DNA from: Candidatus Latescibacterota bacterium
GTDB taxonomy: Bacteria > Latescibacterota > UBA2968
DNA: 64,000 bases
Direction: 5' to 3'
Assembly (NCBI GenBank): GCA_965207885.1
Contig: OZ242311.1
Span: 5,632,001-5,696,000 of the forward strand
Of the stretch, positions 1 through 64,000 are shown piece by piece. The translations under genes and the position numbers were made by a program. The notes under the pieces were generated by a model, which was not told where the DNA came from, did no database searches, and saw only the letters and a program-made list of their open reading frames with translations. Position 1 is the stretch's first letter, and every line of letters starts with the position of its first letter.

Positions 1-1112
1 TACGTGTATTGCCCGGTCCGCAAGCCGCGATACTCACGCGCGCCCCTATCGCGCGTCCATTGTCCAAAGGGCTGCGGACATTGTAAAAGCGCGGCACCAT
101 CAGATGGATTCTCACCTCCCATAAGATAATCCGAAAAATCTAGCCCCTCAACCGTATCGGGAACATCAATCTCGCAAAGCCCCAAAAGCGTAGGCATAAT
201 ATCGGGAATATCAATAGGATCAGAAATCTCGCGACCCTCCGATCCAAATTGCGCCGGCCATCGCAACAAAAACGGAATGCGAATAGACTCCTCCCAGGGC
301 TGTTGCTTTTTCGCACTCCCTTGTGAACCGAGCATATCGCCGTGATCCGAAAAAAAGAGCAAAAGCGTATCGTCGGCTATACCCTTATCATCAAGTGTCT
401 GGAGCAAATCGCCCATACAATCGTCCAGCGCAGTACAATGGGCGTAGTATCCCGCAATCCATTCTCGGGCATTTGCTTCGGATTCTGGCGGCACATTCTC
501 GCGCAAAGGCACATCCTCGGGGCGATACATCGCGCGGTATTTTTCCGGCGCAGTCTCGTAAGGCGCGTGCGGTGGACCCCATGAAAGCACCAGCAAAAAG
601 GGATTCTCCGAATCGCGATTCTGGATGTACTCTTGCACATCGCGCGTCTGTGCAATCGCGTCGTATCCCTCCCATGTGAGCTTCTCGTCGGAATCATTGG
701 CATAATAAAAAGAATTATTGTAATTGTGCGTACACTCCAGCACCTTCCAATAATCAAACCCCTGCCGATTTTCGGGCGGAATATAATTGGATCGCCCATT
801 TGCATTCACATGCCATTTGCCCACATAAGCGGTATCGTATCCCGCATTCTTAAAAGCCTGTGCCAGACTAACAGCCCTATCGCTCAAATGCACATCATTG
901 ACAAAAACGCCATGCGTCAGCGGATATTGCCCCGTCAGCAAAGACGCCCGCGCCGGGCAACAAACCGAACACCCCGAAACCGCGTGCGTCGCATTAATAC
1001 TTTGAGACGCGAGACGATCGATATTCGGCGTCTGCACACAGGTATTGCCGGCATAACCAAACGACTGAGCGCGCCACTGATCGCCAAAAATGAGAATGAC
1101 ATTACTGGCCAT
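1..1112 (-). CDS. Sulfatase (formylglycine-dependent), truncated at the window edge
   Basis: Not in the ORF track because it runs off the left edge. My minus-strand translation from ATG 1112 (GGAG RBS upstream) reads MASNVILIFGDQWRAQSFGYAGN...TPNIDRLA...CSVCCPARASLLTGQYP, containing the CxPxR sulfatase signature. Confidence 0.9.
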   Translation of the reverse strand, partial: MASNVILIFGDQWRAQSFGYAGNTCVQTPNIDRLASQSINATHAVSGCSVCCPARASLLTGQYPLTHGVFVNDVHLSDRAVSLAQAFKNAGYDTAYVGKWHVNANGRSNYIPPENRQGFDYWKVLECTHNYNNSFYYANDSDEKLTWEGYDAIAQTRDVQEYIQNRDSENPFLLVLSWGPPHAPYETAPEKYRAMYRPEDVPLRENVPPESEANAREWIAGYYAHCTALDDCMGDLLQTLDDKGIADDTLLLFFSDHGDMLGSQGSAKKQQPWEESIRIPFLLRWPAQFGSEGREISDPIDIPDIMPTLLGLCEIDVPDTVEGLDFSDYLMGGENPSDGAALLQCPQPFGQWTRDRGAREYRGLRTGQYT

Positions 1113-1158
1113 GACACTCCTTTACATTAAAGTGTAAATCCCGCAAAAAACCGCGACA

Positions 1159-1187
1159 ATATTATAAACCAAAAAGGCCCTTGTCAA
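1159..1187 (-). promoter_or_regulatory. Putative sigma70 promoter for the sulfatase
   Basis: Minus strand reads TTGACA-17 nt-TAATAT about 45 nt upstream of the sulfatase ATG. Confidence 0.55.
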
Positions 1188-1204
1188 TGTATCTGACAAG
1201 GGGC
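1171..1204 (-). terminator. Rho-independent terminator of the DUF5686-type gene
   Basis: CCCTTGTCA/TGACAAGGG hairpin followed by TTTTT on the minus strand. It overlaps the promoter above. Confidence 0.55.
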
Positions 1205-1231
1205 GAAGATGATGTGTTATCCACCACACCC

Positions 1232-3658
1232 TCAAAACCGCACAAACCCAACACTCACAAAAAATCCCGGCGCATCCAAACGCTTTGAAAAATCCAATCG
1301 GAATAAATTAAACAGCCCGTTAATCGACACACCCAATTCGTGGTGAAAACCGTCTGTATATTGCGGCGCGTAATCCAATAGCGTCCGATCTCCAAACCAC
1401 GTGCGCCCGTGCCCGCCGTGAACAATCAAACCAATATTGCGCTCCGCAGCCCACCGCCAGCCGACCAACTCAAACGGAATCGTGCGAAAGTTGTGTTCCC
1501 AGAACATCCCCAACACCTTCTCGCCTTCATAAGGGCGATCCACTCGCGTTCGAAATCCCCCGAATATCGAAACCCTGCTCAATAGCACCCCTAAATCCAA
1601 AATCTCAAAACGCTGCCTGGGCAGTGTCCCCGTAAACGCGCTACCGACAACGCGCACATCGAGCACATTGGGCAACAAACGTCGCTTAAACATTGTCTCG
1701 ATCCGCCAATCCAACAGCACCCGAACCTGTGTAAAATCAAAATCACTACCAAATCCCGACCGGCTGTGTTCAACCTCCAATGCGATTTTTCGTTTCCCAA
1801 AAATGAGTGCGGGTCCCGAATTTTTACCCTCGATATCCGCACGCAAAAACACAGAACGCAAATTGCCCGAATCAATCTCCGGATTGGGCCGTTGCACATC
1901 AATATTCCCACTCAAATGCCAATCCGTCGTCTTCTCCACCGAACTGTGTTGCGCAACATTAATCCCACCGCTCAACCGCACACCTGCCCTTCGCGGACGA
2001 CCAAACCGATAGCCCGCAGTGCCCCTTACACCCTCGCGCCAGAAAAAATCAAAATAATCTTCTAAACCTCTAATCTGCCGCAAACTGACCTCGTATCGGC
2101 TATACAGTCTCGACCGATGGCGCGTATCTGTTCCGCGAAATCCCTCAAGCGAAACAAAACCCCTGTTGCTCGCCCCCCAGCGCACCGTCGCCTCGCCATC
2201 AAAAGACCATCGTTTCAAACCAAAATTATACGCGCTCCCGCCAGCAAAAGCCGCTCGGCTTCGACTCGACCCCGCAGAAATTTTTGAACCCAGATGCCCA
2301 CCATCCACGCGATTGAACCATATATCGGGATCAACTCGAAACGGCAACTTGCGTTTCCTCTCACCATCCTTACTATTTTTTTCGCTTTTCTTCTTTTCCT
2401 CATCTTCCTTCACAAAACGCGCCAAAAACCCCTTTGGCTCATACGCTTTATCCAGCGTCATCGTGCTGTCAATGCGCGCATAAGCCTCTTGCTCGATATC
2501 ATCCAACGGCACGGCGAGTGCTGTTTGAACCAACAAACTATCCTGTTCCACACGCGCAGAATCCACCACTACAATGCGATCCTGTTCATAAAGCGAATCG
2601 GGCAACGCGACATTCACCTCATACCCCGTCAACCGAGAAACGCGTTGTCTCTTAAAAGGCGGAAATTGCAAACCAATCATCCCAACCTCAACATTCACAT
2701 CCGACTGATAGCCCACCGGCAAATAGTAATCACCACCGAAATTGCTAAACTGCTGTCGCATAGTAATGGTAAATTCGCGAACAGGCGGAGGAAACAAAAA
2801 CGTCCGATTTGGCGTCAATTCCACCTCTACGAGCGCGTACACACTATCGAGCACAGCCACGCGACCATTAAAAGCCGTCTTGAGGCTGTGTTTGGGTTTC
2901 ACGTCAATATCGTAAATAATGCGATCATCCATTTTGCGACGGCCTGTGAGCACAAAATCATAGTGATCCAGTGCATCGGGATGCGTAACACCGATCAAAC
3001 GATGACCGACAAGTACTGTCTCATCATCGTACAAATTCACACCTGCAGCCGCAGGCAAAGCAAAATCCAAATCCAAATTCTCTGTCTCGCGTTTATCCTT
3101 AACGACCTCCCGCCATCCCTTTTTTTTATCCCAAAAACCATCGGACAAGCTCTCGACAATCGCGACAATCGCGGTATCCTTGTGCAAAACAAACCGCGAA
3201 TAAGCCTCGACGCGAAACGTCTCCAGACTATCCCACCACGTTTGCTTCTGCGCGATGACCTTACGCATAATATTCGGACCCATATCCTCAGCCGTCACCA
3301 CGAGCGTCTCCAACTCAATCGGCACTGGCTCCAGAGCAAAATCGCGCACATCGGCTGCATCCTCCGTCACATTGTACCGCTGTGATCTGTACCCGATATA
3401 GCGCACCTCCACCACCGCGGGAACAGAACGCAAAGACAGCACATACTTGCCCTCGGTATTTGAAATCGTCCCATCATAAGCCCCCAGAACATGCACCGTC
3501 GCAGCGGGAAGCGGCTCTCCTGTTGACGCATCGGTCACAGTGCCCTGAATCACCTTGGCCTGCACCTGCGTAGCCAATAAAAGAACGGCAAAAAACCACA
3601 CCCATTGCGTTGTCATAGTCTGTTTTACCACTGTATAGTACCGTACTTTGCTTTGCAT
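1232..3658 (-). CDS. Secreted/outer-membrane protein with a carboxypeptidase-regulatory-like N domain and DUF5686-type beta-barrel region
   Basis: Signal peptide, then IQGTVTDASTGEPLPAATV...GTISNTEGKY...RYIGY (CarbopepD_reg_2 pattern), a beta-rich C half and a terminal Phe (VGFVRF). The true start may be M15 (MTTQWV). Confidence 0.75.
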   Translation of the reverse strand: MQSKVRYYTVVKQTMTTQWVWFFAVLLLATQVQAKVIQGTVTDASTGEPLPAATVHVLGAYDGTISNTEGKYVLSLRSVPAVVEVRYIGYRSQRYNVTEDAADVRDFALEPVPIELETLVVTAEDMGPNIMRKVIAQKQTWWDSLETFRVEAYSRFVLHKDTAIVAIVESLSDGFWDKKKGWREVVKDKRETENLDLDFALPAAAGVNLYDDETVLVGHRLIGVTHPDALDHYDFVLTGRRKMDDRIIYDIDVKPKHSLKTAFNGRVAVLDSVYALVEVELTPNRTFLFPPPVREFTITMRQQFSNFGGDYYLPVGYQSDVNVEVGMIGLQFPPFKRQRVSRLTGYEVNVALPDSLYEQDRIVVVDSARVEQDSLLVQTALAVPLDDIEQEAYARIDSTMTLDKAYEPKGFLARFVKEDEEKKKSEKNSKDGERKRKLPFRVDPDIWFNRVDGGHLGSKISAGSSRSRAAFAGGSAYNFGLKRWSFDGEATVRWGASNRGFVSLEGFRGTDTRHRSRLYSRYEVSLRQIRGLEDYFDFFWREGVRGTAGYRFGRPRRAGVRLSGGINVAQHSSVEKTTDWHLSGNIDVQRPNPEIDSGNLRSVFLRADIEGKNSGPALIFGKRKIALEVEHSRSGFGSDFDFTQVRVLLDWRIETMFKRRLLPNVLDVRVVGSAFTGTLPRQRFEILDLGVLLSRVSIFGGFRTRVDRPYEGEKVLGMFWEHNFRTIPFELVGWRWAAERNIGLIVHGGHGRTWFGDRTLLDYAPQYTDGFHHELGVSINGLFNLFRLDFSKRLDAPGFFVSVGFVRF

Positions 3659-4012
3659 ATATTTACATTTGGATAAACGCCTACTTATTAACTGGTGTTA
3701 TGCAAGGAACCACTACGATAGCCACCTGGCCAAGCGGCACATATCTTTCACATAACCGCCCATTCATCGCTCAAAATATACACTTTTTTCGCTAACGCTT
3801 GTCCTCCTCCACCTCCGCTTCAACGGGCAATCCACAAATTCAAGTTGTGAACAAAAGCGTAATACTGCATATTGGAAAGCATAATGAGGCGCCTGCGTTT
3901 CTTTTTAGCTCATTTGTCACTCAACTTTGTGATATTTGGCCTGATATTTGCTTGGGTTCTGACTGTTGCGTTTGTCCAAAATACGACCAACTCTTAGACC
4001 AAGGCATCTCAC

Positions 4013-4921
4013 ATGGCTGAATTTGATGCAATATCTAAACACCTCATTCAAACTTATCCCGACGATTTTGCCAGCTTCACCCTCGGACGCGAGGATGTTG
4101 AAGTTCTTGCAGTCATTGACACAGAACAACTCACTATTGAAGCACACCAAACCGATAGCCTGATTCGCGTGCGTATCGATGGCGAGGAGGCATTGGTTCA
4201 CAATGAAATTCAAACAACTGACAGCACCAATCCGCCCATGCCGCGCCGCATGGTGGGCTATATTGGACATGCTATTCGGCAACACGGCCTACCGATATAT
4301 TCCAATGTCATCTATCTACGTCCAAATGCCGGACAACGCGATCCCGGGCACTATATCCAGGAGCGTCTCGGCTACGAAATCGCGATTCGGTATCGCGTGA
4401 TCAGACTGATTGAGATAGAAGGCGAGCGCGTCCTCGAATCGGGACAATCGGGTCTGATTCCTTTCACACCGTTGATGATGCCACCTGAAAGAATGGCCCC
4501 GGAGGCGTGGTTGCATCAGTGTATTCACACGGCTCGGACGCGCGCCATCGCTCGGTCATATAGGGCGGATTATCTGGCTGGCATGGTGGCCTTGAGCGAG
4601 TTGGTGTATGCGTCTGAAACGATTTCTGGTATTATTTTTAAGGAGGGCATCATGGATCTCATTCGCGAATCATCTCTTTTTCAATCCCTTACCCAACAAA
4701 GCAGAGAGGAAAGCTTTGAGCAGGGTAGAGAGCAAGGCATTGAGCAAGGACTCCGGGAAAGTATTCTCGACGTACTGGAAATTCGTTTTGATCTCTCTGC
4801 GTCGCACCCCCTATCTGATCGCATTGCTGGCATCACTGATTTGCAACGCCTCAAGCAGTTGCACCGCACGGCGATACAGGTACCCGGTCTGGAGGCATTT
4901 CAGCGCGTGTTAGATGCGTGA
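4013..4921 (+). CDS. Rpn family recombination-promoting nuclease / putative transposase (PD-(D/E)XK)
   Basis: D...K N-terminus, TDSLIRV, VHNEIQT, MPRRM..Y, YRVIRL motifs, and a C-terminal EQGREQGIEQG repeat with a DUF4351-like tail. Confidence 0.8.
   Translation: MAEFDAISKHLIQTYPDDFASFTLGREDVEVLAVIDTEQLTIEAHQTDSLIRVRIDGEEALVHNEIQTTDSTNPPMPRRMVGYIGHAIRQHGLPIYSNVIYLRPNAGQRDPGHYIQERLGYEIAIRYRVIRLIEIEGERVLESGQSGLIPFTPLMMPPERMAPEAWLHQCIHTARTRAIARSYRADYLAGMVALSELVYASETISGIIFKEGIMDLIRESSLFQSLTQQSREESFEQGREQGIEQGLRESILDVLEIRFDLSASHPLSDRIAGITDLQRLKQLHRTAIQVPGLEAFQRVLDA
4652..4921 (+). CDS. Putative intragenic small C-terminal product (RpnS-type antitoxin), 89 aa
   Basis: TAAGGAGG Shine-Dalgarno at 4639-4646, 5 nt before the in-frame ATG 4652 (Met214). 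Confidence 0.6.
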   Translation: MDLIRESSLFQSLTQQSREESFEQGREQGIEQGLRESILDVLEIRFDLSASHPLSDRIAGITDLQRLKQLHRTAIQVPGLEAFQRVLDA

Positions 4922-4965
4922 CGTGATTTCCATAAGCATGACGAGATATTGGGGAGAGTAAATAT

Positions 4966-5220
4966 ATGGCTCTGCAATCGGATCATTCCACAGAAAAATT
5001 GCTGGAACGCATTACCATAAATCCTGAAATTTGTCATGGCAAACCATGCATACGGGGATTGCGGTATCCAGTTGAGATGATTTTGACGCTCTTAAGTGGA
5101 GATATGTCTGTTGAAGATATTCTGGACGATTATGAAGATCTGGAAAAAGAGGATGTTCTGACAGCACTCGCTTTTGGGAAGAAAAGCCCGAGTAGTTCAT
5201 CCACTACACTATTTGAGTAA
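4966..5220 (+). CDS. DUF433 family protein (antitoxin-like)
   Basis: RITINPEICHGKPCIRGLRYPVEMIL...EDILDDYEDLEKEDV is the DUF433 pattern. Confidence 0.85.
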   Translation: MALQSDHSTEKLLERITINPEICHGKPCIRGLRYPVEMILTLLSGDMSVEDILDDYEDLEKEDVLTALAFGKKSPSSSSTTLFE

Positions 5221-6786
5221 TTGTATTGCCATCTCTATAACCGGATCTCTCTCCATAACACTATCTGAAGGTGAGACCGCAACGTGAATATCTGGAGGAA
5301 CACCAATGTCTTCATACAGGACATAATCAGCCGAAGACCACTTTCCAGTGGGGATTCTATATTCCCAACCATTGGGCAGTTTCTTGCGGATCGGACTTCC
5401 AAGTGCCCCAAATGTCGTGTCTCCTACTGTCCTGATATAGGGAAATTGTTTCATCGCCATCACAAAATATTCCCCTGAACTCACTACTTTTCTATCTGTG
5501 AGTACAATAATGGGCTTAATAAATTGTTTGTCTCCTGCAGGCTCGACATATTTTTTCCAAATAAAGCCAAAATCTGAATGGCGAGGCCCATTGCGCCATT
5601 GCAGAAGAGCGGATACCCTCTTTTGATCTGCAAAGCGTCCCACTATCTTATCAGCATTGTCGCTATTTCCTCCCCCGTTCCCTCTTACATCCACAATTAA
5701 ACCCTTGTGATCAAAAAATTCGTTCACAATGGGATCTATCGCCTCTACCCAAGCGCGGCCATTCTTGCTGCCAAAAGACGCGATGTGTAAATAGCCTATC
5801 GCATCAAAAATTTGACCAGAAGTAAAAAGACCGTTCCCTGTGGTTTGAAATCCAGCGTTCAAGTATTTACTCTTCACAAAATCCAAATTTAGAGTTCCTT
5901 CGGGTTGTCTATTTGCAGATTTGGAATACTTGAACGGCGCGATTAGATTAACGTGACCATCGTCTAAATGAGTTAGCATTGAAGATAAAATATCAAAAAG
6001 CGCAGAATTATCTGTCTGATCGGTGACCTGTGGCGCATAGATGTCATACAAAGCTTGCCAATTGACATTTTTGGACTCAAAGAAAACATAATAGCGGTTA
6101 AAGTCATCCCACAAAATTTGGAAATTTTTCTCAGGAGCGTCTGTCTTGCTCATTTGGCTAAGGAATGCCTGAGCCCGGGAATCTCCTTGCTCGGCTGCCT
6201 TTTGAAGCCACCTCATGGCCTCCCCATCATCTTGATCTACACCATTACCTTTGGAATACATACCGACAAGGGCAAGCTGAGCACTGATATAGCCCTGTTC
6301 CGCAGCCTTGCGAATCAACTTTAAGCCCTCTATATCGTCCTGATCCACGCCTTCGCCTCTGTAATACATCAAGCCAAGATTGTACCGTGCTTTGGCATCT
6401 CCTTGCTCTGTAGCCATACGAAGCCACTTTTCAGCCTTCGCATAGTTTTTCGCCACGCTCAACCCGAGACGAAACATCATGCCAAGGCGTAATTGTGCTT
6501 TGACATCTCCCTGTTCGGCAGCTTTGCGAAGCCACTTCACGGCCTCCTCGCCGTCTTGATCTACGCCCTGGCCTTTGTAATACATATAGCCGATGAAATA
6601 CTGTGCTCCGGCATGGCCTTGCTCAGCGAGCGGTCGCAATTCTTTGAGTGCCGTCTCATAGTCACCCCGGTTATATGCTTTTCTACCATCCTGATAATCC
6701 CCCCACGCCGATGGCGCAATGAGCAGACATAGTAATAGAATGAAAGTCAAGCATCGGAGTTCAATTCTCCGTCTATTCTCAGTCAT
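5209..6786 (-). CDS. Secreted Sel1-repeat + S41 family peptidase fusion
   Basis: Start moved to MTENRRR (GAGGAG RBS). Signal peptide, about 4-5 Sel1 repeats (AQYxLGxMYxxGxGV...W..KAAEQG), tricorn C1-like LDDGH, DVRGNGGG and catalytic VVSSGEYF. Confidence 0.85.
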   Translation of the reverse strand: MTENRRRIELRCLTFILLLCLLIAPSAWGDYQDGRKAYNRGDYETALKELRPLAEQGHAGAQYFIGYMYYKGQGVDQDGEEAVKWLRKAAEQGDVKAQLRLGMMFRLGLSVAKNYAKAEKWLRMATEQGDAKARYNLGLMYYRGEGVDQDDIEGLKLIRKAAEQGYISAQLALVGMYSKGNGVDQDDGEAMRWLQKAAEQGDSRAQAFLSQMSKTDAPEKNFQILWDDFNRYYVFFESKNVNWQALYDIYAPQVTDQTDNSALFDILSSMLTHLDDGHVNLIAPFKYSKSANRQPEGTLNLDFVKSKYLNAGFQTTGNGLFTSGQIFDAIGYLHIASFGSKNGRAWVEAIDPIVNEFFDHKGLIVDVRGNGGGNSDNADKIVGRFADQKRVSALLQWRNGPRHSDFGFIWKKYVEPAGDKQFIKPIIVLTDRKVVSSGEYFVMAMKQFPYIRTVGDTTFGALGSPIRKKLPNGWEYRIPTGKWSSADYVLYEDIGVPPDIHVAVSPSDSVMERDPVIEMAIQLLK

Positions 6787-6854
6787 CGCAGAACTCCTCT
6801 GTTTTGAGTCTGGAATTTTGGCAGATTCCCGATGGTAGTTGCACAATTCGGACT

Positions 6855-7598
6855 TTATATTTCCGCGCGTTTTTCATATACAACAAGCCCTATAATCATA
6901 AAGACGATACCCACCAGAATAGTATAGACAAAAGATGACAATTCTATTGGTCCAATAGTTGGAGATATTGAAATTTGCCCCAAAAAGTCTAACGCCATCG
7001 TCATTTGCTGAAAAAATCCGATGTATAAAAACACGGCAACAAGAAAAAAAACGACCGCAGTCAATCCCCGATACCGCTTAACCAAATACTTCGCTCCCTC
7101 CATCCCGATAACAAGACCGAATATGAAAACCATGTATGTCGCCAGTCCCAAACCACCGCAAAAAACAAGAACCAAAAATAATGTACCCTCCATGCCCTCA
7201 AATGATAAAATCTGACCCGGCAGGATGGCCAACATCAATAAATACACGCTTCCAATAATAATCCCGTTACCTACAAAGCCAACGCTTGCAACCGCAGCGA
7301 CCTTTGCCAGAATCACTTTGGATCGCGAAACCGGAAGAGCAGACATTTGATAGTGCGTTTCTGATTTCCACTCAGCGTTGAAGGTGTATGCCAACAAAAA
7401 GGGCAGACCGAAAATCAAAAGAAAAATAGCTGCAGTCATCCAAATAAACACCTGCTTAAATGCCTCTTCAAAATACAAAACACCTTCTATGCGGATAAGC
7501 CCATAAGCATTCAACCCCGCGATCAAAAGCAGCACAAATAAAAAAAGAAGGTTATTTGCTTTAAGTTCCTTCACATACAGTGCAAAAAATGATTTCAT
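6855..7598 (-). CDS. ABC-2 type permease, paralog 3
   Basis: About 6 TM segments and an EWKSETHYQMSALPVS motif. Near-duplicate of 7649-8395 and 9756-10511. Confidence 0.8.
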   Translation of the reverse strand: MKSFFALYVKELKANNLLFLFVLLLIAGLNAYGLIRIEGVLYFEEAFKQVFIWMTAAIFLLIFGLPFLLAYTFNAEWKSETHYQMSALPVSRSKVILAKVAAVASVGFVGNGIIIGSVYLLMLAILPGQILSFEGMEGTLFLVLVFCGGLGLATYMVFIFGLVIGMEGAKYLVKRYRGLTAVVFFLVAVFLYIGFFQQMTMALDFLGQISISPTIGPIELSSFVYTILVGIVFMIIGLVVYEKRAEI

Positions 7599-7648
7599 AT
7601 CGCGTTTCCGGGTAAAGAGTATTCGAACGTCATGGCATAATTCAGAAT

Positions 7649-8395
7649 TTATATTTCCGCGCGTTTTTCATACATCACAAGCCCAATAATCATAAAGATG
7701 ATACCCGCAAGAATGGTATAGACAAACGGCGCCCACGCTATTTGTCCAGAAGGCGTAGGAAGGATTGAGATCTGCCCTAAAAAGTCCAACGCCATCTTTC
7801 CTTGCTGGAAAAATCGGATGTATAAAAACACGGCAAGTGCAAAAAAAGCGACCGCAGTCAATCCCCGATACCGCTTCACCGAAAACTTTATCCCTTCCAT
7901 TCCGGTCACAAGGCCGAGGATGAAAACCATATATGTCACAAGTCCTAAACCACACATAAAAACAAAATCCCAAAATAAGGTAACCTCCATCCCATCAAAT
8001 GATAGAATTTGACCTGGCAGGTTGGCCAAAATCAGTAAATACAGGCTTCCTATAACAATCCCACCACCCACAAAACCAATACTCGCAACCACAGCGACCT
8101 TTGCCAGAATCACCGTGTATTGTGATACCGGCAACGCAAACATCTGATAATGCGTTTCTGATTTCCACTCAGAATTGAAGGCATGCGCCAACAAAAAGGG
8201 CAGACTGAGAAGAACGAGAAAAATTGCTATCGTCGTCCAAATAAATATCTGTTTGAATGCCTCTTCGAAATCCAAACCATCTTCTATTCGGATAAGGCCA
8301 TAAGCATTCAACCCCGCGATCAAAAGCAGCAAGAATAGAAAAAGAGTTTTATTCGCTTTGAGTTCCTTCACGTATAATGCAAAAAATGGTTTCAT
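7649..8395 (-). CDS. ABC-2 type permease, paralog 2
   Basis: Same architecture, with the shared N-terminus MKxFFALYVKE and C-terminus YEKRAEI. Confidence 0.8.
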   Translation of the reverse strand: MKPFFALYVKELKANKTLFLFLLLLIAGLNAYGLIRIEDGLDFEEAFKQIFIWTTIAIFLVLLSLPFLLAHAFNSEWKSETHYQMFALPVSQYTVILAKVAVVASIGFVGGGIVIGSLYLLILANLPGQILSFDGMEVTLFWDFVFMCGLGLVTYMVFILGLVTGMEGIKFSVKRYRGLTAVAFFALAVFLYIRFFQQGKMALDFLGQISILPTPSGQIAWAPFVYTILAGIIFMIIGLVMYEKRAEI

Positions 8396-8439
8396 GTCAC
8401 GATTCCAGGTAAAGGTGGAAAATGATGTTGCATCCCGAA

Positions 8440-8655
8440 GACGGGCGGACGGCTAAAAACCTTCTGGATCGCGGCTCAAGCATGCCCCTGCACGTTTTAA
8501 GCAGGGGACATGCCGCGATGACAAAGCCTGCCCCTGCATGTTCTAACCAGGGGGACCGTCCCCTACAACAGGATAGTACCAAACCCTACATTACCGGGCG
8601 GGCACGGAGGCGTCGCCCCTACATTGATGTAGGGACGTAGAGACACCGCCCTCCT
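8440..8655. repeat. REP-like palindromic repeat cluster
   Basis: CTGGATCGCGGC...GCCGCGATGAC (8464-8522) enclosing a GCCCCTGC/GCAGGGG hairpin, followed by several CCCTAC/GTAGGG units. Confidence 0.7.
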
Positions 8656-9346
8656 ACATCGCCACCATCTCAAACATCTCCGAAAGCGACTCCCCGCGTT
8701 CCTCACGCAGCGCATCTGCATTGCCGGAAAGCGCGATCTCGCCCTCTTTCATAAACATCACATCTTCGATAAACTCGCCCACCTCATGAACCAGATGCGT
8801 CGAAATCAAAATCGTCTGCTCCCCAAATCGAAACTCGCTAAACAACGCTTCCACAATGCGTTTGCGCGACGGGGGATCAATGCCGGACAGCGGCTCATCC
8901 ATCAAAACCAGATCACTCGGCCAGGAAAACGCACACACCACCTTGAGCCGTCCCTGTTGACCCCGCGAAAGCGCGCCCACCTTCTTATCGCCATCCAGCC
9001 CCATAAAACTCAGCAACTCGCGCGACTTATCCATATCCCACATCGGATAAAAACGCGCCAGAAACTCCACCTGCTCCGTCACCTTCATCCAATCGTAAAA
9101 CGGATTGATCTCAGCCAAATAAGCCACATGCTGTCGGGTCTTCACACTCACCTCTTGCCCCATCACCTCGGCGGATCCCCGAGACGGACGGGTCAAACCA
9201 GCCAGAATGCGAAACAACGTACTCTTTCCACTCCCATTTTCGCCCAACACACCTTGCACGCGCCCGCGCTCAACCTGAAAAGAAACACCGCGCAGTGCCC
9301 ACGCGCCCGGATATCGCTTCCACACATCTCGAACATCGATCATCAT
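8654..9346 (-). CDS. ABC transporter ATP-binding protein (YtrB/CcmA-like)
   Basis: Walker A GENGSGKST, signature LSRGQQ, Walker B LMDEP and H-loop ISTH. Confidence 0.92.
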   Translation of the reverse strand: MMIDVRDVWKRYPGAWALRGVSFQVERGRVQGVLGENGSGKSTLFRILAGLTRPSRGSAEVMGQEVSVKTRQHVAYLAEINPFYDWMKVTEQVEFLARFYPMWDMDKSRELLSFMGLDGDKKVGALSRGQQGRLKVVCAFSWPSDLVLMDEPLSGIDPPSRKRIVEALFSEFRFGEQTILISTHLVHEVGEFIEDVMFMKEGEIALSGNADALREERGESLSEMFEMVAM

Positions 9347-9714
9347 GTCAAATCCTCCTCTATATCGCGCAACAAATCGGCAATTTGCTCGCTGGAAAGA
9401 TCCAATTCTCCAACCTCTGCAACAAACCGCGCAACAGCGCTCTGTGCCAACGCCCGCTTCTCAGCCTCAATCTTCTTCCCATCCTCTGTCACAAACGAAC
9501 CCTGCCCACGCCGCGTAAAAACAAACCCCTCTCGCTCAAGCTCTGCATAAGCCCGCGCCATCGTATTGGGATTCACGCCCATTTCTTTCGCCATATCCCG
9601 CACCGAAGGCAACTTTGACCCCGGCGAATAAACCCCGCGCACCGAACGCTTTTTGATCTCGCCGATAATTTGCAGATAAATAGGTGCATTTGGATCAAAC
9701 TCATAAGGTGGCAT
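9343..9714 (-). CDS. GntR family regulator, YtrA subfamily
   Basis: PIYLQI...KLPSVRDMAKEMGVNPNTMARAYAELEREG...RGQGSFV, 123 aa, overlapping the ABC ATPase gene. Confidence 0.92.
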   Translation of the reverse strand: MPPYEFDPNAPIYLQIIGEIKKRSVRGVYSPGSKLPSVRDMAKEMGVNPNTMARAYAELEREGFVFTRRGQGSFVTEDGKKIEAEKRALAQSAVARFVAEVGELDLSSEQIADLLRDIEEDLT

Positions 9715-9755
9715 ACAAATGCCTCCTGATTCTTTGTACGGTCATAGATCGGACC

Positions 9756-10511
9756 TCATATTTCCGCGCGTTTTTCATACACAACAAGCCCAATAATCAT
9801 AAAGATGACACCCATCAGAATGGTATAGACAAAAGGTGCTAACGCTATTTGCCCAGAAGGCGTGGGAGTAATTGAAATTTGCCCTAAAAAGTCTAATACA
9901 GTCGTCATTTGGTTGAAAAATCGAAAAAATAAAAACACAGCAATTGCAAAAAAAACAATCGCTGTCAATCCCCGATACCGCTTAACCGCAAATTTCACCC
10001 CCTCCATCCCGGTCACAACGCCGAGAATGAAAACCATATATGTCACGAGCGCCAAACCAGTTATAAAAACAAAATTCAAAAATCCTGTAACTTCTGTGTT
10101 ATCAAATGCTATAATCTGTACGTCTGGCAAGTCGGCCAACACCCAAAAATACATACCACCAATAACAATTCCACCACCTACAATGCCCTTACTCGCAACC
10201 GCAGCGATTTTTGCCAGAATCATTGTGTATTGTGATACCGGCAGTGCAAACATCTGATAATGCGTTTCTGATTTCCACTCTGCATTGAAAGCATGTGCCA
10301 GCAAAAAGGGCAGACTGAGAACAAGGGTAAAAGGAGGAAGAAGAAGAAAGAAGGACAGCTTGAGAAATTCGCCGGATGCAATTTGTTGCGAAATATCTTC
10401 TATTTCGATAAATCCATAGATATTTATCCCCACAAGCAAAAGGAGCAAAAATAAAAAAAGGGTTTTATTCGCTTTGATCTCCTTCACATACAGCGCAAAA
10501 AATGTTTTCAT
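9756..10511 (-). CDS. ABC-2 type permease, paralog 1
   Basis: Paralog of 6855-7598 and 7649-8395. Confidence 0.8.
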   Translation of the reverse strand: MKTFFALYVKEIKANKTLFLFLLLLLVGINIYGFIEIEDISQQIASGEFLKLSFFLLLPPFTLVLSLPFLLAHAFNAEWKSETHYQMFALPVSQYTMILAKIAAVASKGIVGGGIVIGGMYFWVLADLPDVQIIAFDNTEVTGFLNFVFITGLALVTYMVFILGVVTGMEGVKFAVKRYRGLTAIVFFAIAVFLFFRFFNQMTTVLDFLGQISITPTPSGQIALAPFVYTILMGVIFMIIGLVVYEKRAEI

Positions 10512-10533
10512 TTCATACTCCTTTGAAATCGCG

Positions 10534-10643
10534 ATAGACTGGATCGCGGCTCAAGTTTGCCTCTGCATGCTTTAAGCAGGGGATAATACCGCGAGGACAA
10601 CCAAAACCTTCTGGATCGCGGCTAAAATCCTGCCGCGATGACA
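10534..10643. repeat. REP-like palindromic repeat cluster (two units)
   Basis: CTGGATCGCGGC at 10539 and 10611, closing with CCGCGAGGAC and GCCGCGATGAC respectively. Confidence 0.7.
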
Positions 10644-10665
10644 CTCTCTTCTCACGTTTTACGTT

Positions 10666-12060
10666 TTACCCCTGACCTTTTTTCAACAATTCAAGAGCTG
10701 CGTTGATCAAAGGATCATCCTCTGGCTTATCGGGAAATTCAACGTGAACATCAGGTGATATACCCTTCCCTTCTAACGGCTCGCCATCGGGCGTCAAAGC
10801 CACCCACGATGGAAGAAATACAGTCACCTTATTCGCCAGGCGCACAGGCTTTGGATTGCCCGAACTGCCATAGGACTTCTCGCCCATCAGCGTGCATTGC
10901 GGCACCTGCTTCATCATCAACAAAAACGCCTCGCAACTGCTCATATTGACCGGCCCCATCAAAACGACCGTACGCCCTCGAAAACCGGGCCGAATCGGCT
11001 TCAGCGTCCGCGTCTTAATCTTGGAAAAACCAGAAGGACTGGAAGTGTCGCGATTGAGATGACCGGCATATACCACAGAACGCTCGACAAATCGACCAGC
11101 TATCTTTTTTGCCAACCGCTCGTCGCCTCCGCCGTTGAATCGAATATCCAGAATCAGTGTATCATCGGGCGACAGTCCGTCGACCCATTTCTCGGCGGCC
11201 TCAATATTCCGCTCGATATTCCGGGCAGTTTGTTGTGACCAACTTCCAATCATCAGATACGCAGGTCCATCCGGAAACCTCCCGGTAGCCACCACGCGAT
11301 TGACGGATCGAAGCTGAGGTACTATTCGTTTCAGCAACTCTCGATCCGCGTTGGGGCGAACATTGCGTCGAAAACCAGCTAATCGATCACCATCCGCATC
11401 GAGCCAAATATGCGCGTCGCGGGCGACCTCAAGAAGTTGTCCGGCAAGAATGGCAAACTGGCCGGGCGTCTTCGCATCAATCAACCGCGATTCGAACTCG
11501 GCAAACCTGGCGTCCCAATCTATGCCCCGCAGATCGCGATAGGAATACTTCTCCTCAATGGCTGACCTCAACTGCTTCAACGATTTCCGATTCTTTTCTG
11601 GATCCAAGGGTTTCACATCACCCAATGGCGCAGTCCTGAAAGAGATGGGATACGGAACCGCGGGAAGCCCATTGGTTCCTCGAAAATTCTGATGGCGTTT
11701 CGAGTTAATACCCAGGCTGTATTCGCGGCTCGGCTTGAGTTTCACAGGCAGAACAATGGTCGTATCAGAAATCCACCGGGGCTTTCCGACAACCTCTGGG
11801 AGCATAGATTTGTTCCCTATAATCGTAAACGAATAGCCTCTTTTGGTATCCATAGGCTGGTCAAAAGTAACGTGCAATTCCGTCGTAGCGGCATCTACCG
11901 ACTGCGCGCCGTTCTCCGGCACAGTCCGCACCACACGAGGCGGTTCCTCGGCACCTGCGGTCATGCATCCGATGAACAAACAGAAGCCCAACAGTGTGCG
12001 ACGCGCTGTTGCGAACATCCCGAGACCAGAGCGATAGGACTTAAAATATCGAGTAGTCAT
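10666..12060 (-). CDS. Secreted Ig-like (Big_5) + S41 family peptidase
   Basis: Start moved to MTTRYF (GGAGGG RBS). PPRVVRTVPENGA...VTFDQPMD (Big_5), RDAH, LDIRFNGGG and catalytic NMSSCEAF. Confidence 0.85.
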   Translation of the reverse strand: MTTRYFKSYRSGLGMFATARRTLLGFCLFIGCMTAGAEEPPRVVRTVPENGAQSVDAATTELHVTFDQPMDTKRGYSFTIIGNKSMLPEVVGKPRWISDTTIVLPVKLKPSREYSLGINSKRHQNFRGTNGLPAVPYPISFRTAPLGDVKPLDPEKNRKSLKQLRSAIEEKYSYRDLRGIDWDARFAEFESRLIDAKTPGQFAILAGQLLEVARDAHIWLDADGDRLAGFRRNVRPNADRELLKRIVPQLRSVNRVVATGRFPDGPAYLMIGSWSQQTARNIERNIEAAEKWVDGLSPDDTLILDIRFNGGGDERLAKKIAGRFVERSVVYAGHLNRDTSSPSGFSKIKTRTLKPIRPGFRGRTVVLMGPVNMSSCEAFLLMMKQVPQCTLMGEKSYGSSGNPKPVRLANKVTVFLPSWVALTPDGEPLEGKGISPDVHVEFPDKPEDDPLINAALELLKKGQG

Positions 12061-12097
12061 TTGACCCTCCAATCGAGTGAAAAACCAGTGGCGTCTT

Positions 12098-12140
12098 AGT
12101 GTTCTGCCTAAATAATACACTGATACGCCTCAACTGTCAA
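12098..12140 (-). promoter_or_regulatory. sigma70 promoter overlapped by a YtrA-type operator
   Basis: Minus strand TTGACA(12140-12135)-17 nt-TATTAT(12117-12112) with an extended TG. The inverted repeat AGTGTT-N12-TACACT (12098-12121) covers the -10 element. Confidence 0.7.
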
Positions 12141-12150
12141 GCGAAAAAAT

Positions 12151-12186
12151 AAAAAACTCCTCAAAACCCGAAGGCTTTGAGGAGTT
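12151..12186 (-). terminator. Rho-independent terminator
   Basis: AACTCCTCAAA/TTTGAGGAGTT stem with a T-run on the minus strand, downstream of 12209-13585. Confidence 0.7.
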
Positions 12187-12208
12187 AAATGAGGAGTATG
12201 CTTAATAA

Positions 12209-13585
12209 TCATCGCCCCTTCCACATCCTGGCCCGGTTCATGAAAATCAGAGGATCCTGTCGCCACTCTCCATAGCCGATGCGTTGGTCATCTGTCAGAT
12301 AATTGATCTTATCATCGATGCAAGCAGCGAGATCCGAATCCTCCACATCAAGCGTAAAACCACCATACTCAACCGCAGCATCAAGAGCAGTCACCACAAA
12401 CGCACCACCCGAAGCGTGAACCGCATCGCGGTTGCCGACCTCCCCTCGGGCAAGCGCATCTACCCTACCAGACGCAAGCGCACCGAGTAATTCATCTTCC
12501 CCCAGATAAACCACCTGCGGCATCGTATCTACAGCCGGGAAAATGCGCTGCCTGCCCTCGAGATTCGGCGACGCGCCAGCAGCAGTAATAAAATAATCTG
12601 CACTCCCATCGGCGACCACCGTATCCGTCTGCGTTTCAACGCGCACACCCTCAGCCAAAACACCATCGGCATTGACGAGACCTGTCAGCACCAGCAAACG
12701 CGCCTCACCCGTCGTACTCGCCAGCACCCCCACGCGCACATCGCTCGTCAAATCGTCGTGACTCGCCCAGCGCGCCCCATCTTCGGCACGCACCAAAAGC
12801 GACTGCCGAAACACAATATGCCCCGAAGTAAAAGTCACCACCTGATTACCCATCTCATCGCGGGTTCGAGAATCCAGAATCGTAATACCACCGCCGACAA
12901 CATCGTATTCCGGACCAGCCGACAGCAGCCAGATATTGGGCCACTCCGAGATACCTCGACGGGAAAACGACAACCCCGCACCATCCATAGCCTCAAGAGC
13001 CGTCAACAAATCCGCCTCATAACCCACATGTGTATTAAACCCGGCAGAATTCGGATCGGGATCTGCACTGGAACTAACCGGCGAAAAAAAAGCGAAAAAA
13101 CCAAAATTGAGCACGCGATCCGCACAAGCCGACGACGGAGACATCCTCGTCACCTGCGCCCTCCCCCCAACGGGCAAATTGACCACCACCTCATCGCCGG
13201 CATTAATCGGAATACTCGACCATAAACCGATCACGCGCCCATCCTGCGATACACGCGCCTGATAATAACCCGTCGCATCGCCCGCAATCTCCAACCGCAC
13301 CCGACCATCTTCATCCGTCATCCCCGACCACGCATACTCTGCCACCTGCCCCGCAACAGAACGCGCAAACTCTACCATTGCACCACTTATGGGCGCAGCA
13401 TCCTCTCGCACAGAAGCCACCACCACAGCCCCTGACGCATTGTTTTGCACCGCCAACTTACTCAGCGGCTGTCTAACCTGCTCATCGACTTCCATCATCA
13501 CGCGCTCGCCACCACAGTGCCACATCAATCCAGCGACAAGGACCAGTACAACCACACTACCAAACCCTTTCATCATAACAATCAT
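12209..13585 (-). CDS. Lipoprotein with an N-terminal carboxypeptidase-like beta domain and a family-3 (amino-acid) solute-binding domain
   Basis: Hydrophobic leader ending in Cys (LMWHCGG), then GYEADLL...YDVVGGGITI...R and VGVLASTTGE as in SBP_bac_3. Confidence 0.65.
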   Translation of the reverse strand: MIVMMKGFGSVVVLVLVAGLMWHCGGERVMMEVDEQVRQPLSKLAVQNNASGAVVVASVREDAAPISGAMVEFARSVAGQVAEYAWSGMTDEDGRVRLEIAGDATGYYQARVSQDGRVIGLWSSIPINAGDEVVVNLPVGGRAQVTRMSPSSACADRVLNFGFFAFFSPVSSSADPDPNSAGFNTHVGYEADLLTALEAMDGAGLSFSRRGISEWPNIWLLSAGPEYDVVGGGITILDSRTRDEMGNQVVTFTSGHIVFRQSLLVRAEDGARWASHDDLTSDVRVGVLASTTGEARLLVLTGLVNADGVLAEGVRVETQTDTVVADGSADYFITAAGASPNLEGRQRIFPAVDTMPQVVYLGEDELLGALASGRVDALARGEVGNRDAVHASGGAFVVTALDAAVEYGGFTLDVEDSDLAACIDDKINYLTDDQRIGYGEWRQDPLIFMNRARMWKGR

Positions 13586-13632
13586 CCTTATACTAATTGG
13601 TCAGTCAAAAAAAATTAGCTAACATTTTTCTA

Positions 13633-13740
13633 ATAGACTGGATTGCGGCTAAAATCATGCCGCAATGACAACCGTCGTTCGTCACGCCCCTGCTTAAGGC
13701 ATACAGGAGCAGGCTCTGCATGTTTTAAGCAGGCGTCCAC
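13633..13740. repeat. REP-like palindromic repeat cluster
   Basis: CTGGATTGCGGCTAAAATCATGCCGCAATGAC (13638-13669) plus CTCTGCATGTTTTAAGCAGG, the same family as at 8.46 and 10.54 kb. Confidence 0.7.
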
Positions 13741-13749
13741 CAGATACAC

Positions 13750-13947
13750 TCACTCATCTCTCTTGTGCTTCATCCTTTGATAGCGCGTCACCTGATTTTT
13801 ATTTTTTACAAAAGCAACCACAACGATCACCACAAACACACCAATAGCCAACAGACTTCCCACCTCTTTTTTTGGATGATCCATCCACCACGCCAGAGCA
13901 ATCACTGCCCCAACGGATATGCCAGCCATCACGATCTCGCGTATCAT
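13750..13947 (-). CDS. Small two-TM membrane protein
   Basis: 65 aa with two hydrophobic segments, a basic C-tail and a GAAGGGG RBS-like sequence. Confidence 0.45.
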   Translation of the reverse strand: MIREIVMAGISVGAVIALAWWMDHPKKEVGSLLAIGVFVVIVVVAFVKNKNQVTRYQRMKHKRDE

Positions 13948-14095
13948 TTGCTCGCCCCTTCAAAAATGTAATACCTTCAAACCTCTTCGCATCCACCAAA
14001 AAATACACCATCGACAAATTTCAGTCCACACAAAAAGATCAACATAGGCACAGGAACAAGTAACACTATCATTTATATAATTTTATGTGTATCTT

Positions 14096-15293
14096 CATAG
14101 TACACGACAAAAAATAAAAGACCTGTGAAAAAAGCTAAAAAGAGTTAGGTTTGAATGTCCCAAGACAAACCTTTCTCATCTTAACAAGGCACAGGTCTAT
14201 GTCTCCTGAAACTATTGAACTTCAAACGATTATGCAAGGATATTTTCACTGGCATAAAGCCCGAATAACGTTTACCGCTGCGTTCATATTGTCGCTGATA
14301 AAATTGCGTAGCGTCAATTTTATGAAACTGGCAAACGCACTCAATGGAACCGTCAAGCAGAAATCTAATTATCGTCGTATCCAACGCTTCTTTGCCCACT
14401 TTGCCTTACCCTATGCGTGTGTGAGACAATTGATCTTGCACTTATTACCTATAAAGTCGGATTTTATAGTCTCAATAGATCGCACCAATTGGAAGTTGGG
14501 AAAATTCAATATCAACATCCTAACCGCAGGCATTATCTATGAAGGGGTCGCCTTTCCTATCTGTTGGCACTTGTTAAAAAAACGGGGCAATTCCAATAGT
14601 GATGAGCGTATCCATTTGATGCAAGAAATGCTCAACTGCATCTGCAAATCGCATATCCGCGTTGTCGTCGCAGACAGAGAATTTATTGGAAGAGAATGGT
14701 TTAGGTGGTTAGACACACAAAATATACCCTTTGTTATTCGCATCAAGGAAAACGCTCTTGTCTCATCAGGCGGTAGAGAGATCCCCATAAGAAAACGGTT
14801 TGAAAATCTTAATATCCATCAGCAGGTCAACTTGTGCAAACGCCACCGCGTTTATGACCTGCCTGTATATCTGTCTGCACTAAGATTGAAGGACCAATAC
14901 CTCATTCTTGCCAGCAACCAAAAAGGTCAAGCCGCATTGGATACCTATAAAAAACGATGGGGCATTGAAGTCCTTTTTGCCAATCTTAAAAGTCGAGGAT
15001 TTAATCTGGAAGAGACCCATCTTATACATCAAGACCGCATTGAGAAACTCATCGCGCTTTTGGCCATTGCCTGCATCTGGGCGCATATCATCGGCGAATG
15101 GATAGCAAAAACAAATCCTTTGACGATCAAAAATCACGGGCGGATGGAGAAAAGTCTCTTCCGATATGGGTTGGACTATTTGCAGTATGTCCTGCTCAAT
15201 ATAAACCAACAAACCCAACAGTTCCTCATATGCATTCGTTTACTGAGTAATCCGCCACTGTTTAAAACAATTTAAGTTTTGTCGTGTACCATG
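14096..15293 (+). mobile_element. IS4-family insertion sequence, intact, 1198 bp
   Basis: 17-bp terminal inverted repeats CATAGTACACGACAAAA / TTTTGTCGTGTACCATG (1 mismatch) and a perfect 9-bp target duplication GTGTATCTT at 14087-14095 and 15294-15302. Confidence 0.92.
14151..15275 (+). CDS. IS4 family DDE transposase
   Basis: SIDRTNW, VADREF and YKKRWGIEVLFANLK (YREK motif). The start may be MSPET at 14199. Confidence 0.92.
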   Translation: MNVPRQTFLILTRHRSMSPETIELQTIMQGYFHWHKARITFTAAFILSLIKLRSVNFMKLANALNGTVKQKSNYRRIQRFFAHFALPYACVRQLILHLLPIKSDFIVSIDRTNWKLGKFNINILTAGIIYEGVAFPICWHLLKKRGNSNSDERIHLMQEMLNCICKSHIRVVVADREFIGREWFRWLDTQNIPFVIRIKENALVSSGGREIPIRKRFENLNIHQQVNLCKRHRVYDLPVYLSALRLKDQYLILASNQKGQAALDTYKKRWGIEVLFANLKSRGFNLEETHLIHQDRIEKLIALLAIACIWAHIIGEWIAKTNPLTIKNHGRMEKSLFRYGLDYLQYVLLNINQQTQQFLICIRLLSNPPLFKTI

Positions 15294-15309
15294 GTGTATC
15301 TTAAAAACC

Positions 15310-15344
15310 CTTCTAACTTCACACTTCTAACTTCTAACTTCACA
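15310..15344 (+). repeat. Five tandem heptamers (CTTCTAA/CTTCACA) abutting the hen1 start codon
   Basis: CTTCTAA CTTCACA CTTCTAA CTTCTAA CTTCACA. The final A is the A of the hen1 ATG. Confidence 0.8.
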
Positions 15345-16705
15345 TGCTCTTAACCATCACAACCACATACAACCCCGCAACCGACCTGGGCTATCTGCTG
15401 CACAAACACCCTAGACGAGCGCAAACGTTTGACTTGTCTTTTGGTCGCGCACATGTATTTTATCCCGAAGCCACAGATAAAAAATGCACGGCTGCCCTAT
15501 TGCTCGACCTCGACACCATTGGCCTCAAACGCCGTCGCCAAAACACCTTTGCACTTCGCGATTACGTCACTGACCGGCCCTATGTCGCCTCCTCGTTCAC
15601 CAGCGTAGCCATCGCCCGCGTATTTGGCAGCGCGCTCAAAGGCCAGTGCGCCGACCGGCCCGACCTCGTTACCCGGCCCATCCCCTTGTGCGCGGAAATC
15701 CACGTTCTACCGTGTCGCGGTGGCGACCAACTGCTCAACGACCTGTTTCAGCCATTGGGATATAAAGTCACAGCCAAACCGCACCACCTCGATGAAAAAT
15801 TCTCAGAATGGGGGTACAGCCCGTATTATACCGTCGCACTCGAAGCGAACATCCCACTAAAAGACCTGCTCACCCATCTCTACGTCCTCATCCCCGTACT
15901 CGACGACGACAAACACTACTTCGTCAGCCAATCTGAAATCGACACCCTGATGCGCCGCGGCGAAGGCTGGCTATCAGACCATCCCAAACGCGACCTCATC
16001 ATAGACCGATATCTCAGACACCAGCGCATCCTCACCCAGGAAGCCTATCGCCTTATGGATGAACAACCCTTAGAGCGCAATATCAAAGACAACGAACTCG
16101 TCGTCGAAAACAACCTCAGGCTGAACCAGCAACGGCACAATGCCGTACTCAAAGAACTCGAAATCAGCGGCGCACAACGCGTACTCGATCTCGGCTGCGG
16201 TGAAGGTCACTTCACACAAGTCTTGTCAGAACGCGCCCAATTCACCAAAATCCTCGGCATGGAAGTTTCACACCATGCCTTGAGCCGCGCTCACAAACGC
16301 CTTGAGCAACCCATACAGCGCAACCGCATCGAACTCATTCACGGATCGCTATTCTACCGCGACACGCGCCTCGACGGCTATGACGCCGCAGTACTCTTAG
16401 AAGTCGTCGAACATCTCGACCCATCGCGACTACCTGTCTTCGAACGCGTCGTATTTGAATATGCCCATCCCAACACCGTCATCATCACCACCCCAAACGC
16501 CGACTTCAACACGCGCTGGGAATCTCTTCCTGCCGGGCAATTTCGCCATCCCGATCACCGCTTTGAGTGGTCGCGCAAACAATTTCAACACTGGACACAA
16601 AACGTCGAAAAAAAATTCAATTACCACACAACAATCAAACCCATCGGTCCCGTAGATCCCAAAGCAGGCCCGCCAACGCAAATGGCCGTATTTAATACAA
16701 AATAA
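15344..16705 (+). CDS. hen1: 3'-terminal RNA ribose 2'-O-methyltransferase Hen1
   Basis: MLLTITTT..PATDLGYLLHKHP N-terminus, VLDLGCGEG SAM motif, EVVEH and FRHPDHRFEW. Directly upstream of pnkp. Confidence 0.95.
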   Translation: MLLTITTTYNPATDLGYLLHKHPRRAQTFDLSFGRAHVFYPEATDKKCTAALLLDLDTIGLKRRRQNTFALRDYVTDRPYVASSFTSVAIARVFGSALKGQCADRPDLVTRPIPLCAEIHVLPCRGGDQLLNDLFQPLGYKVTAKPHHLDEKFSEWGYSPYYTVALEANIPLKDLLTHLYVLIPVLDDDKHYFVSQSEIDTLMRRGEGWLSDHPKRDLIIDRYLRHQRILTQEAYRLMDEQPLERNIKDNELVVENNLRLNQQRHNAVLKELEISGAQRVLDLGCGEGHFTQVLSERAQFTKILGMEVSHHALSRAHKRLEQPIQRNRIELIHGSLFYRDTRLDGYDAAVLLEVVEHLDPSRLPVFERVVFEYAHPNTVIITTPNADFNTRWESLPAGQFRHPDHRFEWSRKQFQHWTQNVEKKFNYHTTIKPIGPVDPKAGPPTQMAVFNTK

Positions 16706-16716
16706 ACAAATAAACC

Positions 16717-19254
16717 ATGAACATCACACTCCCCGAAATCTCCCTCGTCGTCCTCATCGGCGTATCTGGTTCTGGCAAATCCACATTTGCCAAAACCCAC
16801 TTCAAACCGACCGAAGTCCTCTCCTCCGACTACTTCCGCGGACTCATCAGCGACGACGAAACCGATCAGACCATCACAAAAGAGGCATTTGAAACCCTCC
16901 ACTACGTGGCAGCCAAACGCCTCGCCAATTACAAACTCACCGTTATCGACGCCACCAGCGTACAGGAAAGTGCCCGCAAACCCCTCGTCGCACTGGCCAA
17001 ACAACATCACGTCTTCCCCATCGCCATCGTCCTCGACATGCCCGAAGACCTCTGCCGCGAGCGCAACAAACACCGCCCAGACCGCAACTTTGCGCATCGC
17101 GTTATCGCACAACAACGCCATCAACTCCGCCGCTCGTTCAGACGCCTCAAACGCGAGGGATTTCGCCGCATCTACACCCTGCGCTCAGAAGAGGAAATCC
17201 AGCGCGTGTGTGTCACACGCGAAAAAGTTTGGCCCAACCGCCGCGACGAACGCGGCCCCTTTGACATCATCGGCGATGTACACGGCTGTTACGACGAACT
17301 CCTCGCGCTACTCGACAAACTCGGCTACGACATTCAGTCCAACCATATAGCACCACCGCCAGGGCGCAAAGCCATCTTTCTCGGCGACCTCGTAGATCGC
17401 GGTCCCAAAACACCCCAGGTGCTCGACCTCGTCATGCAAATGGTCGATTCCGGCGGCGCCCTCTGCATCCCCGGCAATCACGACACGCGCCTCGTTCGCG
17501 CGCTACAGGGCAAAAAGGTCAGACCCACTTATGGCCTTTCCGAAACCCTCGAACAGCTCGAATCATATCCCATTGAAGACCACAAACGCTATGCAAAATT
17601 CCTCGACAGCCTCGTCAGCCACTACATACTCGACGACGGCAACCTCATCGTTGCACACGCCGGAATGAAAGAAGAACTCGCCGGACGCACCTCGGGCACC
17701 GTGCGCGCCTTCGCGCTATATGGCGAAACCACGGGTGAAACCGACGAATTTGGTCTCCCCATCCGCCTCAATTGGGCGGCGCGATATCGCGGCACAGCCA
17801 CCGTCGTCTATGGACACACCCCCGTATCCGATCCCGAATGGCTCAACAACACCATCAACATCGACACGGGCTGCGCCTATGGCGGCGCACTCACAGCCCT
17901 GCGCTATCCCGAAAAAGAATGCGTTTCCGTACCCGCGCTCAAAACATATAGCAAACCCTCGCGTCCTCTTACCTCTCAGACCACGCGCTCCGCACAGCAA
18001 ACGCACGACGACATGCTCGACATCGACGACGTCAGCGGCAAACGCGCTGTAGATACCTTTCTCATCCCGCGCATCACCATCCGCGAAGAACACGCCACAG
18101 CCGCACTCGAAATCATGAGCCGCTACGCCATCGACCCCAAATGGCTGATCTACCTGCCGCCGACCATGTCCCCATCAAAACCCAGTTCGCGTCCCAATAT
18201 CCTCGAACACCCCGATGAAGCTTATGCCTACTACAGAGAAAACAACATCACTCAGGTCATAGCAGAAGAAAAACACATGGGATCCCGCGCCATTGTCATC
18301 CTGTGCAAAAATGACGAAGTTGCCCGCACGCGTTTTGGCCTATCCGAACCCGCACCCGGCGCGTGCTATACCCGAACAGGCCGCGCCTTCTTTGACGATA
18401 CAGCCCTCGAAACCGCATTCCTTTCCCGTCTCCAAAACGCCGTCTCCAAAGCCAACCTCTGGAATAGCCTCAACACCACATGGATAGCTCTCGACTGCGA
18501 ACTCATGCCCTGGTCTGCGCGCGCACAACAACTATTGCAAGAACAATATGCAGCTGTCGGTGCCTCTGCCCGTGCCTCGCTCAACGCCACCATCGAGGCC
18601 CTCAACGCCACCGCGACCAACAACATCGACGTCGCCGATTGGCTCGCCAAATACAGAGCCAGTTCACAGCGCATCGACCACTACATCCACGCGTACCGCG
18701 CCTACTGCTGGCCCGTTCACAATCTCACAGACCTCAAACTCGCGCCCTTTCACATCCTCGCCACAGAAGGAAGCGTTCACCACAACCATCCACACACCTA
18801 TCACATGGAAACCCTCTCAAAACTGTGTGTGGCTGATCCCGAACTCCTCCATGCCACGTCATACCGCGTCGTCGATCTCAACGACACACAAAGTTGTGCC
18901 AACACCACTGCATGGTGGAAAGAAAAAACAGCACAGGGCAGCGAGGGCATGGTCGTCAAACCCATAGATTTTATTGCGCAAAATAAAAAAGGCCGGCTGA
19001 TCCAGCCCGCCATCAAATGCAGAGGACGCGAATACCTCCGCATCATCTACGGTCCCGAATACACCACCCCCGAAAATCTCGAAAAATTGCGCTGGCGCAA
19101 TGTCAAAACCAAGCAATCCCTCGCCCTGCGCGAATTTGCCCTGGGCCTCGAAGCCCTCAGCCGCTTCGTTCAAAACGAGCCCCTGCGCCGCATCCACGAA
19201 TGCGTCTTTGGCGTCCTCGCGCTCGAAACAGAGCCCGTGGATCCGCGGCTGTAG
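16717..19254 (+). CDS. pnkp: Polynucleotide kinase-phosphatase-ligase Pnkp (bacterial RNA repair)
   Basis: P-loop GVSGSGKST, metallophosphoesterase motifs GDVHG/GDLVDRG/GNHD, ligase motifs EEKHMGSR and EGMVVKP, and C-terminal EPVDPRL. Confidence 0.95.
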   Translation: MNITLPEISLVVLIGVSGSGKSTFAKTHFKPTEVLSSDYFRGLISDDETDQTITKEAFETLHYVAAKRLANYKLTVIDATSVQESARKPLVALAKQHHVFPIAIVLDMPEDLCRERNKHRPDRNFAHRVIAQQRHQLRRSFRRLKREGFRRIYTLRSEEEIQRVCVTREKVWPNRRDERGPFDIIGDVHGCYDELLALLDKLGYDIQSNHIAPPPGRKAIFLGDLVDRGPKTPQVLDLVMQMVDSGGALCIPGNHDTRLVRALQGKKVRPTYGLSETLEQLESYPIEDHKRYAKFLDSLVSHYILDDGNLIVAHAGMKEELAGRTSGTVRAFALYGETTGETDEFGLPIRLNWAARYRGTATVVYGHTPVSDPEWLNNTINIDTGCAYGGALTALRYPEKECVSVPALKTYSKPSRPLTSQTTRSAQQTHDDMLDIDDVSGKRAVDTFLIPRITIREEHATAALEIMSRYAIDPKWLIYLPPTMSPSKPSSRPNILEHPDEAYAYYRENNITQVIAEEKHMGSRAIVILCKNDEVARTRFGLSEPAPGACYTRTGRAFFDDTALETAFLSRLQNAVSKANLWNSLNTTWIALDCELMPWSARAQQLLQEQYAAVGASARASLNATIEALNATATNNIDVADWLAKYRASSQRIDHYIHAYRAYCWPVHNLTDLKLAPFHILATEGSVHHNHPHTYHMETLSKLCVADPELLHATSYRVVDLNDTQSCANTTAWWKEKTAQGSEGMVVKPIDFIAQNKKGRLIQPAIKCRGREYLRIIYGPEYTTPENLEKLRWRNVKTKQSLALREFALGLEALSRFVQNEPLRRIHECVFGVLALETEPVDPRL

Positions 19255-19272
19255 TCAGGAAGGAGGTCGCAA

Positions 19273-20433
19273 ATGTTTTTCAAAAAAGCATTCCTATTTA
19301 TTACCACCCTTGCGTTGCTGGCCTTTGTGGGGCAAGCCTCTGCTGGTCCAAATGCAAATGCTATGCTATCGCTCGATCTCATTCCCGATGGCGGGTCGGG
19401 CAACCAGACAGATGATGGCGTTACCTCAGGTACTATCTCTGGACAGGGCACAAAAATTGCCGTTGAAGTCTTCGCAAAAGGTGTGAGCACACCTCTCGCT
19501 GGCGTAGTCGTCATATTCGATTTTGATCCTGCTATTTTGACTTTTGACAAAGCCGAAAACAGTGCGTTCGCCTTTGTTGTTCCAGAACCAGACTCGACTG
19601 GCACAAACTTCGCATCTGCTACCCTTGTCACCCTGCCGGAATCCGGTTTTATAGCACGCGCTGAATTTACCACTGCAGTGGATGTAACGGATAAGGCATT
19701 TACCCTTGGCATTAAAATGGTTACACTTGCTCAAAGCGTGGCATTGATCGACGAAATCACAACGACAAATATCATATCGTTTAACGAGCCTACAAGTGGC
19801 GAATTTGAAGGCATGCTACTCCACCTCGACACACAAATTGAAACACCCGCTGTACAGAACAACAGACTGATCATACCCGAACAAACAGCAGGCGATACGA
19901 TACAATTCCAACTCTTTGTTCCAATGGCCGCAGACAAACAAACTTATGGCTACGAAATAGAACTCGACCTGCCAGACAAGACATTTTTCGACTACATCGG
20001 CAACATATCGGGCACGAGTTTTACAGGTGCATCCCTGCGCCAAACACCGGACCGTCCTGTCTTATCGGCACTGCTCATCTCTACCCCCACTGTACCAGCC
20101 AATGGTTATCTCGGTCAAATTGACCTGCAAGTGACCAACACCCTTGAATCCGAAACAACCCTCATTGTCAAAACCACTTTAATGGCCGACCTCAGTGGAC
20201 AACAGGACTCATTGGATGTGTCCAACGCCGTGATCACTGTTGCTATCATTTCCGGCGATTTCGATGGCGACCACGACGTTGACTTTTCCGATTTTCTCGC
20301 CTTTACCGGCGTTTTTGGATTATCATCATCAGATGCCAATTACGATGCCCGTATGGATATGAACGACGATGGTGTCATTAACTTTGCCGATTTTCTCATC
20401 TTTGTTAGCGTCTTTGGCACCACATACTCATAG
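19273..20433 (+). CDS. Secreted protein with cohesin-like beta domains and C-terminal dockerin/EF-hand repeats
   Basis: Signal peptide ending ASA, and two Ca-binding loops GDFDGDHDVDFSDFL and DMNDDGVINFADFL. Confidence 0.7.
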   Translation: MFFKKAFLFITTLALLAFVGQASAGPNANAMLSLDLIPDGGSGNQTDDGVTSGTISGQGTKIAVEVFAKGVSTPLAGVVVIFDFDPAILTFDKAENSAFAFVVPEPDSTGTNFASATLVTLPESGFIARAEFTTAVDVTDKAFTLGIKMVTLAQSVALIDEITTTNIISFNEPTSGEFEGMLLHLDTQIETPAVQNNRLIIPEQTAGDTIQFQLFVPMAADKQTYGYEIELDLPDKTFFDYIGNISGTSFTGASLRQTPDRPVLSALLISTPTVPANGYLGQIDLQVTNTLESETTLIVKTTLMADLSGQQDSLDVSNAVITVAIISGDFDGDHDVDFSDFLAFTGVFGLSSSDANYDARMDMNDDGVINFADFLIFVSVFGTTYS

Positions 20434-20451
20434 TGCCTGGAAAATACTGGG

Positions 20452-20937
20452 ATGGAGATAACGATGAAAACGCTCATTAAAAAAAAATACCCTTATCAAG
20501 CGGCTGGGCGGACCTGGGTCATTCCAGAATTTCATCTGTCTAAGTTACCGGACGGAACAATCGCCATCCTCGAATCGGAAATTAACCGCATTCACTACGC
20601 AATTGCCAACGAAATCTGTGGCAATAAAGAGGGCTTGACAAAAGAAGAACTGGAGTTCTTGTGCGACATTACCCAAACTTCATTTTCAGAAATCGCAGAT
20701 TATCTGGGCATTCATCGAAGCACACTAACCAAATGGCGGACCACAGGTCAAATCCCCAAAAATGTCATGGGATTGGTTCTAAAAAAATGGTTCTGGTTCA
20801 AGCTCTTTGGACAAAAATTGGGCCAGCGGAAAATACCCATTGCCCAACTCAGAGACGAAGTTAGATTTCTTTCCTTTGCAAAAGCAGAAGCGATCGAGAG
20901 AAATTTGGCTGAACATGTCGAAATAATGAAGGCTTAA
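20452..20937 (+). CDS. XRE/HTH DNA-binding protein, MqsA-like antitoxin layout
   Basis: LTKEELEFL...SFSEIADYLGIHRSTLTKW helix-turn-helix. The start may be MKTLIKK. Confidence 0.55.
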   Translation: MEITMKTLIKKKYPYQAAGRTWVIPEFHLSKLPDGTIAILESEINRIHYAIANEICGNKEGLTKEELEFLCDITQTSFSEIADYLGIHRSTLTKWRTTGQIPKNVMGLVLKKWFWFKLFGQKLGQRKIPIAQLRDEVRFLSFAKAEAIERNLAEHVEIMKA

Positions 20938-20984
20938 ATCAACTTAAACCGTCGAGCTACCGCTCACTTAAAAAAGGATGTCAC

Positions 20985-22274
20985 ATGCCAGATCGTCCCA
21001 ATATCCTCTTCATCATCACCGACCAGCAATTCGCCGGGGCCATGTCCTGTGCGGGCAACCCCGATGTACACACCCCAAATATGGACAGCCTCGCCCAAAC
21101 CGGCGTGCGTTTCACCCGCGCCTATTGCACGCATCCCCTGTGCGGTCCCCAGCGCGCCAGCTATATGACGGGCCTCTATCCTCATCAAAACGGCGCCACG
21201 AGCAACGGCACCCCGATCAAAGCCGAACACAAAGGCAAAACCCTCGGCAACTTTCTCAAAAACGCGGGCTACGATTGCGCCCTCTCGGGCAAATGGCACG
21301 TCCCGGGCACCACACCCGAAGAAAGCGGCCTCGAAGTCATCTGCGGCAACCGCGACGACGAAGTGCCCCTTCGCGCCATCGAATTTATGAAACGCGACCG
21401 CGACAACCCCTTCTTCCTCATCGCATCATTCCTCAATCCCCACGACATCTGCCAGGTCGCCCGCAGTCAGCCGCTTCCGCAAGGACCCGTACCAGAACCC
21501 GCAACCATAGAAGAATGCCCGAACCTGCCCGCGAACTTCGCCATCCCACCCTACTCACCCGACATCCTGCAAATGCTGCGCCAGGCCAACCGCCGCGTCT
21601 ATCCCACCATCGAATACACCGAAGACGACTGGCGACGCCTCCGCTTCCTCTATTATCGCCTGTGCGAAAAAGTCGATGCCGAAATCGGCGTCCTCCTCAA
21701 CGGCTTGCGCGACCTGGGCCTCGAAGACGATACGTACATCGTCTTCACCTCAGATCACGGCGACGGACACGGCGCACACAATTGGAATCAAAAAACCAGC
21801 CTCTACGAAGAAGTCATCAACATCCCATTCATCATCAGCCACAAAGGCGTCACGCAACCCGGCGGCGTCAACGACACGCACCTCGTCTCCCTCGGCCTCG
21901 ACCTGCTCCCCACCTTATGCGACATAGGCAGTGCGAGCATACCCGATGGCCTCGACGGATTGAGCCTGCGGTCTCTCGCAGAAGGCAACACATCTGGCGA
22001 ATGGCGTGACGACCTCGTCGTTGAAACCATCATCGACCTCGGTTCTGGTCCAGGCGGTAGCGGTGCTTCGCGCGCCGTCCTCACCGACCGCTACAAATAC
22101 AGCGCCTTTCCCATGGGCCGCCACCGCGAACAACTCATCGACCTCCAAGACGACCCCGGCGAAATGGTCAACCTCGCCGTCAACTCGCGTTTCAAAAATG
22201 AACTCGACGACCACCGCCGCCGCCTGCGCGACTGGTGCGAAAAAACAAATGATAGGTCTTTTACAGGTGTATAG
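20985..22274 (+). CDS. Sulfatase
   Basis: RPNILFIITDQ, CGPQR (CxPxR), GKWH and SDHG. Confidence 0.92.
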   Translation: MPDRPNILFIITDQQFAGAMSCAGNPDVHTPNMDSLAQTGVRFTRAYCTHPLCGPQRASYMTGLYPHQNGATSNGTPIKAEHKGKTLGNFLKNAGYDCALSGKWHVPGTTPEESGLEVICGNRDDEVPLRAIEFMKRDRDNPFFLIASFLNPHDICQVARSQPLPQGPVPEPATIEECPNLPANFAIPPYSPDILQMLRQANRRVYPTIEYTEDDWRRLRFLYYRLCEKVDAEIGVLLNGLRDLGLEDDTYIVFTSDHGDGHGAHNWNQKTSLYEEVINIPFIISHKGVTQPGGVNDTHLVSLGLDLLPTLCDIGSASIPDGLDGLSLRSLAEGNTSGEWRDDLVVETIIDLGSGPGGSGASRAVLTDRYKYSAFPMGRHREQLIDLQDDPGEMVNLAVNSRFKNELDDHRRRLRDWCEKTNDRSFTGV

Positions 22275-22313
22275 TTTTACCGCTTAAATCTTTACCTTAA
22301 CAGGAGTTCCAAA

Positions 22314-23075
22314 ATGGCCGAAAACCTGCTCAAAAATAAACTCTCCGATGGCGGCGTTGCCATCGGACCCTTCGTCAACCTCAGCTCTGGCGCGCTCATC
22401 GAAATCGCGGCATACAGCGGATTTGACTTTGTCATCCTCGACACCGAACACGGGCCGCTCGACATTCCCACCTGCGAAGACCTCTGCCGCGTTGCACACG
22501 GCGTCGATATCACACCCATAGTCAGAGTCCGAGAAAATGATCCCGCACAGATCCTGCGCGCCCTCGACATAGGCGCTGGCGGCGTACAGGTACCGCAAAT
22601 CTGCAACAAAGCCGATGCCGAAGCCGTTGTACGAGCAGCCAAATATTCACCGCTGGGCATGCGGGGTGTCTCGCCCTATACCCGAGCAGCACGTTATTTT
22701 GCAGATGGTGGCGCCATATTTGAACGCCTCAATGCCTCATCGATGATACTCATCCATATCGAAGGCGTGGAAGGTCTTGAAAACCTCGAAGAAATCATCT
22801 CCGTTCCGGGTCTCGACGTCATCTTCCTGGGACCTTATGACCTCTCGCAATCTCTCGGCATACCCGGCCAGGTCAACGACCCGCGCGTGGTTGACCGAAT
22901 GCGCGAAGCCGCAAACTTAATCAACGACGCCGGACTCACCGTCGGCACATTTGCCGACTCTCCCGAAGCCGCCAACCGCTGGATTGACGCGGGCGTGGGC
23001 TACATCTCGCTCTCCGTTGACACGGGCATCTACCTCTACGGCTGCCGCCACATCCTTCGGGAAATCCGCACCTGA
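22314..23075 (+). CDS. HpcH/HpaI (GarL-like) class II aldolase
   Basis: GFDFVILDTEHG, PIVRV, ALDIGAGGVQVP, IEGVEG and FLGPYDLS. Confidence 0.9.
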   Translation: MAENLLKNKLSDGGVAIGPFVNLSSGALIEIAAYSGFDFVILDTEHGPLDIPTCEDLCRVAHGVDITPIVRVRENDPAQILRALDIGAGGVQVPQICNKADAEAVVRAAKYSPLGMRGVSPYTRAARYFADGGAIFERLNASSMILIHIEGVEGLENLEEIISVPGLDVIFLGPYDLSQSLGIPGQVNDPRVVDRMREAANLINDAGLTVGTFADSPEAANRWIDAGVGYISLSVDTGIYLYGCRHILREIRT

Positions 23076-23095
23076 CCTACCATCGCAATAAACAG

Positions 23096-23133
23096 AAAAA
23101 GGAGACACCGTCCGCCTGGTATCTCCTTTTTTT
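23096..23133. terminator. Bidirectional terminator
   Basis: AAAAAGGAGACACC...GGTATCTCCTTTTTTTT. Confidence 0.75.
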
Positions 23134-23197
23134 TCATCATAAGCTCTCGGGGGTATCGTGAGTGCTGATGGCTTTATTCGCCTGCACAATTTTTTAT

Positions 23198-23261
23198 AAA
23201 AAAAAGACAGTCAAGGGGAGACCTTGCTCCCGCGGTCCAATAGGTCAGACCTCTCGACTGT
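23198..23261 (-). ncRNA. Candidate small hairpin RNA of about 64 nt
   Basis: TAAAAT -10 box at 23274-23269. The predicted transcript's 5' end ACAGUCGAGAGG pairs with its 3' end CCCCUUGACUGU and is followed by U7. No ORF. Confidence 0.45.
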
Positions 23262-23329
23262 GCTGACAATTTTACTCAAAATCTATGTTCAATTCCCGTT
23301 TTCCAACGGGACGGGCTTTGGAAAATCGC

Positions 23330-23680
23330 TTAACCCTTGATGTAGGTCATAAAACTGAGGATAATAACCGCGACTGCAATGAGCAGAGACAACCATTTTA
23401 TGGTTTGCCCTTCCACGCGATTGATATCGCTTTTTAAATTGGTCTCCACGCGGTTAATATCGTTTTTTAAGGTACTTTCCAAGCGATTAAAGCCCGCGTT
23501 CATCTGGGTGATCAGTTGCTCAAAACGGTTGATCGTCTGATCTTCTATACGGTTAATATCTTTTGTGTTCTGTTCGGTCTGGTCGTCAAGCCCAACCCCA
23601 TTTTTTTCAATATTAATTAACCGCTGGTCTTGTTCGGCCACTTTTTTTTCAAGCCGTGCTATCTTCTCGGAATCTGTCAT
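23330..23680 (-). CDS. Small coiled-coil protein with 11-aa repeats and a C-terminal TM anchor (DUF1640/Bdr-like)
   Basis: LKNDINRVETN/LKSDINRVEGQ repeats, a hydrophobic tail WLSLLIAVAVIILSFM and an AAGGGAAG RBS-like sequence. Confidence 0.7.
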   Translation of the reverse strand: MTDSEKIARLEKKVAEQDQRLINIEKNGVGLDDQTEQNTKDINRIEDQTINRFEQLITQMNAGFNRLESTLKNDINRVETNLKSDINRVEGQTIKWLSLLIAVAVIILSFMTYIKG

Positions 23681-23752
23681 GACAATTCATCTTCCCTTTT
23701 TGTTTTGATACCCCTGATTTGACCACCGATACAGGTTAGACCTCTTGACTAT

Positions 23753-24180
23753 GTCAACTACCACCTGCTGAGCAGGTAGCTTGTCCCTGCCACACCTCCC
23801 GGTGCTTGACCCACCCATTGGAGGCAATGCAGCATATCCGAGCAAGGGCTTAGTGTTAAACCACTCACTGCGTGGCGAGACTTCAGGGCCGTTGACAGCA
23901 GCGGGTTGCGACCGCAGGTTTGGGTGGTCAGTCCCCTAACTGTGCCCCTCGGCTTTGCCAACAACACACCTGCAACCCATACGCCGTTGCTGACAAACCC
24001 GCCTTTCACTAACGTCACAGAAAGGATTTTGTTGCTATCCCACAACCGAAACCGTTTGCTCTCACAAGAGAGTGCCTTTGTGTGGGCCGTGATAGCAATT
24101 ACAATATACTCTCAAAACGGCTTAACGGCAAAGCCGATTATCTCTGACCACGCCCAAAGGACGTGGCTTCTGGAGGAAAA
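23753..24180 (-). mobile_element. Non-autonomous IS200/IS605 (TnpB-type) element, 428 bp, retaining both end hairpins and a probable omegaRNA region
   Basis: On the minus strand the left end has GAAG + hairpin CCACGTCC-TTT-GGGCGTGG, preceded by target TCAC. The right end has CAAG + hairpin ACCTGC-TCA-GCAGGT and ends GTAGTTGAC. No target duplication. The rejoined flanks match a paralogous unit at 23242-23285. Confidence 0.8.
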
Positions 24181-24186
24181 GTGATA

Positions 24187-24215
24187 ATTTTACTCAAAAT
24201 CTACATGCAAATCAA
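24187..24215 (-). promoter_or_regulatory. Putative sigma70 promoter now firing into the IS605-derived element
   Basis: Minus strand TTGATT-17 nt-TAAAAT, with the -10 box ending 6 nt before the element's left end. Confidence 0.5.
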
Positions 24216-24245
24216 GGGCGATTGCGATAAATATTTGGAAATGCA

Positions 24246-24285
24246 AAAAGGAGATACCGCCTGGCATCCCCTTTTTTATTTTTTT
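24246..24285. terminator. Terminator-like hairpin, similar in sequence to 23096-23133
   Basis: AAAAGGAGATACCGCCTGGCATCCCCTTTTTT. Confidence 0.55.
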
Positions 24286-24315
24286 ATGGCATCCTTCGCC
24301 ATATTTAATGCCTTA

Positions 24316-24636
24316 TTAAACCGGTGCTTGCAACACAAGGTTAGGCCGCTTAAGTCGTTCCTCGGCATTCTCAATCGGCCAATTCACAATATCTATTCCC
24401 GCGCCTTTAGCCCAGGCTAACTCACGTTTGACCCATTCTGAACGCCGCGAATTTGGCGAATCAAAAAGAAGTACGCTCGAAGATTTGCTAAGAGCCTGAC
24501 GAATTTGATCATCCATAGGTGCATCCAGATTGAGATGCTCGGAATCAATCCACACATCGCGACCCATACCTGCCAATTGCTTTGTCACGTCATGGACAAC
24601 TTCGGCGTCACGCCAAGAATAACAGATGAATATCAT
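24316..24636 (-). CDS. Stand-alone TIR domain protein (TIR_2)
   Basis: IFICYSWRD...VWID...IRQALSKS...SPNSRRSEWVKREL, with the catalytic Glu retained and an AGGAAG RBS. Confidence 0.88.
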   Translation of the reverse strand: MIFICYSWRDAEVVHDVTKQLAGMGRDVWIDSEHLNLDAPMDDQIRQALSKSSSVLLFDSPNSRRSEWVKRELAWAKGAGIDIVNWPIENAEERLKRPNLVLQAPV

Positions 24637-24743
24637 GCGTCACCATCTTCCTTTTGCTGATACTTGTGAACCAGGCAGTTGCCTTTCCATCTGTGTCTAT
24701 CTGCGTTCATCCCTGTTTTCACAGGGACATGCCTGCGGATAAC

Positions 24744-27700
24744 TTATAACACAATCTCCGCATCCGGATCACCAGCGGCGAGGGCGTTCATCCATGCGAG
24801 GCAAAGATCGCGGGAAAGGTAGCGGTCATAATCAGCAGTTTCCTGACGCTCGACAATGGGAAAAGTGGAATAGATGTAGCGAATATCGTCTCGGTCAGTG
24901 ATGCCGTAGAGGTGAAAGAACAAGGCATCGAGTTTGGCGCGGAGGTGGAGGCGACGATTTTCGTCCCATTGGAAGGGTGGGCCTTCGTAGCCGAGATCGC
25001 GGGCAAAGGGAGCCATATCGTGGGCAGTGTAGGTAAGTTCAAGGACAGCGTCGCGGACAATTTCGGCGACGGTCTTGGGGCCGAAGTAGGTGGACTCGTA
25101 GTGGCCGGGCAGAACGACGGGGAGTTGTTCCACAATGTACCAATTGAGCGTCGTTCCCTGCATTTTTTGTCGCGTTACATAGTCAAAAACTATTGAGTTG
25201 AAATTCGCTGTGATGAAACACTGTAATGAGGGGTCGCAATCGGCCGGTAAGAGAACATTGTTTGCATTGACCTCGTATGCAGCATAAGGCCCGATAGCCG
25301 CAATCATCGTTCTTATATTTGTCGGCGCGCCTATTCTCTTATAAGAAAGAACATAATCTCGCTTTAATTCAGTAGCGATATTTTCCACATGGAGCCAATA
25401 TTGCGGATCGGGCAACCAATTCGGATCTTGGTGTTGCTCCAACGTCGCCGATACGGGTTGCGCTGGGCGGTGAAGGTTATCTGGATTGATGACGATATCG
25501 GCGGCTCGGTGGTCATAAGCCTGCACCATCTTGCCCTCGTAAAGTGGGATCCACTCTCCGCTCGGACTGTTGAAGCGATTGCCTCCGATAGGATACGCGC
25601 CTTCCTCATCTTCCAACTCCTCCCGCGTGCGAAACAGGTGCGAGTCGTTGGTCATGTGAAACATCGTTGCGTATCTCACTGGCCAGGCCTTGACTTCATC
25701 TCCAGAAGAACGATCCATCAGCACGGGCAGGCGGCGGTAGATCGCGGTCGTCAATTCCGCGTCTCTGCGAGAGCGAAAAATGGGTGCAGTGCCGGTGTTG
25801 GGATTAACGCTGGCAAAATCCTCTGCCGTCAGAGAGAAGCAGCTATTCTCATCTTCCAATTCCGAAACATCCTGAAGGAAGAAGGCGCAGCGGGCGGAAT
25901 CATCCGTTGGCGATGGACTCGCCACAAACGCGCAGAACTTGAAACGGCTATCCACATCTGGGAAAAATGGCGGCACAGTGTAGCGCGTGCGGCGGTTCTC
26001 AAAATCGTACAACGCCCGCAACCGCCCCTCTGTCGCTACTGAGCGGAAAAACGGCGCAGCTGTCTTGTCAGAGGCAATGCCCGAAGGTGTTAGTAAGCCT
26101 ATTACGCCATCCCCCTTCACCAGTGCCATTGCCCGCTCCACAAACAGCGAATACAGGTTAATGTCTCCACGCGCTAAGAAGGGATAATCGCCCCATTTGC
26201 GCGCTACGCGACCCGCGGACTTAGCGCGTTCATCTGCTCGTTCAAACTCGACAAATAACGGATCGCCAGATTTCTGCAACGCCCCAATCATCCGCTTGCG
26301 GTCTGCCGCACGTTGGGCACTGGCAATTTCGGGCTGTCGCGCAGCAAACCACTCCACCTGTTGCAACTTCATCCTATCCCACGGCGGATTGCCGATCACC
26401 GCGTCAAAGCCGCCACGCGGTGTAGCAGATCGCCAATCTTGCCAAATGCCGGGAAACGCCACCTACCAGTTCAGAAAGCCCTCCTGGGCAATCTGCTCAC
26501 GCGCTTCGGTCAGCAATTCCACAAACCGCTTTGCCCCCGGCACATCCATCCTCACCTCGACTGTACCTGCCGCAATCTCCACAGGATTGCCAAACAGGCT
26601 ATCAAAAAAAGCGCGCAGGGCTATCTTATCCTTCTTCCCCCGCACATCCAACCACTCGAATGCGTGAATCAGCGACAAAAACGCATCCAATGGCTGCGTA
26701 CCCTCCTGCATATCCGCAAACAATTCCGCAGATCGCCCAGCCTCCTCAATCTCTGCATCAGTCAATTCTTCGATCAACTGCATCGCCTGTGCGGCCCCTG
26801 TTGCCCGTTGTATTGGCTCATTCAAAAACAGGGGGCTACCCTCTTCCATGGCCTTATCTATACCCTGACTGACCCAGCATCCAAACAAACTATCGCCACA
26901 CCGCAGATGATGATCCAAAAAACTCAGTGGCGCGCCCGCAGTGAATGAGTGTAGCCACAGCGACACCTTAGCCAGTTCCACTGCCATCGGATTCTTGTCC
27001 ACCCCATAAACACACCGCTTGAGCACCATACGTCGCACAATATGCCGGTCATCGAGTTGTGCCTCATCTATAGCCCACTCGCGCTGTTTGGCATTGGTCA
27101 AGATCGTCTGGCGAATGGCATCAATGCGCTCAGTCAGTGGCGAAACATAGCCCGTGCTATCTACTTCGGCCATTGCTGCAATGACGTGGTCGGAAAGGTA
27201 ATCCACCAAACTGACCAAAAAGTGCCCCGATCCCATTGACGGATCGCAAATTTTCAGATCGAGTAACTTCTCTGCTGGATCGACTTGCGCGAGTGCCTTT
27301 CGCTTAAATCCCTCGCCCACCTTACTGCGTGTAATTTCGTCAACCTGTTTGGCAAAAACATCCATACGTGTCTGCACCAATGGCTCAATCGTCTCCTTGA
27401 GAATCAGGCGCACAAGGGCATCTGGCGTGTAATAACTCCCCGACCCCTTCCGCGCAAACACATTCGGACGCACCACAATCTCGTCCTCTTCGCGCACGAC
27501 CTCGTGTTCGAGCAACCGCTCGTAAATCGACCCCAGTTGCTCAACGCTCAAGTCGCGGTAATTGATATACCGTCCATTCTCAAATGAAAGCGCGTCAATA
27601 ACATCGGCCACCACCTGATCGCCCAGCTTAATCTGAGCCAATAGGGGTGTAATTTCCTGGTTAAATAAACCGCCGTTATACGGTGGCAGACCAATGGAAG

Positions 27701-28754
27701 AATCTCCCTCATCAATGGCGCGACAAAGGTCATCAATAGCCGAATAATAGCGTGCAGCAGTCTCGGAGAACACATCATCTCGTGCTTTCCGTCCCCCAAT
27801 GTCATCGCGTACCCGGCGCAAACAGTAATCATCATAACGCTCATCGCGCACCGGCAGCAGGTTGCGATCCTCTGCATACAAAATAAAAAGCAGGCGATAG
27901 AGCAATATCAGGGCTGCATCGCGCACCTCTGACAAGGGTGCATCCGGCGCAACAGCAGCAATAGCACGGGCCAAATCGGGAAAAACCCGAGAAAAGACCA
28001 CCCCGGACAGACTATTCGCCACGCGCTCCTGATAGAACCGTCCCTCGTCAAGCACACGATCGTGAAAGGTACGCGTATCCTCCGCACTCGGCAGAAACGC
28101 ATCTCGCCCGAAAAACAGCGCGAACAACTTCAAACAATAGCGTCGCTCATCCTCGGAGAACGCATCAAGACCGAATACCGCCGCGAGATCTATCTCAAAA
28201 AACTGCTCGGAAACAGACCGCGCCCCCTGATAATAAAGCCGCCACTGCGCGCCATTTGTGAGAATGCCCCAGCGCAACTTGCCTTCCGTCAAATCATCCA
28301 CCCGACGCAAATAGCGAAGCATCTGTGTCGAGGGCGCCGTTACCTGCTGGTCAGACCGGCGGTCAAGTGGCAACCTCCACCGCTTGGACTCCACAATTGC
28401 CAGCCCCCACTCGTAGCGTTTCCACTCCTCAGCGAAATCATTGGCACGCGCCTTGTGTGTATCGTCCTCAAACAAAAGACCATCAGGTACATCAGCACGA
28501 CCCCGAGGCGTCAGATTTTGTTGCGTCAGGTAATCTGTCCATCCGAGGCAGTTGAGGATAGGCCAGATCAAATCGTCTTCGGTCTGGCTTTCATTGGGGT
28601 TCTGATCAATTGGGAAGGCATTGAAGATATTTTGAAGTTCGGTCTCAAATACCTCCCCATCATCCCACCTCTGCCATTCGTCCATCTCCTGGACAGCATC
28701 TATGAGAAAATCGCTCGTGAACAGACCGCCCTGTAACACGCGCACAATATTCAT
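24744..28754 (-). pseudogene. Type IIG (Eco57I-like) restriction-modification enzyme interrupted by one in-frame TAG at 26463-26465
   Basis: The N part has VPDGLLF...IVESKRW (PD-(D/E)XK), YNGGLF, LGSIYE, GSYYTP and DPSMGSGHFL. The frame continues ...FLNW-TAG-VAFPG... into GGFDAVIGNPPW and a target-recognition region. Confidence 0.85.
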
Positions 28755-28773
28755 AGAATGATTTACATTCACA

Positions 28774-30072
28774 TCAATCACTCCCACCCGTAAAATAACT
28801 CTTGGTGCCCTTGGCTTGCACCGCATCGCCGATCCGGTTCAAAGCATGCACATAAGCTGCGGTACGCTGAGAAATACCCTGTGTCTGGGCAATATCCCAA
28901 ACGCGCTCCGTCTCCTCGATCATCTTCTGTTTCAGCCGCTGATTGACCTCATCCAGCGTCCAATACAGACCCTGGCGGTTCTGCACCCACTCAAAATAAC
29001 TCACAGTCACGCCGCCGGCATTGACCAGAATATCGGGAAACACCACCACATCCCGCCCGCGCAAAATCTCGTCTGCCTCTGGAGTCGTCGGACCATTTGC
29101 CAGTTCATACACCGCCCTCGCCTTAATATCGCGGGCATTGGACGCTGTAATCTGATTCTCCAGCGCCGCTGGCGCCAGGATATCGACATCGAGCGCGAGC
29201 AATTCCTCATTGGTAATCGTATCGTGATCGACTGCATTGCACACACTACCCTCGCAATAAACAGCCTTAAGCGCGCGAGTCGAATCCTTGAACTGGCGCA
29301 CACTGGGAATATCGAGACCCTCTCGCCGATATATCCCACCCCTCGAGTCGCTCACCGCCACCACCTTGTAACCGGCATTAAAAAGCAACTCGGCAATAAT
29401 AGCCCCGGCATTGCCAAAACCCTGCACTGCCACAGTCGTCGTAGCGGGCGAGCCACTCAACCCGAGCCTGGGCAAAGTTGCCTCCATCGTAAAAAAGGCC
29501 CCCATCGCAGTCGCCTTATCCCTCCCCAGGCTCCCTCCCATGGTCAAAGGCTTACCAGTAATCACCGCAGGCGCAATCTGCCGCTTAATAATGCTATACT
29601 GATCCACCATCCAGCCCATAATCATCTCATTGGTATAAACATCTGGCGCCGGAATATCGATATCCGGACCAATAAAATCGGCCACCGCGTCGATATAACC
29701 CCGACTGAGTCGTTCCAGTTCAAAAGGAGAAAGCGACTTGGGATCAACCGTTATGCCACCTTTACCTCCGCCAAAGGGCAAATTGACCACCGCACACTTG
29801 AAAGTCATCCAAAAAGCCAGAGACTGCACCTCGTCAATAGACACATCTGGATGAAAGCGAATACCCCCTTTGGTGGGACCCCGCGTATCGTCGTAGCGCA
29901 CCCGGTACCCCGGGAAAATACCCAACTCGCCGTTATCCATCCGCACCGGGATAGAAACTTTCAAACTCGACCTGGGCAATTTGAGCCGCTCAATCGCCTC
30001 CTCGGAAATAGAAGCATAAGCCAGAGCTTCGTCGAGCCGTTGGCTGGCATCGCTGAACAATGATTCGGACAT
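28774..30072 (-). CDS. gdhA: Glutamate dehydrogenase (Glu/Leu/Phe/Val family)
   Basis: RGPTKGGIRFHP, PFGGGKGG, DIPAPDV, VQGFGNAG and ELANGP. Start MSESLF with a GGAGG RBS. Confidence 0.93.
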   Translation of the reverse strand: MSESLFSDASQRLDEALAYASISEEAIERLKLPRSSLKVSIPVRMDNGELGIFPGYRVRYDDTRGPTKGGIRFHPDVSIDEVQSLAFWMTFKCAVVNLPFGGGKGGITVDPKSLSPFELERLSRGYIDAVADFIGPDIDIPAPDVYTNEMIMGWMVDQYSIIKRQIAPAVITGKPLTMGGSLGRDKATAMGAFFTMEATLPRLGLSGSPATTTVAVQGFGNAGAIIAELLFNAGYKVVAVSDSRGGIYRREGLDIPSVRQFKDSTRALKAVYCEGSVCNAVDHDTITNEELLALDVDILAPAALENQITASNARDIKARAVYELANGPTTPEADEILRGRDVVVFPDILVNAGGVTVSYFEWVQNRQGLYWTLDEVNQRLKQKMIEETERVWDIAQTQGISQRTAAYVHALNRIGDAVQAKGTKSYFTGGSD

Positions 30073-30093
30073 CGTACATCCTCCTGAACACAT

Positions 30094-30119
30094 AAAGCCG
30101 TCAGGATATACCTGACGGC
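30094..30119 (-). terminator. Hairpin downstream of the DksA/TraR gene
   Basis: GCCGTCAGG-ATATA-CCTGACGGC followed by TTTAT on the minus strand. Confidence 0.5.
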
Positions 30120-30148
30120 CATAGGGTAATCATCTGCAAATTCCAAAA

Positions 30149-30589
30149 TTACTCATCGTCATCTGTAGAAATGGGCAAATCCTCGCGCTTCAAAACGCGG
30201 CGGCGGGGCCGACTACGCTGTTGGGGTGTGCGCTCGAGCCGTTCCTGAACCTGCACCGTATAACGCGCCGTGGGCATCGCCTCGAGCCGCATCGGATGAA
30301 TCGGTTCGCCGGATTCCTCGCAGAATCCATAAGTCCGATTTTCAATTTTTTGCAAGGCATTGTCAATCTCCGCCAATTCGTTCCGTTCGTGATTGCCCAG
30401 CGTCGTCATCAACTCCAGCGACGACGCATTGCCCGCCGCATCGAGAGGATCGGCTGCGACATCGCCTCTAATTTCATCGAGATCTTCATCTTGACTGAGC
30501 ACCTGCTTGAGCAACTCGCGCTTGCGCTCAGTCAAAATCTTTTTATAAAACACGAGCTGTTCATCACTCAAAGATTCATGCTTTGTCAT
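30149..30589 (-). CDS. DksA/TraR family regulator with a degenerate zinc finger
   Basis: Coiled-coil tip DPLDAA (DxxDxA) and ALQKIENRTYGFCEESGEPI...RLEAMPTARYT. Confidence 0.85.
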   Translation of the reverse strand: MTKHESLSDEQLVFYKKILTERKRELLKQVLSQDEDLDEIRGDVAADPLDAAGNASSLELMTTLGNHERNELAEIDNALQKIENRTYGFCEESGEPIHPMRLEAMPTARYTVQVQERLERTPQQRSRPRRRVLKREDLPISTDDDE

Positions 30590-30713
30590 TACCTATTGGT
30601 CCTTTTTTTGTTTCCCAGAAATCTGCTCCCCATAAATTTGTCCGCAATTATATGTCAGAGGCAAAATAATGTCAAGTCTTCCAAAACAAAAGTAAATCGC
30701 AATCCCAGGTATT

Positions 30714-32423
30714 CTATCCCCCAAGCGCAGCCAAAAAATCTTCTACAGAAAGCGCATTGAGCACACCATCAGCCATCAGACCACCCTTTCTGGCAATCCC
30801 CAGCCCAAAGCACATATCTTTCAGTCCCTCGGCACTGTGGGCATCTGTATTAATCGGAATTTGCACACCCTTCTCCCGCGCATAAGATAAAAATCGCCAA
30901 TCCAACTCCAAACGCGCGGGATTGGCATTGATCTCAATTGCCGTACGCGCATCGGCCGCAGCGTCAATCACAGCCTTCATATCGAGCGGATAGCCCTCAC
31001 GAGACAATAACAAACGGCCTGACGGATGCCCCAAAATATCGACATGGGGATTCTGAACCGCGCGAATCAACCGATCCGTAGCCTCTGTTTCAGTCATTGA
31101 AAACTTCGAATGCACAGACGCAACCACCAGATCAAACTCGAATAAAAATTCATCGTCGAAATCCAACCGCCCATCGCTCAAAATATCCACCTCAATACCC
31201 TTCAACACCCGAATATCCTCCACCGCATCGTTGACCCGATCGATCTCATCCCACTGCAACCGAACGCGATCTTCATTCAGCCCATTGGCATAAGCCGCGG
31301 CCTTGCTGTGATCGCAAATACCGATATACGCATAACCCAGCGCCTTTGCCGCCCGTGCCATATCCTCCACACTATGCCGCCCATCGCTATACGTCGTATG
31401 CACATGAAGCGTACCCTTCAGATCGGATTGCGCGACCAACTCCGGCAACGATCCTTGTGCAGCGCGTTCAATCTCATCCCGTCCCTCGCGCAACTCAGGC
31501 GGAATATAATGCAAACCCAATGCACCAAATAACGCGCGCTCATCGGCACAAACCGCGTTTTCATCTCCCTTGAACAAACCGTATTCATTAAGCTTCATAC
31601 CCCGGTCTTTTGCCCGCTGCCGCATCGCGGTATTGTGTTCTTTGCTCCCCGTAAAATGGTGCAATGCATAGGGAAACGCCGCATCCGGCACAATCCTCAA
31701 ATCTGCACGCATACCCGAATCCAGCACAACACTCACCTTTGTCTCGCCCCGCCCCGTAACCTCTGCCACACCGGGATACGCGACAAAAACCTCGGCAAGC
31801 GCGCGCCCGTCTTTCGCGCTCGCAACAATATCCACATCCTTGCTCGTCTCCATACATCGCCGCACACTGCCCGCCACCGATAGACGCATCACCCCCGGTT
31901 GATCCGACAGATAAGCGCGCAACGCCTCTGCTTCATCTCGCGCCGTGCGGCTCAAAAAACGCCCGCGATGTTGCTGCAAATAAGACACCCCATGCAAAAT
32001 ACTCTCAGCGGTCTTCTTCCCGAACCCGCGCAATTTTTCGACCTCACCCGCCTCGCAGGCTTTTGCCAGCGCATCCACATCGGCAATACCCAATTGCTCG
32101 TAAATAGACCGCACCCGCTTCGCGCCCAAACCGGGCACCTCAATCATCTCCAATAACCCTTCGGGCAGAGTGGAACGCAAATCGCCCATACCCGGCAACT
32201 GCCCCGTATCAATAAGTACTGCAATATTTGCCGCCATCTTCGCGCCAATACCGCGCACAGATTCCAATTCACCGCGCGCGCTCAAATCCGAAGCGGGCTT
32301 CCGCAACAGCTCAATCTGCCGCGCTGCATTGACATAAGACCGAATGCGAAACGCATTCTCGCCATTCAGTTCCATCAGCGTAGTCATCTTTTCCAATGCC
32401 GCGGCAATATCTTTATTATCCAT
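30714..32423 (-). CDS. polX: DNA polymerase X / PHP 3'-5' exonuclease
   Basis: GENAFRIRSY, AGSVRR, KDVD, ADLRIV, HFTGSKEHN, LNEYGLF and PHP motifs HVHT, DHS and NTDAH. Confidence 0.95.
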   Translation of the reverse strand: MDNKDIAAALEKMTTLMELNGENAFRIRSYVNAARQIELLRKPASDLSARGELESVRGIGAKMAANIAVLIDTGQLPGMGDLRSTLPEGLLEMIEVPGLGAKRVRSIYEQLGIADVDALAKACEAGEVEKLRGFGKKTAESILHGVSYLQQHRGRFLSRTARDEAEALRAYLSDQPGVMRLSVAGSVRRCMETSKDVDIVASAKDGRALAEVFVAYPGVAEVTGRGETKVSVVLDSGMRADLRIVPDAAFPYALHHFTGSKEHNTAMRQRAKDRGMKLNEYGLFKGDENAVCADERALFGALGLHYIPPELREGRDEIERAAQGSLPELVAQSDLKGTLHVHTTYSDGRHSVEDMARAAKALGYAYIGICDHSKAAAYANGLNEDRVRLQWDEIDRVNDAVEDIRVLKGIEVDILSDGRLDFDDEFLFEFDLVVASVHSKFSMTETEATDRLIRAVQNPHVDILGHPSGRLLLSREGYPLDMKAVIDAAADARTAIEINANPARLELDWRFLSYAREKGVQIPINTDAHSAEGLKDMCFGLGIARKGGLMADGVLNALSVEDFLAALGG

Positions 32424-32532
32424 TCAAAACCACCGGGAAATGTAGTGGACATTTAGCAATCTACATGGTTATTTTAACTTCAATCGCCTGCGCAAATTTT
32501 GGAGAATATAGATACAGAATGGAGCTAAGTCA

Positions 32533-33561
32533 ATGAACCAAACCACAAAAATCGCCATCGTCGGACTGGGTCGCATCGGCTGGCGATTTCACTTTCAGCA
32601 AGCCCTCTCATCCAACCAATTTGAACTCACCGCTGTTGTCGATCCCCTGCCCGAACGCTTATCCGAAGCACGCGCAGCAGCGGGTTGTGAAACCCACACC
32701 GATTTTGAATCTCTCTGGTCCGGCCCATTGCCCGACGTAGTCGCCATTGCCACGCCGACCACATTGCACGAAGACATGACCATTCGCGCCCTCAACGAAG
32801 GTTGTCACGTCATCCTCGAAAAACCCATGACCACCTCCCTCGCCTCGGCAGATCGCCTGATCGCCCAGGCCCAAAAAAATAACCGCCGCATCTTTCTCTA
32901 TCAACCCCACCGCCTCACACCCGAAACGCAAACCGCGCGAGAAATTATTCAAAGCGGCATGCTGGGACCTATCTACTTCATACACCGGGGCGTATATCGC
33001 TATGTGCGCCGAAACGACTGGCAGAGCTTGCGAAAAAACGGCGGCGGCATGCTCAACAACTACGGCGCGCATTACCTCGACCAACTCATCTATCTCTCGG
33101 ACGACTCGGCAATCACAGAAGTCGATTGCAAACGCTGGGCAATAGCCACCCGGGGGGATGCCGACGACGTAGTCAAAGCCTGGGTAAAAAAAGACTCTGG
33201 ACAGCTCTTAGACGTGCATATCAATCAGGCCACTGCCCATATCATGCCCCTCTGGCATATCTGTGGAAAATACGGCACAGCCATCCGCGACGACAACGTA
33301 TTCAAAGTACGATACTACGACCCCGCAGAAGCACCCCCGCTAAACATCGTCGAAGGCGCAGCACCCGAACGCAGCTACGACAATAAGGACCGATTGCCCT
33401 GGCGGGAAGAAGATATCCCGATCACCCGGGACAAACAGCGCGACTTCTACGCCAACATCTACGACGTAATCGTCAACAACGCCACGCCCTATATTCGCAT
33501 AGAAGAATCGCGCGAACTCATGCGCGTCATGGACTTATGCCGCCAAAGTGCCAAATTCTGA
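32533..33561 (+). CDS. Gfo/Idh/MocA family oxidoreductase
   Basis: IAIVGLGRIG, IATPTTLH, VILEKP and GGMLNNYGAHYLD. Confidence 0.9.
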   Translation: MNQTTKIAIVGLGRIGWRFHFQQALSSNQFELTAVVDPLPERLSEARAAAGCETHTDFESLWSGPLPDVVAIATPTTLHEDMTIRALNEGCHVILEKPMTTSLASADRLIAQAQKNNRRIFLYQPHRLTPETQTAREIIQSGMLGPIYFIHRGVYRYVRRNDWQSLRKNGGGMLNNYGAHYLDQLIYLSDDSAITEVDCKRWAIATRGDADDVVKAWVKKDSGQLLDVHINQATAHIMPLWHICGKYGTAIRDDNVFKVRYYDPAEAPPLNIVEGAAPERSYDNKDRLPWREEDIPITRDKQRDFYANIYDVIVNNATPYIRIEESRELMRVMDLCRQSAKF

Positions 33562-33643
33562 TCAGGATGTGCCGGATTAAAGGATATACAGGATAAAATC
33601 CGTAGATCGAACCAACGATACAATCAAACTATCAGGAGACACG

Positions 33644-34498
33644 ATGAAACTTTCACTCACCTCTGTCATGCTTCCCCGATGGGATTTGGAAACCACATTC
33701 AAAAAATTGGAAAAACACGGTTACGAAGGCATTGAACTCCGCTGCCGATACAATCCCGAAGACCCCAATGCCGAATTGTTCTATTGGGGACGCCACCTCA
33801 CGGATGTCAGCCCAGACAATATCCTGGACAAGGCAGCGCAGATACGCGACCTCTCAAACCAAACCGGCGTGCGCGTTTGCACCCTCGCATCCAATTTCAC
33901 TTATGATAAGATCGAAATCATCGAAAAAATATTCAAAGGCGCGCGTGCAATCGACTCCGATAACCCACCCCTCATTCGCGTTGGTGCCCAGAGCCACGAC
34001 CGCCAGGCGCCCTATATTCCCCAATTCCTCAAAGCGCGCGCGAGTTTTGCCGACCTGGTCGAAATGGCGCGCGATTACGGCGTCAAAATCATCTATGAAA
34101 TTCACGTTGGCACCATCGCTGTGAGCGCATCTCGCACCATCGCCCTCTTAGAAAACCTCGATCCCAATCACATCGGTGCCATCTGGGATGTGCCCAACAT
34201 GATCCGCGTGGGACTTGAAGACAGCAAAATGGGCCTCGAACTACTCGGCCCGTATCTCGCCCATGTACACATCGGCAATGCCACACCCGTGCAAACCGAG
34301 CGCGACGAGACCGGAAGCATGCAATGGGAATGGAATTTTAGCGACCTGCGAGAAGGCATGGCAGATATTCCCCAAATTATCCAGGACCTCAAAGACGTCG
34401 GATATCGGGGTTATATCTCACTTGAAGAATTTGGTCCCGGCGATGACGAAGAAAAAATCAGTTCCCAGGGCAACTATTTGAAATCCCTCATCAATTAA
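33644..34498 (+). CDS. Sugar phosphate isomerase/epimerase (AP endonuclease 2 TIM barrel)
   Basis: GYEGIELR, IYEIH, IWDVPN, HVHI and GYISLE metal-ligand pattern. Confidence 0.85.
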   Translation: MKLSLTSVMLPRWDLETTFKKLEKHGYEGIELRCRYNPEDPNAELFYWGRHLTDVSPDNILDKAAQIRDLSNQTGVRVCTLASNFTYDKIEIIEKIFKGARAIDSDNPPLIRVGAQSHDRQAPYIPQFLKARASFADLVEMARDYGVKIIYEIHVGTIAVSASRTIALLENLDPNHIGAIWDVPNMIRVGLEDSKMGLELLGPYLAHVHIGNATPVQTERDETGSMQWEWNFSDLREGMADIPQIIQDLKDVGYRGYISLEEFGPGDDEEKISSQGNYLKSLIN

Positions 34499-34511
34499 CA
34501 AGGAGCACACT

Positions 34512-35402
34512 ATGGTCCCCCTCATCAGCAGTCTCGTCTATGGCCCGCTCGGCGCGTGCCAATTGCCCCGCACATGGTGGAAAGTACTCACGCGCAACGC
34601 CGGTATTTTAGACGACGAATACCCCGACATGACGGATAATGGCCTCGACCCCCGTGTACTGCGCGCATTGAATCTGGATATCGAAACCACATTGGCCTAC
34701 TTGCGCGAAAACATGCCCTCATACCTCGAATTTGAAGCGTGGATACTCGAACAGAGAGGCGACGACTTCTGGGGCTTTGAACAGCAAGACGCCATCGTCC
34801 GATGGAACGCGTTTATCCGCGCACGGCGACACCGCGGGGAAAAAATCGAAGAAACGTACACAGACACGGGCCTGCCTCGGGATGCGGGCATTGATTCTGC
34901 AACCGTACTCAACTGCCTTCAGGATATGCAGTTATTTTACAAGCGCGACCTGTCCGAACTGCGCGGAAACATCGTCCCCCTCATCGCCACAATCGACTTC
35001 GGACCCCTCGGCGTGCGCCAATTGCCCCGCACCTGGTACAAAATCCTCCTCCGCGCAAAAGGCCTGCTACACCCCGACTATCCCGACATGACAGAGAGCG
35101 GCCTGGACCCCCGCGTACTGCGCGCATTAAATCTGGGCATCGACGCCACATTAAACCACATCCGCACAAACCTCCCATCCTATCTCGAATTTGAAGGCTG
35201 GGTACTCGAACAGTGCGGCGGTCAAATTCCCGTACAAGCCGTTGACGAATGGAACGACTACTTGTGCAATCGCATCCACAACGACGCCAAACGCGCAGAA
35301 ATCCGCGCAACCGTGGGATGTGGCGACATATCCTCAGCCGTCGTACTCAACCACATCGAAGACTGGCATCTGGCACATCAGTGGCTCTTAAGTGCCGTGT
35401 GA
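34512..35402 (+). CDS. Hypothetical protein built from two tandem DUF5069-like repeats
   Basis: VPLI...GPLG..QLPRTW.K...YPDMT..GLDPRVLRALNL.I..TL...R.N.PSYLEFE.W.LEQ occurs twice. The DUF5069 label is from recall. Confidence 0.65.
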   Translation: MVPLISSLVYGPLGACQLPRTWWKVLTRNAGILDDEYPDMTDNGLDPRVLRALNLDIETTLAYLRENMPSYLEFEAWILEQRGDDFWGFEQQDAIVRWNAFIRARRHRGEKIEETYTDTGLPRDAGIDSATVLNCLQDMQLFYKRDLSELRGNIVPLIATIDFGPLGVRQLPRTWYKILLRAKGLLHPDYPDMTESGLDPRVLRALNLGIDATLNHIRTNLPSYLEFEGWVLEQCGGQIPVQAVDEWNDYLCNRIHNDAKRAEIRATVGCGDISSAVVLNHIEDWHLAHQWLLSAV

Positions 35403-35417
35403 AAAGGAGAAAAAACA

Positions 35418-36527
35418 ATGTCTATTGAACTTGGCGAATTGTCCAATGGCGTGTCACTTACACAAGTGACCACAGACGCACTTGAAAAATCCAACATCTA
35501 CTGCGAACTGCCCTACTGCTCTGCTGACTCGCGTGTCTTTGTCTATGAACAAAAAAATTCAGACACCGCGCCCAACACCACCGAATACGTCGCCTGCGAA
35601 TTTGGCACATGGGAAACCGAAGTCATCGGGCGCGGTCTGGGCGGACCCGGAATGACCCACAGCGGCATCTTCTTTTATAAGCGCATTATCCCCAACAAAT
35701 GCCAGGAACTCGTGCGCGTTGACCTGCGCACGGGAAAACAGCGCGTCATCCATGAATTTCCCGAAGACCTTCAAACGCGCGGCCTGGGCACCCTATCGCC
35801 CGATGAACGCTATTACGCCTATGGCGTCACCATCAGCTATCACCCCAAAATGTTTGGCATTGAACTCGTCGATCTCGAAAAGGGAACGCGAGAAATCATC
35901 AATACCGACCCCGACATCTGCAACCCACACACGCAATTTGAACCCACAGAAGGCAAACAAATCATGGTTCAGCACAACCGGGGCTGCGAATTTAAACCCG
36001 ATGGCACCCGCGTCAAACTCGTCGGCGACGAAGGCGCCACCGAATACCTCGTCGATATACCCGACGGCAGAGTCACACGCCTTCAGGTCGGACTACCCCA
36101 TACGCCGAGCATCACCGGACACGAAGCTTGGATCGCGGGCGCAAATGAAATCCTCCTATCCGTCCGCGCAGAAGGGGAGTATGCACCCGACAAGGGCAAC
36201 CTCGTCAAAGTATCGGCAAATAAACCCGCAGAGCGCGTCGGCACGCCGGGCTATCGCTTCAACCACGTCGGCACCTCCCCCTGTGGTCAATACTTCTTCT
36301 GCGACGACTGGCAGGGCGCCAGCAAACTCGTCGTCGGCAATATCCAGACCGGCAAAACCGCGGTCGTATGCGAAGCTCATACATCCATGAGCACCGAGCA
36401 AAACACACACGGGCATCCCTATCTCTCGCCCGACCTCAAATGGCTCGTCTTCAACTCCGACCGCTCGGGACATCCCCAAATCCACGTCGCATCCGTGCCT
36501 TCTGAGCTCATTGCTCAATTGAATTAG
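35418..36527 (+). CDS. Oligogalacturonate-lyase-like / TolB-type beta-propeller
   Basis: NIYCELPY, ICNPHTQF, ITGHEAW and HGHPYLSPDLKWLVFNSDRSG.PQI. Confidence 0.7.
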   Translation: MSIELGELSNGVSLTQVTTDALEKSNIYCELPYCSADSRVFVYEQKNSDTAPNTTEYVACEFGTWETEVIGRGLGGPGMTHSGIFFYKRIIPNKCQELVRVDLRTGKQRVIHEFPEDLQTRGLGTLSPDERYYAYGVTISYHPKMFGIELVDLEKGTREIINTDPDICNPHTQFEPTEGKQIMVQHNRGCEFKPDGTRVKLVGDEGATEYLVDIPDGRVTRLQVGLPHTPSITGHEAWIAGANEILLSVRAEGEYAPDKGNLVKVSANKPAERVGTPGYRFNHVGTSPCGQYFFCDDWQGASKLVVGNIQTGKTAVVCEAHTSMSTEQNTHGHPYLSPDLKWLVFNSDRSGHPQIHVASVPSELIAQLN

Positions 36528-36579
36528 GAGTGTGCATAATTCATTTGTTGTGGTGCAAAGACGTATAGAGATTTTTTTA

Positions 36580-36790
36580 ATATTTTTCTTTTCATGCCTT
36601 CGGCGACCTACTTTTTGTCACCAGCAACAAAAAGTAGGCAAAAAATGCCGCTCTCAAACGCCGAGGGGCTATGCACAGCGCAAATCGCTTCTATAGTAAT
36701 ACACCCTGCTGTGGCCTGCACAGTTGGGATGCCATAAAGATGTCCGCTGCGAAACGGACTCACACGCTGTGCATAATGGCTTTGATTGAT
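36580..36790. repeat. Structured intergenic element (possible dispersed repeat/MITE)
   Basis: CCTACTTTTTGT-N8-ACAAAAAGTAGG perfect stem (36607-36638) plus further short hairpins. Single copy in this window. Confidence 0.4.
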
Positions 36791-36857
36791 GGCGTTTTGC
36801 AATGGTGCGTTTTGTGATGCCTTATCTGAAGTAATGCGTAACATCAGTCACAAATTC

Positions 36858-36897
36858 AACAGGCACATTGTATTGGTTTCAATGTGCCTGTTTTTTT
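36858..36897 (+). terminator. Rho-independent terminator
   Basis: ACAGGCACATTG...CAATGTGCCTGT followed by TTTTTT. Confidence 0.75.
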
Positions 36898-36903
36898 ATA
36901 AAA

Positions 36904-37019
36904 TGTTCATTTTCGGACACCACTGTATCAAAATCGGACACTTATTACAATGCATTCATGGCACGAATTTTTATAACTACTTGTAAAACATAGAAAAGAA
37001 ATTTTGGCACAGAAATTGC
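36904..37019 (+). promoter_or_regulatory. sigma54 (-24/-12) promoter with two upstream activator sites
   Basis: TGGCACAGAAATTGC at 37005-37019 (GG-N10-GC), TGTTCATTTTCGGACA at 36904-36919 and TGTATCAAAATCGGACA at 36924-36940. Confidence 0.75.
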
Positions 37020-37074
37020 GTACCTTTTTACCACACATTCACTTCACTCTATAAATCATTTCAGAGGATAACCG

Positions 37075-39561
37075 ATGATTGCCAATTATTTTCGAACATG
37101 GTTTCGCAATGTAATCAAGTACAGAACGTATGCCGCCATTAACCTGTTGGGTTTGGGGATAGGGATTGCCTGCTGCTATCTTTGCGTGCTTTACCTTCTT
37201 TACGATTGGAGCTTTGACAGATTCCATCAAGACCATCATCGCATATACCGCGTTACTGGGAAAATGCAGTACTGGAAAAGAATGGGTGGCCCTATAGCGG
37301 GCACCTGGGCTGAGACGGTCCATTTTCCGGTCCCATTGGCATCGGTGATGCCTGTTGAGATTCCAGAAATCGAGATTGCCACCAGTATAAAAGATATCAA
37401 TTCTCCTCTAAATAAGACGACGTGGCGCGTGGGTACTCACAAAAATTCTCTGCGGGATATAGAAGACGTCATATTCGTAGATAGCAATTTTGTGGAGATT
37501 TTTTCGTTTCCTATCATCAGTGGTACATTCCTCTCAAGTCCAAATCAAGTTGTGATCACACGCGCATTCGCTCAGACACTTACCAATGATATTATCAGTT
37601 TGGTGGGCAAAACTTTATGGATACAACCCCCTGAGCGACCATTTTCCAGAAATCAGCAAAGTGCAGTCGCCGTTGAAATCGGAGGCATTGTGGAAACCCC
37701 TCCCCGCAATTCGAGTCTGACGTTCGAGATTCTTGTGCCTTTTACTATGTATTCAACCTTTCGTACTAAAAGAAAGCGAGAATGGGATTGGGCCTTTACT
37801 GCCAATCATTACATTCGCTTATCAGAAGAATCGCCTGTAAATGTCGTAGAGGAAAAGCTCACGCAGGTCATCCAGAAGCGATCAGCCTTCAACTCGCTAC
37901 GGGATGCATCTACCTTTGAGGCCAAACTGCAACCTATAACTGATTTGCACCACATAGTTAAGGGAATCGGTGGTGATGGCGTGCGTCCAGGTACCAACCC
38001 GATATATGGCTACATTCTCAGCGGCATGGGTGTCCTGGTCCTGTCTGTCGCGTGTTTGAATTACGTTCTACTCTACGTAGCGCGGTTCAATTCGCGTACA
38101 AAAGAACTGGGCATAAGACAAATCTTTGGCGCAAACCGACGGCAACTCAGATACCAGCTATTGGTCGAATGCTTTGGATACAGCCTGTTGGCGTGCGTCA
38201 TAGGCCTGGTAGTCGCAGAATTGGCATCAGGTCCTCTTGAAGGCGTTTTGAAAACCTCACTCGTGTCCTCGACAGACCCCATTCAGACCGCGATCATTCT
38301 CCTATCGCTTGCCTGTCTAATAGGTCTGGGCACAGCTCTTTACCCGGCAGCCTTTATGTCGTCTGTTTCTGCGGTCAGCGTTCTAAACAAAACAGCAAAA
38401 GCCGTCAGGTCTGGACCTTTTTTGAAAATATTAATGGCCATCCAATCCGGTGTGACATTGGTATTTGTATTTTGCACAATAATTATCTTTCAACAGACCT
38501 ATTTCGTTGTCACAGCGGATCCGGGATTTGAACCCGCGAATCTGGTCAGACTCAGCATCAGAGGATTGACGAAAAATGAGGTTGCTCGCCTGCAAGCATC
38601 CCTATCTGAGCATCCGCTCGTAGCCACATGCGTCCGGAAAATTGGATCAGCAGGCATACAGATGAAGGACAGCAATGGCAACTTGATTGATGAGGTGATT
38701 ACCTATGAAGCAGATGGTGACTTTCTCAAGACTTTGGGGTTGAAACTCCTACAGGGAAAATCCTTGTACCCAAACCCCACTCAGGGTGATGTGATCGTGA
38801 ATGAAGCCTTCTTAAAACGCCTGAAATCGGAACAACCTCTTGGACAGTTGATCACTCAGGCAGATGAAAATACAAGCTCACGCGTGTTTGGGCGCAATGT
38901 CAGTGGCCGCATCGCAGGTGTGGTCAAAGACTTTCACTTCCGAGACTTGCGCCACACAACTCCGCCTACCGTCATCGCCATTGCCGATGATGCGACCACA
39001 TATTTATTTAAAGAAAAACACATCACTGGAGAAATATTAATTCGCATCCAGGAGAACAGTGCCGATAAATTTGTCCCTTACCTCGAAAAGCTCTGGAAAG
39101 ACCTGAAAATTGGCGGGTTGCTGACATTCTCCTTCGTAGAAGATGAAAGACAAAAATTTTACGCCAAAGAAATCAGTTGGAGCAAAATCGTCTCTGGTGC
39201 TGCCTTGTGTGCTGTCCTCATCGCATCAATGGGTGCCCTGGGCATGATCTCCCTATCCGTGGCACGCAGAAGAAAGGAAATAGCCATCCGAAGGGTCATG
39301 GGTGCCGTGCCATCCAAAATAGCCAGTGAGATTGTGCTGAACTACGCGCTGCCTGGATTTACAGCCGCCGTCATCGCGCTTCCGCTCTCCTACTTCTTTA
39401 TGGACGAATGGCTCTCAATATTTGCCTACCGCTTTCAATTTGGTCTTGGCACGATTTTGACAGCGATCTTATTGGGTATCCTGCTTCCTCTCACAGGCGG
39501 TTTCTTACACGCGATAAAGATCGCTTCAGAGAGTCCCAGCGCAGCCCTTCGAGAGGACTGA
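37075..39561 (+). CDS. ABC transporter permease, duplicated MacB/FtsX type
   Basis: NYFRT..RN...YAAINLLGLGIG, SFDRFH, RTKELGIRQIFGA, GVVKDFHF and RRRKEIAIRRVMGA, ending ALRED. Confidence 0.9.
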   Translation: MIANYFRTWFRNVIKYRTYAAINLLGLGIGIACCYLCVLYLLYDWSFDRFHQDHHRIYRVTGKMQYWKRMGGPIAGTWAETVHFPVPLASVMPVEIPEIEIATSIKDINSPLNKTTWRVGTHKNSLRDIEDVIFVDSNFVEIFSFPIISGTFLSSPNQVVITRAFAQTLTNDIISLVGKTLWIQPPERPFSRNQQSAVAVEIGGIVETPPRNSSLTFEILVPFTMYSTFRTKRKREWDWAFTANHYIRLSEESPVNVVEEKLTQVIQKRSAFNSLRDASTFEAKLQPITDLHHIVKGIGGDGVRPGTNPIYGYILSGMGVLVLSVACLNYVLLYVARFNSRTKELGIRQIFGANRRQLRYQLLVECFGYSLLACVIGLVVAELASGPLEGVLKTSLVSSTDPIQTAIILLSLACLIGLGTALYPAAFMSSVSAVSVLNKTAKAVRSGPFLKILMAIQSGVTLVFVFCTIIIFQQTYFVVTADPGFEPANLVRLSIRGLTKNEVARLQASLSEHPLVATCVRKIGSAGIQMKDSNGNLIDEVITYEADGDFLKTLGLKLLQGKSLYPNPTQGDVIVNEAFLKRLKSEQPLGQLITQADENTSSRVFGRNVSGRIAGVVKDFHFRDLRHTTPPTVIAIADDATTYLFKEKHITGEILIRIQENSADKFVPYLEKLWKDLKIGGLLTFSFVEDERQKFYAKEISWSKIVSGAALCAVLIASMGALGMISLSVARRRKEIAIRRVMGAVPSKIASEIVLNYALPGFTAAVIALPLSYFFMDEWLSIFAYRFQFGLGTILTAILLGILLPLTGGFLHAIKIASESPSAALRED

Positions 39562-39582
39562 TTAACGAGAAGGGAATACAAT

Positions 39583-42078
39583 ATGTTTCGCAACTATCTC
39601 CTTGCCACCCTGCGGAATTTACGCCACCAGAAGCCCTATGCCTTGATCAATCTGATCGGCTTGGGCCTGGGTATTGGTTGCTGTTATCTCTGTGTGCTGT
39701 ATATCCTGCATGATTGGAGTTTTGATAGGTTTCACCAAAACTCTGACCGCATTTATCGAATTACGATGCATGCAAAATATAGAGCAATTGAAAATATGGG
39801 ACCTCTGGCAGGAAAGGATGACCTCATCACTGCTTTCCCTTCAGCTTTGTCACAGGTAGTGATTTCTCAGATCCCAGAAGTTGAAACCACAACTCGCATT
39901 GTGCCTGCGTCTATAAAATGGCCCCATTGGAATATCAAATTTGAAAGAGAAAATTTTCACAGCATAGATGAAATTCGCGTCAATGAAATTATTCTGGTAG
40001 ATGAAAGTTTCTACGAGCTATTTTCCTTTCCCCTCATAAGCGGTAGCTTCCCTGCCAGGTCGAACGGCATTGTGTTAAGCGAAGATATGGCTGCAATGCT
40101 GTCGAATAACGCAAACGAGTTGATTGGCAAAACATTGTCCATTCAGTCTGAACGATACAAAGACGAAGCGTCAATGCAGTCCGTGGAGGTCACCGGCATC
40201 ATTGAATCGCCTCCGAGCAACTCCAGCTTGCGCTTCAAAGCACTGTTGCCATTTCACCTGGGGCCAAAGCTGCTTGGGCAAAAAAACGAAGGATGGAGTT
40301 GGTGGAACAATGGCGGTATCTATTTTGTCCGCCTGAAACCGGAAGCCAATATTGATGGCATAGAAAAAAAACTCACACAAATCATAAAAAAACATCCTTT
40401 CGACTTATATGATCCCGATGCCTTTCGCATAAAGCTACAATCTATCTCCGAACTCCACTACGATGACTTTCGCGGTGCTTATCGAGGCACAGGATTGCTG
40501 CCCGGTACAAATCCCCTCTATGCCTACATTCTTCTCGGCATTAGCGTACTTATTTTATCCGTCGCCTGTGTGAATTATTCGCTGCTCTACGCCGGAAGAT
40601 TTAGCGCACGCGTGAAGGAATTTGGTCTCAGGCAAATTCTGGGTGCTGCGCGCAACCACCTCGGCTATCAACTTTTATTCGAATGCTTCAGTTTCAGTCT
40701 TCTCGCCTGTATTGTCGGCTTGAGTTTCGCCGAGTTGATGGCACCAACACTTGAGGGGATTCTCCAAACGCAATTCACGTCCTTCGCCAACCCATTCACA
40801 GCAGCTATCATCCTCCTGACAATCGCATCTATAACCGGCCTCTCAACCTCCCTCTATCCCGCTGCACTAATCTCATCCCTCTCGCCCTTAAGCATTGTTC
40901 GCAGAGACGCAAAATTTGGCCGATCTGGTCCCTTCTTGAAAGTCCTCATGGGCATTCAGTGTGGCATCACATTAAGCCTTGTATTTTCCGCGCTTGTCAT
41001 GGCTCGGCAAGTCTATTTTTTAACAACAAATGACCTCGGCTTCAACATCCACAACCTGATCAGCGTAAATATCGAAGACCTGCGTTCAACAGGGGATCAA
41101 GCAGACGTATTACAGCAATCTCTTGACACTATTCCCGGTGTTATCTCTATTGCAAAAACCCGTCAGTCCATTGGATGGTCAAATTTCGCAAAATTGCGAG
41201 ACGATAGCGGCAACACCATCGAAGAAGTAAATTATTTTCAGGTGGATGATAACTTTGTAAAAACAGTGGGATTGGAGATCTTGCTCGGAAGAGAATTTGA
41301 GGAAGGAGAGCAAACGGGTCACGTCATCATCAATGAGTCATTGCAAAAACGGATGGGAATAACCAACCCCCTTGGACAAAGCCTATCTCCGGCGGAGAAT
41401 CGCTCGCGGTTATTTGGAAACGCCTCCAGTGGTCAGATTGTGGGTGTTGTGAAAGATTTCCACTTTCGGGACCTGCACCACAGTGTCTCACCAACTGTGA
41501 TCACCATTGCCGAACCGGGACAGAGACGCACGGATAGATTTCGAGAAATGTTGATCCGAATTGATGCGGAAAGAACAGCGGGAGTGCTGAATCACCTCCG
41601 CATTGCATGGGAAGCTCTGGAAACTGGAAAACCACTGCGGTTTTCGTTTGTAGAAGAAAAATTAAAAAACGCTTATACCCATGAAACGAGGTGGAGTGCT
41701 CTCGTTGCAGGCGCGTCTCTATGTGCCATTCTCATCGCATCAATGGGTACACTCGGCATGGTCTCATTATCTGTTGCACGCAGAGAAAAAGAGATCGCAC
41801 TGAGAAAAATCCTGGGCGCATCCCCCTCCAAAATTGCGGAAGGCATTGTCTTCAGCCTGACTGCTCCCGGCTTCCTGTCTGTGATTGTAGCCTTGCCCCT
41901 GGCCTATTTCTCAATGGAACACTGGTGGTTATCAAATTTTCCGTATCGAATCGAAATGGGCGTTGGCACCGCCTTGAGCGCGATTCTCGTGGGCGTCCTC
42001 CTTCCCATCGCAGGGGGATTCTTACATTCTTTCCGCGTCGCATCTCGAAGTCCCATCGACGCTCTTCGCGAGGACTGA
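39583..42078 (+). CDS. ABC transporter permease, duplicated MacB/FtsX type (paralog)
   Basis: Same motif series as 37075-39561. Confidence 0.9.
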   Translation: MFRNYLLATLRNLRHQKPYALINLIGLGLGIGCCYLCVLYILHDWSFDRFHQNSDRIYRITMHAKYRAIENMGPLAGKDDLITAFPSALSQVVISQIPEVETTTRIVPASIKWPHWNIKFERENFHSIDEIRVNEIILVDESFYELFSFPLISGSFPARSNGIVLSEDMAAMLSNNANELIGKTLSIQSERYKDEASMQSVEVTGIIESPPSNSSLRFKALLPFHLGPKLLGQKNEGWSWWNNGGIYFVRLKPEANIDGIEKKLTQIIKKHPFDLYDPDAFRIKLQSISELHYDDFRGAYRGTGLLPGTNPLYAYILLGISVLILSVACVNYSLLYAGRFSARVKEFGLRQILGAARNHLGYQLLFECFSFSLLACIVGLSFAELMAPTLEGILQTQFTSFANPFTAAIILLTIASITGLSTSLYPAALISSLSPLSIVRRDAKFGRSGPFLKVLMGIQCGITLSLVFSALVMARQVYFLTTNDLGFNIHNLISVNIEDLRSTGDQADVLQQSLDTIPGVISIAKTRQSIGWSNFAKLRDDSGNTIEEVNYFQVDDNFVKTVGLEILLGREFEEGEQTGHVIINESLQKRMGITNPLGQSLSPAENRSRLFGNASSGQIVGVVKDFHFRDLHHSVSPTVITIAEPGQRRTDRFREMLIRIDAERTAGVLNHLRIAWEALETGKPLRFSFVEEKLKNAYTHETRWSALVAGASLCAILIASMGTLGMVSLSVARREKEIALRKILGASPSKIAEGIVFSLTAPGFLSVIVALPLAYFSMEHWWLSNFPYRIEMGVGTALSAILVGVLLPIAGGFLHSFRVASRSPIDALRED

Positions 42079-42157
42079 TACACAAATCTCTGTCTTTCAT
42101 TCTCTCGATAACTATATTATACAGTCTTCAAATAATCCATAACCAAAAGGAGCGCAC

Positions 42158-43561
42158 ATGAGTGAAAGACCCAATATCCTATTTATCATGACTGATGATC
42201 ACGCATCGCATGCCATGAGTTGTTATAACAGTCGGATTAACGAAACGCCCAATCTGGACCGCATCGCTGAAGGTGGCATGCGCTTTAACAACTGCTTTTG
42301 CACCAACTCGATCTGCGCGCCGAGCCGGGCGGTAATCTTGACCGGCACGTACAATCACATCAACGGCGTCACCACATTGCGCACAAACCTGGACGGCCGA
42401 CAGGTCACATTTCCCAAACTCCTGCAAGCCGCGGGATATCAAACCGCAATGGTGGGCAAATGGCATCTCGGGCACGGCGGACACAATGACCCCACCGGAT
42501 TTGACTACTGGAACGTACTGCCCGGACAAGGCGCATATCACAACCCCCTGATGTACGACATGGGCAAAGAAGTTCACTACGAGGGATATACCACAGACAT
42601 CATAACCGACCTCGCACTGGACTGGCTAAAAGACCGCGACAAAAACAAACCATTCATGCTCATGTATCACCACAAAGCGCCCCATCGCCCCTGGGAGCCA
42701 GATGACAAACACGCGGACATGTACGAAGACATCGACATCCCCGAACCCGAAACACTGTGGGACGACTACAGCAACCGCGCCACAGCGGCATCGCAGGCTG
42801 AAATGCGCGTCAACCGGGACCTGAACCCCCGCGATCTGAAACAACCCGTACCCGAAGGCTTAAGCCCCGAAGAAGACATGCGATGGAAATACCAGCGCTA
42901 CATCAAAGACTACCTGCGCTGCGTGGCATCCGTCGATGACAATGTCGGCCGCGTATTGGACTACCTGGACGAAGAAGAACTAACCGACAACACCATCGTC
43001 GTCTATACATCGGACCAGGGCTTTTACCTGGGCGACCACGGCTGGTACGACAAGCGATTCATGTACGAAGAATCCCTCCGCATGCCATTCCTCATCCGGT
43101 ACCCCAAAGAAATCAAAGCGGGTAGCGTTTGTGACGACATGATCCTCAACGTAGATTTCGCATCCACATTCCTGGACTATGCCGGAATAAATATCCCCAG
43201 CCATTTTCAAGGACACAGCATGCGCCCCCTGTTAAATGGCGACCGACCCGCCTACTGGCGCGCCTCAATGTATTACCGGTACTGGATGCACCTCAACGGG
43301 CATAATATCTACGCGCACTACGGAGTCAGAACACACCGGCACAAACTCATCTACTATTACGCCGACGGATGTGGACAAGAAGGCGCCTCGGACGACGCCC
43401 GAGAACCAGAATGGGAATTATTTGACCTGGACAAAGACCCGTATGAACTGAACAGTGTCTATCACAATCCAGAATACGCAGAAATAGTCGCCGAACTAAA
43501 AGACGAACTCCACCGCTTGCAGGACGAAGTGGGGGATGAGCGATACGAAAAAGACGTGTAA
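42158..43561 (+). CDS. Sulfatase (N-acetylglucosamine-6-sulfatase-like)
   Basis: [33 protein letters not shown] and [16 protein letters not shown]. Confidence 0.93.
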
Positions 43562-43573
43562 GAGGAATCTTTA

Positions 43574-44920
43574 ATGTCTAATGTAGTATTCATCATGACC
43601 GACAACCAGGGCGCATGGACCCTGGGCTGTTATGGCAACCCGGACATACAAACCCCCAACATCGACAGACTCGCAGATGAAGGGATTCGGTTCTCAAACG
43701 CCTATTGCGTAAACTCGGTCTGCTCGCCCAGCCGCGCCACATTCATGACCGGACTGATCCCCTCTCAGCACGGCGTACACTGCTACCTCGGCGGAGAAAG
43801 ACCAGATGCTCAGATGGGACCAGACGCGTACTGCACCATTCGGGAATTTGCAAACCTCCCCCGCGTAATGGCAGACGCGGGACATGTATGCGGACTGAGC
43901 GGAAAGTGGCACCTCGGAGACAGCCTGCGGCCCCAGGAGGGATTCTCATACTGGTTTACCCGCCCGAAGGGACACACCACGACATTTTACGACGATGAAT
44001 GGATCTGGCAAAACCGGGTATATACCGAACCTCGATACACAACCGAAGCCATAACAGAACACGCTCTGGAATTCCTGCGACAAAACCACCACCAGCCATT
44101 CTTCCTCTACGTAGCGTACAACGGTCCCTATGGCCTGGGAACAAGCATGCTGGAAACACATCTCAACCGACATACCGAATACTACGCGGACAAAGAACTG
44201 CCGAGCTTCCCCAGAGAGCCAGTACATCCATGGCTACGCAGCAATCGGGACATGATCAACAACCCGATAAGCATTCGCGGATATGCCGCAGCGGTCAGCG
44301 GCGTAGATGACGGGGTAGGCGAAATAACAAACGCCTTAAAAGAATACGGATTGGAAGAAGACACACTGGTAATTTTCACAGCAGATCAGGGCTGGTGCGG
44401 CGGACATCACGGAATGTGGGGCATGGGAGACCACTCCCGACCCCTGCATACTTATGAAGAAACCATCCACATCCCGCTGATATTCCGCCAGCCCGGACGG
44501 ATACCGGCAGGCAGAGTATTTGAAGGGCGAACATGCAATTACGATTTCTTCCCCTCCGTACTGGACCATCTGGAATTGCGGGAACGGATCGCCGACAACC
44601 CCAATCTCCCCGGCACAAGTTATGCCCCAGCACTTATAGGAAAAGAAATGACCTGGAATAATGAAATATTCCACGAATTTGAAAACACGCGCCTGGTGCG
44701 AAATGACCTCTGGAAATACACCTGGCGTCACCTAGATGGCCCGGATGAGCTATACGATATGCAGGCCGACCCGGGAGAACGCAACAACCTGGCGAACCGC
44801 TCCCACGCAACAGTCATCAACGAATGTCGCAACCGCATCCAGAACTTCTTTAACCAGTATGCAGACCCCCAGTACGACCTGTGGCGCGGGGGACGCTCCA
44901 AAGCGGGGCGAATCGGATAA
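43574..44920 (+). CDS. Sulfatase
   Basis: NVVFIMTDNQ, VCSPSRA, GKWHLG and ADQG. Confidence 0.92.
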   Translation: MSNVVFIMTDNQGAWTLGCYGNPDIQTPNIDRLADEGIRFSNAYCVNSVCSPSRATFMTGLIPSQHGVHCYLGGERPDAQMGPDAYCTIREFANLPRVMADAGHVCGLSGKWHLGDSLRPQEGFSYWFTRPKGHTTTFYDDEWIWQNRVYTEPRYTTEAITEHALEFLRQNHHQPFFLYVAYNGPYGLGTSMLETHLNRHTEYYADKELPSFPREPVHPWLRSNRDMINNPISIRGYAAAVSGVDDGVGEITNALKEYGLEEDTLVIFTADQGWCGGHHGMWGMGDHSRPLHTYEETIHIPLIFRQPGRIPAGRVFEGRTCNYDFFPSVLDHLELRERIADNPNLPGTSYAPALIGKEMTWNNEIFHEFENTRLVRNDLWKYTWRHLDGPDELYDMQADPGERNNLANRSHATVINECRNRIQNFFNQYADPQYDLWRGGRSKAGRIG

Positions 44921-44933
44921 GGGTAAAGCACCA

Positions 44934-44967
44934 CAAAAAAAGACACCGATATATGGTGTCTTTTTTG
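44934..44967. terminator. Bidirectional terminator between convergent genes
   Basis: AAAAAAAGACACC-GATATAT-GGTGTCTTTTTT. Confidence 0.8.
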
Positions 44968-44985
44968 TATCAACCGTAAAACGCC

Positions 44986-47900
44986 TTAGTCGGCCGCCTG
45001 CGCGTCCATTCCTCCAGTGGGTCGGGCTCGACGGAAAGCCACCACCGCGATCTGTCGCAATATCCCCCGCAGATCGTCCAGAAAGGTGTAGAAAAGCGGT
45101 ACCACAAACAGAGTGAGAAGCGTAGAACAGAGCAGCCCACCCATCATGGTGCGACCCAGAGGCGCGTAAGGTGTCCCCAGCATAGAACTGTTCCCCAGTG
45201 CCATGGGCATCAAACCAAACACCGTGGTAAACGTCGTCATCAAAATCGGCCGGAACCGATTAAACCCGGCTTCCAGAATGGCCTCGTCACGTGCCATCCC
45301 CTCCGCGCGAAGTCGATTAATCATATCCACCAGCACAATGGCATTGTTCACCACTACCCCAACCAATACAATAAGTCCCACCTGCGCCATCGGATTCATC
45401 GCTGTATCCCACAAGTAGAGCGTCCAATAGACCCCCAGAAAAGAAAATGGGACAGCCAGTAACACTGAAAAGGGCAGGATAATGGATTCGAAGAGCACCC
45501 CCATGAGCAAAAATACGAAGGTGATGGCCAGAATGATTGCAAAATTCATCATGTCATTTTCTTCTCGATACCGCTGTCCCTCCGTACCCCGATCCCAAGA
45601 ATACCCATAGGGAAGCGACATGCCGTCCATCACTCGATCAATATCTGTGAAGAGCGTCTTTAGATCATCCTCCATGGTAAAACACTTCAGCCTAATTCGC
45701 ATCTTTCCGTCAATCCGCCGAATGGTCCCTGGCCCTTCGGTCACCTTGAATGAAGCAAAGGCGGACAGGGGAATACTCTGCCCGTCCCTGGAAGTAAACA
45801 TATAATTTTTCAACTGCGCCACCTGCTGCCGGTCCACCTCTCGCAACCGGAGCCGAACTTCCACTTCCCGGTCGTCCGACTTGTAACGCGGCAGAAAGGT
45901 CCCCCGAAGTTGAAATCCGATACTCTGCCCCACTTCCTGCGCATTAATCCCGTATTTTTTAGCCCGATCCCGATTGATCACGACCTGCACCTCCGGTTCG
46001 GCCCGCTCCAGATCGTTTTCGATGTTCACAATCTCAGGGATGGTCTGTAGCCGACGTTCCGCCTCCTCCACCAGGGGGATCAGCCCCTCCTGATCTTCAC
46101 CGTAGAGAAACACCTTGATATTGGCATCGGTGTTCACCGCCTGTGAATTGTTGGTATTCACAGACCTTCGGACGCCCACATGCTTGGGGAAGTTCTCCTT
46201 CATATCTTTGATCACGTCCTTTTTGCTCATGCGCTGGTCCAGAGGAAAACCAATTTTCGCCCTCGCATCTCGATAAACCGTGTACCACCATTCCTCGGCG
46301 TCCTGATGATGGAGAAAAGCCTGGATACGCAGACCCGTTTTCCAGTAACTCAGCCGGATCGTTCGAACCCCATAGAGTTCCCGTCTGGCTTCAAAATAGG
46401 CCTCGTATTCGGCCCCCAGCTTGCCGATATCCTCAAAGGTGAAAAAAGGCGGCGGATAGGCCCGAACATAGACCTCGTTGAGGTTAAATCCGCCCGCGTT
46501 GGCCGTCTTCACCTTTTCCAGCGGATAAAGCATGGTGGCCATCATCCCCACCACAATCAAGGTCGTATCTCGCCGGTGTGTCACGGTCCAGGATAACATG
46601 CGGTGATAAGTGTCTCGCATCCAGCGAATCACCCTCAGGTCTGCCTTAATATCGCGCCCGCCAAATCGCTTGGCCGCAAGTGGGATAAACAACAAGGCGA
46701 CAAACAAAGATCCGACAAGCGCCACCACCACGGGCATTCCGATGCGGGCGAGTTGGAAGGTGAGGTTCCTGCTTCCACCCATTAAGATCAGGGGCAAAAA
46801 CACGACCACGGTGGTTAAGGTGGCCATTGTAATGGCCAGCCCCACCTCACTGGCCCCACCAATAGACGCTTCGTAGGGCGCGTCACCCTTTGCCCGCCTC
46901 CGGTAGATATTTTCAACAATCACAATCGCATTATCGACCACCATCCCCACCCCCACCATCAGCCCCATCATCGTGAAGAGATTGAGCGTCCATCCCACAA
47001 AATACAACGCTGTCGTCGTGATCATCAAACAAAGCGGAATAGCCAGCGTGATCAACGCGGTCATGCGCATAGACCGAAGGAATAACAGCAGCACCAGGGC
47101 GGCGAAAAATCCGCCCCAGAGGCCGGTGTTCCGCAGATTGCGGATCGACTCTCCGACCACCTTGCCCTGGTTAAAAAAAGCGTCAAATTCGATATCCGTT
47201 CTGCTCTCGATCTGGTCTAAAGCGGCCTGGACCCGGTTGCACACATCCACCAAATTTTCGCCGGGTTCCCGAAACACGCCAAGATTGATGGCGGGCTTGC
47301 CGTCGATGCGCTGATACCACTGCCGATCGGGCACATCGTAAGCCACTCGGGCCACATCTTTTAAGCGAACCTCACTGTCCTGGGTCGGGATCAGGATATT
47401 TTCTATCTCCGACAGGCTGTGGTATTTCGCCATGGAGCGGACGAAAAATTTCTTGCCACCTTCCTGGACATACCCTCCCGTGAGCGAGAAATTGTCTGAT
47501 CGCAGCCCCATCACCAGTTGGAAGGGCTGCACCCCTCGCGTCACCATCTTTTCCACATCGATCTCCACCAGTACCTCGTTGCGATTCACCCCCCACAACT
47601 GCACCTGAGCTACCCCTTCCAGTCGCTCCAGGGGCCTTTTGATGTGGAGATCGGAAAAATAATACGGATCTTCTATCCCATCGGGCAGTGCCACCCCCAC
47701 CCACATCACCTCCATGTCGGTATCTGGATTCCACTTCCACACAAAAGTGTGATCCCGCACCTCCTCGGGCAGGTCGATCTTGGCACGATCCAGGCGATCC
47801 ACCAGTTGATTATACGCCAATTGTATATTTGCATCTTCCCGCAGCCAGACCCCCATCCACAGGCCCCACTGAGAACTTGCGAAACTTTCAAAGCCTCTGA

Positions 47901-48147
47901 CCCCCTTCACCGTGCGGATGTGCTCCTCAACGGGCCTTCGAATTTGCCGGTCAATCTCCTGGGGCGCCAGGCCCGGAAAATCTACCCCGACCCAGAGCCA
48001 TCGGTTCTCCCAGCCACTGGGGAAGGCCTGCGACTGAAGTCGAACATAAGACACCAGACCCACCACCAGCAGCGCCACAAGCGTCACCGTGACCATCACC
48101 GGACGCGTGACCGAGATGCGTGGCAGAAAAGAGGAATGGGTTTTCAA
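44986..48147 (-). CDS. RND efflux transporter permease (AcrB/AcrD/AcrF family)
   Basis: 1053 aa with GMVVDNAIVIVEN, GVVVNNAIVLVD and RFRPILMTT. Confidence 0.92.
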   Translation of the reverse strand: MKTHSSFLPRISVTRPVMVTVTLVALLVVGLVSYVRLQSQAFPSGWENRWLWVGVDFPGLAPQEIDRQIRRPVEEHIRTVKGVRGFESFASSQWGLWMGVWLREDANIQLAYNQLVDRLDRAKIDLPEEVRDHTFVWKWNPDTDMEVMWVGVALPDGIEDPYYFSDLHIKRPLERLEGVAQVQLWGVNRNEVLVEIDVEKMVTRGVQPFQLVMGLRSDNFSLTGGYVQEGGKKFFVRSMAKYHSLSEIENILIPTQDSEVRLKDVARVAYDVPDRQWYQRIDGKPAINLGVFREPGENLVDVCNRVQAALDQIESRTDIEFDAFFNQGKVVGESIRNLRNTGLWGGFFAALVLLLFLRSMRMTALITLAIPLCLMITTTALYFVGWTLNLFTMMGLMVGVGMVVDNAIVIVENIYRRRAKGDAPYEASIGGASEVGLAITMATLTTVVVFLPLILMGGSRNLTFQLARIGMPVVVALVGSLFVALLFIPLAAKRFGGRDIKADLRVIRWMRDTYHRMLSWTVTHRRDTTLIVVGMMATMLYPLEKVKTANAGGFNLNEVYVRAYPPPFFTFEDIGKLGAEYEAYFEARRELYGVRTIRLSYWKTGLRIQAFLHHQDAEEWWYTVYRDARAKIGFPLDQRMSKKDVIKDMKENFPKHVGVRRSVNTNNSQAVNTDANIKVFLYGEDQEGLIPLVEEAERRLQTIPEIVNIENDLERAEPEVQVVINRDRAKKYGINAQEVGQSIGFQLRGTFLPRYKSDDREVEVRLRLREVDRQQVAQLKNYMFTSRDGQSIPLSAFASFKVTEGPGTIRRIDGKMRIRLKCFTMEDDLKTLFTDIDRVMDGMSLPYGYSWDRGTEGQRYREENDMMNFAIILAITFVFLLMGVLFESIILPFSVLLAVPFSFLGVYWTLYLWDTAMNPMAQVGLIVLVGVVVNNAIVLVDMINRLRAEGMARDEAILEAGFNRFRPILMTTFTTVFGLMPMALGNSSMLGTPYAPLGRTMMGGLLCSTLLTLFVVPLFYTFLDDLRGILRQIAVVAFRRARPTGGMDAQAAD

Positions 48148-48377
48148 GACATTTCTCCTTAGTCCAGGGCTCGGTTTTCTGACCTATCTATTCATCCGAC
48201 AAAGTAATACATCCAAAAGTTTCGCAATCAGGCCATTTACATCAGCTTCCGGGATGCCTCCTGCTCCAATAAGGAGAAAAAAGAAAAACCCATTATTAAA
48301 TGGGTTGTGTTAAATACCTCTGATATGGATAGGACAGACCGATGGGTCTGTCCTTTTTGATGGGCGCAAGCGCCCCT

Positions 48378-49553
48378 TTACGCCTCCCAAATCAGTGCCA
48401 GCGCGCCCGTATAGCTATGCACAAAATTGCGTCCACCCACAGGTGCCAGTTCTGAATTGCCAAAAAAGCCAGCCATTGGAAAAGCGCCCAGGTGTTTTCG
48501 AATCACCAGAACATCGTGATCGGGCTGTCCGTAAAGCCCAAATCCGCGTCCCATACAGTTAAAATACAAACCACATGTATTGGACGGGCGCCCGACAGAC
48601 TGACGCAACTCCTGCATCACCTTCACCATATCTTCGTGCCCCGCGTGGGGCGTGCGCCGATTAAATTGAATGGTCTGCCCCACAGACACCTGTTCATTAA
48701 CCGCAATCGCGCCCGAATGCTCGTCGATATGCGTCAGACCGCGAATCAAAAAATCGCCTCGTCCCCGTTCAATTGCGTATTCATCCATCGCCAGACCCAC
48801 AAAAACATTGTTGCGCAAATCGGCCCTTTCCTCTGCCGAAAGCGTATTGAGCGCCTCCTTCAGCGCATCAATAGCTGGAACAAATGCAATCTGCTGAATC
48901 ACATTGCCCTCGGCTCTGGTAATCGCATAAGCCTGCCCAAACGGCTGGCAACCTTGTGCCACCCCCGTAGCCACCTTTACCCCGGTCAGCAAAGCCCCCA
49001 CCACCCCGTGTTCACCAATCCACCGACCACACCATTGCAATGTCCGCGGCGACGTTGAACCCCACGGCCACGGATTGCCCGATGCGACACCTCCCACAAC
49101 GGGCACATTGCCTGCTATCTCGGCAATCTGTTCCAGACAAGCCGCCGGATTGGAGTAAATCCCACACATAAGCACCAGTAACGCATCCTCTGTTCCCTGG
49201 GCTATCATCTGCTCGCCAATACGAACCCCTGCATCGTCACCCTCAACCACAAGAGATGTCACCTCAAGATGATCTCCCCCCAACACCAGCACAGCCACGC
49301 CTGGCTCGCGATCATTCTCTCGGGCATCCGTCAAAACACCCATGCCACTGCATCCAAATACAGCCTCTGTCTCCACCCGATCAATAACCACATCGACCAT
49401 GGCAGCGGCATCGCCCATGTGGTGATAGGTCAAAAAAAGAAACGCAGCATCAACCGCGACATCGCCCAGCCCCTTCATCGCTTCGGACAAAGCGGCCTCA
49501 ACAGCGTACATGCCATCGGCATCATTTGAATGTCCAGCCCCGGATCGCAGCAT
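48378..49553 (-). CDS. FIST N + FIST C domain protein (NosP-like sensor)
   Basis: FGCSGMGV, VVGGVAS, VAQGCQP, YFNCMGRG and GFFGNSELAP. Confidence 0.88.
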   Translation of the reverse strand: MLRSGAGHSNDADGMYAVEAALSEAMKGLGDVAVDAAFLFLTYHHMGDAAAMVDVVIDRVETEAVFGCSGMGVLTDARENDREPGVAVLVLGGDHLEVTSLVVEGDDAGVRIGEQMIAQGTEDALLVLMCGIYSNPAACLEQIAEIAGNVPVVGGVASGNPWPWGSTSPRTLQWCGRWIGEHGVVGALLTGVKVATGVAQGCQPFGQAYAITRAEGNVIQQIAFVPAIDALKEALNTLSAEERADLRNNVFVGLAMDEYAIERGRGDFLIRGLTHIDEHSGAIAVNEQVSVGQTIQFNRRTPHAGHEDMVKVMQELRQSVGRPSNTCGLYFNCMGRGFGLYGQPDHDVLVIRKHLGAFPMAGFFGNSELAPVGGRNFVHSYTGALALIWEA

Positions 49554-49783
49554 ATCTTCTCCACGACAAAAACAAATTTAAAAAATAGTGTCAGGCAATA
49601 TAGAAACAAAAAACCGCAGATCAAACGATTTCCGAACCGATCTTTTTGAGCAGATGTATTGGACTTGCTTCCCATGCTATATTACTATAACAATACTTGC
49701 CACACACATGTAAATACCTTATATTAAATTGCTCTAAAATTATATCCCCAAATCCCTATAAAACTCCCCAAAGAGCCTACCCA

Positions 49784-50251
49784 ATGAACCTGAATCACAG
49801 CCTCCACAACGACACAGTAAAACACGTTGATCTCTCTTTTTACGTCGAAGTACAAAAAGACAATTCCGTTGATCAGGTCATCACCAAAATGCAGAATAGT
49901 CAGCGCAAATGCGCGCTGGTCATGGACCAGGGCAAACTAATCGGCATCTTTACAGCACACGATATTGCCCGCCGCGTGATCGACCAATCCGAAGTAATCA
50001 ACGAGCCTATAGAAACGATCATGACCCCCGATCCACTCACCCTGCAATCGGATACCACATTAATCGAAGCCATCCGATTTATGAGCGACAAGCCCCACCG
50101 CTACATGCCCGTTGTAGATACAGAAGGGCGCGTATTGGGCACACTGACGCACTATGCCATCATCAAATACATGAGCGATCACTTTCCAGAAGAAATCTAC
50201 AACCTACCGCCAACCCCCGACCACTTTGCCAGCGCTCGGGCTGGTGCTTAA
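49784..50251 (+). CDS. CBS-pair protein
   Basis: KLIGIFTAHDI, IMTPDPLTL and RYMPVVD..GRVLG. Start moved to MNLNHS. Confidence 0.85.
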   Translation: MNLNHSLHNDTVKHVDLSFYVEVQKDNSVDQVITKMQNSQRKCALVMDQGKLIGIFTAHDIARRVIDQSEVINEPIETIMTPDPLTLQSDTTLIEAIRFMSDKPHRYMPVVDTEGRVLGTLTHYAIIKYMSDHFPEEIYNLPPTPDHFASARAGA

Positions 50252-50269
50252 AATACTTCAGGAGGATTT

Positions 50270-52162
50270 ATGGCCGAAATAGACATTGAGGAAACGGCCG
50301 AATCGGCGCTTTTCGAACTGTCCGAAATCGAATCAATTGCCATCCGCTTTGCAGGTGATTCCGGCGATGGCAGTCAGCTCATCGGCAACGAATTTGCCAA
50401 CACCTCGGCAATCGTCGGCAATGACATCAGCACCCTGCCGGACTTTCCCGCTGAAATCCGCGCACCTGCCGGCACATTGCCCGGCGTTAGCGGGTTTCAA
50501 ATTCACATATCCAGCGAAGACATATACACCCCCGGCGATGAACCCCAGGTCCTCGTTGCCATGAACCCGGCAGCACTCAAAGCCAATGTCAACGACCTTC
50601 CAGACGGCGGCATCATCATTGCCAACACAGACAACTTCACGCGCAACAACCTGCGCAAAGCTGGATACGATGGCGACCCCCTCGAAGGCAATGACCTCTC
50701 CAATTACCGCGTGGTTAAAGTACCCCTCACCACGTTGCACAAAGAAGCCGTCGCACACGTTGAGGGCCTGAGCAATCGCCAGATTGACATGATGAAAAAC
50801 TTCTTCGCACTGGGCCTGTCCTACTGGATATTTGACCGCCCGATCGAGCCGACCATTCGCATGCTCGAAAAGAAATTTCAGGGCAAAGACGAAATCATCG
50901 ACGGCAATGTGAGCACCCTGAAAGCCGGCTACAACTTTGGTGAAACAGTCGAAGAATTTCAGGTTCAGTACCAGATCAAAAAAGCCGTCGTCGCACCGGG
51001 CACTTATCGCGCCGTCACGGGTACACAAGCCACGGCAATAGGCATGGTCACCGCGGCACACAAAGCGGGCAAAACCCTCTTTTACGGCAGCTATCCCATC
51101 ACGCCGGCCAGCGCGGTGCTCGAAGAATTGGCCGCATTGAAAAATTTTGACGTGCGAACCTTTCAGGCAGAAGATGAAATTTCCGCATTGGGCTCAGTCA
51201 TTGGCGCTGCTTTTGGAGGCGCGTTTGCCGCCACGGGCACCAGTGGCCCTGGCATCGCACTGAAAAGCGAAGCCATGAACCTCGCCCTGATGATGGAATT
51301 GCCCCTCGTTATCTGCGACTTTCAGCGCGGCGGCCCCAGCACGGGTATGCCCACCAAAACAGAGCAATCAGACCTGCTCCAATGCATGTTTGGTCGCAAT
51401 GGCGACAGTCCCATCCCCATTGTCTCACCGGCCACGCCCTCAGACTGCTTTGACATGGTCATCGAAGCGTTTCGCATCGCCGTTGAAACCATGAGCCCGG
51501 TCATTTTCCTCTCCGATGGATACCTCAACACCAGCGCTGAACCGTGGAAAATTCCCGATCCGGATGATATTCCGACCATACAGACCGAGCACAGAACCGA
51601 TCCCGAGGGCTTCTTGCCCTATCTACGAGATCCAAAAACGCTATCTCGCCCCTGGGTATTGCCGGGCACGCCGGGCCTTGAACACAGACTGGGTGGACTG
51701 GGCAAAGAAGACGGCACGGGCAATGTATCCTACGACCCGGATGACAACCAGCACATGGCGAACATACGCGCCGAACGCCTGGCGCGCATCGCCGACCGCA
51801 TTCCCCTCCAGCACGTCATGGGGCCCAAATCGGGCGATCTGCTCGTCCTGGGCTGGGGGTGTACTTATGGTGCGATCCGGTCGGGAGTGCGCCGAATGCG
51901 ACAGCAGGGCTATTCGGTTGCTGCGGCGCATCTGCGCTACCTCAACCCATTCCCCAAAAACCTGGGCGCAATACTATCGAGTTACAAAACCGTACTCGTG
52001 CCCGAACTCAACATGGGACAGTTGTCTTTGCTGCTCCAGGCCAGATATCCCACACAGGTCATCGTCCCCTTCAATAAAGTTCAGGGATTGCCCTTCAAAA
52101 TTACAGAAATCTCCGGCAAAATTGCCGAAATACTGGGTGCTCCAAAGAGCGCATCGTTATAG
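50270..52162 (+). CDS. korA: 2-oxoacid:ferredoxin oxidoreductase alpha subunit (gamma-alpha fusion)
   Basis: IRFAGDSGDG, PAEIRAP, YPITPAS, QAEDEI, TSGPG and QRGGPSTGMPTK. Confidence 0.92.
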   Translation: MAEIDIEETAESALFELSEIESIAIRFAGDSGDGSQLIGNEFANTSAIVGNDISTLPDFPAEIRAPAGTLPGVSGFQIHISSEDIYTPGDEPQVLVAMNPAALKANVNDLPDGGIIIANTDNFTRNNLRKAGYDGDPLEGNDLSNYRVVKVPLTTLHKEAVAHVEGLSNRQIDMMKNFFALGLSYWIFDRPIEPTIRMLEKKFQGKDEIIDGNVSTLKAGYNFGETVEEFQVQYQIKKAVVAPGTYRAVTGTQATAIGMVTAAHKAGKTLFYGSYPITPASAVLEELAALKNFDVRTFQAEDEISALGSVIGAAFGGAFAATGTSGPGIALKSEAMNLALMMELPLVICDFQRGGPSTGMPTKTEQSDLLQCMFGRNGDSPIPIVSPATPSDCFDMVIEAFRIAVETMSPVIFLSDGYLNTSAEPWKIPDPDDIPTIQTEHRTDPEGFLPYLRDPKTLSRPWVLPGTPGLEHRLGGLGKEDGTGNVSYDPDDNQHMANIRAERLARIADRIPLQHVMGPKSGDLLVLGWGCTYGAIRSGVRRMRQQGYSVAAAHLRYLNPFPKNLGAILSSYKTVLVPELNMGQLSLLLQARYPTQVIVPFNKVQGLPFKITEISGKIAEILGAPKSASL

Positions 52163-52174
52163 AGGAATCCAAAC

Positions 52175-53716
52175 ATGGCAGACGCTATTGAAACACTGAC
52201 GCGAAAAGACTTCGTATCCGACCAGGAAGTGCGCTGGTGCCCCGGTTGTGGTGATTACGCCATCCTCGCACAGATGCAGCGCGTGTTGCCCGAAATGGGC
52301 ATTGCGCGGGAAGACATGGTCTTTATATCGGGCATCGGTTGCTCCAGCCGCTTCCCCTATTACATGAACACGTACGGTCTGCACACCATTCACGGTCGTG
52401 CGGCAACCGTGGCGACTGGCCTCAAAGTGGCCAATCCCGACCTGCATGTGTGGGTAATCACCGGCGATGGCGACAGCCTATCCATAGGTGGCAATCACCT
52501 GTTGCATGTGCTGCGTCGCAACGTCGATCTCAACATCATACTCTTCAACAATGCGATCTACGGCCTCACCAAAGGACAATACTCACCTACATCGCCGCCG
52601 GGCACGCGCACCTATTCGTCGCCCATGGGCTCTGTGGAACAGGACTTCAATGCCATCTCCGTTGCCCTGGCAGCCGAAGCCACCTTTGTCGCCCGCAGTG
52701 TTGACCGCAACACCAAGCACATGGCCGAGATTCTCAAACGCGCCACCGAACACCGCGGCACATCCTTTGTCGAAATTTACCAGAACTGCAACATCTACAA
52801 CGACGGTGCCTGGTTTTTTGCAACTGAGGCAGATGTCAAAGACGATCAGACCGTCATTCTGGAACACGGCCAACCCATCATTTTTGGCAAAGACCGCGAC
52901 AAGGGCATCCGCGTCAATGGACTCGCACCCGAAGTCGTAACCCTGGGCAATGGCGTATCGGAAAGCGACTTGCTCACACACGACGAAACCCTGGACAATC
53001 CAGCCCAGGCATATTTGCTCAGCCGCCTCACACATCCGGAATATCCCGTACCATTCGGCGTATTTCGCTGTGTAGAACGTCCAATTTACGAAGAGCAAAT
53101 CATCGCACAGGGCCGCCAGGCGGTTGAAGAACGCGGCGCAGGCGACCTCAATGCACTGTATCACGCGGCAGACACCTGGATTGTTCCCGAAGGTCCCGAC
53201 GCCGAAACCGTGCAAGAAGTCCACGAAGAATTGTCCACATCGAATATCATTCCCGATATCGAACAAGAAGACCCCATGGCACCGCGCACCGCGCTTCAGC
53301 AACTGCTCTACGACCCCATCTCATCCCTCGACCTGCCAGCACCCGAATGCGTATCCGCTGAGACCTCGGTAGCCGATGCCGTCGAGACCATGCGCAGCAA
53401 AAATCTGGGATGTTTGCTGGTCGTTGACAAACAGGGCTTGTTGCGCGGCATATTCGCACAGGGCGATCTCTTTGAAAAAGTTGCCGGGCGCGATATAGAC
53501 CTGACAAAAATAACGGTCGATAGCCTGATGACCAAAGACCCCACCGCATTGAAAACATCTGATCCCATCGGTCACCTCCTGCACCTGATGTCTCTGCACG
53601 GCTTTCGCCACATACCCATTGTAGATCCCGATGGATGTCCCGTGGGCCTGGCATCCTTTAAAGTCATGCTCAAGTTCACCGGCGGTCTCTTCTCAGACAA
53701 CATATCGCCCAACTAA
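52175..53716 (+). CDS. korB: 2-oxoacid:ferredoxin oxidoreductase beta subunit with a C-terminal CBS pair
   Basis: WCPGCG, SGIGCS and the TPP motif GDGD...NN.IYGLTKGQ, then an acidic linker and two CBS motifs (LRGIFAQGD, LMTKDP, FRHIPIVD). Confidence 0.9.
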   Translation: MADAIETLTRKDFVSDQEVRWCPGCGDYAILAQMQRVLPEMGIAREDMVFISGIGCSSRFPYYMNTYGLHTIHGRAATVATGLKVANPDLHVWVITGDGDSLSIGGNHLLHVLRRNVDLNIILFNNAIYGLTKGQYSPTSPPGTRTYSSPMGSVEQDFNAISVALAAEATFVARSVDRNTKHMAEILKRATEHRGTSFVEIYQNCNIYNDGAWFFATEADVKDDQTVILEHGQPIIFGKDRDKGIRVNGLAPEVVTLGNGVSESDLLTHDETLDNPAQAYLLSRLTHPEYPVPFGVFRCVERPIYEEQIIAQGRQAVEERGAGDLNALYHAADTWIVPEGPDAETVQEVHEELSTSNIIPDIEQEDPMAPRTALQQLLYDPISSLDLPAPECVSAETSVADAVETMRSKNLGCLLVVDKQGLLRGIFAQGDLFEKVAGRDIDLTKITVDSLMTKDPTALKTSDPIGHLLHLMSLHGFRHIPIVDPDGCPVGLASFKVMLKFTGGLFSDNISPN

Positions 53717-53737
53717 CGCGCGTCAACATCACAGCGC

Positions 53738-53773
53738 AAAAAGAGTCCGCAAGCACCCCGCGGACTCTTTTTT
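53738..53773 (+). terminator. Rho-independent terminator of the CBS-korAB operon
   Basis: AAAAAGAGTCCGC...GCGGACTCTTTTTT. Confidence 0.8.
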
Positions 53774-53785
53774 ATTGGAGAAAAA

Positions 53786-54661
53786 ATGAACGATGGCATC
53801 ATCGGCTCGGGCGGTATGGCGAGTCATAATAAAAGAGGAAAACATGTCTTGGGCACCGCTGCCGAACGCGACTATCTGTTGGGAACAAATGACGAGGAAC
53901 TGCACCGCCTGCAAGCGCAACACAATACATGGCAGGCCGAAACCACAGACTTGTGGGATCGCGCCACCTTTCGCGCTGGGCAAACGATTCTCGACCTCGG
54001 TTGTGGCCCGGGCTTTACGAGTTTAGAACTGGGCGAGCGCGTGGGCGCAGGTGGGCGCGTTCTGGCCGTGGATGGATCAAAGAAATTCGCAGATTTTCTC
54101 CGACACCGCGCTGCATCAGCCAGTATGACGCAAATCGAGGTCGTCGTAGCGGATGTCCGTACCCTTGACCTGCCAGCCGCTTCTATAGACGCTGTGTTCG
54201 CTCGTTGGCTACTCTGCTTCATAGAAGAGCCACAAAAGGTGATTGAGCAAATAGCCCGCACGCTTAAAAGAGGTGGGCACCTGCTCGTTATGGATTACTG
54301 CGCTTATGGGACATTTGTCGCCCAGATCCAATACCCCCACTTGCAGCGCGTACTGCAGGCAGTACACAGGAGCTTCGGCGATGGACTCAAAATCGGCGAT
54401 AAGCTACCGCACCTCATGGAACGTTGTGGCCTGGAGGTCGTGGAAGTCATTCCCATCGGCGGCATTGCCCGCCCAGGCAACCGCATCTGGTGCTGGATAG
54501 AAGATTTCTTGCGCATGTATTTGCCTGAACTCGTGGCACGCGGCGCATTGCGCGAAGAAGATTGCGCGGCGCATTGGGAAGAATGGCAAACAAATGCCCG
54601 CGATCCACAAGCCACTATTTCATCGCCATCAATGGTCGGCGTAATTGGCGTCAAGATCTAA
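53786..54661 (+). CDS. Class I SAM-dependent methyltransferase
   Basis: DYLLG...E..RL..Q, ILDLGCGPG and DAVFARWLL. The native start is probably the TTG near 53849 after AGAGGA. Confidence 0.88.
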   Translation: MNDGIIGSGGMASHNKRGKHVLGTAAERDYLLGTNDEELHRLQAQHNTWQAETTDLWDRATFRAGQTILDLGCGPGFTSLELGERVGAGGRVLAVDGSKKFADFLRHRAASASMTQIEVVVADVRTLDLPAASIDAVFARWLLCFIEEPQKVIEQIARTLKRGGHLLVMDYCAYGTFVAQIQYPHLQRVLQAVHRSFGDGLKIGDKLPHLMERCGLEVVEVIPIGGIARPGNRIWCWIEDFLRMYLPELVARGALREEDCAAHWEEWQTNARDPQATISSPSMVGVIGVKI

Positions 54662-54674
54662 GTTTGGAGGAAAA

Positions 54675-55649
54675 ATGAACGACATTCGCATTGGCATCAT
54701 CGGCTCAGGCGGTATGGCGAGTCGCCATGCCCAGCACTTTTCCCGAACAGATGGCTTTGAACTCATTGCCATTGCTGCGCGAAACATAGAAACCGGGCCA
54801 GCACTCGCCAACAAGCACGCTGTAGATTACCTGCCAACCTATCGGAAAATACTCAAACGCGACGACATCGACGCCATCGCAATATGCACCTACAACGACA
54901 CCCACAGTGAAATCGCCCTTGCCGCGCTCGATGCAAACAAACACGTTTTTACCGAATATCCCGCGGCGCGCAATATCGATGAAGCGCAACAATTGCTTTC
55001 CAGAATCGACCAGTCGTCCCACGTCCTCCGCGTTGGACACAACGAAGTACTCTCGCCATCTCACCGGGCACTCAAGCGACAAACAGCCCAAACGGGAAAT
55101 CTCATAACCGCACTATTCACCCGCCTCACCCCGGGCCGAGGTCAACGCCCTGAAATCCTCTTTAATATTTCCATATCGGGTCCACCCGCCCTCTTTTTTG
55201 TCTATAACATCTATCCACTCGTCGATTGTTTTGGTCCCGCCACCTGGGTTGAAGCCGCAGCCCACTACGAAAATCTGCGCGATGACAGCACCTACGATAG
55301 CTTTGCAAATTCTGTCACAGTCGGTTTTGAAAACGGCGGTATTGGGCAATGGAACTGGGCTGGTGGCATCGAAATTTCCGATGCCGAAGAATATCGCCAT
55401 ATTGTCATGACAGACGGGACACTCATCAACAGAGGCGATGGCTGGCACCTCTCGACAAAATCAAGCGAACACGACCTGCCCGCAGCCGAACCATCGGACG
55501 TCACAATCCAAACCCAATTCCTCAAAGACATCCACAATGGCAACTGGCAAACCGACGCCCGCACAGCCCTCAACGCCGCGCTGATCGGCCTCGTAGCCGA
55601 ACGATCAATAGAAGAAAACCGCCGCGTGACCCTCTCAGAACCGACCTAA
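54675..55649 (+). CDS. Gfo/Idh/MocA family oxidoreductase
   Basis: IRIGIIGSGGMA, DAIAICTYNDTH and HVFTEYP, with a GGAGG RBS. Confidence 0.85.
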   Translation: MNDIRIGIIGSGGMASRHAQHFSRTDGFELIAIAARNIETGPALANKHAVDYLPTYRKILKRDDIDAIAICTYNDTHSEIALAALDANKHVFTEYPAARNIDEAQQLLSRIDQSSHVLRVGHNEVLSPSHRALKRQTAQTGNLITALFTRLTPGRGQRPEILFNISISGPPALFFVYNIYPLVDCFGPATWVEAAAHYENLRDDSTYDSFANSVTVGFENGGIGQWNWAGGIEISDAEEYRHIVMTDGTLINRGDGWHLSTKSSEHDLPAAEPSDVTIQTQFLKDIHNGNWQTDARTALNAALIGLVAERSIEENRRVTLSEPT

Positions 55650-55745
55650 ACGCTACACCTTCGGAACCTGCATCCCACAAGGACGTTTAATCCTACGAAA
55701 AAGTCATTAGAAAATTTCTACACTAAACCAGAGAAAGGCACGCTA

Positions 55746-57443
55746 ATGAGATCGTTTTCCAGGATTTTATGCCTCGTCTGCATCGTGTTTACTGCTACCA
55801 GCATTCGGGCCGAGACTGCATTACTACAGGCCATGCAGGAAGAATTGACCCGCTCCTTCAGTTCGCTCCAGAAGCAGCCGGTCCCACCCTACTACCTCAG
55901 CTATGAAATCACCGAGACGGAGGGGGTCCGCGTCGAAGCCTCCTTCGGCGTGCTGACCTACAGCAACGAATCGCGCCGCAGGCAACTCGACATTGATCTG
56001 CGCGTGGGAGACTACGCCTTCGACAATACGCATCAGGTCCGCGGTGGCCTCCGCAATTGGTCCGATCGCTATTCGAGAATCAGAATTCCCATTGAGGATG
56101 ATCCAGACGCCATCCGCAGTGTGCTCTGGTACCACACCGACAAAAAGTACAAACGCGCCATTGAACAACTGACCACGGTCAAAACCAATGTCCGGGTCAA
56201 GGTAGAAGAGGAAGACCAGTCGGACGATTTCTCCAAAGAGCCAGTTGAGCACTACATAGAAGACATCGCCTCCTTCGACATCTCCCGCGACGAATGGGGG
56301 GCCAGACTCAAGAAATACACGGCCCCCTTCGCCCAATACGGAGATATCTATGAAGCCGAAGCCAGCCTCTCGGCCAGTATCTCGACTCGCCAATACGTCA
56401 ACAGCGAAGGCAGCAAGATCCAGACCTCACAGGTACTCTACCGCCTGTTCATCTACGCCTTTACCAAGGCCGACGACGGCATGGAATTGCCGCGCTACGA
56501 ATCCTTCTCGGCCTTTACCCCGGAGGGTTTGCCCAGCGACGATGAGGTCCTCGCTCTGGTAGAGCGCATAATTGCCGACTTGCACGCCCTGCGCGACGCC
56601 CCTATAGTAGCCCCCTACACCGGTCCAGCGATTCTCTCGGGCCGCGCCAGCGGCGTCCTCTTCCACGAAATTTTCGGGCATCGCATCGAAGGTCACCGAC
56701 AGAAGCGCGAGGACGAGGGGCAGACTTTTAAAAAGAAAATAGGGGAAAAAGTCCTGCCTGAGACCTTCTCAGTTTACTTCGATCCCACCCAGACGAGCAG
56801 CGCTGACAAGGATCTGGTGGGGGCCTACGCATACGACAATCAGGGCGTCAGGGCGCAGCGGGTGGCCGTCGTCGAAAACGGGATTTTCCACCGCTTCCTC
56901 ATGTCGCGTTCCCCGATCGAGAACTTCCCCAACTCCAACGGCCACGGACGCAAGCAGCCGGGCTATGCCCCCGTGGCGCGCCAGTCCAACCTCATCGTCG
57001 AGACCTCGGACCCGCTGACCCGGGACCAACTCAAAAAAATGCTCATCGAACAGTGCCGCATGGAGGGCAAGGAGTTTGGTCTCTACTTCGAAGACATCCA
57101 GGGGGGCTTCACCATCACGGGCCGCACCTTCCCCAACGCCTTCAACGTGCTTCCCATCATGGTGTACCGCATTTACACCGACGGGCGTGAAGAACTCGTG
57201 CGCGGAGTTGACCTGATCGGCACGCCGCTCACTGCCTTCAGCCAGATCGCCGCTGCCGACGATCAGATCGGCGTGTTCAACGGTATATGCGGCGCCGAGT
57301 CGGGAGGCGTACCCGTAGCTGCGGTCTCTCCCGGCATATTCATCTCGCAGATTGAAGTACAGAAAAAAGAAAAATCCCAGGAGCGCCGTCCCGTCCTCGA
57401 AGCACCTTTCTCCGAGTCCGCTGAAGAATCAGACCTCCCTTAA
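55746..57443 (+). CDS. TldD/PmbA family metalloprotease (TldD-like, catalytic) with signal peptide
   Basis: GVLFHEIFGH (HExxxH), YDNQGV, SNGHGR and GICGAESG. N-terminal signal peptide ending IRA. Confidence 0.85.
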   Translation: MRSFSRILCLVCIVFTATSIRAETALLQAMQEELTRSFSSLQKQPVPPYYLSYEITETEGVRVEASFGVLTYSNESRRRQLDIDLRVGDYAFDNTHQVRGGLRNWSDRYSRIRIPIEDDPDAIRSVLWYHTDKKYKRAIEQLTTVKTNVRVKVEEEDQSDDFSKEPVEHYIEDIASFDISRDEWGARLKKYTAPFAQYGDIYEAEASLSASISTRQYVNSEGSKIQTSQVLYRLFIYAFTKADDGMELPRYESFSAFTPEGLPSDDEVLALVERIIADLHALRDAPIVAPYTGPAILSGRASGVLFHEIFGHRIEGHRQKREDEGQTFKKKIGEKVLPETFSVYFDPTQTSSADKDLVGAYAYDNQGVRAQRVAVVENGIFHRFLMSRSPIENFPNSNGHGRKQPGYAPVARQSNLIVETSDPLTRDQLKKMLIEQCRMEGKEFGLYFEDIQGGFTITGRTFPNAFNVLPIMVYRIYTDGREELVRGVDLIGTPLTAFSQIAAADDQIGVFNGICGAESGGVPVAAVSPGIFISQIEVQKKEKSQERRPVLEAPFSESAEESDLP

Positions 57444-57470
57444 GCCTTTCCATCTGGCAGGAGCCATCCC

Positions 57471-59231
57471 ATGTACAAAAGAACCTTCATCCACGTTATA
57501 ACTATCTTCCTGGTGTTTTCCGCGGTCCACGCCAAAGACGACATTCTGCAACGCGCCCTGCGCGACGAACTGGCGCGCTCGATACAGCAACTCCAGCTAG
57601 AAGACCTGGAGCGCCCCTACTTTATTTCCTATCGCGTGCGCGAAGTGAAATCTAAAAGCAGTTCAGCGACCTTCGGCAGTCTGCTCAGCAGCGGCGAGGG
57701 ACACTCGCGCGAACTCAGTGTTGAAGTGCGGGTCGGAGACTATGCCCTCGACAACACCAACTTCCGCTCGTTCTCCTTCGGCCGTACGGGAGTAGTGTAC
57801 ATGTACGGGGGCAGTGTGCAATTGCCCCTTGAGGACAACTACAACGAGTTGCGGCGACAAATCTGGCTGGCCACTGACGCTGCCTACAAGAAGGCGCTCG
57901 AAGACCTGGCCAGGAAGCGCGCCACCTTGCAAAACAAAACCCGCACCGAAGAAATTCCCGATTTCAGCAGGGAAGAGCCAGCCATCAAAGTACACAAAAT
58001 GGCACCCGCCATTCTTGATCTCGACGCGATGGAACAGCGAGCGCGCCAGCTCTCGGACCTGTTCCGCGAGATGTCTGACATCTACACTTCAAGGGTCCGT
58101 TTCAACGGGTCCAACACCTCGATCTACTACCTCAACAGCGAAGGATCTTCCTTTTCTCGCACGAGTTCGTCACTATCTTTCACCGCGGTCGCCGCCACCC
58201 AGGCTCCAGACGGAATGCCGCTACAGGACTTCGTCGCTGTGTACGCCCGTTCACCGGAAAATCTTCCCGGTGACGACGAGTTGGCCGCGAAGATCAATAC
58301 CATGGGCGAGCGTCTGAAGCAGCTACGCCAGGCACCGCGGGTCGAGCGCTTTACCGGACCCGTGATATTCACGAGCCAGGCGACCACAGAGTTGTTCAAC
58401 CAGGGATTTGTGCCCTACATGCTATCGACGCGCCGGACACTGTCCGACAATCCGGATTACGAGAGTTTCTACCCCCAGAAAAAGGAAAATCCTTTCCTGG
58501 ACAAGATTGGCGTACGCGTCCTGCCCGAATTCCTCAGCGTGCGCGCTGAACCGCTCATGGACGCCTATAAAAAGCAACCCTTGTTCGGCGGCTACAGAGT
58601 TGACGACGAAGGCGTGCCAGCGCGTCCAGTCCACCTGGTGCGGGAAGGCGTATTGGAGACCTTGCTGACGACGCGCACACCTGTGCGCGGCATTGACCAG
58701 AGCACGGGCAGTCGCCGAGGTCCGGGCGTCGCCCCCAGCAATATCCTGGTCGAGGCGGAGAAGGGCTTGAGCGAAAAGCAGATCCGTGAGGAATTTTTCA
58801 AACTAATCAAAAGGCAAAAAAAACAGTACGGCTACATCGTCACCCACATCGCCAACCCTTCGTACAATGTTTCTGAATCTCCGGTTATCTACTATTCCTC
58901 TCGTTCCTCTGACGACGAGAACAAGTTGAAAAACGCGATCTTCGTCTATAAAGTCTATCTCGACGGCCGCGAGGAACTCGTGCGCAACGCGGAATTTTCG
59001 GGCATCGGCCTCTATACCTTCAAGGACATTGTGAAGGTGTCTAAGACACACGCGGTCAACACCGTTCCCTTTCGCTCGCAGGACAACTCCTCTCCCTTCG
59101 GACGGGGTGAGTCAGTCCTCGTAAGCATCGTCACTCCTCGCATGGTCCTGTTCGAGGACATCACGATCAAGCCGCCGAGCGGCGAGATTCCCAGAGCACC
59201 CGTGTCCCTACATCCCTTCTTCGACAAGTGA
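57471..59231 (+). CDS. TldD/PmbA family protein (TldE/PmbA-like, non-catalytic) with signal peptide
   Basis: Paralog of the previous gene (RVGDY..DNT, VDDEGV, DGREELVR) lacking HExxxH. Signal peptide ending VHA. Confidence 0.8.
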   Translation: MYKRTFIHVITIFLVFSAVHAKDDILQRALRDELARSIQQLQLEDLERPYFISYRVREVKSKSSSATFGSLLSSGEGHSRELSVEVRVGDYALDNTNFRSFSFGRTGVVYMYGGSVQLPLEDNYNELRRQIWLATDAAYKKALEDLARKRATLQNKTRTEEIPDFSREEPAIKVHKMAPAILDLDAMEQRARQLSDLFREMSDIYTSRVRFNGSNTSIYYLNSEGSSFSRTSSSLSFTAVAATQAPDGMPLQDFVAVYARSPENLPGDDELAAKINTMGERLKQLRQAPRVERFTGPVIFTSQATTELFNQGFVPYMLSTRRTLSDNPDYESFYPQKKENPFLDKIGVRVLPEFLSVRAEPLMDAYKKQPLFGGYRVDDEGVPARPVHLVREGVLETLLTTRTPVRGIDQSTGSRRGPGVAPSNILVEAEKGLSEKQIREEFFKLIKRQKKQYGYIVTHIANPSYNVSESPVIYYSSRSSDDENKLKNAIFVYKVYLDGREELVRNAEFSGIGLYTFKDIVKVSKTHAVNTVPFRSQDNSSPFGRGESVLVSIVTPRMVLFEDITIKPPSGEIPRAPVSLHPFFDK

Positions 59232-59336
59232 GGGTCGTGCCGCTGAGAATAAGCACAGAATATGCGTGACAGTTTGTGTTGCTTCGTGTATCATGAGGGT
59301 CAAAGCGTCCTCTCTCACAACTTTCAGCAAAAAATC

Positions 59337-60206
59337 ATGACCCAAACCATCTCTATAGGCGACCTGGACTTCCAGTCCAAAGACATCGACCTACAACAAG
59401 CAGCCGAGACATTCAAAACCCATGGTGCGATAGTCGTGCGGGGATTGCTCCGAGAATACATCGACGCGCTTCACCGCGACATCGAAGCCACAGCAAGGCA
59501 ATCCCTCGCCCTGCTCGATCAAGCCAGCGCAATACCCGAAGGATGGCGCACGCCCAACAACACCCTCTTTATACCCGCGCCTGAAAATTACGAACGCGAC
59601 CGACAAATTATGGTCCTGGGCATCAACTACCACACCAGCGCCACCTTCTTTCGCTCGGCATTTCACCCGCCCACCCTCGACATAGTCGAAGCCATACTCG
59701 GCCCCAACATCGAACTCTACGGCAACGGCCAATGCCTGTACAAAGAACCCGTCGGAGGCCACCCCAAACACCTGCACCAGGACTCGGCGTATTTTGAACA
59801 CCGGTACGAAGGACCCGTTGGCATCCTCACCTACGTCGTCCCCACCGACCTCAAAAACGGCGCCCTCCACGTCGTCCCCGGCTCTCACAAACTGGGACAA
59901 CTCGACCACATCGACACCTTCTCGCACCTGGGACTCGCAGACCGCGAATGGCCCTGGGAGCGCGCCCTCCCAATACCCGGTCAACCCGGCGACGCCATCT
60001 TCTTCCACGTCAAAACCGTTCACGGCTCCAAACAGAACCACTCGGACAAACCCCGCCCCGTCTTCATACACCGCTATCGCAGAGCCGATGACTACGTCGT
60101 CATACGCGGCACCACCACAAAAAACCGCGCAGAATCGGCAAAACGCGCGGCAGAGGCAAAAAAAGAAAATGGATTCATGGTGCGCGGTTTCCGCCCATAT
60201 AATTAA
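59337..60206 (+). CDS. Phytanoyl-CoA dioxygenase (PhyH) family Fe(II)/2OG oxygenase
   Basis: HQD, NGALHVVPGSH and GDAIFFH..TVHGS..N.S..PR. Start moved to MTQTIS. Confidence 0.9.
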   Translation: MTQTISIGDLDFQSKDIDLQQAAETFKTHGAIVVRGLLREYIDALHRDIEATARQSLALLDQASAIPEGWRTPNNTLFIPAPENYERDRQIMVLGINYHTSATFFRSAFHPPTLDIVEAILGPNIELYGNGQCLYKEPVGGHPKHLHQDSAYFEHRYEGPVGILTYVVPTDLKNGALHVVPGSHKLGQLDHIDTFSHLGLADREWPWERALPIPGQPGDAIFFHVKTVHGSKQNHSDKPRPVFIHRYRRADDYVVIRGTTTKNRAESAKRAAEAKKENGFMVRGFRPYN

Positions 60207-60346
60207 CTAATGTTACGCAGTCGTACAAAAATTGGTTGTATGTACAAAAAAATGTATGCTCAAACTAATTTAGAAGTCAAAATAATAGCTGAGTACCAGG
60301 GTTCTGCCAGATAAATCCCGCTGAACCAAATGTACCAGAAACATAC

Positions 60347-62308
60347 ATGATGAGATTTGCTGAAGAAATACTACTACTCCTCCACGACGAAGACCGGGGC
60401 GATTTCGCACCCGGTCTTGCACAGCACTCGTTGAATATCGCTCTCGCCGGTGCCGTGTTGATGGATTTGGCCCTGGAAAACCGCATCGATACCGATATCG
60501 AGCATCTCTTTTTAGTTGATGCCACGCCTCTCGAAGACGACCTGCTCGACCCCACCCTTGCCGACATCGCGCGGGATACGGACACACGAGACGCCAGCTA
60601 TTGGGTCGCACAAACGGTCAAACGGGGCGACGAAATCCGTGACAAGGCACTTGCACGGTTAGTCAACCGGGGCATATTGGAAGCCGAGTCCGAAGATATC
60701 TTCCTCCTTTCGCACCTGGTATCGCGCTCCCGCCGCTATCCAACCATTGATGGAAAAACATTAGAAGAAGTCCGGTTGCGCATTATGCGCGTACTGTTCA
60801 CCGATGAAATTCCGGACCCGCGCGACATTGTTATTATCTGTCTGGCAGATGCCTGCGGCGTTTTCAAGAATATTCTGTCCCAGTCGGAACTATCGGAGGT
60901 ACAAGAACGGATCGAACTGATTCGAAAAATGGACCTGATCGGGCAATCGGTCACCAGAGAGATCCGTGAGCATGAGCCTCCTATCCCTGCCCCACGCAAA
61001 GAAATACCCCAAGCACCGGGGTTGCCGCTTATTGGCAACACCATCGGCATGACGCGCGATTTGCGCTCGCTTCTCGTCAAACAATACCGAAACTTAGGTC
61101 CGATTTTTCGCATCAAGGCATTCAATCGCCGCTTCATCGCCCTCGTAGGTCCCGAGGCGAATACCTTCGTAAAGCGAGGGAGTAAGTACTTTCGCACGCT
61201 TGAAAACTGGGTGGATTACAACAAAGCTGGGGGAGTCGGACGCAACATAATCAGCATGGATGGCCCCGAACATATTCGCCTGCGCAAAGAACTGGCGGAT
61301 GTGTACACCCACCGCCTCATTGAAGGCCGCGTGGCAGACGTTGTCCGCGTTCTTCAACAAGACATCGCCGGATGGCCCCAGGACAAGCCGCTGCCGGGCT
61401 TATACACCTGGCAGCGCATCGTCTTAGATCAGATCGGTGTGCTGGCCCTCAGCATGCCTGTACACGACTACTTAGACGACATTATGGTTTATTTTCACAG
61501 CAAGATGAAAACGTATATCATGCGGCAGCAACCCAGGCTGATGCTATATCGACCACGCGTCCGGCGTGCCTTCAAGCGGATGGAAGAACTGACTCAGCGC
61601 ATTCTGGCAGATCACGAACCAGAAAAACGCCGCAACAAGCCACTGGATGCTATTGACCTTTTGCTGGAACTGCACCGCAGGGATCCGCAATTTCTTCCCG
61701 AGACCGATTTAGACATGCTGGGTCCTCTCACGGCCGGTCTCGATACCGTGGCAAATACCTGTGCCTTCATGTTATATGAACTGTTGAAGCGACCCGATCT
61801 GCGCGAGCAGGTAATTGCTGAAGCAGACGCCCTCTTTGACCAGGGTATGCCTGAGGTGAGCGATCTGCGTCAACTCGACGTCCTGCACCGCACGGCACTG
61901 GAAACCTTGCGCCTCTATCCCCTTGCACCGGTAATGTCATTGCGCACGGTAGCCAACTCATTTGAATTTGAGGGCTATAAGGTCCCTGCTGGCGAGACCC
62001 TTCTTATTGGATTCACAGTACCGCACCTGATGTCAGAATATTTCCCCAATCCGGAGCACTTCGATATCGACCGCTACACCGCAGAACGCGCTGAGCACCG
62101 ACAGCACGGGGTCTATGCGCCCTTCGGCTTAGGAGCGCATCGGTGCCTGGGTAGCAATCTCGCCGAAGCGCTCATTGCGCTCAACATAGCGGCCATCCTC
62201 CACGAGACCGAATTGGTTCTCGATCCGCCCAATTGCGAATTAAAGACCAAACAGACCTATTCCCTTCTACCCTACTTCAAGTTCCGCCTGGTGCGTCGGC
62301 ACCGATAG
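60347..62308 (+). CDS. Cytochrome P450 with an N-terminal GPP34/GOLPH3 domain
   Basis: The first ~200 aa carry FAEEILLLL, ALAGAVLMDLALENRI, LARLVNRGIL and SRRYP (GPP34 pattern). The P450 part has AGLDT, ETLR and PFGLGAHRCLG. Confidence 0.88.
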   Translation: MMRFAEEILLLLHDEDRGDFAPGLAQHSLNIALAGAVLMDLALENRIDTDIEHLFLVDATPLEDDLLDPTLADIARDTDTRDASYWVAQTVKRGDEIRDKALARLVNRGILEAESEDIFLLSHLVSRSRRYPTIDGKTLEEVRLRIMRVLFTDEIPDPRDIVIICLADACGVFKNILSQSELSEVQERIELIRKMDLIGQSVTREIREHEPPIPAPRKEIPQAPGLPLIGNTIGMTRDLRSLLVKQYRNLGPIFRIKAFNRRFIALVGPEANTFVKRGSKYFRTLENWVDYNKAGGVGRNIISMDGPEHIRLRKELADVYTHRLIEGRVADVVRVLQQDIAGWPQDKPLPGLYTWQRIVLDQIGVLALSMPVHDYLDDIMVYFHSKMKTYIMRQQPRLMLYRPRVRRAFKRMEELTQRILADHEPEKRRNKPLDAIDLLLELHRRDPQFLPETDLDMLGPLTAGLDTVANTCAFMLYELLKRPDLREQVIAEADALFDQGMPEVSDLRQLDVLHRTALETLRLYPLAPVMSLRTVANSFEFEGYKVPAGETLLIGFTVPHLMSEYFPNPEHFDIDRYTAERAEHRQHGVYAPFGLGAHRCLGSNLAEALIALNIAAILHETELVLDPPNCELKTKQTYSLLPYFKFRLVRRHR

Positions 62309-62325
62309 CAAAATGGAGCGTCAAA

Positions 62326-63456
62326 ATACCTGCTAAGAAGCCACAGTCCAGGAATGCAGATCACCCCAACACGACCGCACCGCTGCGCGTTTGGGCGAGG
62401 CTCCTCTGGGGTCAGGACGGGGTGAAGATTGCGCCCCAGCACCGGGGACGAGTGAGGCAAATTCTCCTTGGCTCGGCCCTGATGGTGCCGCTACGCTTGA
62501 TCGAAAAGATGCGCTACGGGCGCGCCGTGGCTCGGACGAAGATCGCGCATCCACCGATCTTTATCATCGGCCATGCCCGCACGGGCACGACGCACTTGCA
62601 CTATCTCCTGACGCGCGATCCTCAGTTCGCAATCGTCTCGCTGTTCCAATCCATCGCCCCGACATTCTTTCTGATCGGTCGCGGTTGGATCAAGCGTTTC
62701 ATGGCCAAGCAACTCGATCCAAAACGTCCGCAGGATGATGTCAAATTGGCGATGGACATGCCAAACGAGGAAGAATTCGCGATTGCCAATTCCTCTGACC
62801 TATCCATCGTTCACTTCCTTACATTCCCATCCAGGGCGACGGAATACTTTGAAAAATATGTCTTCATGAAGGGGCTGACCGATCGGCAACTGGCGCGCTG
62901 GGATACCGTCATCACGGACATCATTAAAAAAGCCACACTTGCGGGCGGTGGAAAACAGTTGGTACTCAAAAGCCCCTCCAACACCGGCCGAATCCCCCAC
63001 CTCCTGCGCCTTTTCCCCAATGCCAGGTTCGTTCATATCGCAAGAAATCCATGCGATGTCTATTACTCGACAAACCATACATTCAAAAAACTGTTCGAGA
63101 TATTCCCGCTGGAGGAGCATCCGGGCGATTTCTCGGATTTCGTCATCACCGAGTACAAGGCTCTAATGGAACAATACCTGAAAGACAGAGCTTTGATCCC
63201 AGAAGGCAATCTGGCGGAAGTGAAGTACGAGGACCTCATATCCGATCCGTTGGGCGAACTGGAACGCATCTACGCGACACTCGGATTGTCTGGTTGGGAA
63301 AGCGGAGGAAAGCAGGCGGTCGTCGAGTATCTGGGCACACTCTCGGACTACCAAAAAAATACATTCGAGCCGGACCCTGACGCTATGGAGCGCATCTCAC
63401 AAGCCTGGCGGTTTGCTTTCGAAGAATGGAATTATGAACTACCAATAAAGCTATAG
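62326..63456 (+). CDS. PAPS-dependent sulfotransferase, Stf3-like (Sulfotransfer_3)
   Basis: PPIFIIGHARTGTTHLH, PNEEEF, LVLKSP..TGRI, FPNARFVHIARNP and VKYEDL. The start is uncertain (ATA at 62326 behind GGAG). Confidence 0.88.
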   Translation: MPAKKPQSRNADHPNTTAPLRVWARLLWGQDGVKIAPQHRGRVRQILLGSALMVPLRLIEKMRYGRAVARTKIAHPPIFIIGHARTGTTHLHYLLTRDPQFAIVSLFQSIAPTFFLIGRGWIKRFMAKQLDPKRPQDDVKLAMDMPNEEEFAIANSSDLSIVHFLTFPSRATEYFEKYVFMKGLTDRQLARWDTVITDIIKKATLAGGGKQLVLKSPSNTGRIPHLLRLFPNARFVHIARNPCDVYYSTNHTFKKLFEIFPLEEHPGDFSDFVITEYKALMEQYLKDRALIPEGNLAEVKYEDLISDPLGELERIYATLGLSGWESGGKQAVVEYLGTLSDYQKNTFEPDPDAMERISQAWRFAFEEWNYELPIKL

Positions 63457-63481
63457 ACCGACCTCAATCTATGTGCCAGTT

Positions 63482-64000
63482 TTAGATGAAATCCCTCGCA
63501 TTAGCCTCCACCATCACCTCAACCGCTGCCAGATGCGCCGCCACGCGCACATCCATCGGCTGTGCTGTCGGGCTTTCTGACGTCACCAGATGCCCTGTAT
63601 GGCCTCTCTGATACAAAGCGATCGGTATGCCCTCCCCGTACTTCCGCCTCGACACCTCCATATTGGGATGAATCACCCCATTGACCGCAACCTCGTCCTC
63701 AATCTCGGACTGTTTGTTAATCGGACACACCTGTGCCACCCGCGCCACCATCTCTCGCCCCAGAGATCCCCGGTCTCCAAACATCTCGTACAAATAAAAA
63801 CCCGGACTCTCCCAATCCTCGTGCAAATCGATCACACCTGCAAAAACCCGTCCTTCCACAAACCCCTTCAAAATCTCAATCTCGGGCACATCATCGCGCA
63901 AAAACGCCCAATTCACATCCACCTCCTGTGCATTGAGCCGCGCATTGTGAACATAGCTCCACGGGCACAAACACGGAATAACCTCAAAACGCACCCGATC
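63482..64000 (-). CDS. M14 family metallocarboxypeptidase / succinylglutamate-desuccinylase-like, 5' part outside the window
   Basis: PCLCPW, R.N...DVN, IDLHED and TSESP. Confidence 0.75.
   Translation of the reverse strand, partial: DRVRFEVIPCLCPWSYVHNARLNAQEVDVNWAFLRDDVPEIEILKGFVEGRVFAGVIDLHEDWESPGFYLYEMFGDRGSLGREMVARVAQVCPINKQSEIEDEVAVNGVIHPNMEVSRRKYGEGIPIALYQRGHTGHLVTSESPTAQPMDVRVAAHLAAVEVMVEANARDFI

Follow-up and report, generated by a model that had tools for sequence, protein, structure and literature searches.

A protein-less IS200/IS605 element with a probable TnpB guide RNA in a sponge-associated Candidatus Latescibacterota bacterium

The window, which is the whole stretch of 64,000 nucleotides that was analysed (G000:C1:5632001-5696000), holds a 428-bp element on its minus strand, with the left end at 24180 and the right end at 23753. 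On this strand the insertion reads TCAC|TTTTCCTCCAGAAG-hairpin ... CAAG-hairpin-TAGTTGAC|ATAGTCAAG, and it lies in the leader of a host gene for a 116-residue protein. The features of the locus are given here in the order in which the minus strand is read.

24187..24215, minus strand: host promoter-like site TTGATT-17-TAAAAT, ending 6 nt before the element and conserved at the empty sites of four relatives
24181..24184, minus strand: TCAC target or transposon-adjacent motif in host DNA, directly 5' of the left end, found at 12/12 copies with a left end and at the empty sites of four relatives
23753..24180, minus strand: protein-less IS200/IS605 element (PATE), 428 bp
24167..24170, minus strand: left-end DNA guide GAAG at the foot of the left hairpin
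24148..24166, minus strand: left subterminal hairpin CCACGTCC-TTT-GGGCGTGG, with GAAG directly before it
24103..24131, minus strand: putative internal sigma70-like promoter TTGCCG-17-TATATT
24052..24079, minus strand: conserved 5' RNA block AAAGGCAC-hairpin-CAAACGG, invariant in 12 copies
23950..24001, minus strand: long hairpin of the 5' RNA domain (helix 6), with 8 of 16 pairs changed on both sides and pairing kept
23753..23925, minus strand: 3' RNA domain, the probable omegaRNA scaffold, homologous to a tnpB 3' end plus right end (covariance model R1, 201 bits)
23758..23783, minus strand: right-end DNA guide CAAG and right subterminal hairpin (helix 17), with compensatory changes in 3 copies
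23753..23756, minus strand: TGAC transposon-encoded cleavage motif, the last 4 bases of the element, within the GTTGAC end of 13/13 copies
23733..23752, minus strand: right flank ATAGTCAAGAGGTCTAACCT, the presumed guide if transcription crosses the right end, its role and length taken from analogy with TnpB
23330..23680, minus strand: downstream host gene, 116 aa, repeat-rich and weakly XhlA-like (PF10779, 24.5 bits, below the Pfam cut-off)
23242..23261, minus strand: paralogous 17/20 match to the flank, outside the element and inside a DUF3800-VI RNA

The gene for the XhlA-like protein is a member of a multi-copy family, since three congeners (G016, G011, and G018) each contain 10 to 12 partial matches to it. 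Neighbouring genes on the minus strand encode a small TIR-domain protein (24316-24636) and an Eco57I-type methylase (24744-26462), and because of these two genes the setting resembles a defence island. One RNA-library contig from another strain skips 24240-24619, which is most of the TIR gene.

The limits of the element are defined by sites that lack it. Of eight loci fetched from relatives, the four in which similarity to the downstream gene and its leader extends as far as the junction were inspected, and all four (in G017, G008, G012, and G005) contain the empty site ...GAGTAAAATTATCAC|ATAGTCAAGAG..., which is the two flanks in the window joined with no base gained or lost. Two RNA-library runs, from two different studies, each contain one contig with the same joint, in which position 23752 is connected to 24181 and 428 bases are skipped. 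Because the identical joint occurs as DNA in the four relatives, the skip in the RNA contigs corresponds to the empty-site allele, and splicing is ruled out as its origin. The insertion is precise, with neither duplication nor deletion of the target, so that the 428-bp limits without target duplication drawn in a first-pass annotation of this DNA prove to be exact. The empty sites also make the insertion in the window younger than the split from those four relatives. A precise absence from RNA could mimic the splicing of IStrons, which, in the passages of the IStron report considered here, are likewise IS605-type elements with a large structured RNA (10.1101/2023.11.20.567912). In contrast to IStrons, the element in the window gave no group I intron match in Rfam searches at E ≤ 1 or 5, and its 428-base skip is also found in DNA.

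The distribution of the element was determined in 41 genomes, comprising G000 and 40 relatives, of which 21 (G000 and 20 congeners) form the genus and 16 belong to a sister family. Matches occur in 12/41 genomes, all of the same genus (11/20 congeners), and in 0/16 genomes of the sister family. In total, 13 copies were recovered, 428-455 bp long and including one with a truncated 5' end, at different sites in 8 of the 21 genomes of the genus. G000 carries four full copies, 85-88% identical to that of the window by BLAST, and one 72-nt partial match. The first-pass annotation had proposed a search for sister copies with the element's ends, and when the four G000 copies are aligned with their flanks all start after TCAC and end in GTTGAC, while the flanks are unrelated. 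The junctions predicted from the window copy hold across the family as well, with TCAC 5' of the left end in 12/12 copies with an intact left end and a GTTGAC terminus in 13/13. Insertion thus occurs 3' of a fixed tetranucleotide without target duplication, as expected of a PATE. Records in public collections that contain a conserved 34-mer of the element are titled Candidatus Latescibacterota MAGs, and the runs containing the stretch include sponge metatranscriptomes.

Identity between copies is informative about mobility. Between the window copy and each of the other copies recovered, identity is no more than 81-90%, and the source of the window copy therefore lies outside the sample. One subfamily is 98-100% identical over seven copies in five genomes, with two copies in G000 (L002 and L003), two in G017 (L031 and L042), and one each in G010 (L032), G007 (L033), and G005 (L034), all at different sites. 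By comparison, flank identity in an orthologous pair from two other genomes is no higher than 72-92%, a pattern that suggests recent activity or exchange between species.

The element contains no conserved open reading frame. A Pfam search with its three longest internal ORFs was negative even at E ≤ 1, the strand and frame of the longest open frame vary between copies, and a tblastn search of all copies with a related TnpB found no coding remnant (best E 0.1). Together with the hairpin ends, these results bear out the earlier description of the locus as a protein-less IS200/IS605 derivative.

Both ends of the element carry subterminal hairpins that are conserved across copies, and there are no terminal inverted repeats. 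The fold energies of the hairpins are not distinct from those of shuffled sequences (left z -1.5, right z -0.7). At the left end the guide GAAG accompanies the flank TCAC, and at the right end CAAG accompanies the terminal TGAC, so that the foot-of-hairpin guide rule of IS608, which had been invoked from the sequence of this one locus, fits both junctions. The exact scheme for pairing of guide and cleavage motif reportedly comes from work on IS608. IS608 from Helicobacter pylori and ISDra2 from Deinococcus radiodurans have the same hairpin ends and 4-nt foot guides that pair with the cleavage motif; their motifs are TTAC and TTGAT, and unlike the PATE they carry tnpA and tnpB. Across families, the final bases of guide and flank motif covary. 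TCAT accompanies a guide ending in A in two tnpB elements and in the metagenome loci L095, L077, L094, L070, L080, L088, L078, and L097, while TCAC accompanies a guide ending in G in the copies of the window element and in L071, L086, and L068; the exceptions, scored by eye, are L043, L045, and L073. In one metagenome element with the terminus TTAC, the right hairpin is preceded by AAAG. The existence of DNA-guide pairing in the IS200/IS605 family is stated in the passages of Meers et al, 2023 (PMC10055086) used here. Five further sites in G000:C1, near 1875446, 1876559, 1880822, 5323062, and 1895257, contain CCACGTCCTTTGGGCGTGG, the sequence of the left-end hairpin, or close variants of it; these terminator-like sites lie between A- and T-runs beside a repeated sequence family.

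Gene-bearing relatives share these ends. In G000 the TnpB zinc-ribbon family has 24 matches, and there is a single tnpA. Two of the tnpB loci are tnpB-only elements of 1301 bp (C1:6060986-6062286 and 404085-405384) that are 94% identical to each other, and both are preceded by TCAC, like the PATE, and have the terminus GGTGGTTGAC. After the stop codon they have in common with the PATE AAGTCTCGCCA ... GTGGCAGGGACAAGC-hairpin-GGTTGAC, with the last ~130 nt homologous up to the GTTGAC end. They encode a TnpB of 363 aa, absent from the PATE, which matches solved TnpB/Cas12f chains (best E 7.5e-31) and, when aligned to a solved relative, keeps all three RuvC motifs, GVDLG, ALEDL, and ADRNAARNI, which we take to be the catalytic residues. 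With a TCAC flank and a 3' end matched by model R1, these two elements fulfil the expectation of the first-pass annotation that a tnpB with matching ends should exist in the genome or its relatives. As far as they could be checked, the outcomes that it had named as refuting went in its favour. Three relatives contain a second type of tnpB-only element of ~1259 bp (L038, L043, L044, and L045) that shares element positions 1-59 with the PATE (86-93% identity) as well as the right hairpin, the homologous last ~130 nt, and the GTTGAC end, but is preceded by TTCAT rather than TCAC. In G006, another tnpB-only element of the type sharing the left end (L048) has its tnpB split over two frames of 203 and 144 aa and, because of this split, is probably a pseudogene. 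IS200-like tnpA elements in G006 and G001 have the same left hairpin and promoter layout as the PATE. The ends of the PATE are thus held in common with tnpB-only elements, with IS200-like tnpA elements, and, at the right, with the tnpB elements of G000. No cognate transposase is evident in G000, where the sole tnpA belongs to an unrelated element with a different left hairpin.

The homology between the element and tnpB 3' ends was evaluated with R1, a covariance model for which the sole input was the 3'-terminal ~172 nt of nine gene-less copies. Over the 6.2-Mb G000 genome, R1 finds the four gene-less copies at 201-210 bits and also both tnpB 3' ends (C1:6060986-6061116 and 405255-405384) at 42.3 and 41.8 bits (E 1.2e-9 and 1.9e-9), covering model positions 1-173 and stopping exactly at the right ends of the elements. 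The remaining genome matches are two hairpin-only matches at E > 0.1, and the other 22 of the 24 tnpB loci in G000 gave no match. Among fetched tnpB-type loci, 10/10 matched (E 6e-14 to 9e-12). Three of the eight genomes that bear the element (G010, G020, and G012) have no tnpB-type match at E ≤ 1e-4. The match begins ~40 nt within the tnpB reading frame, which is beyond what a transposase site would need. To our knowledge, all TnpB guide RNAs studied so far are encoded at the 3' end of tnpB (Karvelis 2021; Altae-Tran 2021). The R1 region occupies the corresponding position, at the 3' end of the element and abutting its right end, and the likeness to tnpB 3' ends noted from the sequence alone is therefore confirmed by the covariance model. 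The parts common to the PATE and the tnpB ends are a small stem, a long-range GUCAAC/GUUGAC pairing, the stem GUCUCG.../...CAGGGAC, and the right hairpin. The PATE scaffold differs from the tnpB versions by two large inserted stems, with gaps of 27 and 46 compared with 12-14 and 6-8 in alignments of three tnpB elements, and these insertions make the compatibility of the PATE RNA with the resident TnpB uncertain. Neither the element nor its 5' block could be assigned to a family in Rfam scans that covered the element, its sister copies, the related tnpB elements, and 21 metagenome loci, and the label omegaRNA consequently rests on position and homology. The other Rfam matches in these scans were the DUF3800-VI RNA beside the element and two tRNAs; weak matches below the gathering score were taken as noise.

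The RNA predicted from the promoter region to the right end is ~340 nt long, and RNAalifold places 114 pairs in it. Standard pairs form in 97.0% of cells, compared with 92.1% in shuffles, and 20 pairs have changes on both sides, compared with 10.9 ± 2.0 in shuffles (0/500 reach 20) and at most 7 with slid partners, although these covariation controls are inflated because the fold was derived from the same 12 sequences, representing about four lineages. A hairpin at 24002-24025 has a compensatory change that is private to the window copy, and the many G-U pairs fit the element's own strand. The roughly 340-nt RNA fold is thus supported by compensatory changes, and the conserved secondary structure is as expected of an omegaRNA, with the fold and its test sharing the same few lineages. 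The internal promoter-like site is kept in nine copies of the window, L002, and L004 types, and relatives have this TTTGCC...TATATT arrangement ahead of tnpA; the site is also common to the tnpB relatives. The first-pass annotation had the element transcribed from a host -10 box 6 nt upstream. A sigma70-like pattern does stand there, but it is a pattern match only and is not required for transcription, as the element has a promoter-like site of its own.

Public RNA data for the element consist of contigs, which show neither ends nor strand, may include DNA carry-over, and are uninformative for the parts they do not cover. Contig depth over the 3' half of the element reaches 10-79, compared with 3-13 for its neighbours, but sums all copies and organisms and so cannot rank expression. 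One RNA-library contig spans the right end of a sister copy, with strand and ends unreadable and DNA carry-over possible. Contigs of the empty allele extend past the proposed host promoter, to 50 nt or more upstream of where the element inserted, and are neutral on a start from the -10 box.

The 5' domain of the element is an additional structured RNA of ~170 nt. When a profile of this domain was searched with nhmmer against the G000 genome and all fetched loci, only gene-less copies matched, and none of the tnpB and tnpA relatives examined contains the block AAAGGCAC-hairpin-NAAACGG. A search pattern for the block, AAAGGCACTCT-N6-12-GAG-N-AAACGG, which itself fixed most of the conserved letters, recovered 30 metagenome loci (L068-L097). 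Inspection of left ends by eye in 26 of them found a TCAT or TCAC boundary followed by a hairpin, at most ~125 nt upstream of the block, in 15 loci, several of which have a CCTCC stretch between boundary and block. Two metagenome families, each with two diverged copies in different flanks, define gene-less elements of ~320-355 bp. The L071/L086 family ends with ...GTGTCAAG...GAAGTCTCG...CAGAGACAAGC-hairpin-TACTTGAC, the same layout as in the window element. A tblastn search for a same-strand TnpB was negative in all 30 loci, and R1 matched 3/30 at E ≤ 1.2e-4. The inner hairpin of the block has complementary changes, while its flanking letters are fixed, partly by the search pattern. A closing helix around the block showed no excess of pairing in a crude test (mean 4.65 pairs, compared with 4.2 in mismatched controls), and for this reason only the inner hairpin is claimed. 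In the cross-family alignment of the block (A3) the outer helix was out of register and was excluded from the counts.

Considered together, these observations identify the element as a PATE that most likely encodes an omegaRNA used in trans by a TnpB from elsewhere, in agreement with the guide-RNA role for a trans-encoded TnpB first suggested for it; R1 and the two TCAC-flanked tnpB elements in G000 argue for this role. On this model, a Y1 TnpA from elsewhere would move the element by single-strand peel-and-paste, recognizing both subterminal hairpins, with the foot guides GAAG and CAAG choosing the flank motif TCAC and the terminal TGAC. The promoter inherited from tnpA/tnpB relatives would drive transcription of the ~340-nt structured RNA, in which the 3' 170 nt would be the counterpart of the omegaRNA scaffold at tnpB gene ends, and read-through over the right end would append the flank (ATAGTCAAGAGGTCTA...) as the guide. 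After scarless excision by TnpA, the TnpB of the two TCAC-flanked G000 elements, loaded with the PATE RNA, could cleave the emptied donor site (TCAC plus flank), and, with the sister chromosome as partner, recombination would then put the element back, completing homing. Points against full function in G000 are the lack of an evident cognate tnpA, the three of eight host genomes in which R1 matches no tnpB end, the stems inserted into the scaffold, and RNA contigs from which no transcript end can be read.

That a protein-less PATE can carry an omegaRNA used in trans is an idea already published. In the passages of Meers et al, 2023 (PMC10055086) available to this analysis, the homing model is described and PATEs are said to "often encode" omegaRNAs that are used in trans by TnpB from elsewhere. 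The ISGst PATEs of Geobacillus stearothermophilus, as presented in those passages, are likewise protein-less, have both hairpin ends, insert at a short motif without duplication, carry a guide-RNA region beside the right end, and depend on TnpA and TnpB from elsewhere (PMC10055086). The window element differs from them in its host, a sponge-associated Candidatus Latescibacterota, in its length of 428 bp, and, relative to passages of the main text of that paper, in its ~170-nt 5' RNA domain with a block unseen in tnpB relatives. It adds a clean gene-less IS605 example that keeps the TnpB guide RNA, in sponge-associated Latescibacterota, with exact empty sites and a candidate nuclease in the same genome.

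We think it unlikely that the element is instead an inert relic, a dead deletion derivative with a disused RNA that persists because there is no matching transposase to excise it. The presence of the only G000 tnpA in an unrelated element would fit such a relic, as would the lack of a related tnpB end in 3/8 host genomes and the 10-19% divergence of the window copy from all others. However, the fold has been kept by compensatory changes across subfamilies that differ by up to 20%, the promoter hexamers are retained, the subfamily that is 98-100% identical in five genomes points to recent activity, and the window insertion itself postdates the split from the four empty-site relatives. A role for the RNA through its 5' domain, in which it would titrate or control TnpB or TnpA or act on host RNA while the omegaRNA-like part is secondary, seems to us improbable. 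The block is invariant in 12 copies, missing from the examined tnpB and tnpA relatives, and present in gene-less metagenome elements with differing 3' parts (for example, L077/L094 compared with L071/L086), all of which would suit an independent function. Against this, the sequence offers no readable function and no Rfam family, most of the conserved letters were fixed by the search pattern, the closing helix gained nothing over mismatched controls, and the block may be merely the 5' part of the guide RNA of this lineage.

The remaining alternative concerns a site 500 bp away, to which the RNA would send a TnpB, perhaps a nuclease-dead one, as a regulator, or which would have escaped self-cleavage. 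This site, the paralog at 23242-23261, is the best near-match to the guide in the genome, and the 17/20 match reported in the first-pass annotation is correct, as is its lack of TCAC. ISDra2 TnpB is said to require both the flank motif and the ~12 nt proximal to it. The paralog has CAGC upstream in place of TCAC and mismatches at guide positions 2, 7, and 16. A local duplication of ~55 nt, spanning the host promoter and the start of the leader, accounts for the similarity between flank and paralog, the element having landed in one of the two copies. We therefore reject the paralog as a target, whether regulatory or escaped. Each copy has a different guide, as the guide is no more than the flank of that copy, and the nearest TnpB retains its three RuvC motifs, so that nothing at hand bears out the nuclease-dead TnpB regulator that had been put forward. 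TldRs, which in the portions of PMC10705468 considered are nuclease-dead TnpB relatives acting as RNA-guided repressors, use the same TnpB-type guide RNA, but no dead TnpB of this type is evident here, the guide consists of nothing but the insertion flank, and the motif is missing from the proposed target. Taken as a whole, guidance to the paralog is very improbable. The paralogous site forms the 5' part or start of a DUF3800-VI RNA (RF02915) at 23208-23260 on the minus strand (40.2 bits, cut-off 35), the only copy in the genome, and the interrupted unit next to the element has no RF02915 match. A promoter-like site precedes this RNA, a T-run and the terminator of a convergent gene follow it, and no DUF3800 gene lies downstream.

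Beyond the PATE carrying a trans-used omegaRNA, the recurrence of the 5' block in gene-less elements of unrelated metagenomes may be new, and it suggests a widespread lineage of RNA-only elements. We regard as speculative, and rather doubtful, the extended proposal that RNA-only IS200/IS605 elements form an old lineage spread across habitats, which includes the window element, is defined by the 5' block, and did not arise by chance deletions, with an RNA that does more than guide and a tendency to land at start codons. In such a lineage the RNA might capture the TnpB or TnpA that other elements make, or exert control over it, which would be in keeping with conservation of the 5' block better than that of the guide-RNA part. 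The wider lineage would also be adapted to landing at start codons, as ATGA and GTGA are complementary to the target motifs TCAT and TCAC and a ribosome-binding site would come with the left end. If the 5' block is functional, some "remnants" would be self-standing RNA-only transposons that exploit the nucleases and transposases of others, and they could inform how guide RNAs became separate genes en route to CRISPR-type systems.

Abutment of elements to start codons is seen at L038:1560, L043:1560, L044:1500, L048:1500, and L035:1951, and in the metagenome loci L070, L077, L078, L094, and L095. Read on the opposite strand, the flank TTCAT or TCAC at these sites gives ATGAA or GTGA, with a GGAGG from the left end ~4-9 nt upstream of the start. 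The copy in the window is not located at a gene start. Four of five tnpB-only elements adjoin genes recognizable by Pfam, encoding a periplasmic binding protein, a D-Ala-D-Ala ligase, and two sulfatases, with domains that begin at residues 2-28. One gene-less copy (L035, in G020) adjoins the GTG start of a GNAT acetyltransferase. This copy and L004 of G000 occupy the same orthologous site, yet are only 82% identical, and the GNAT frame that starts at their junction is open in G020 (134 aa) and meets a stop after 11 codons in G000.
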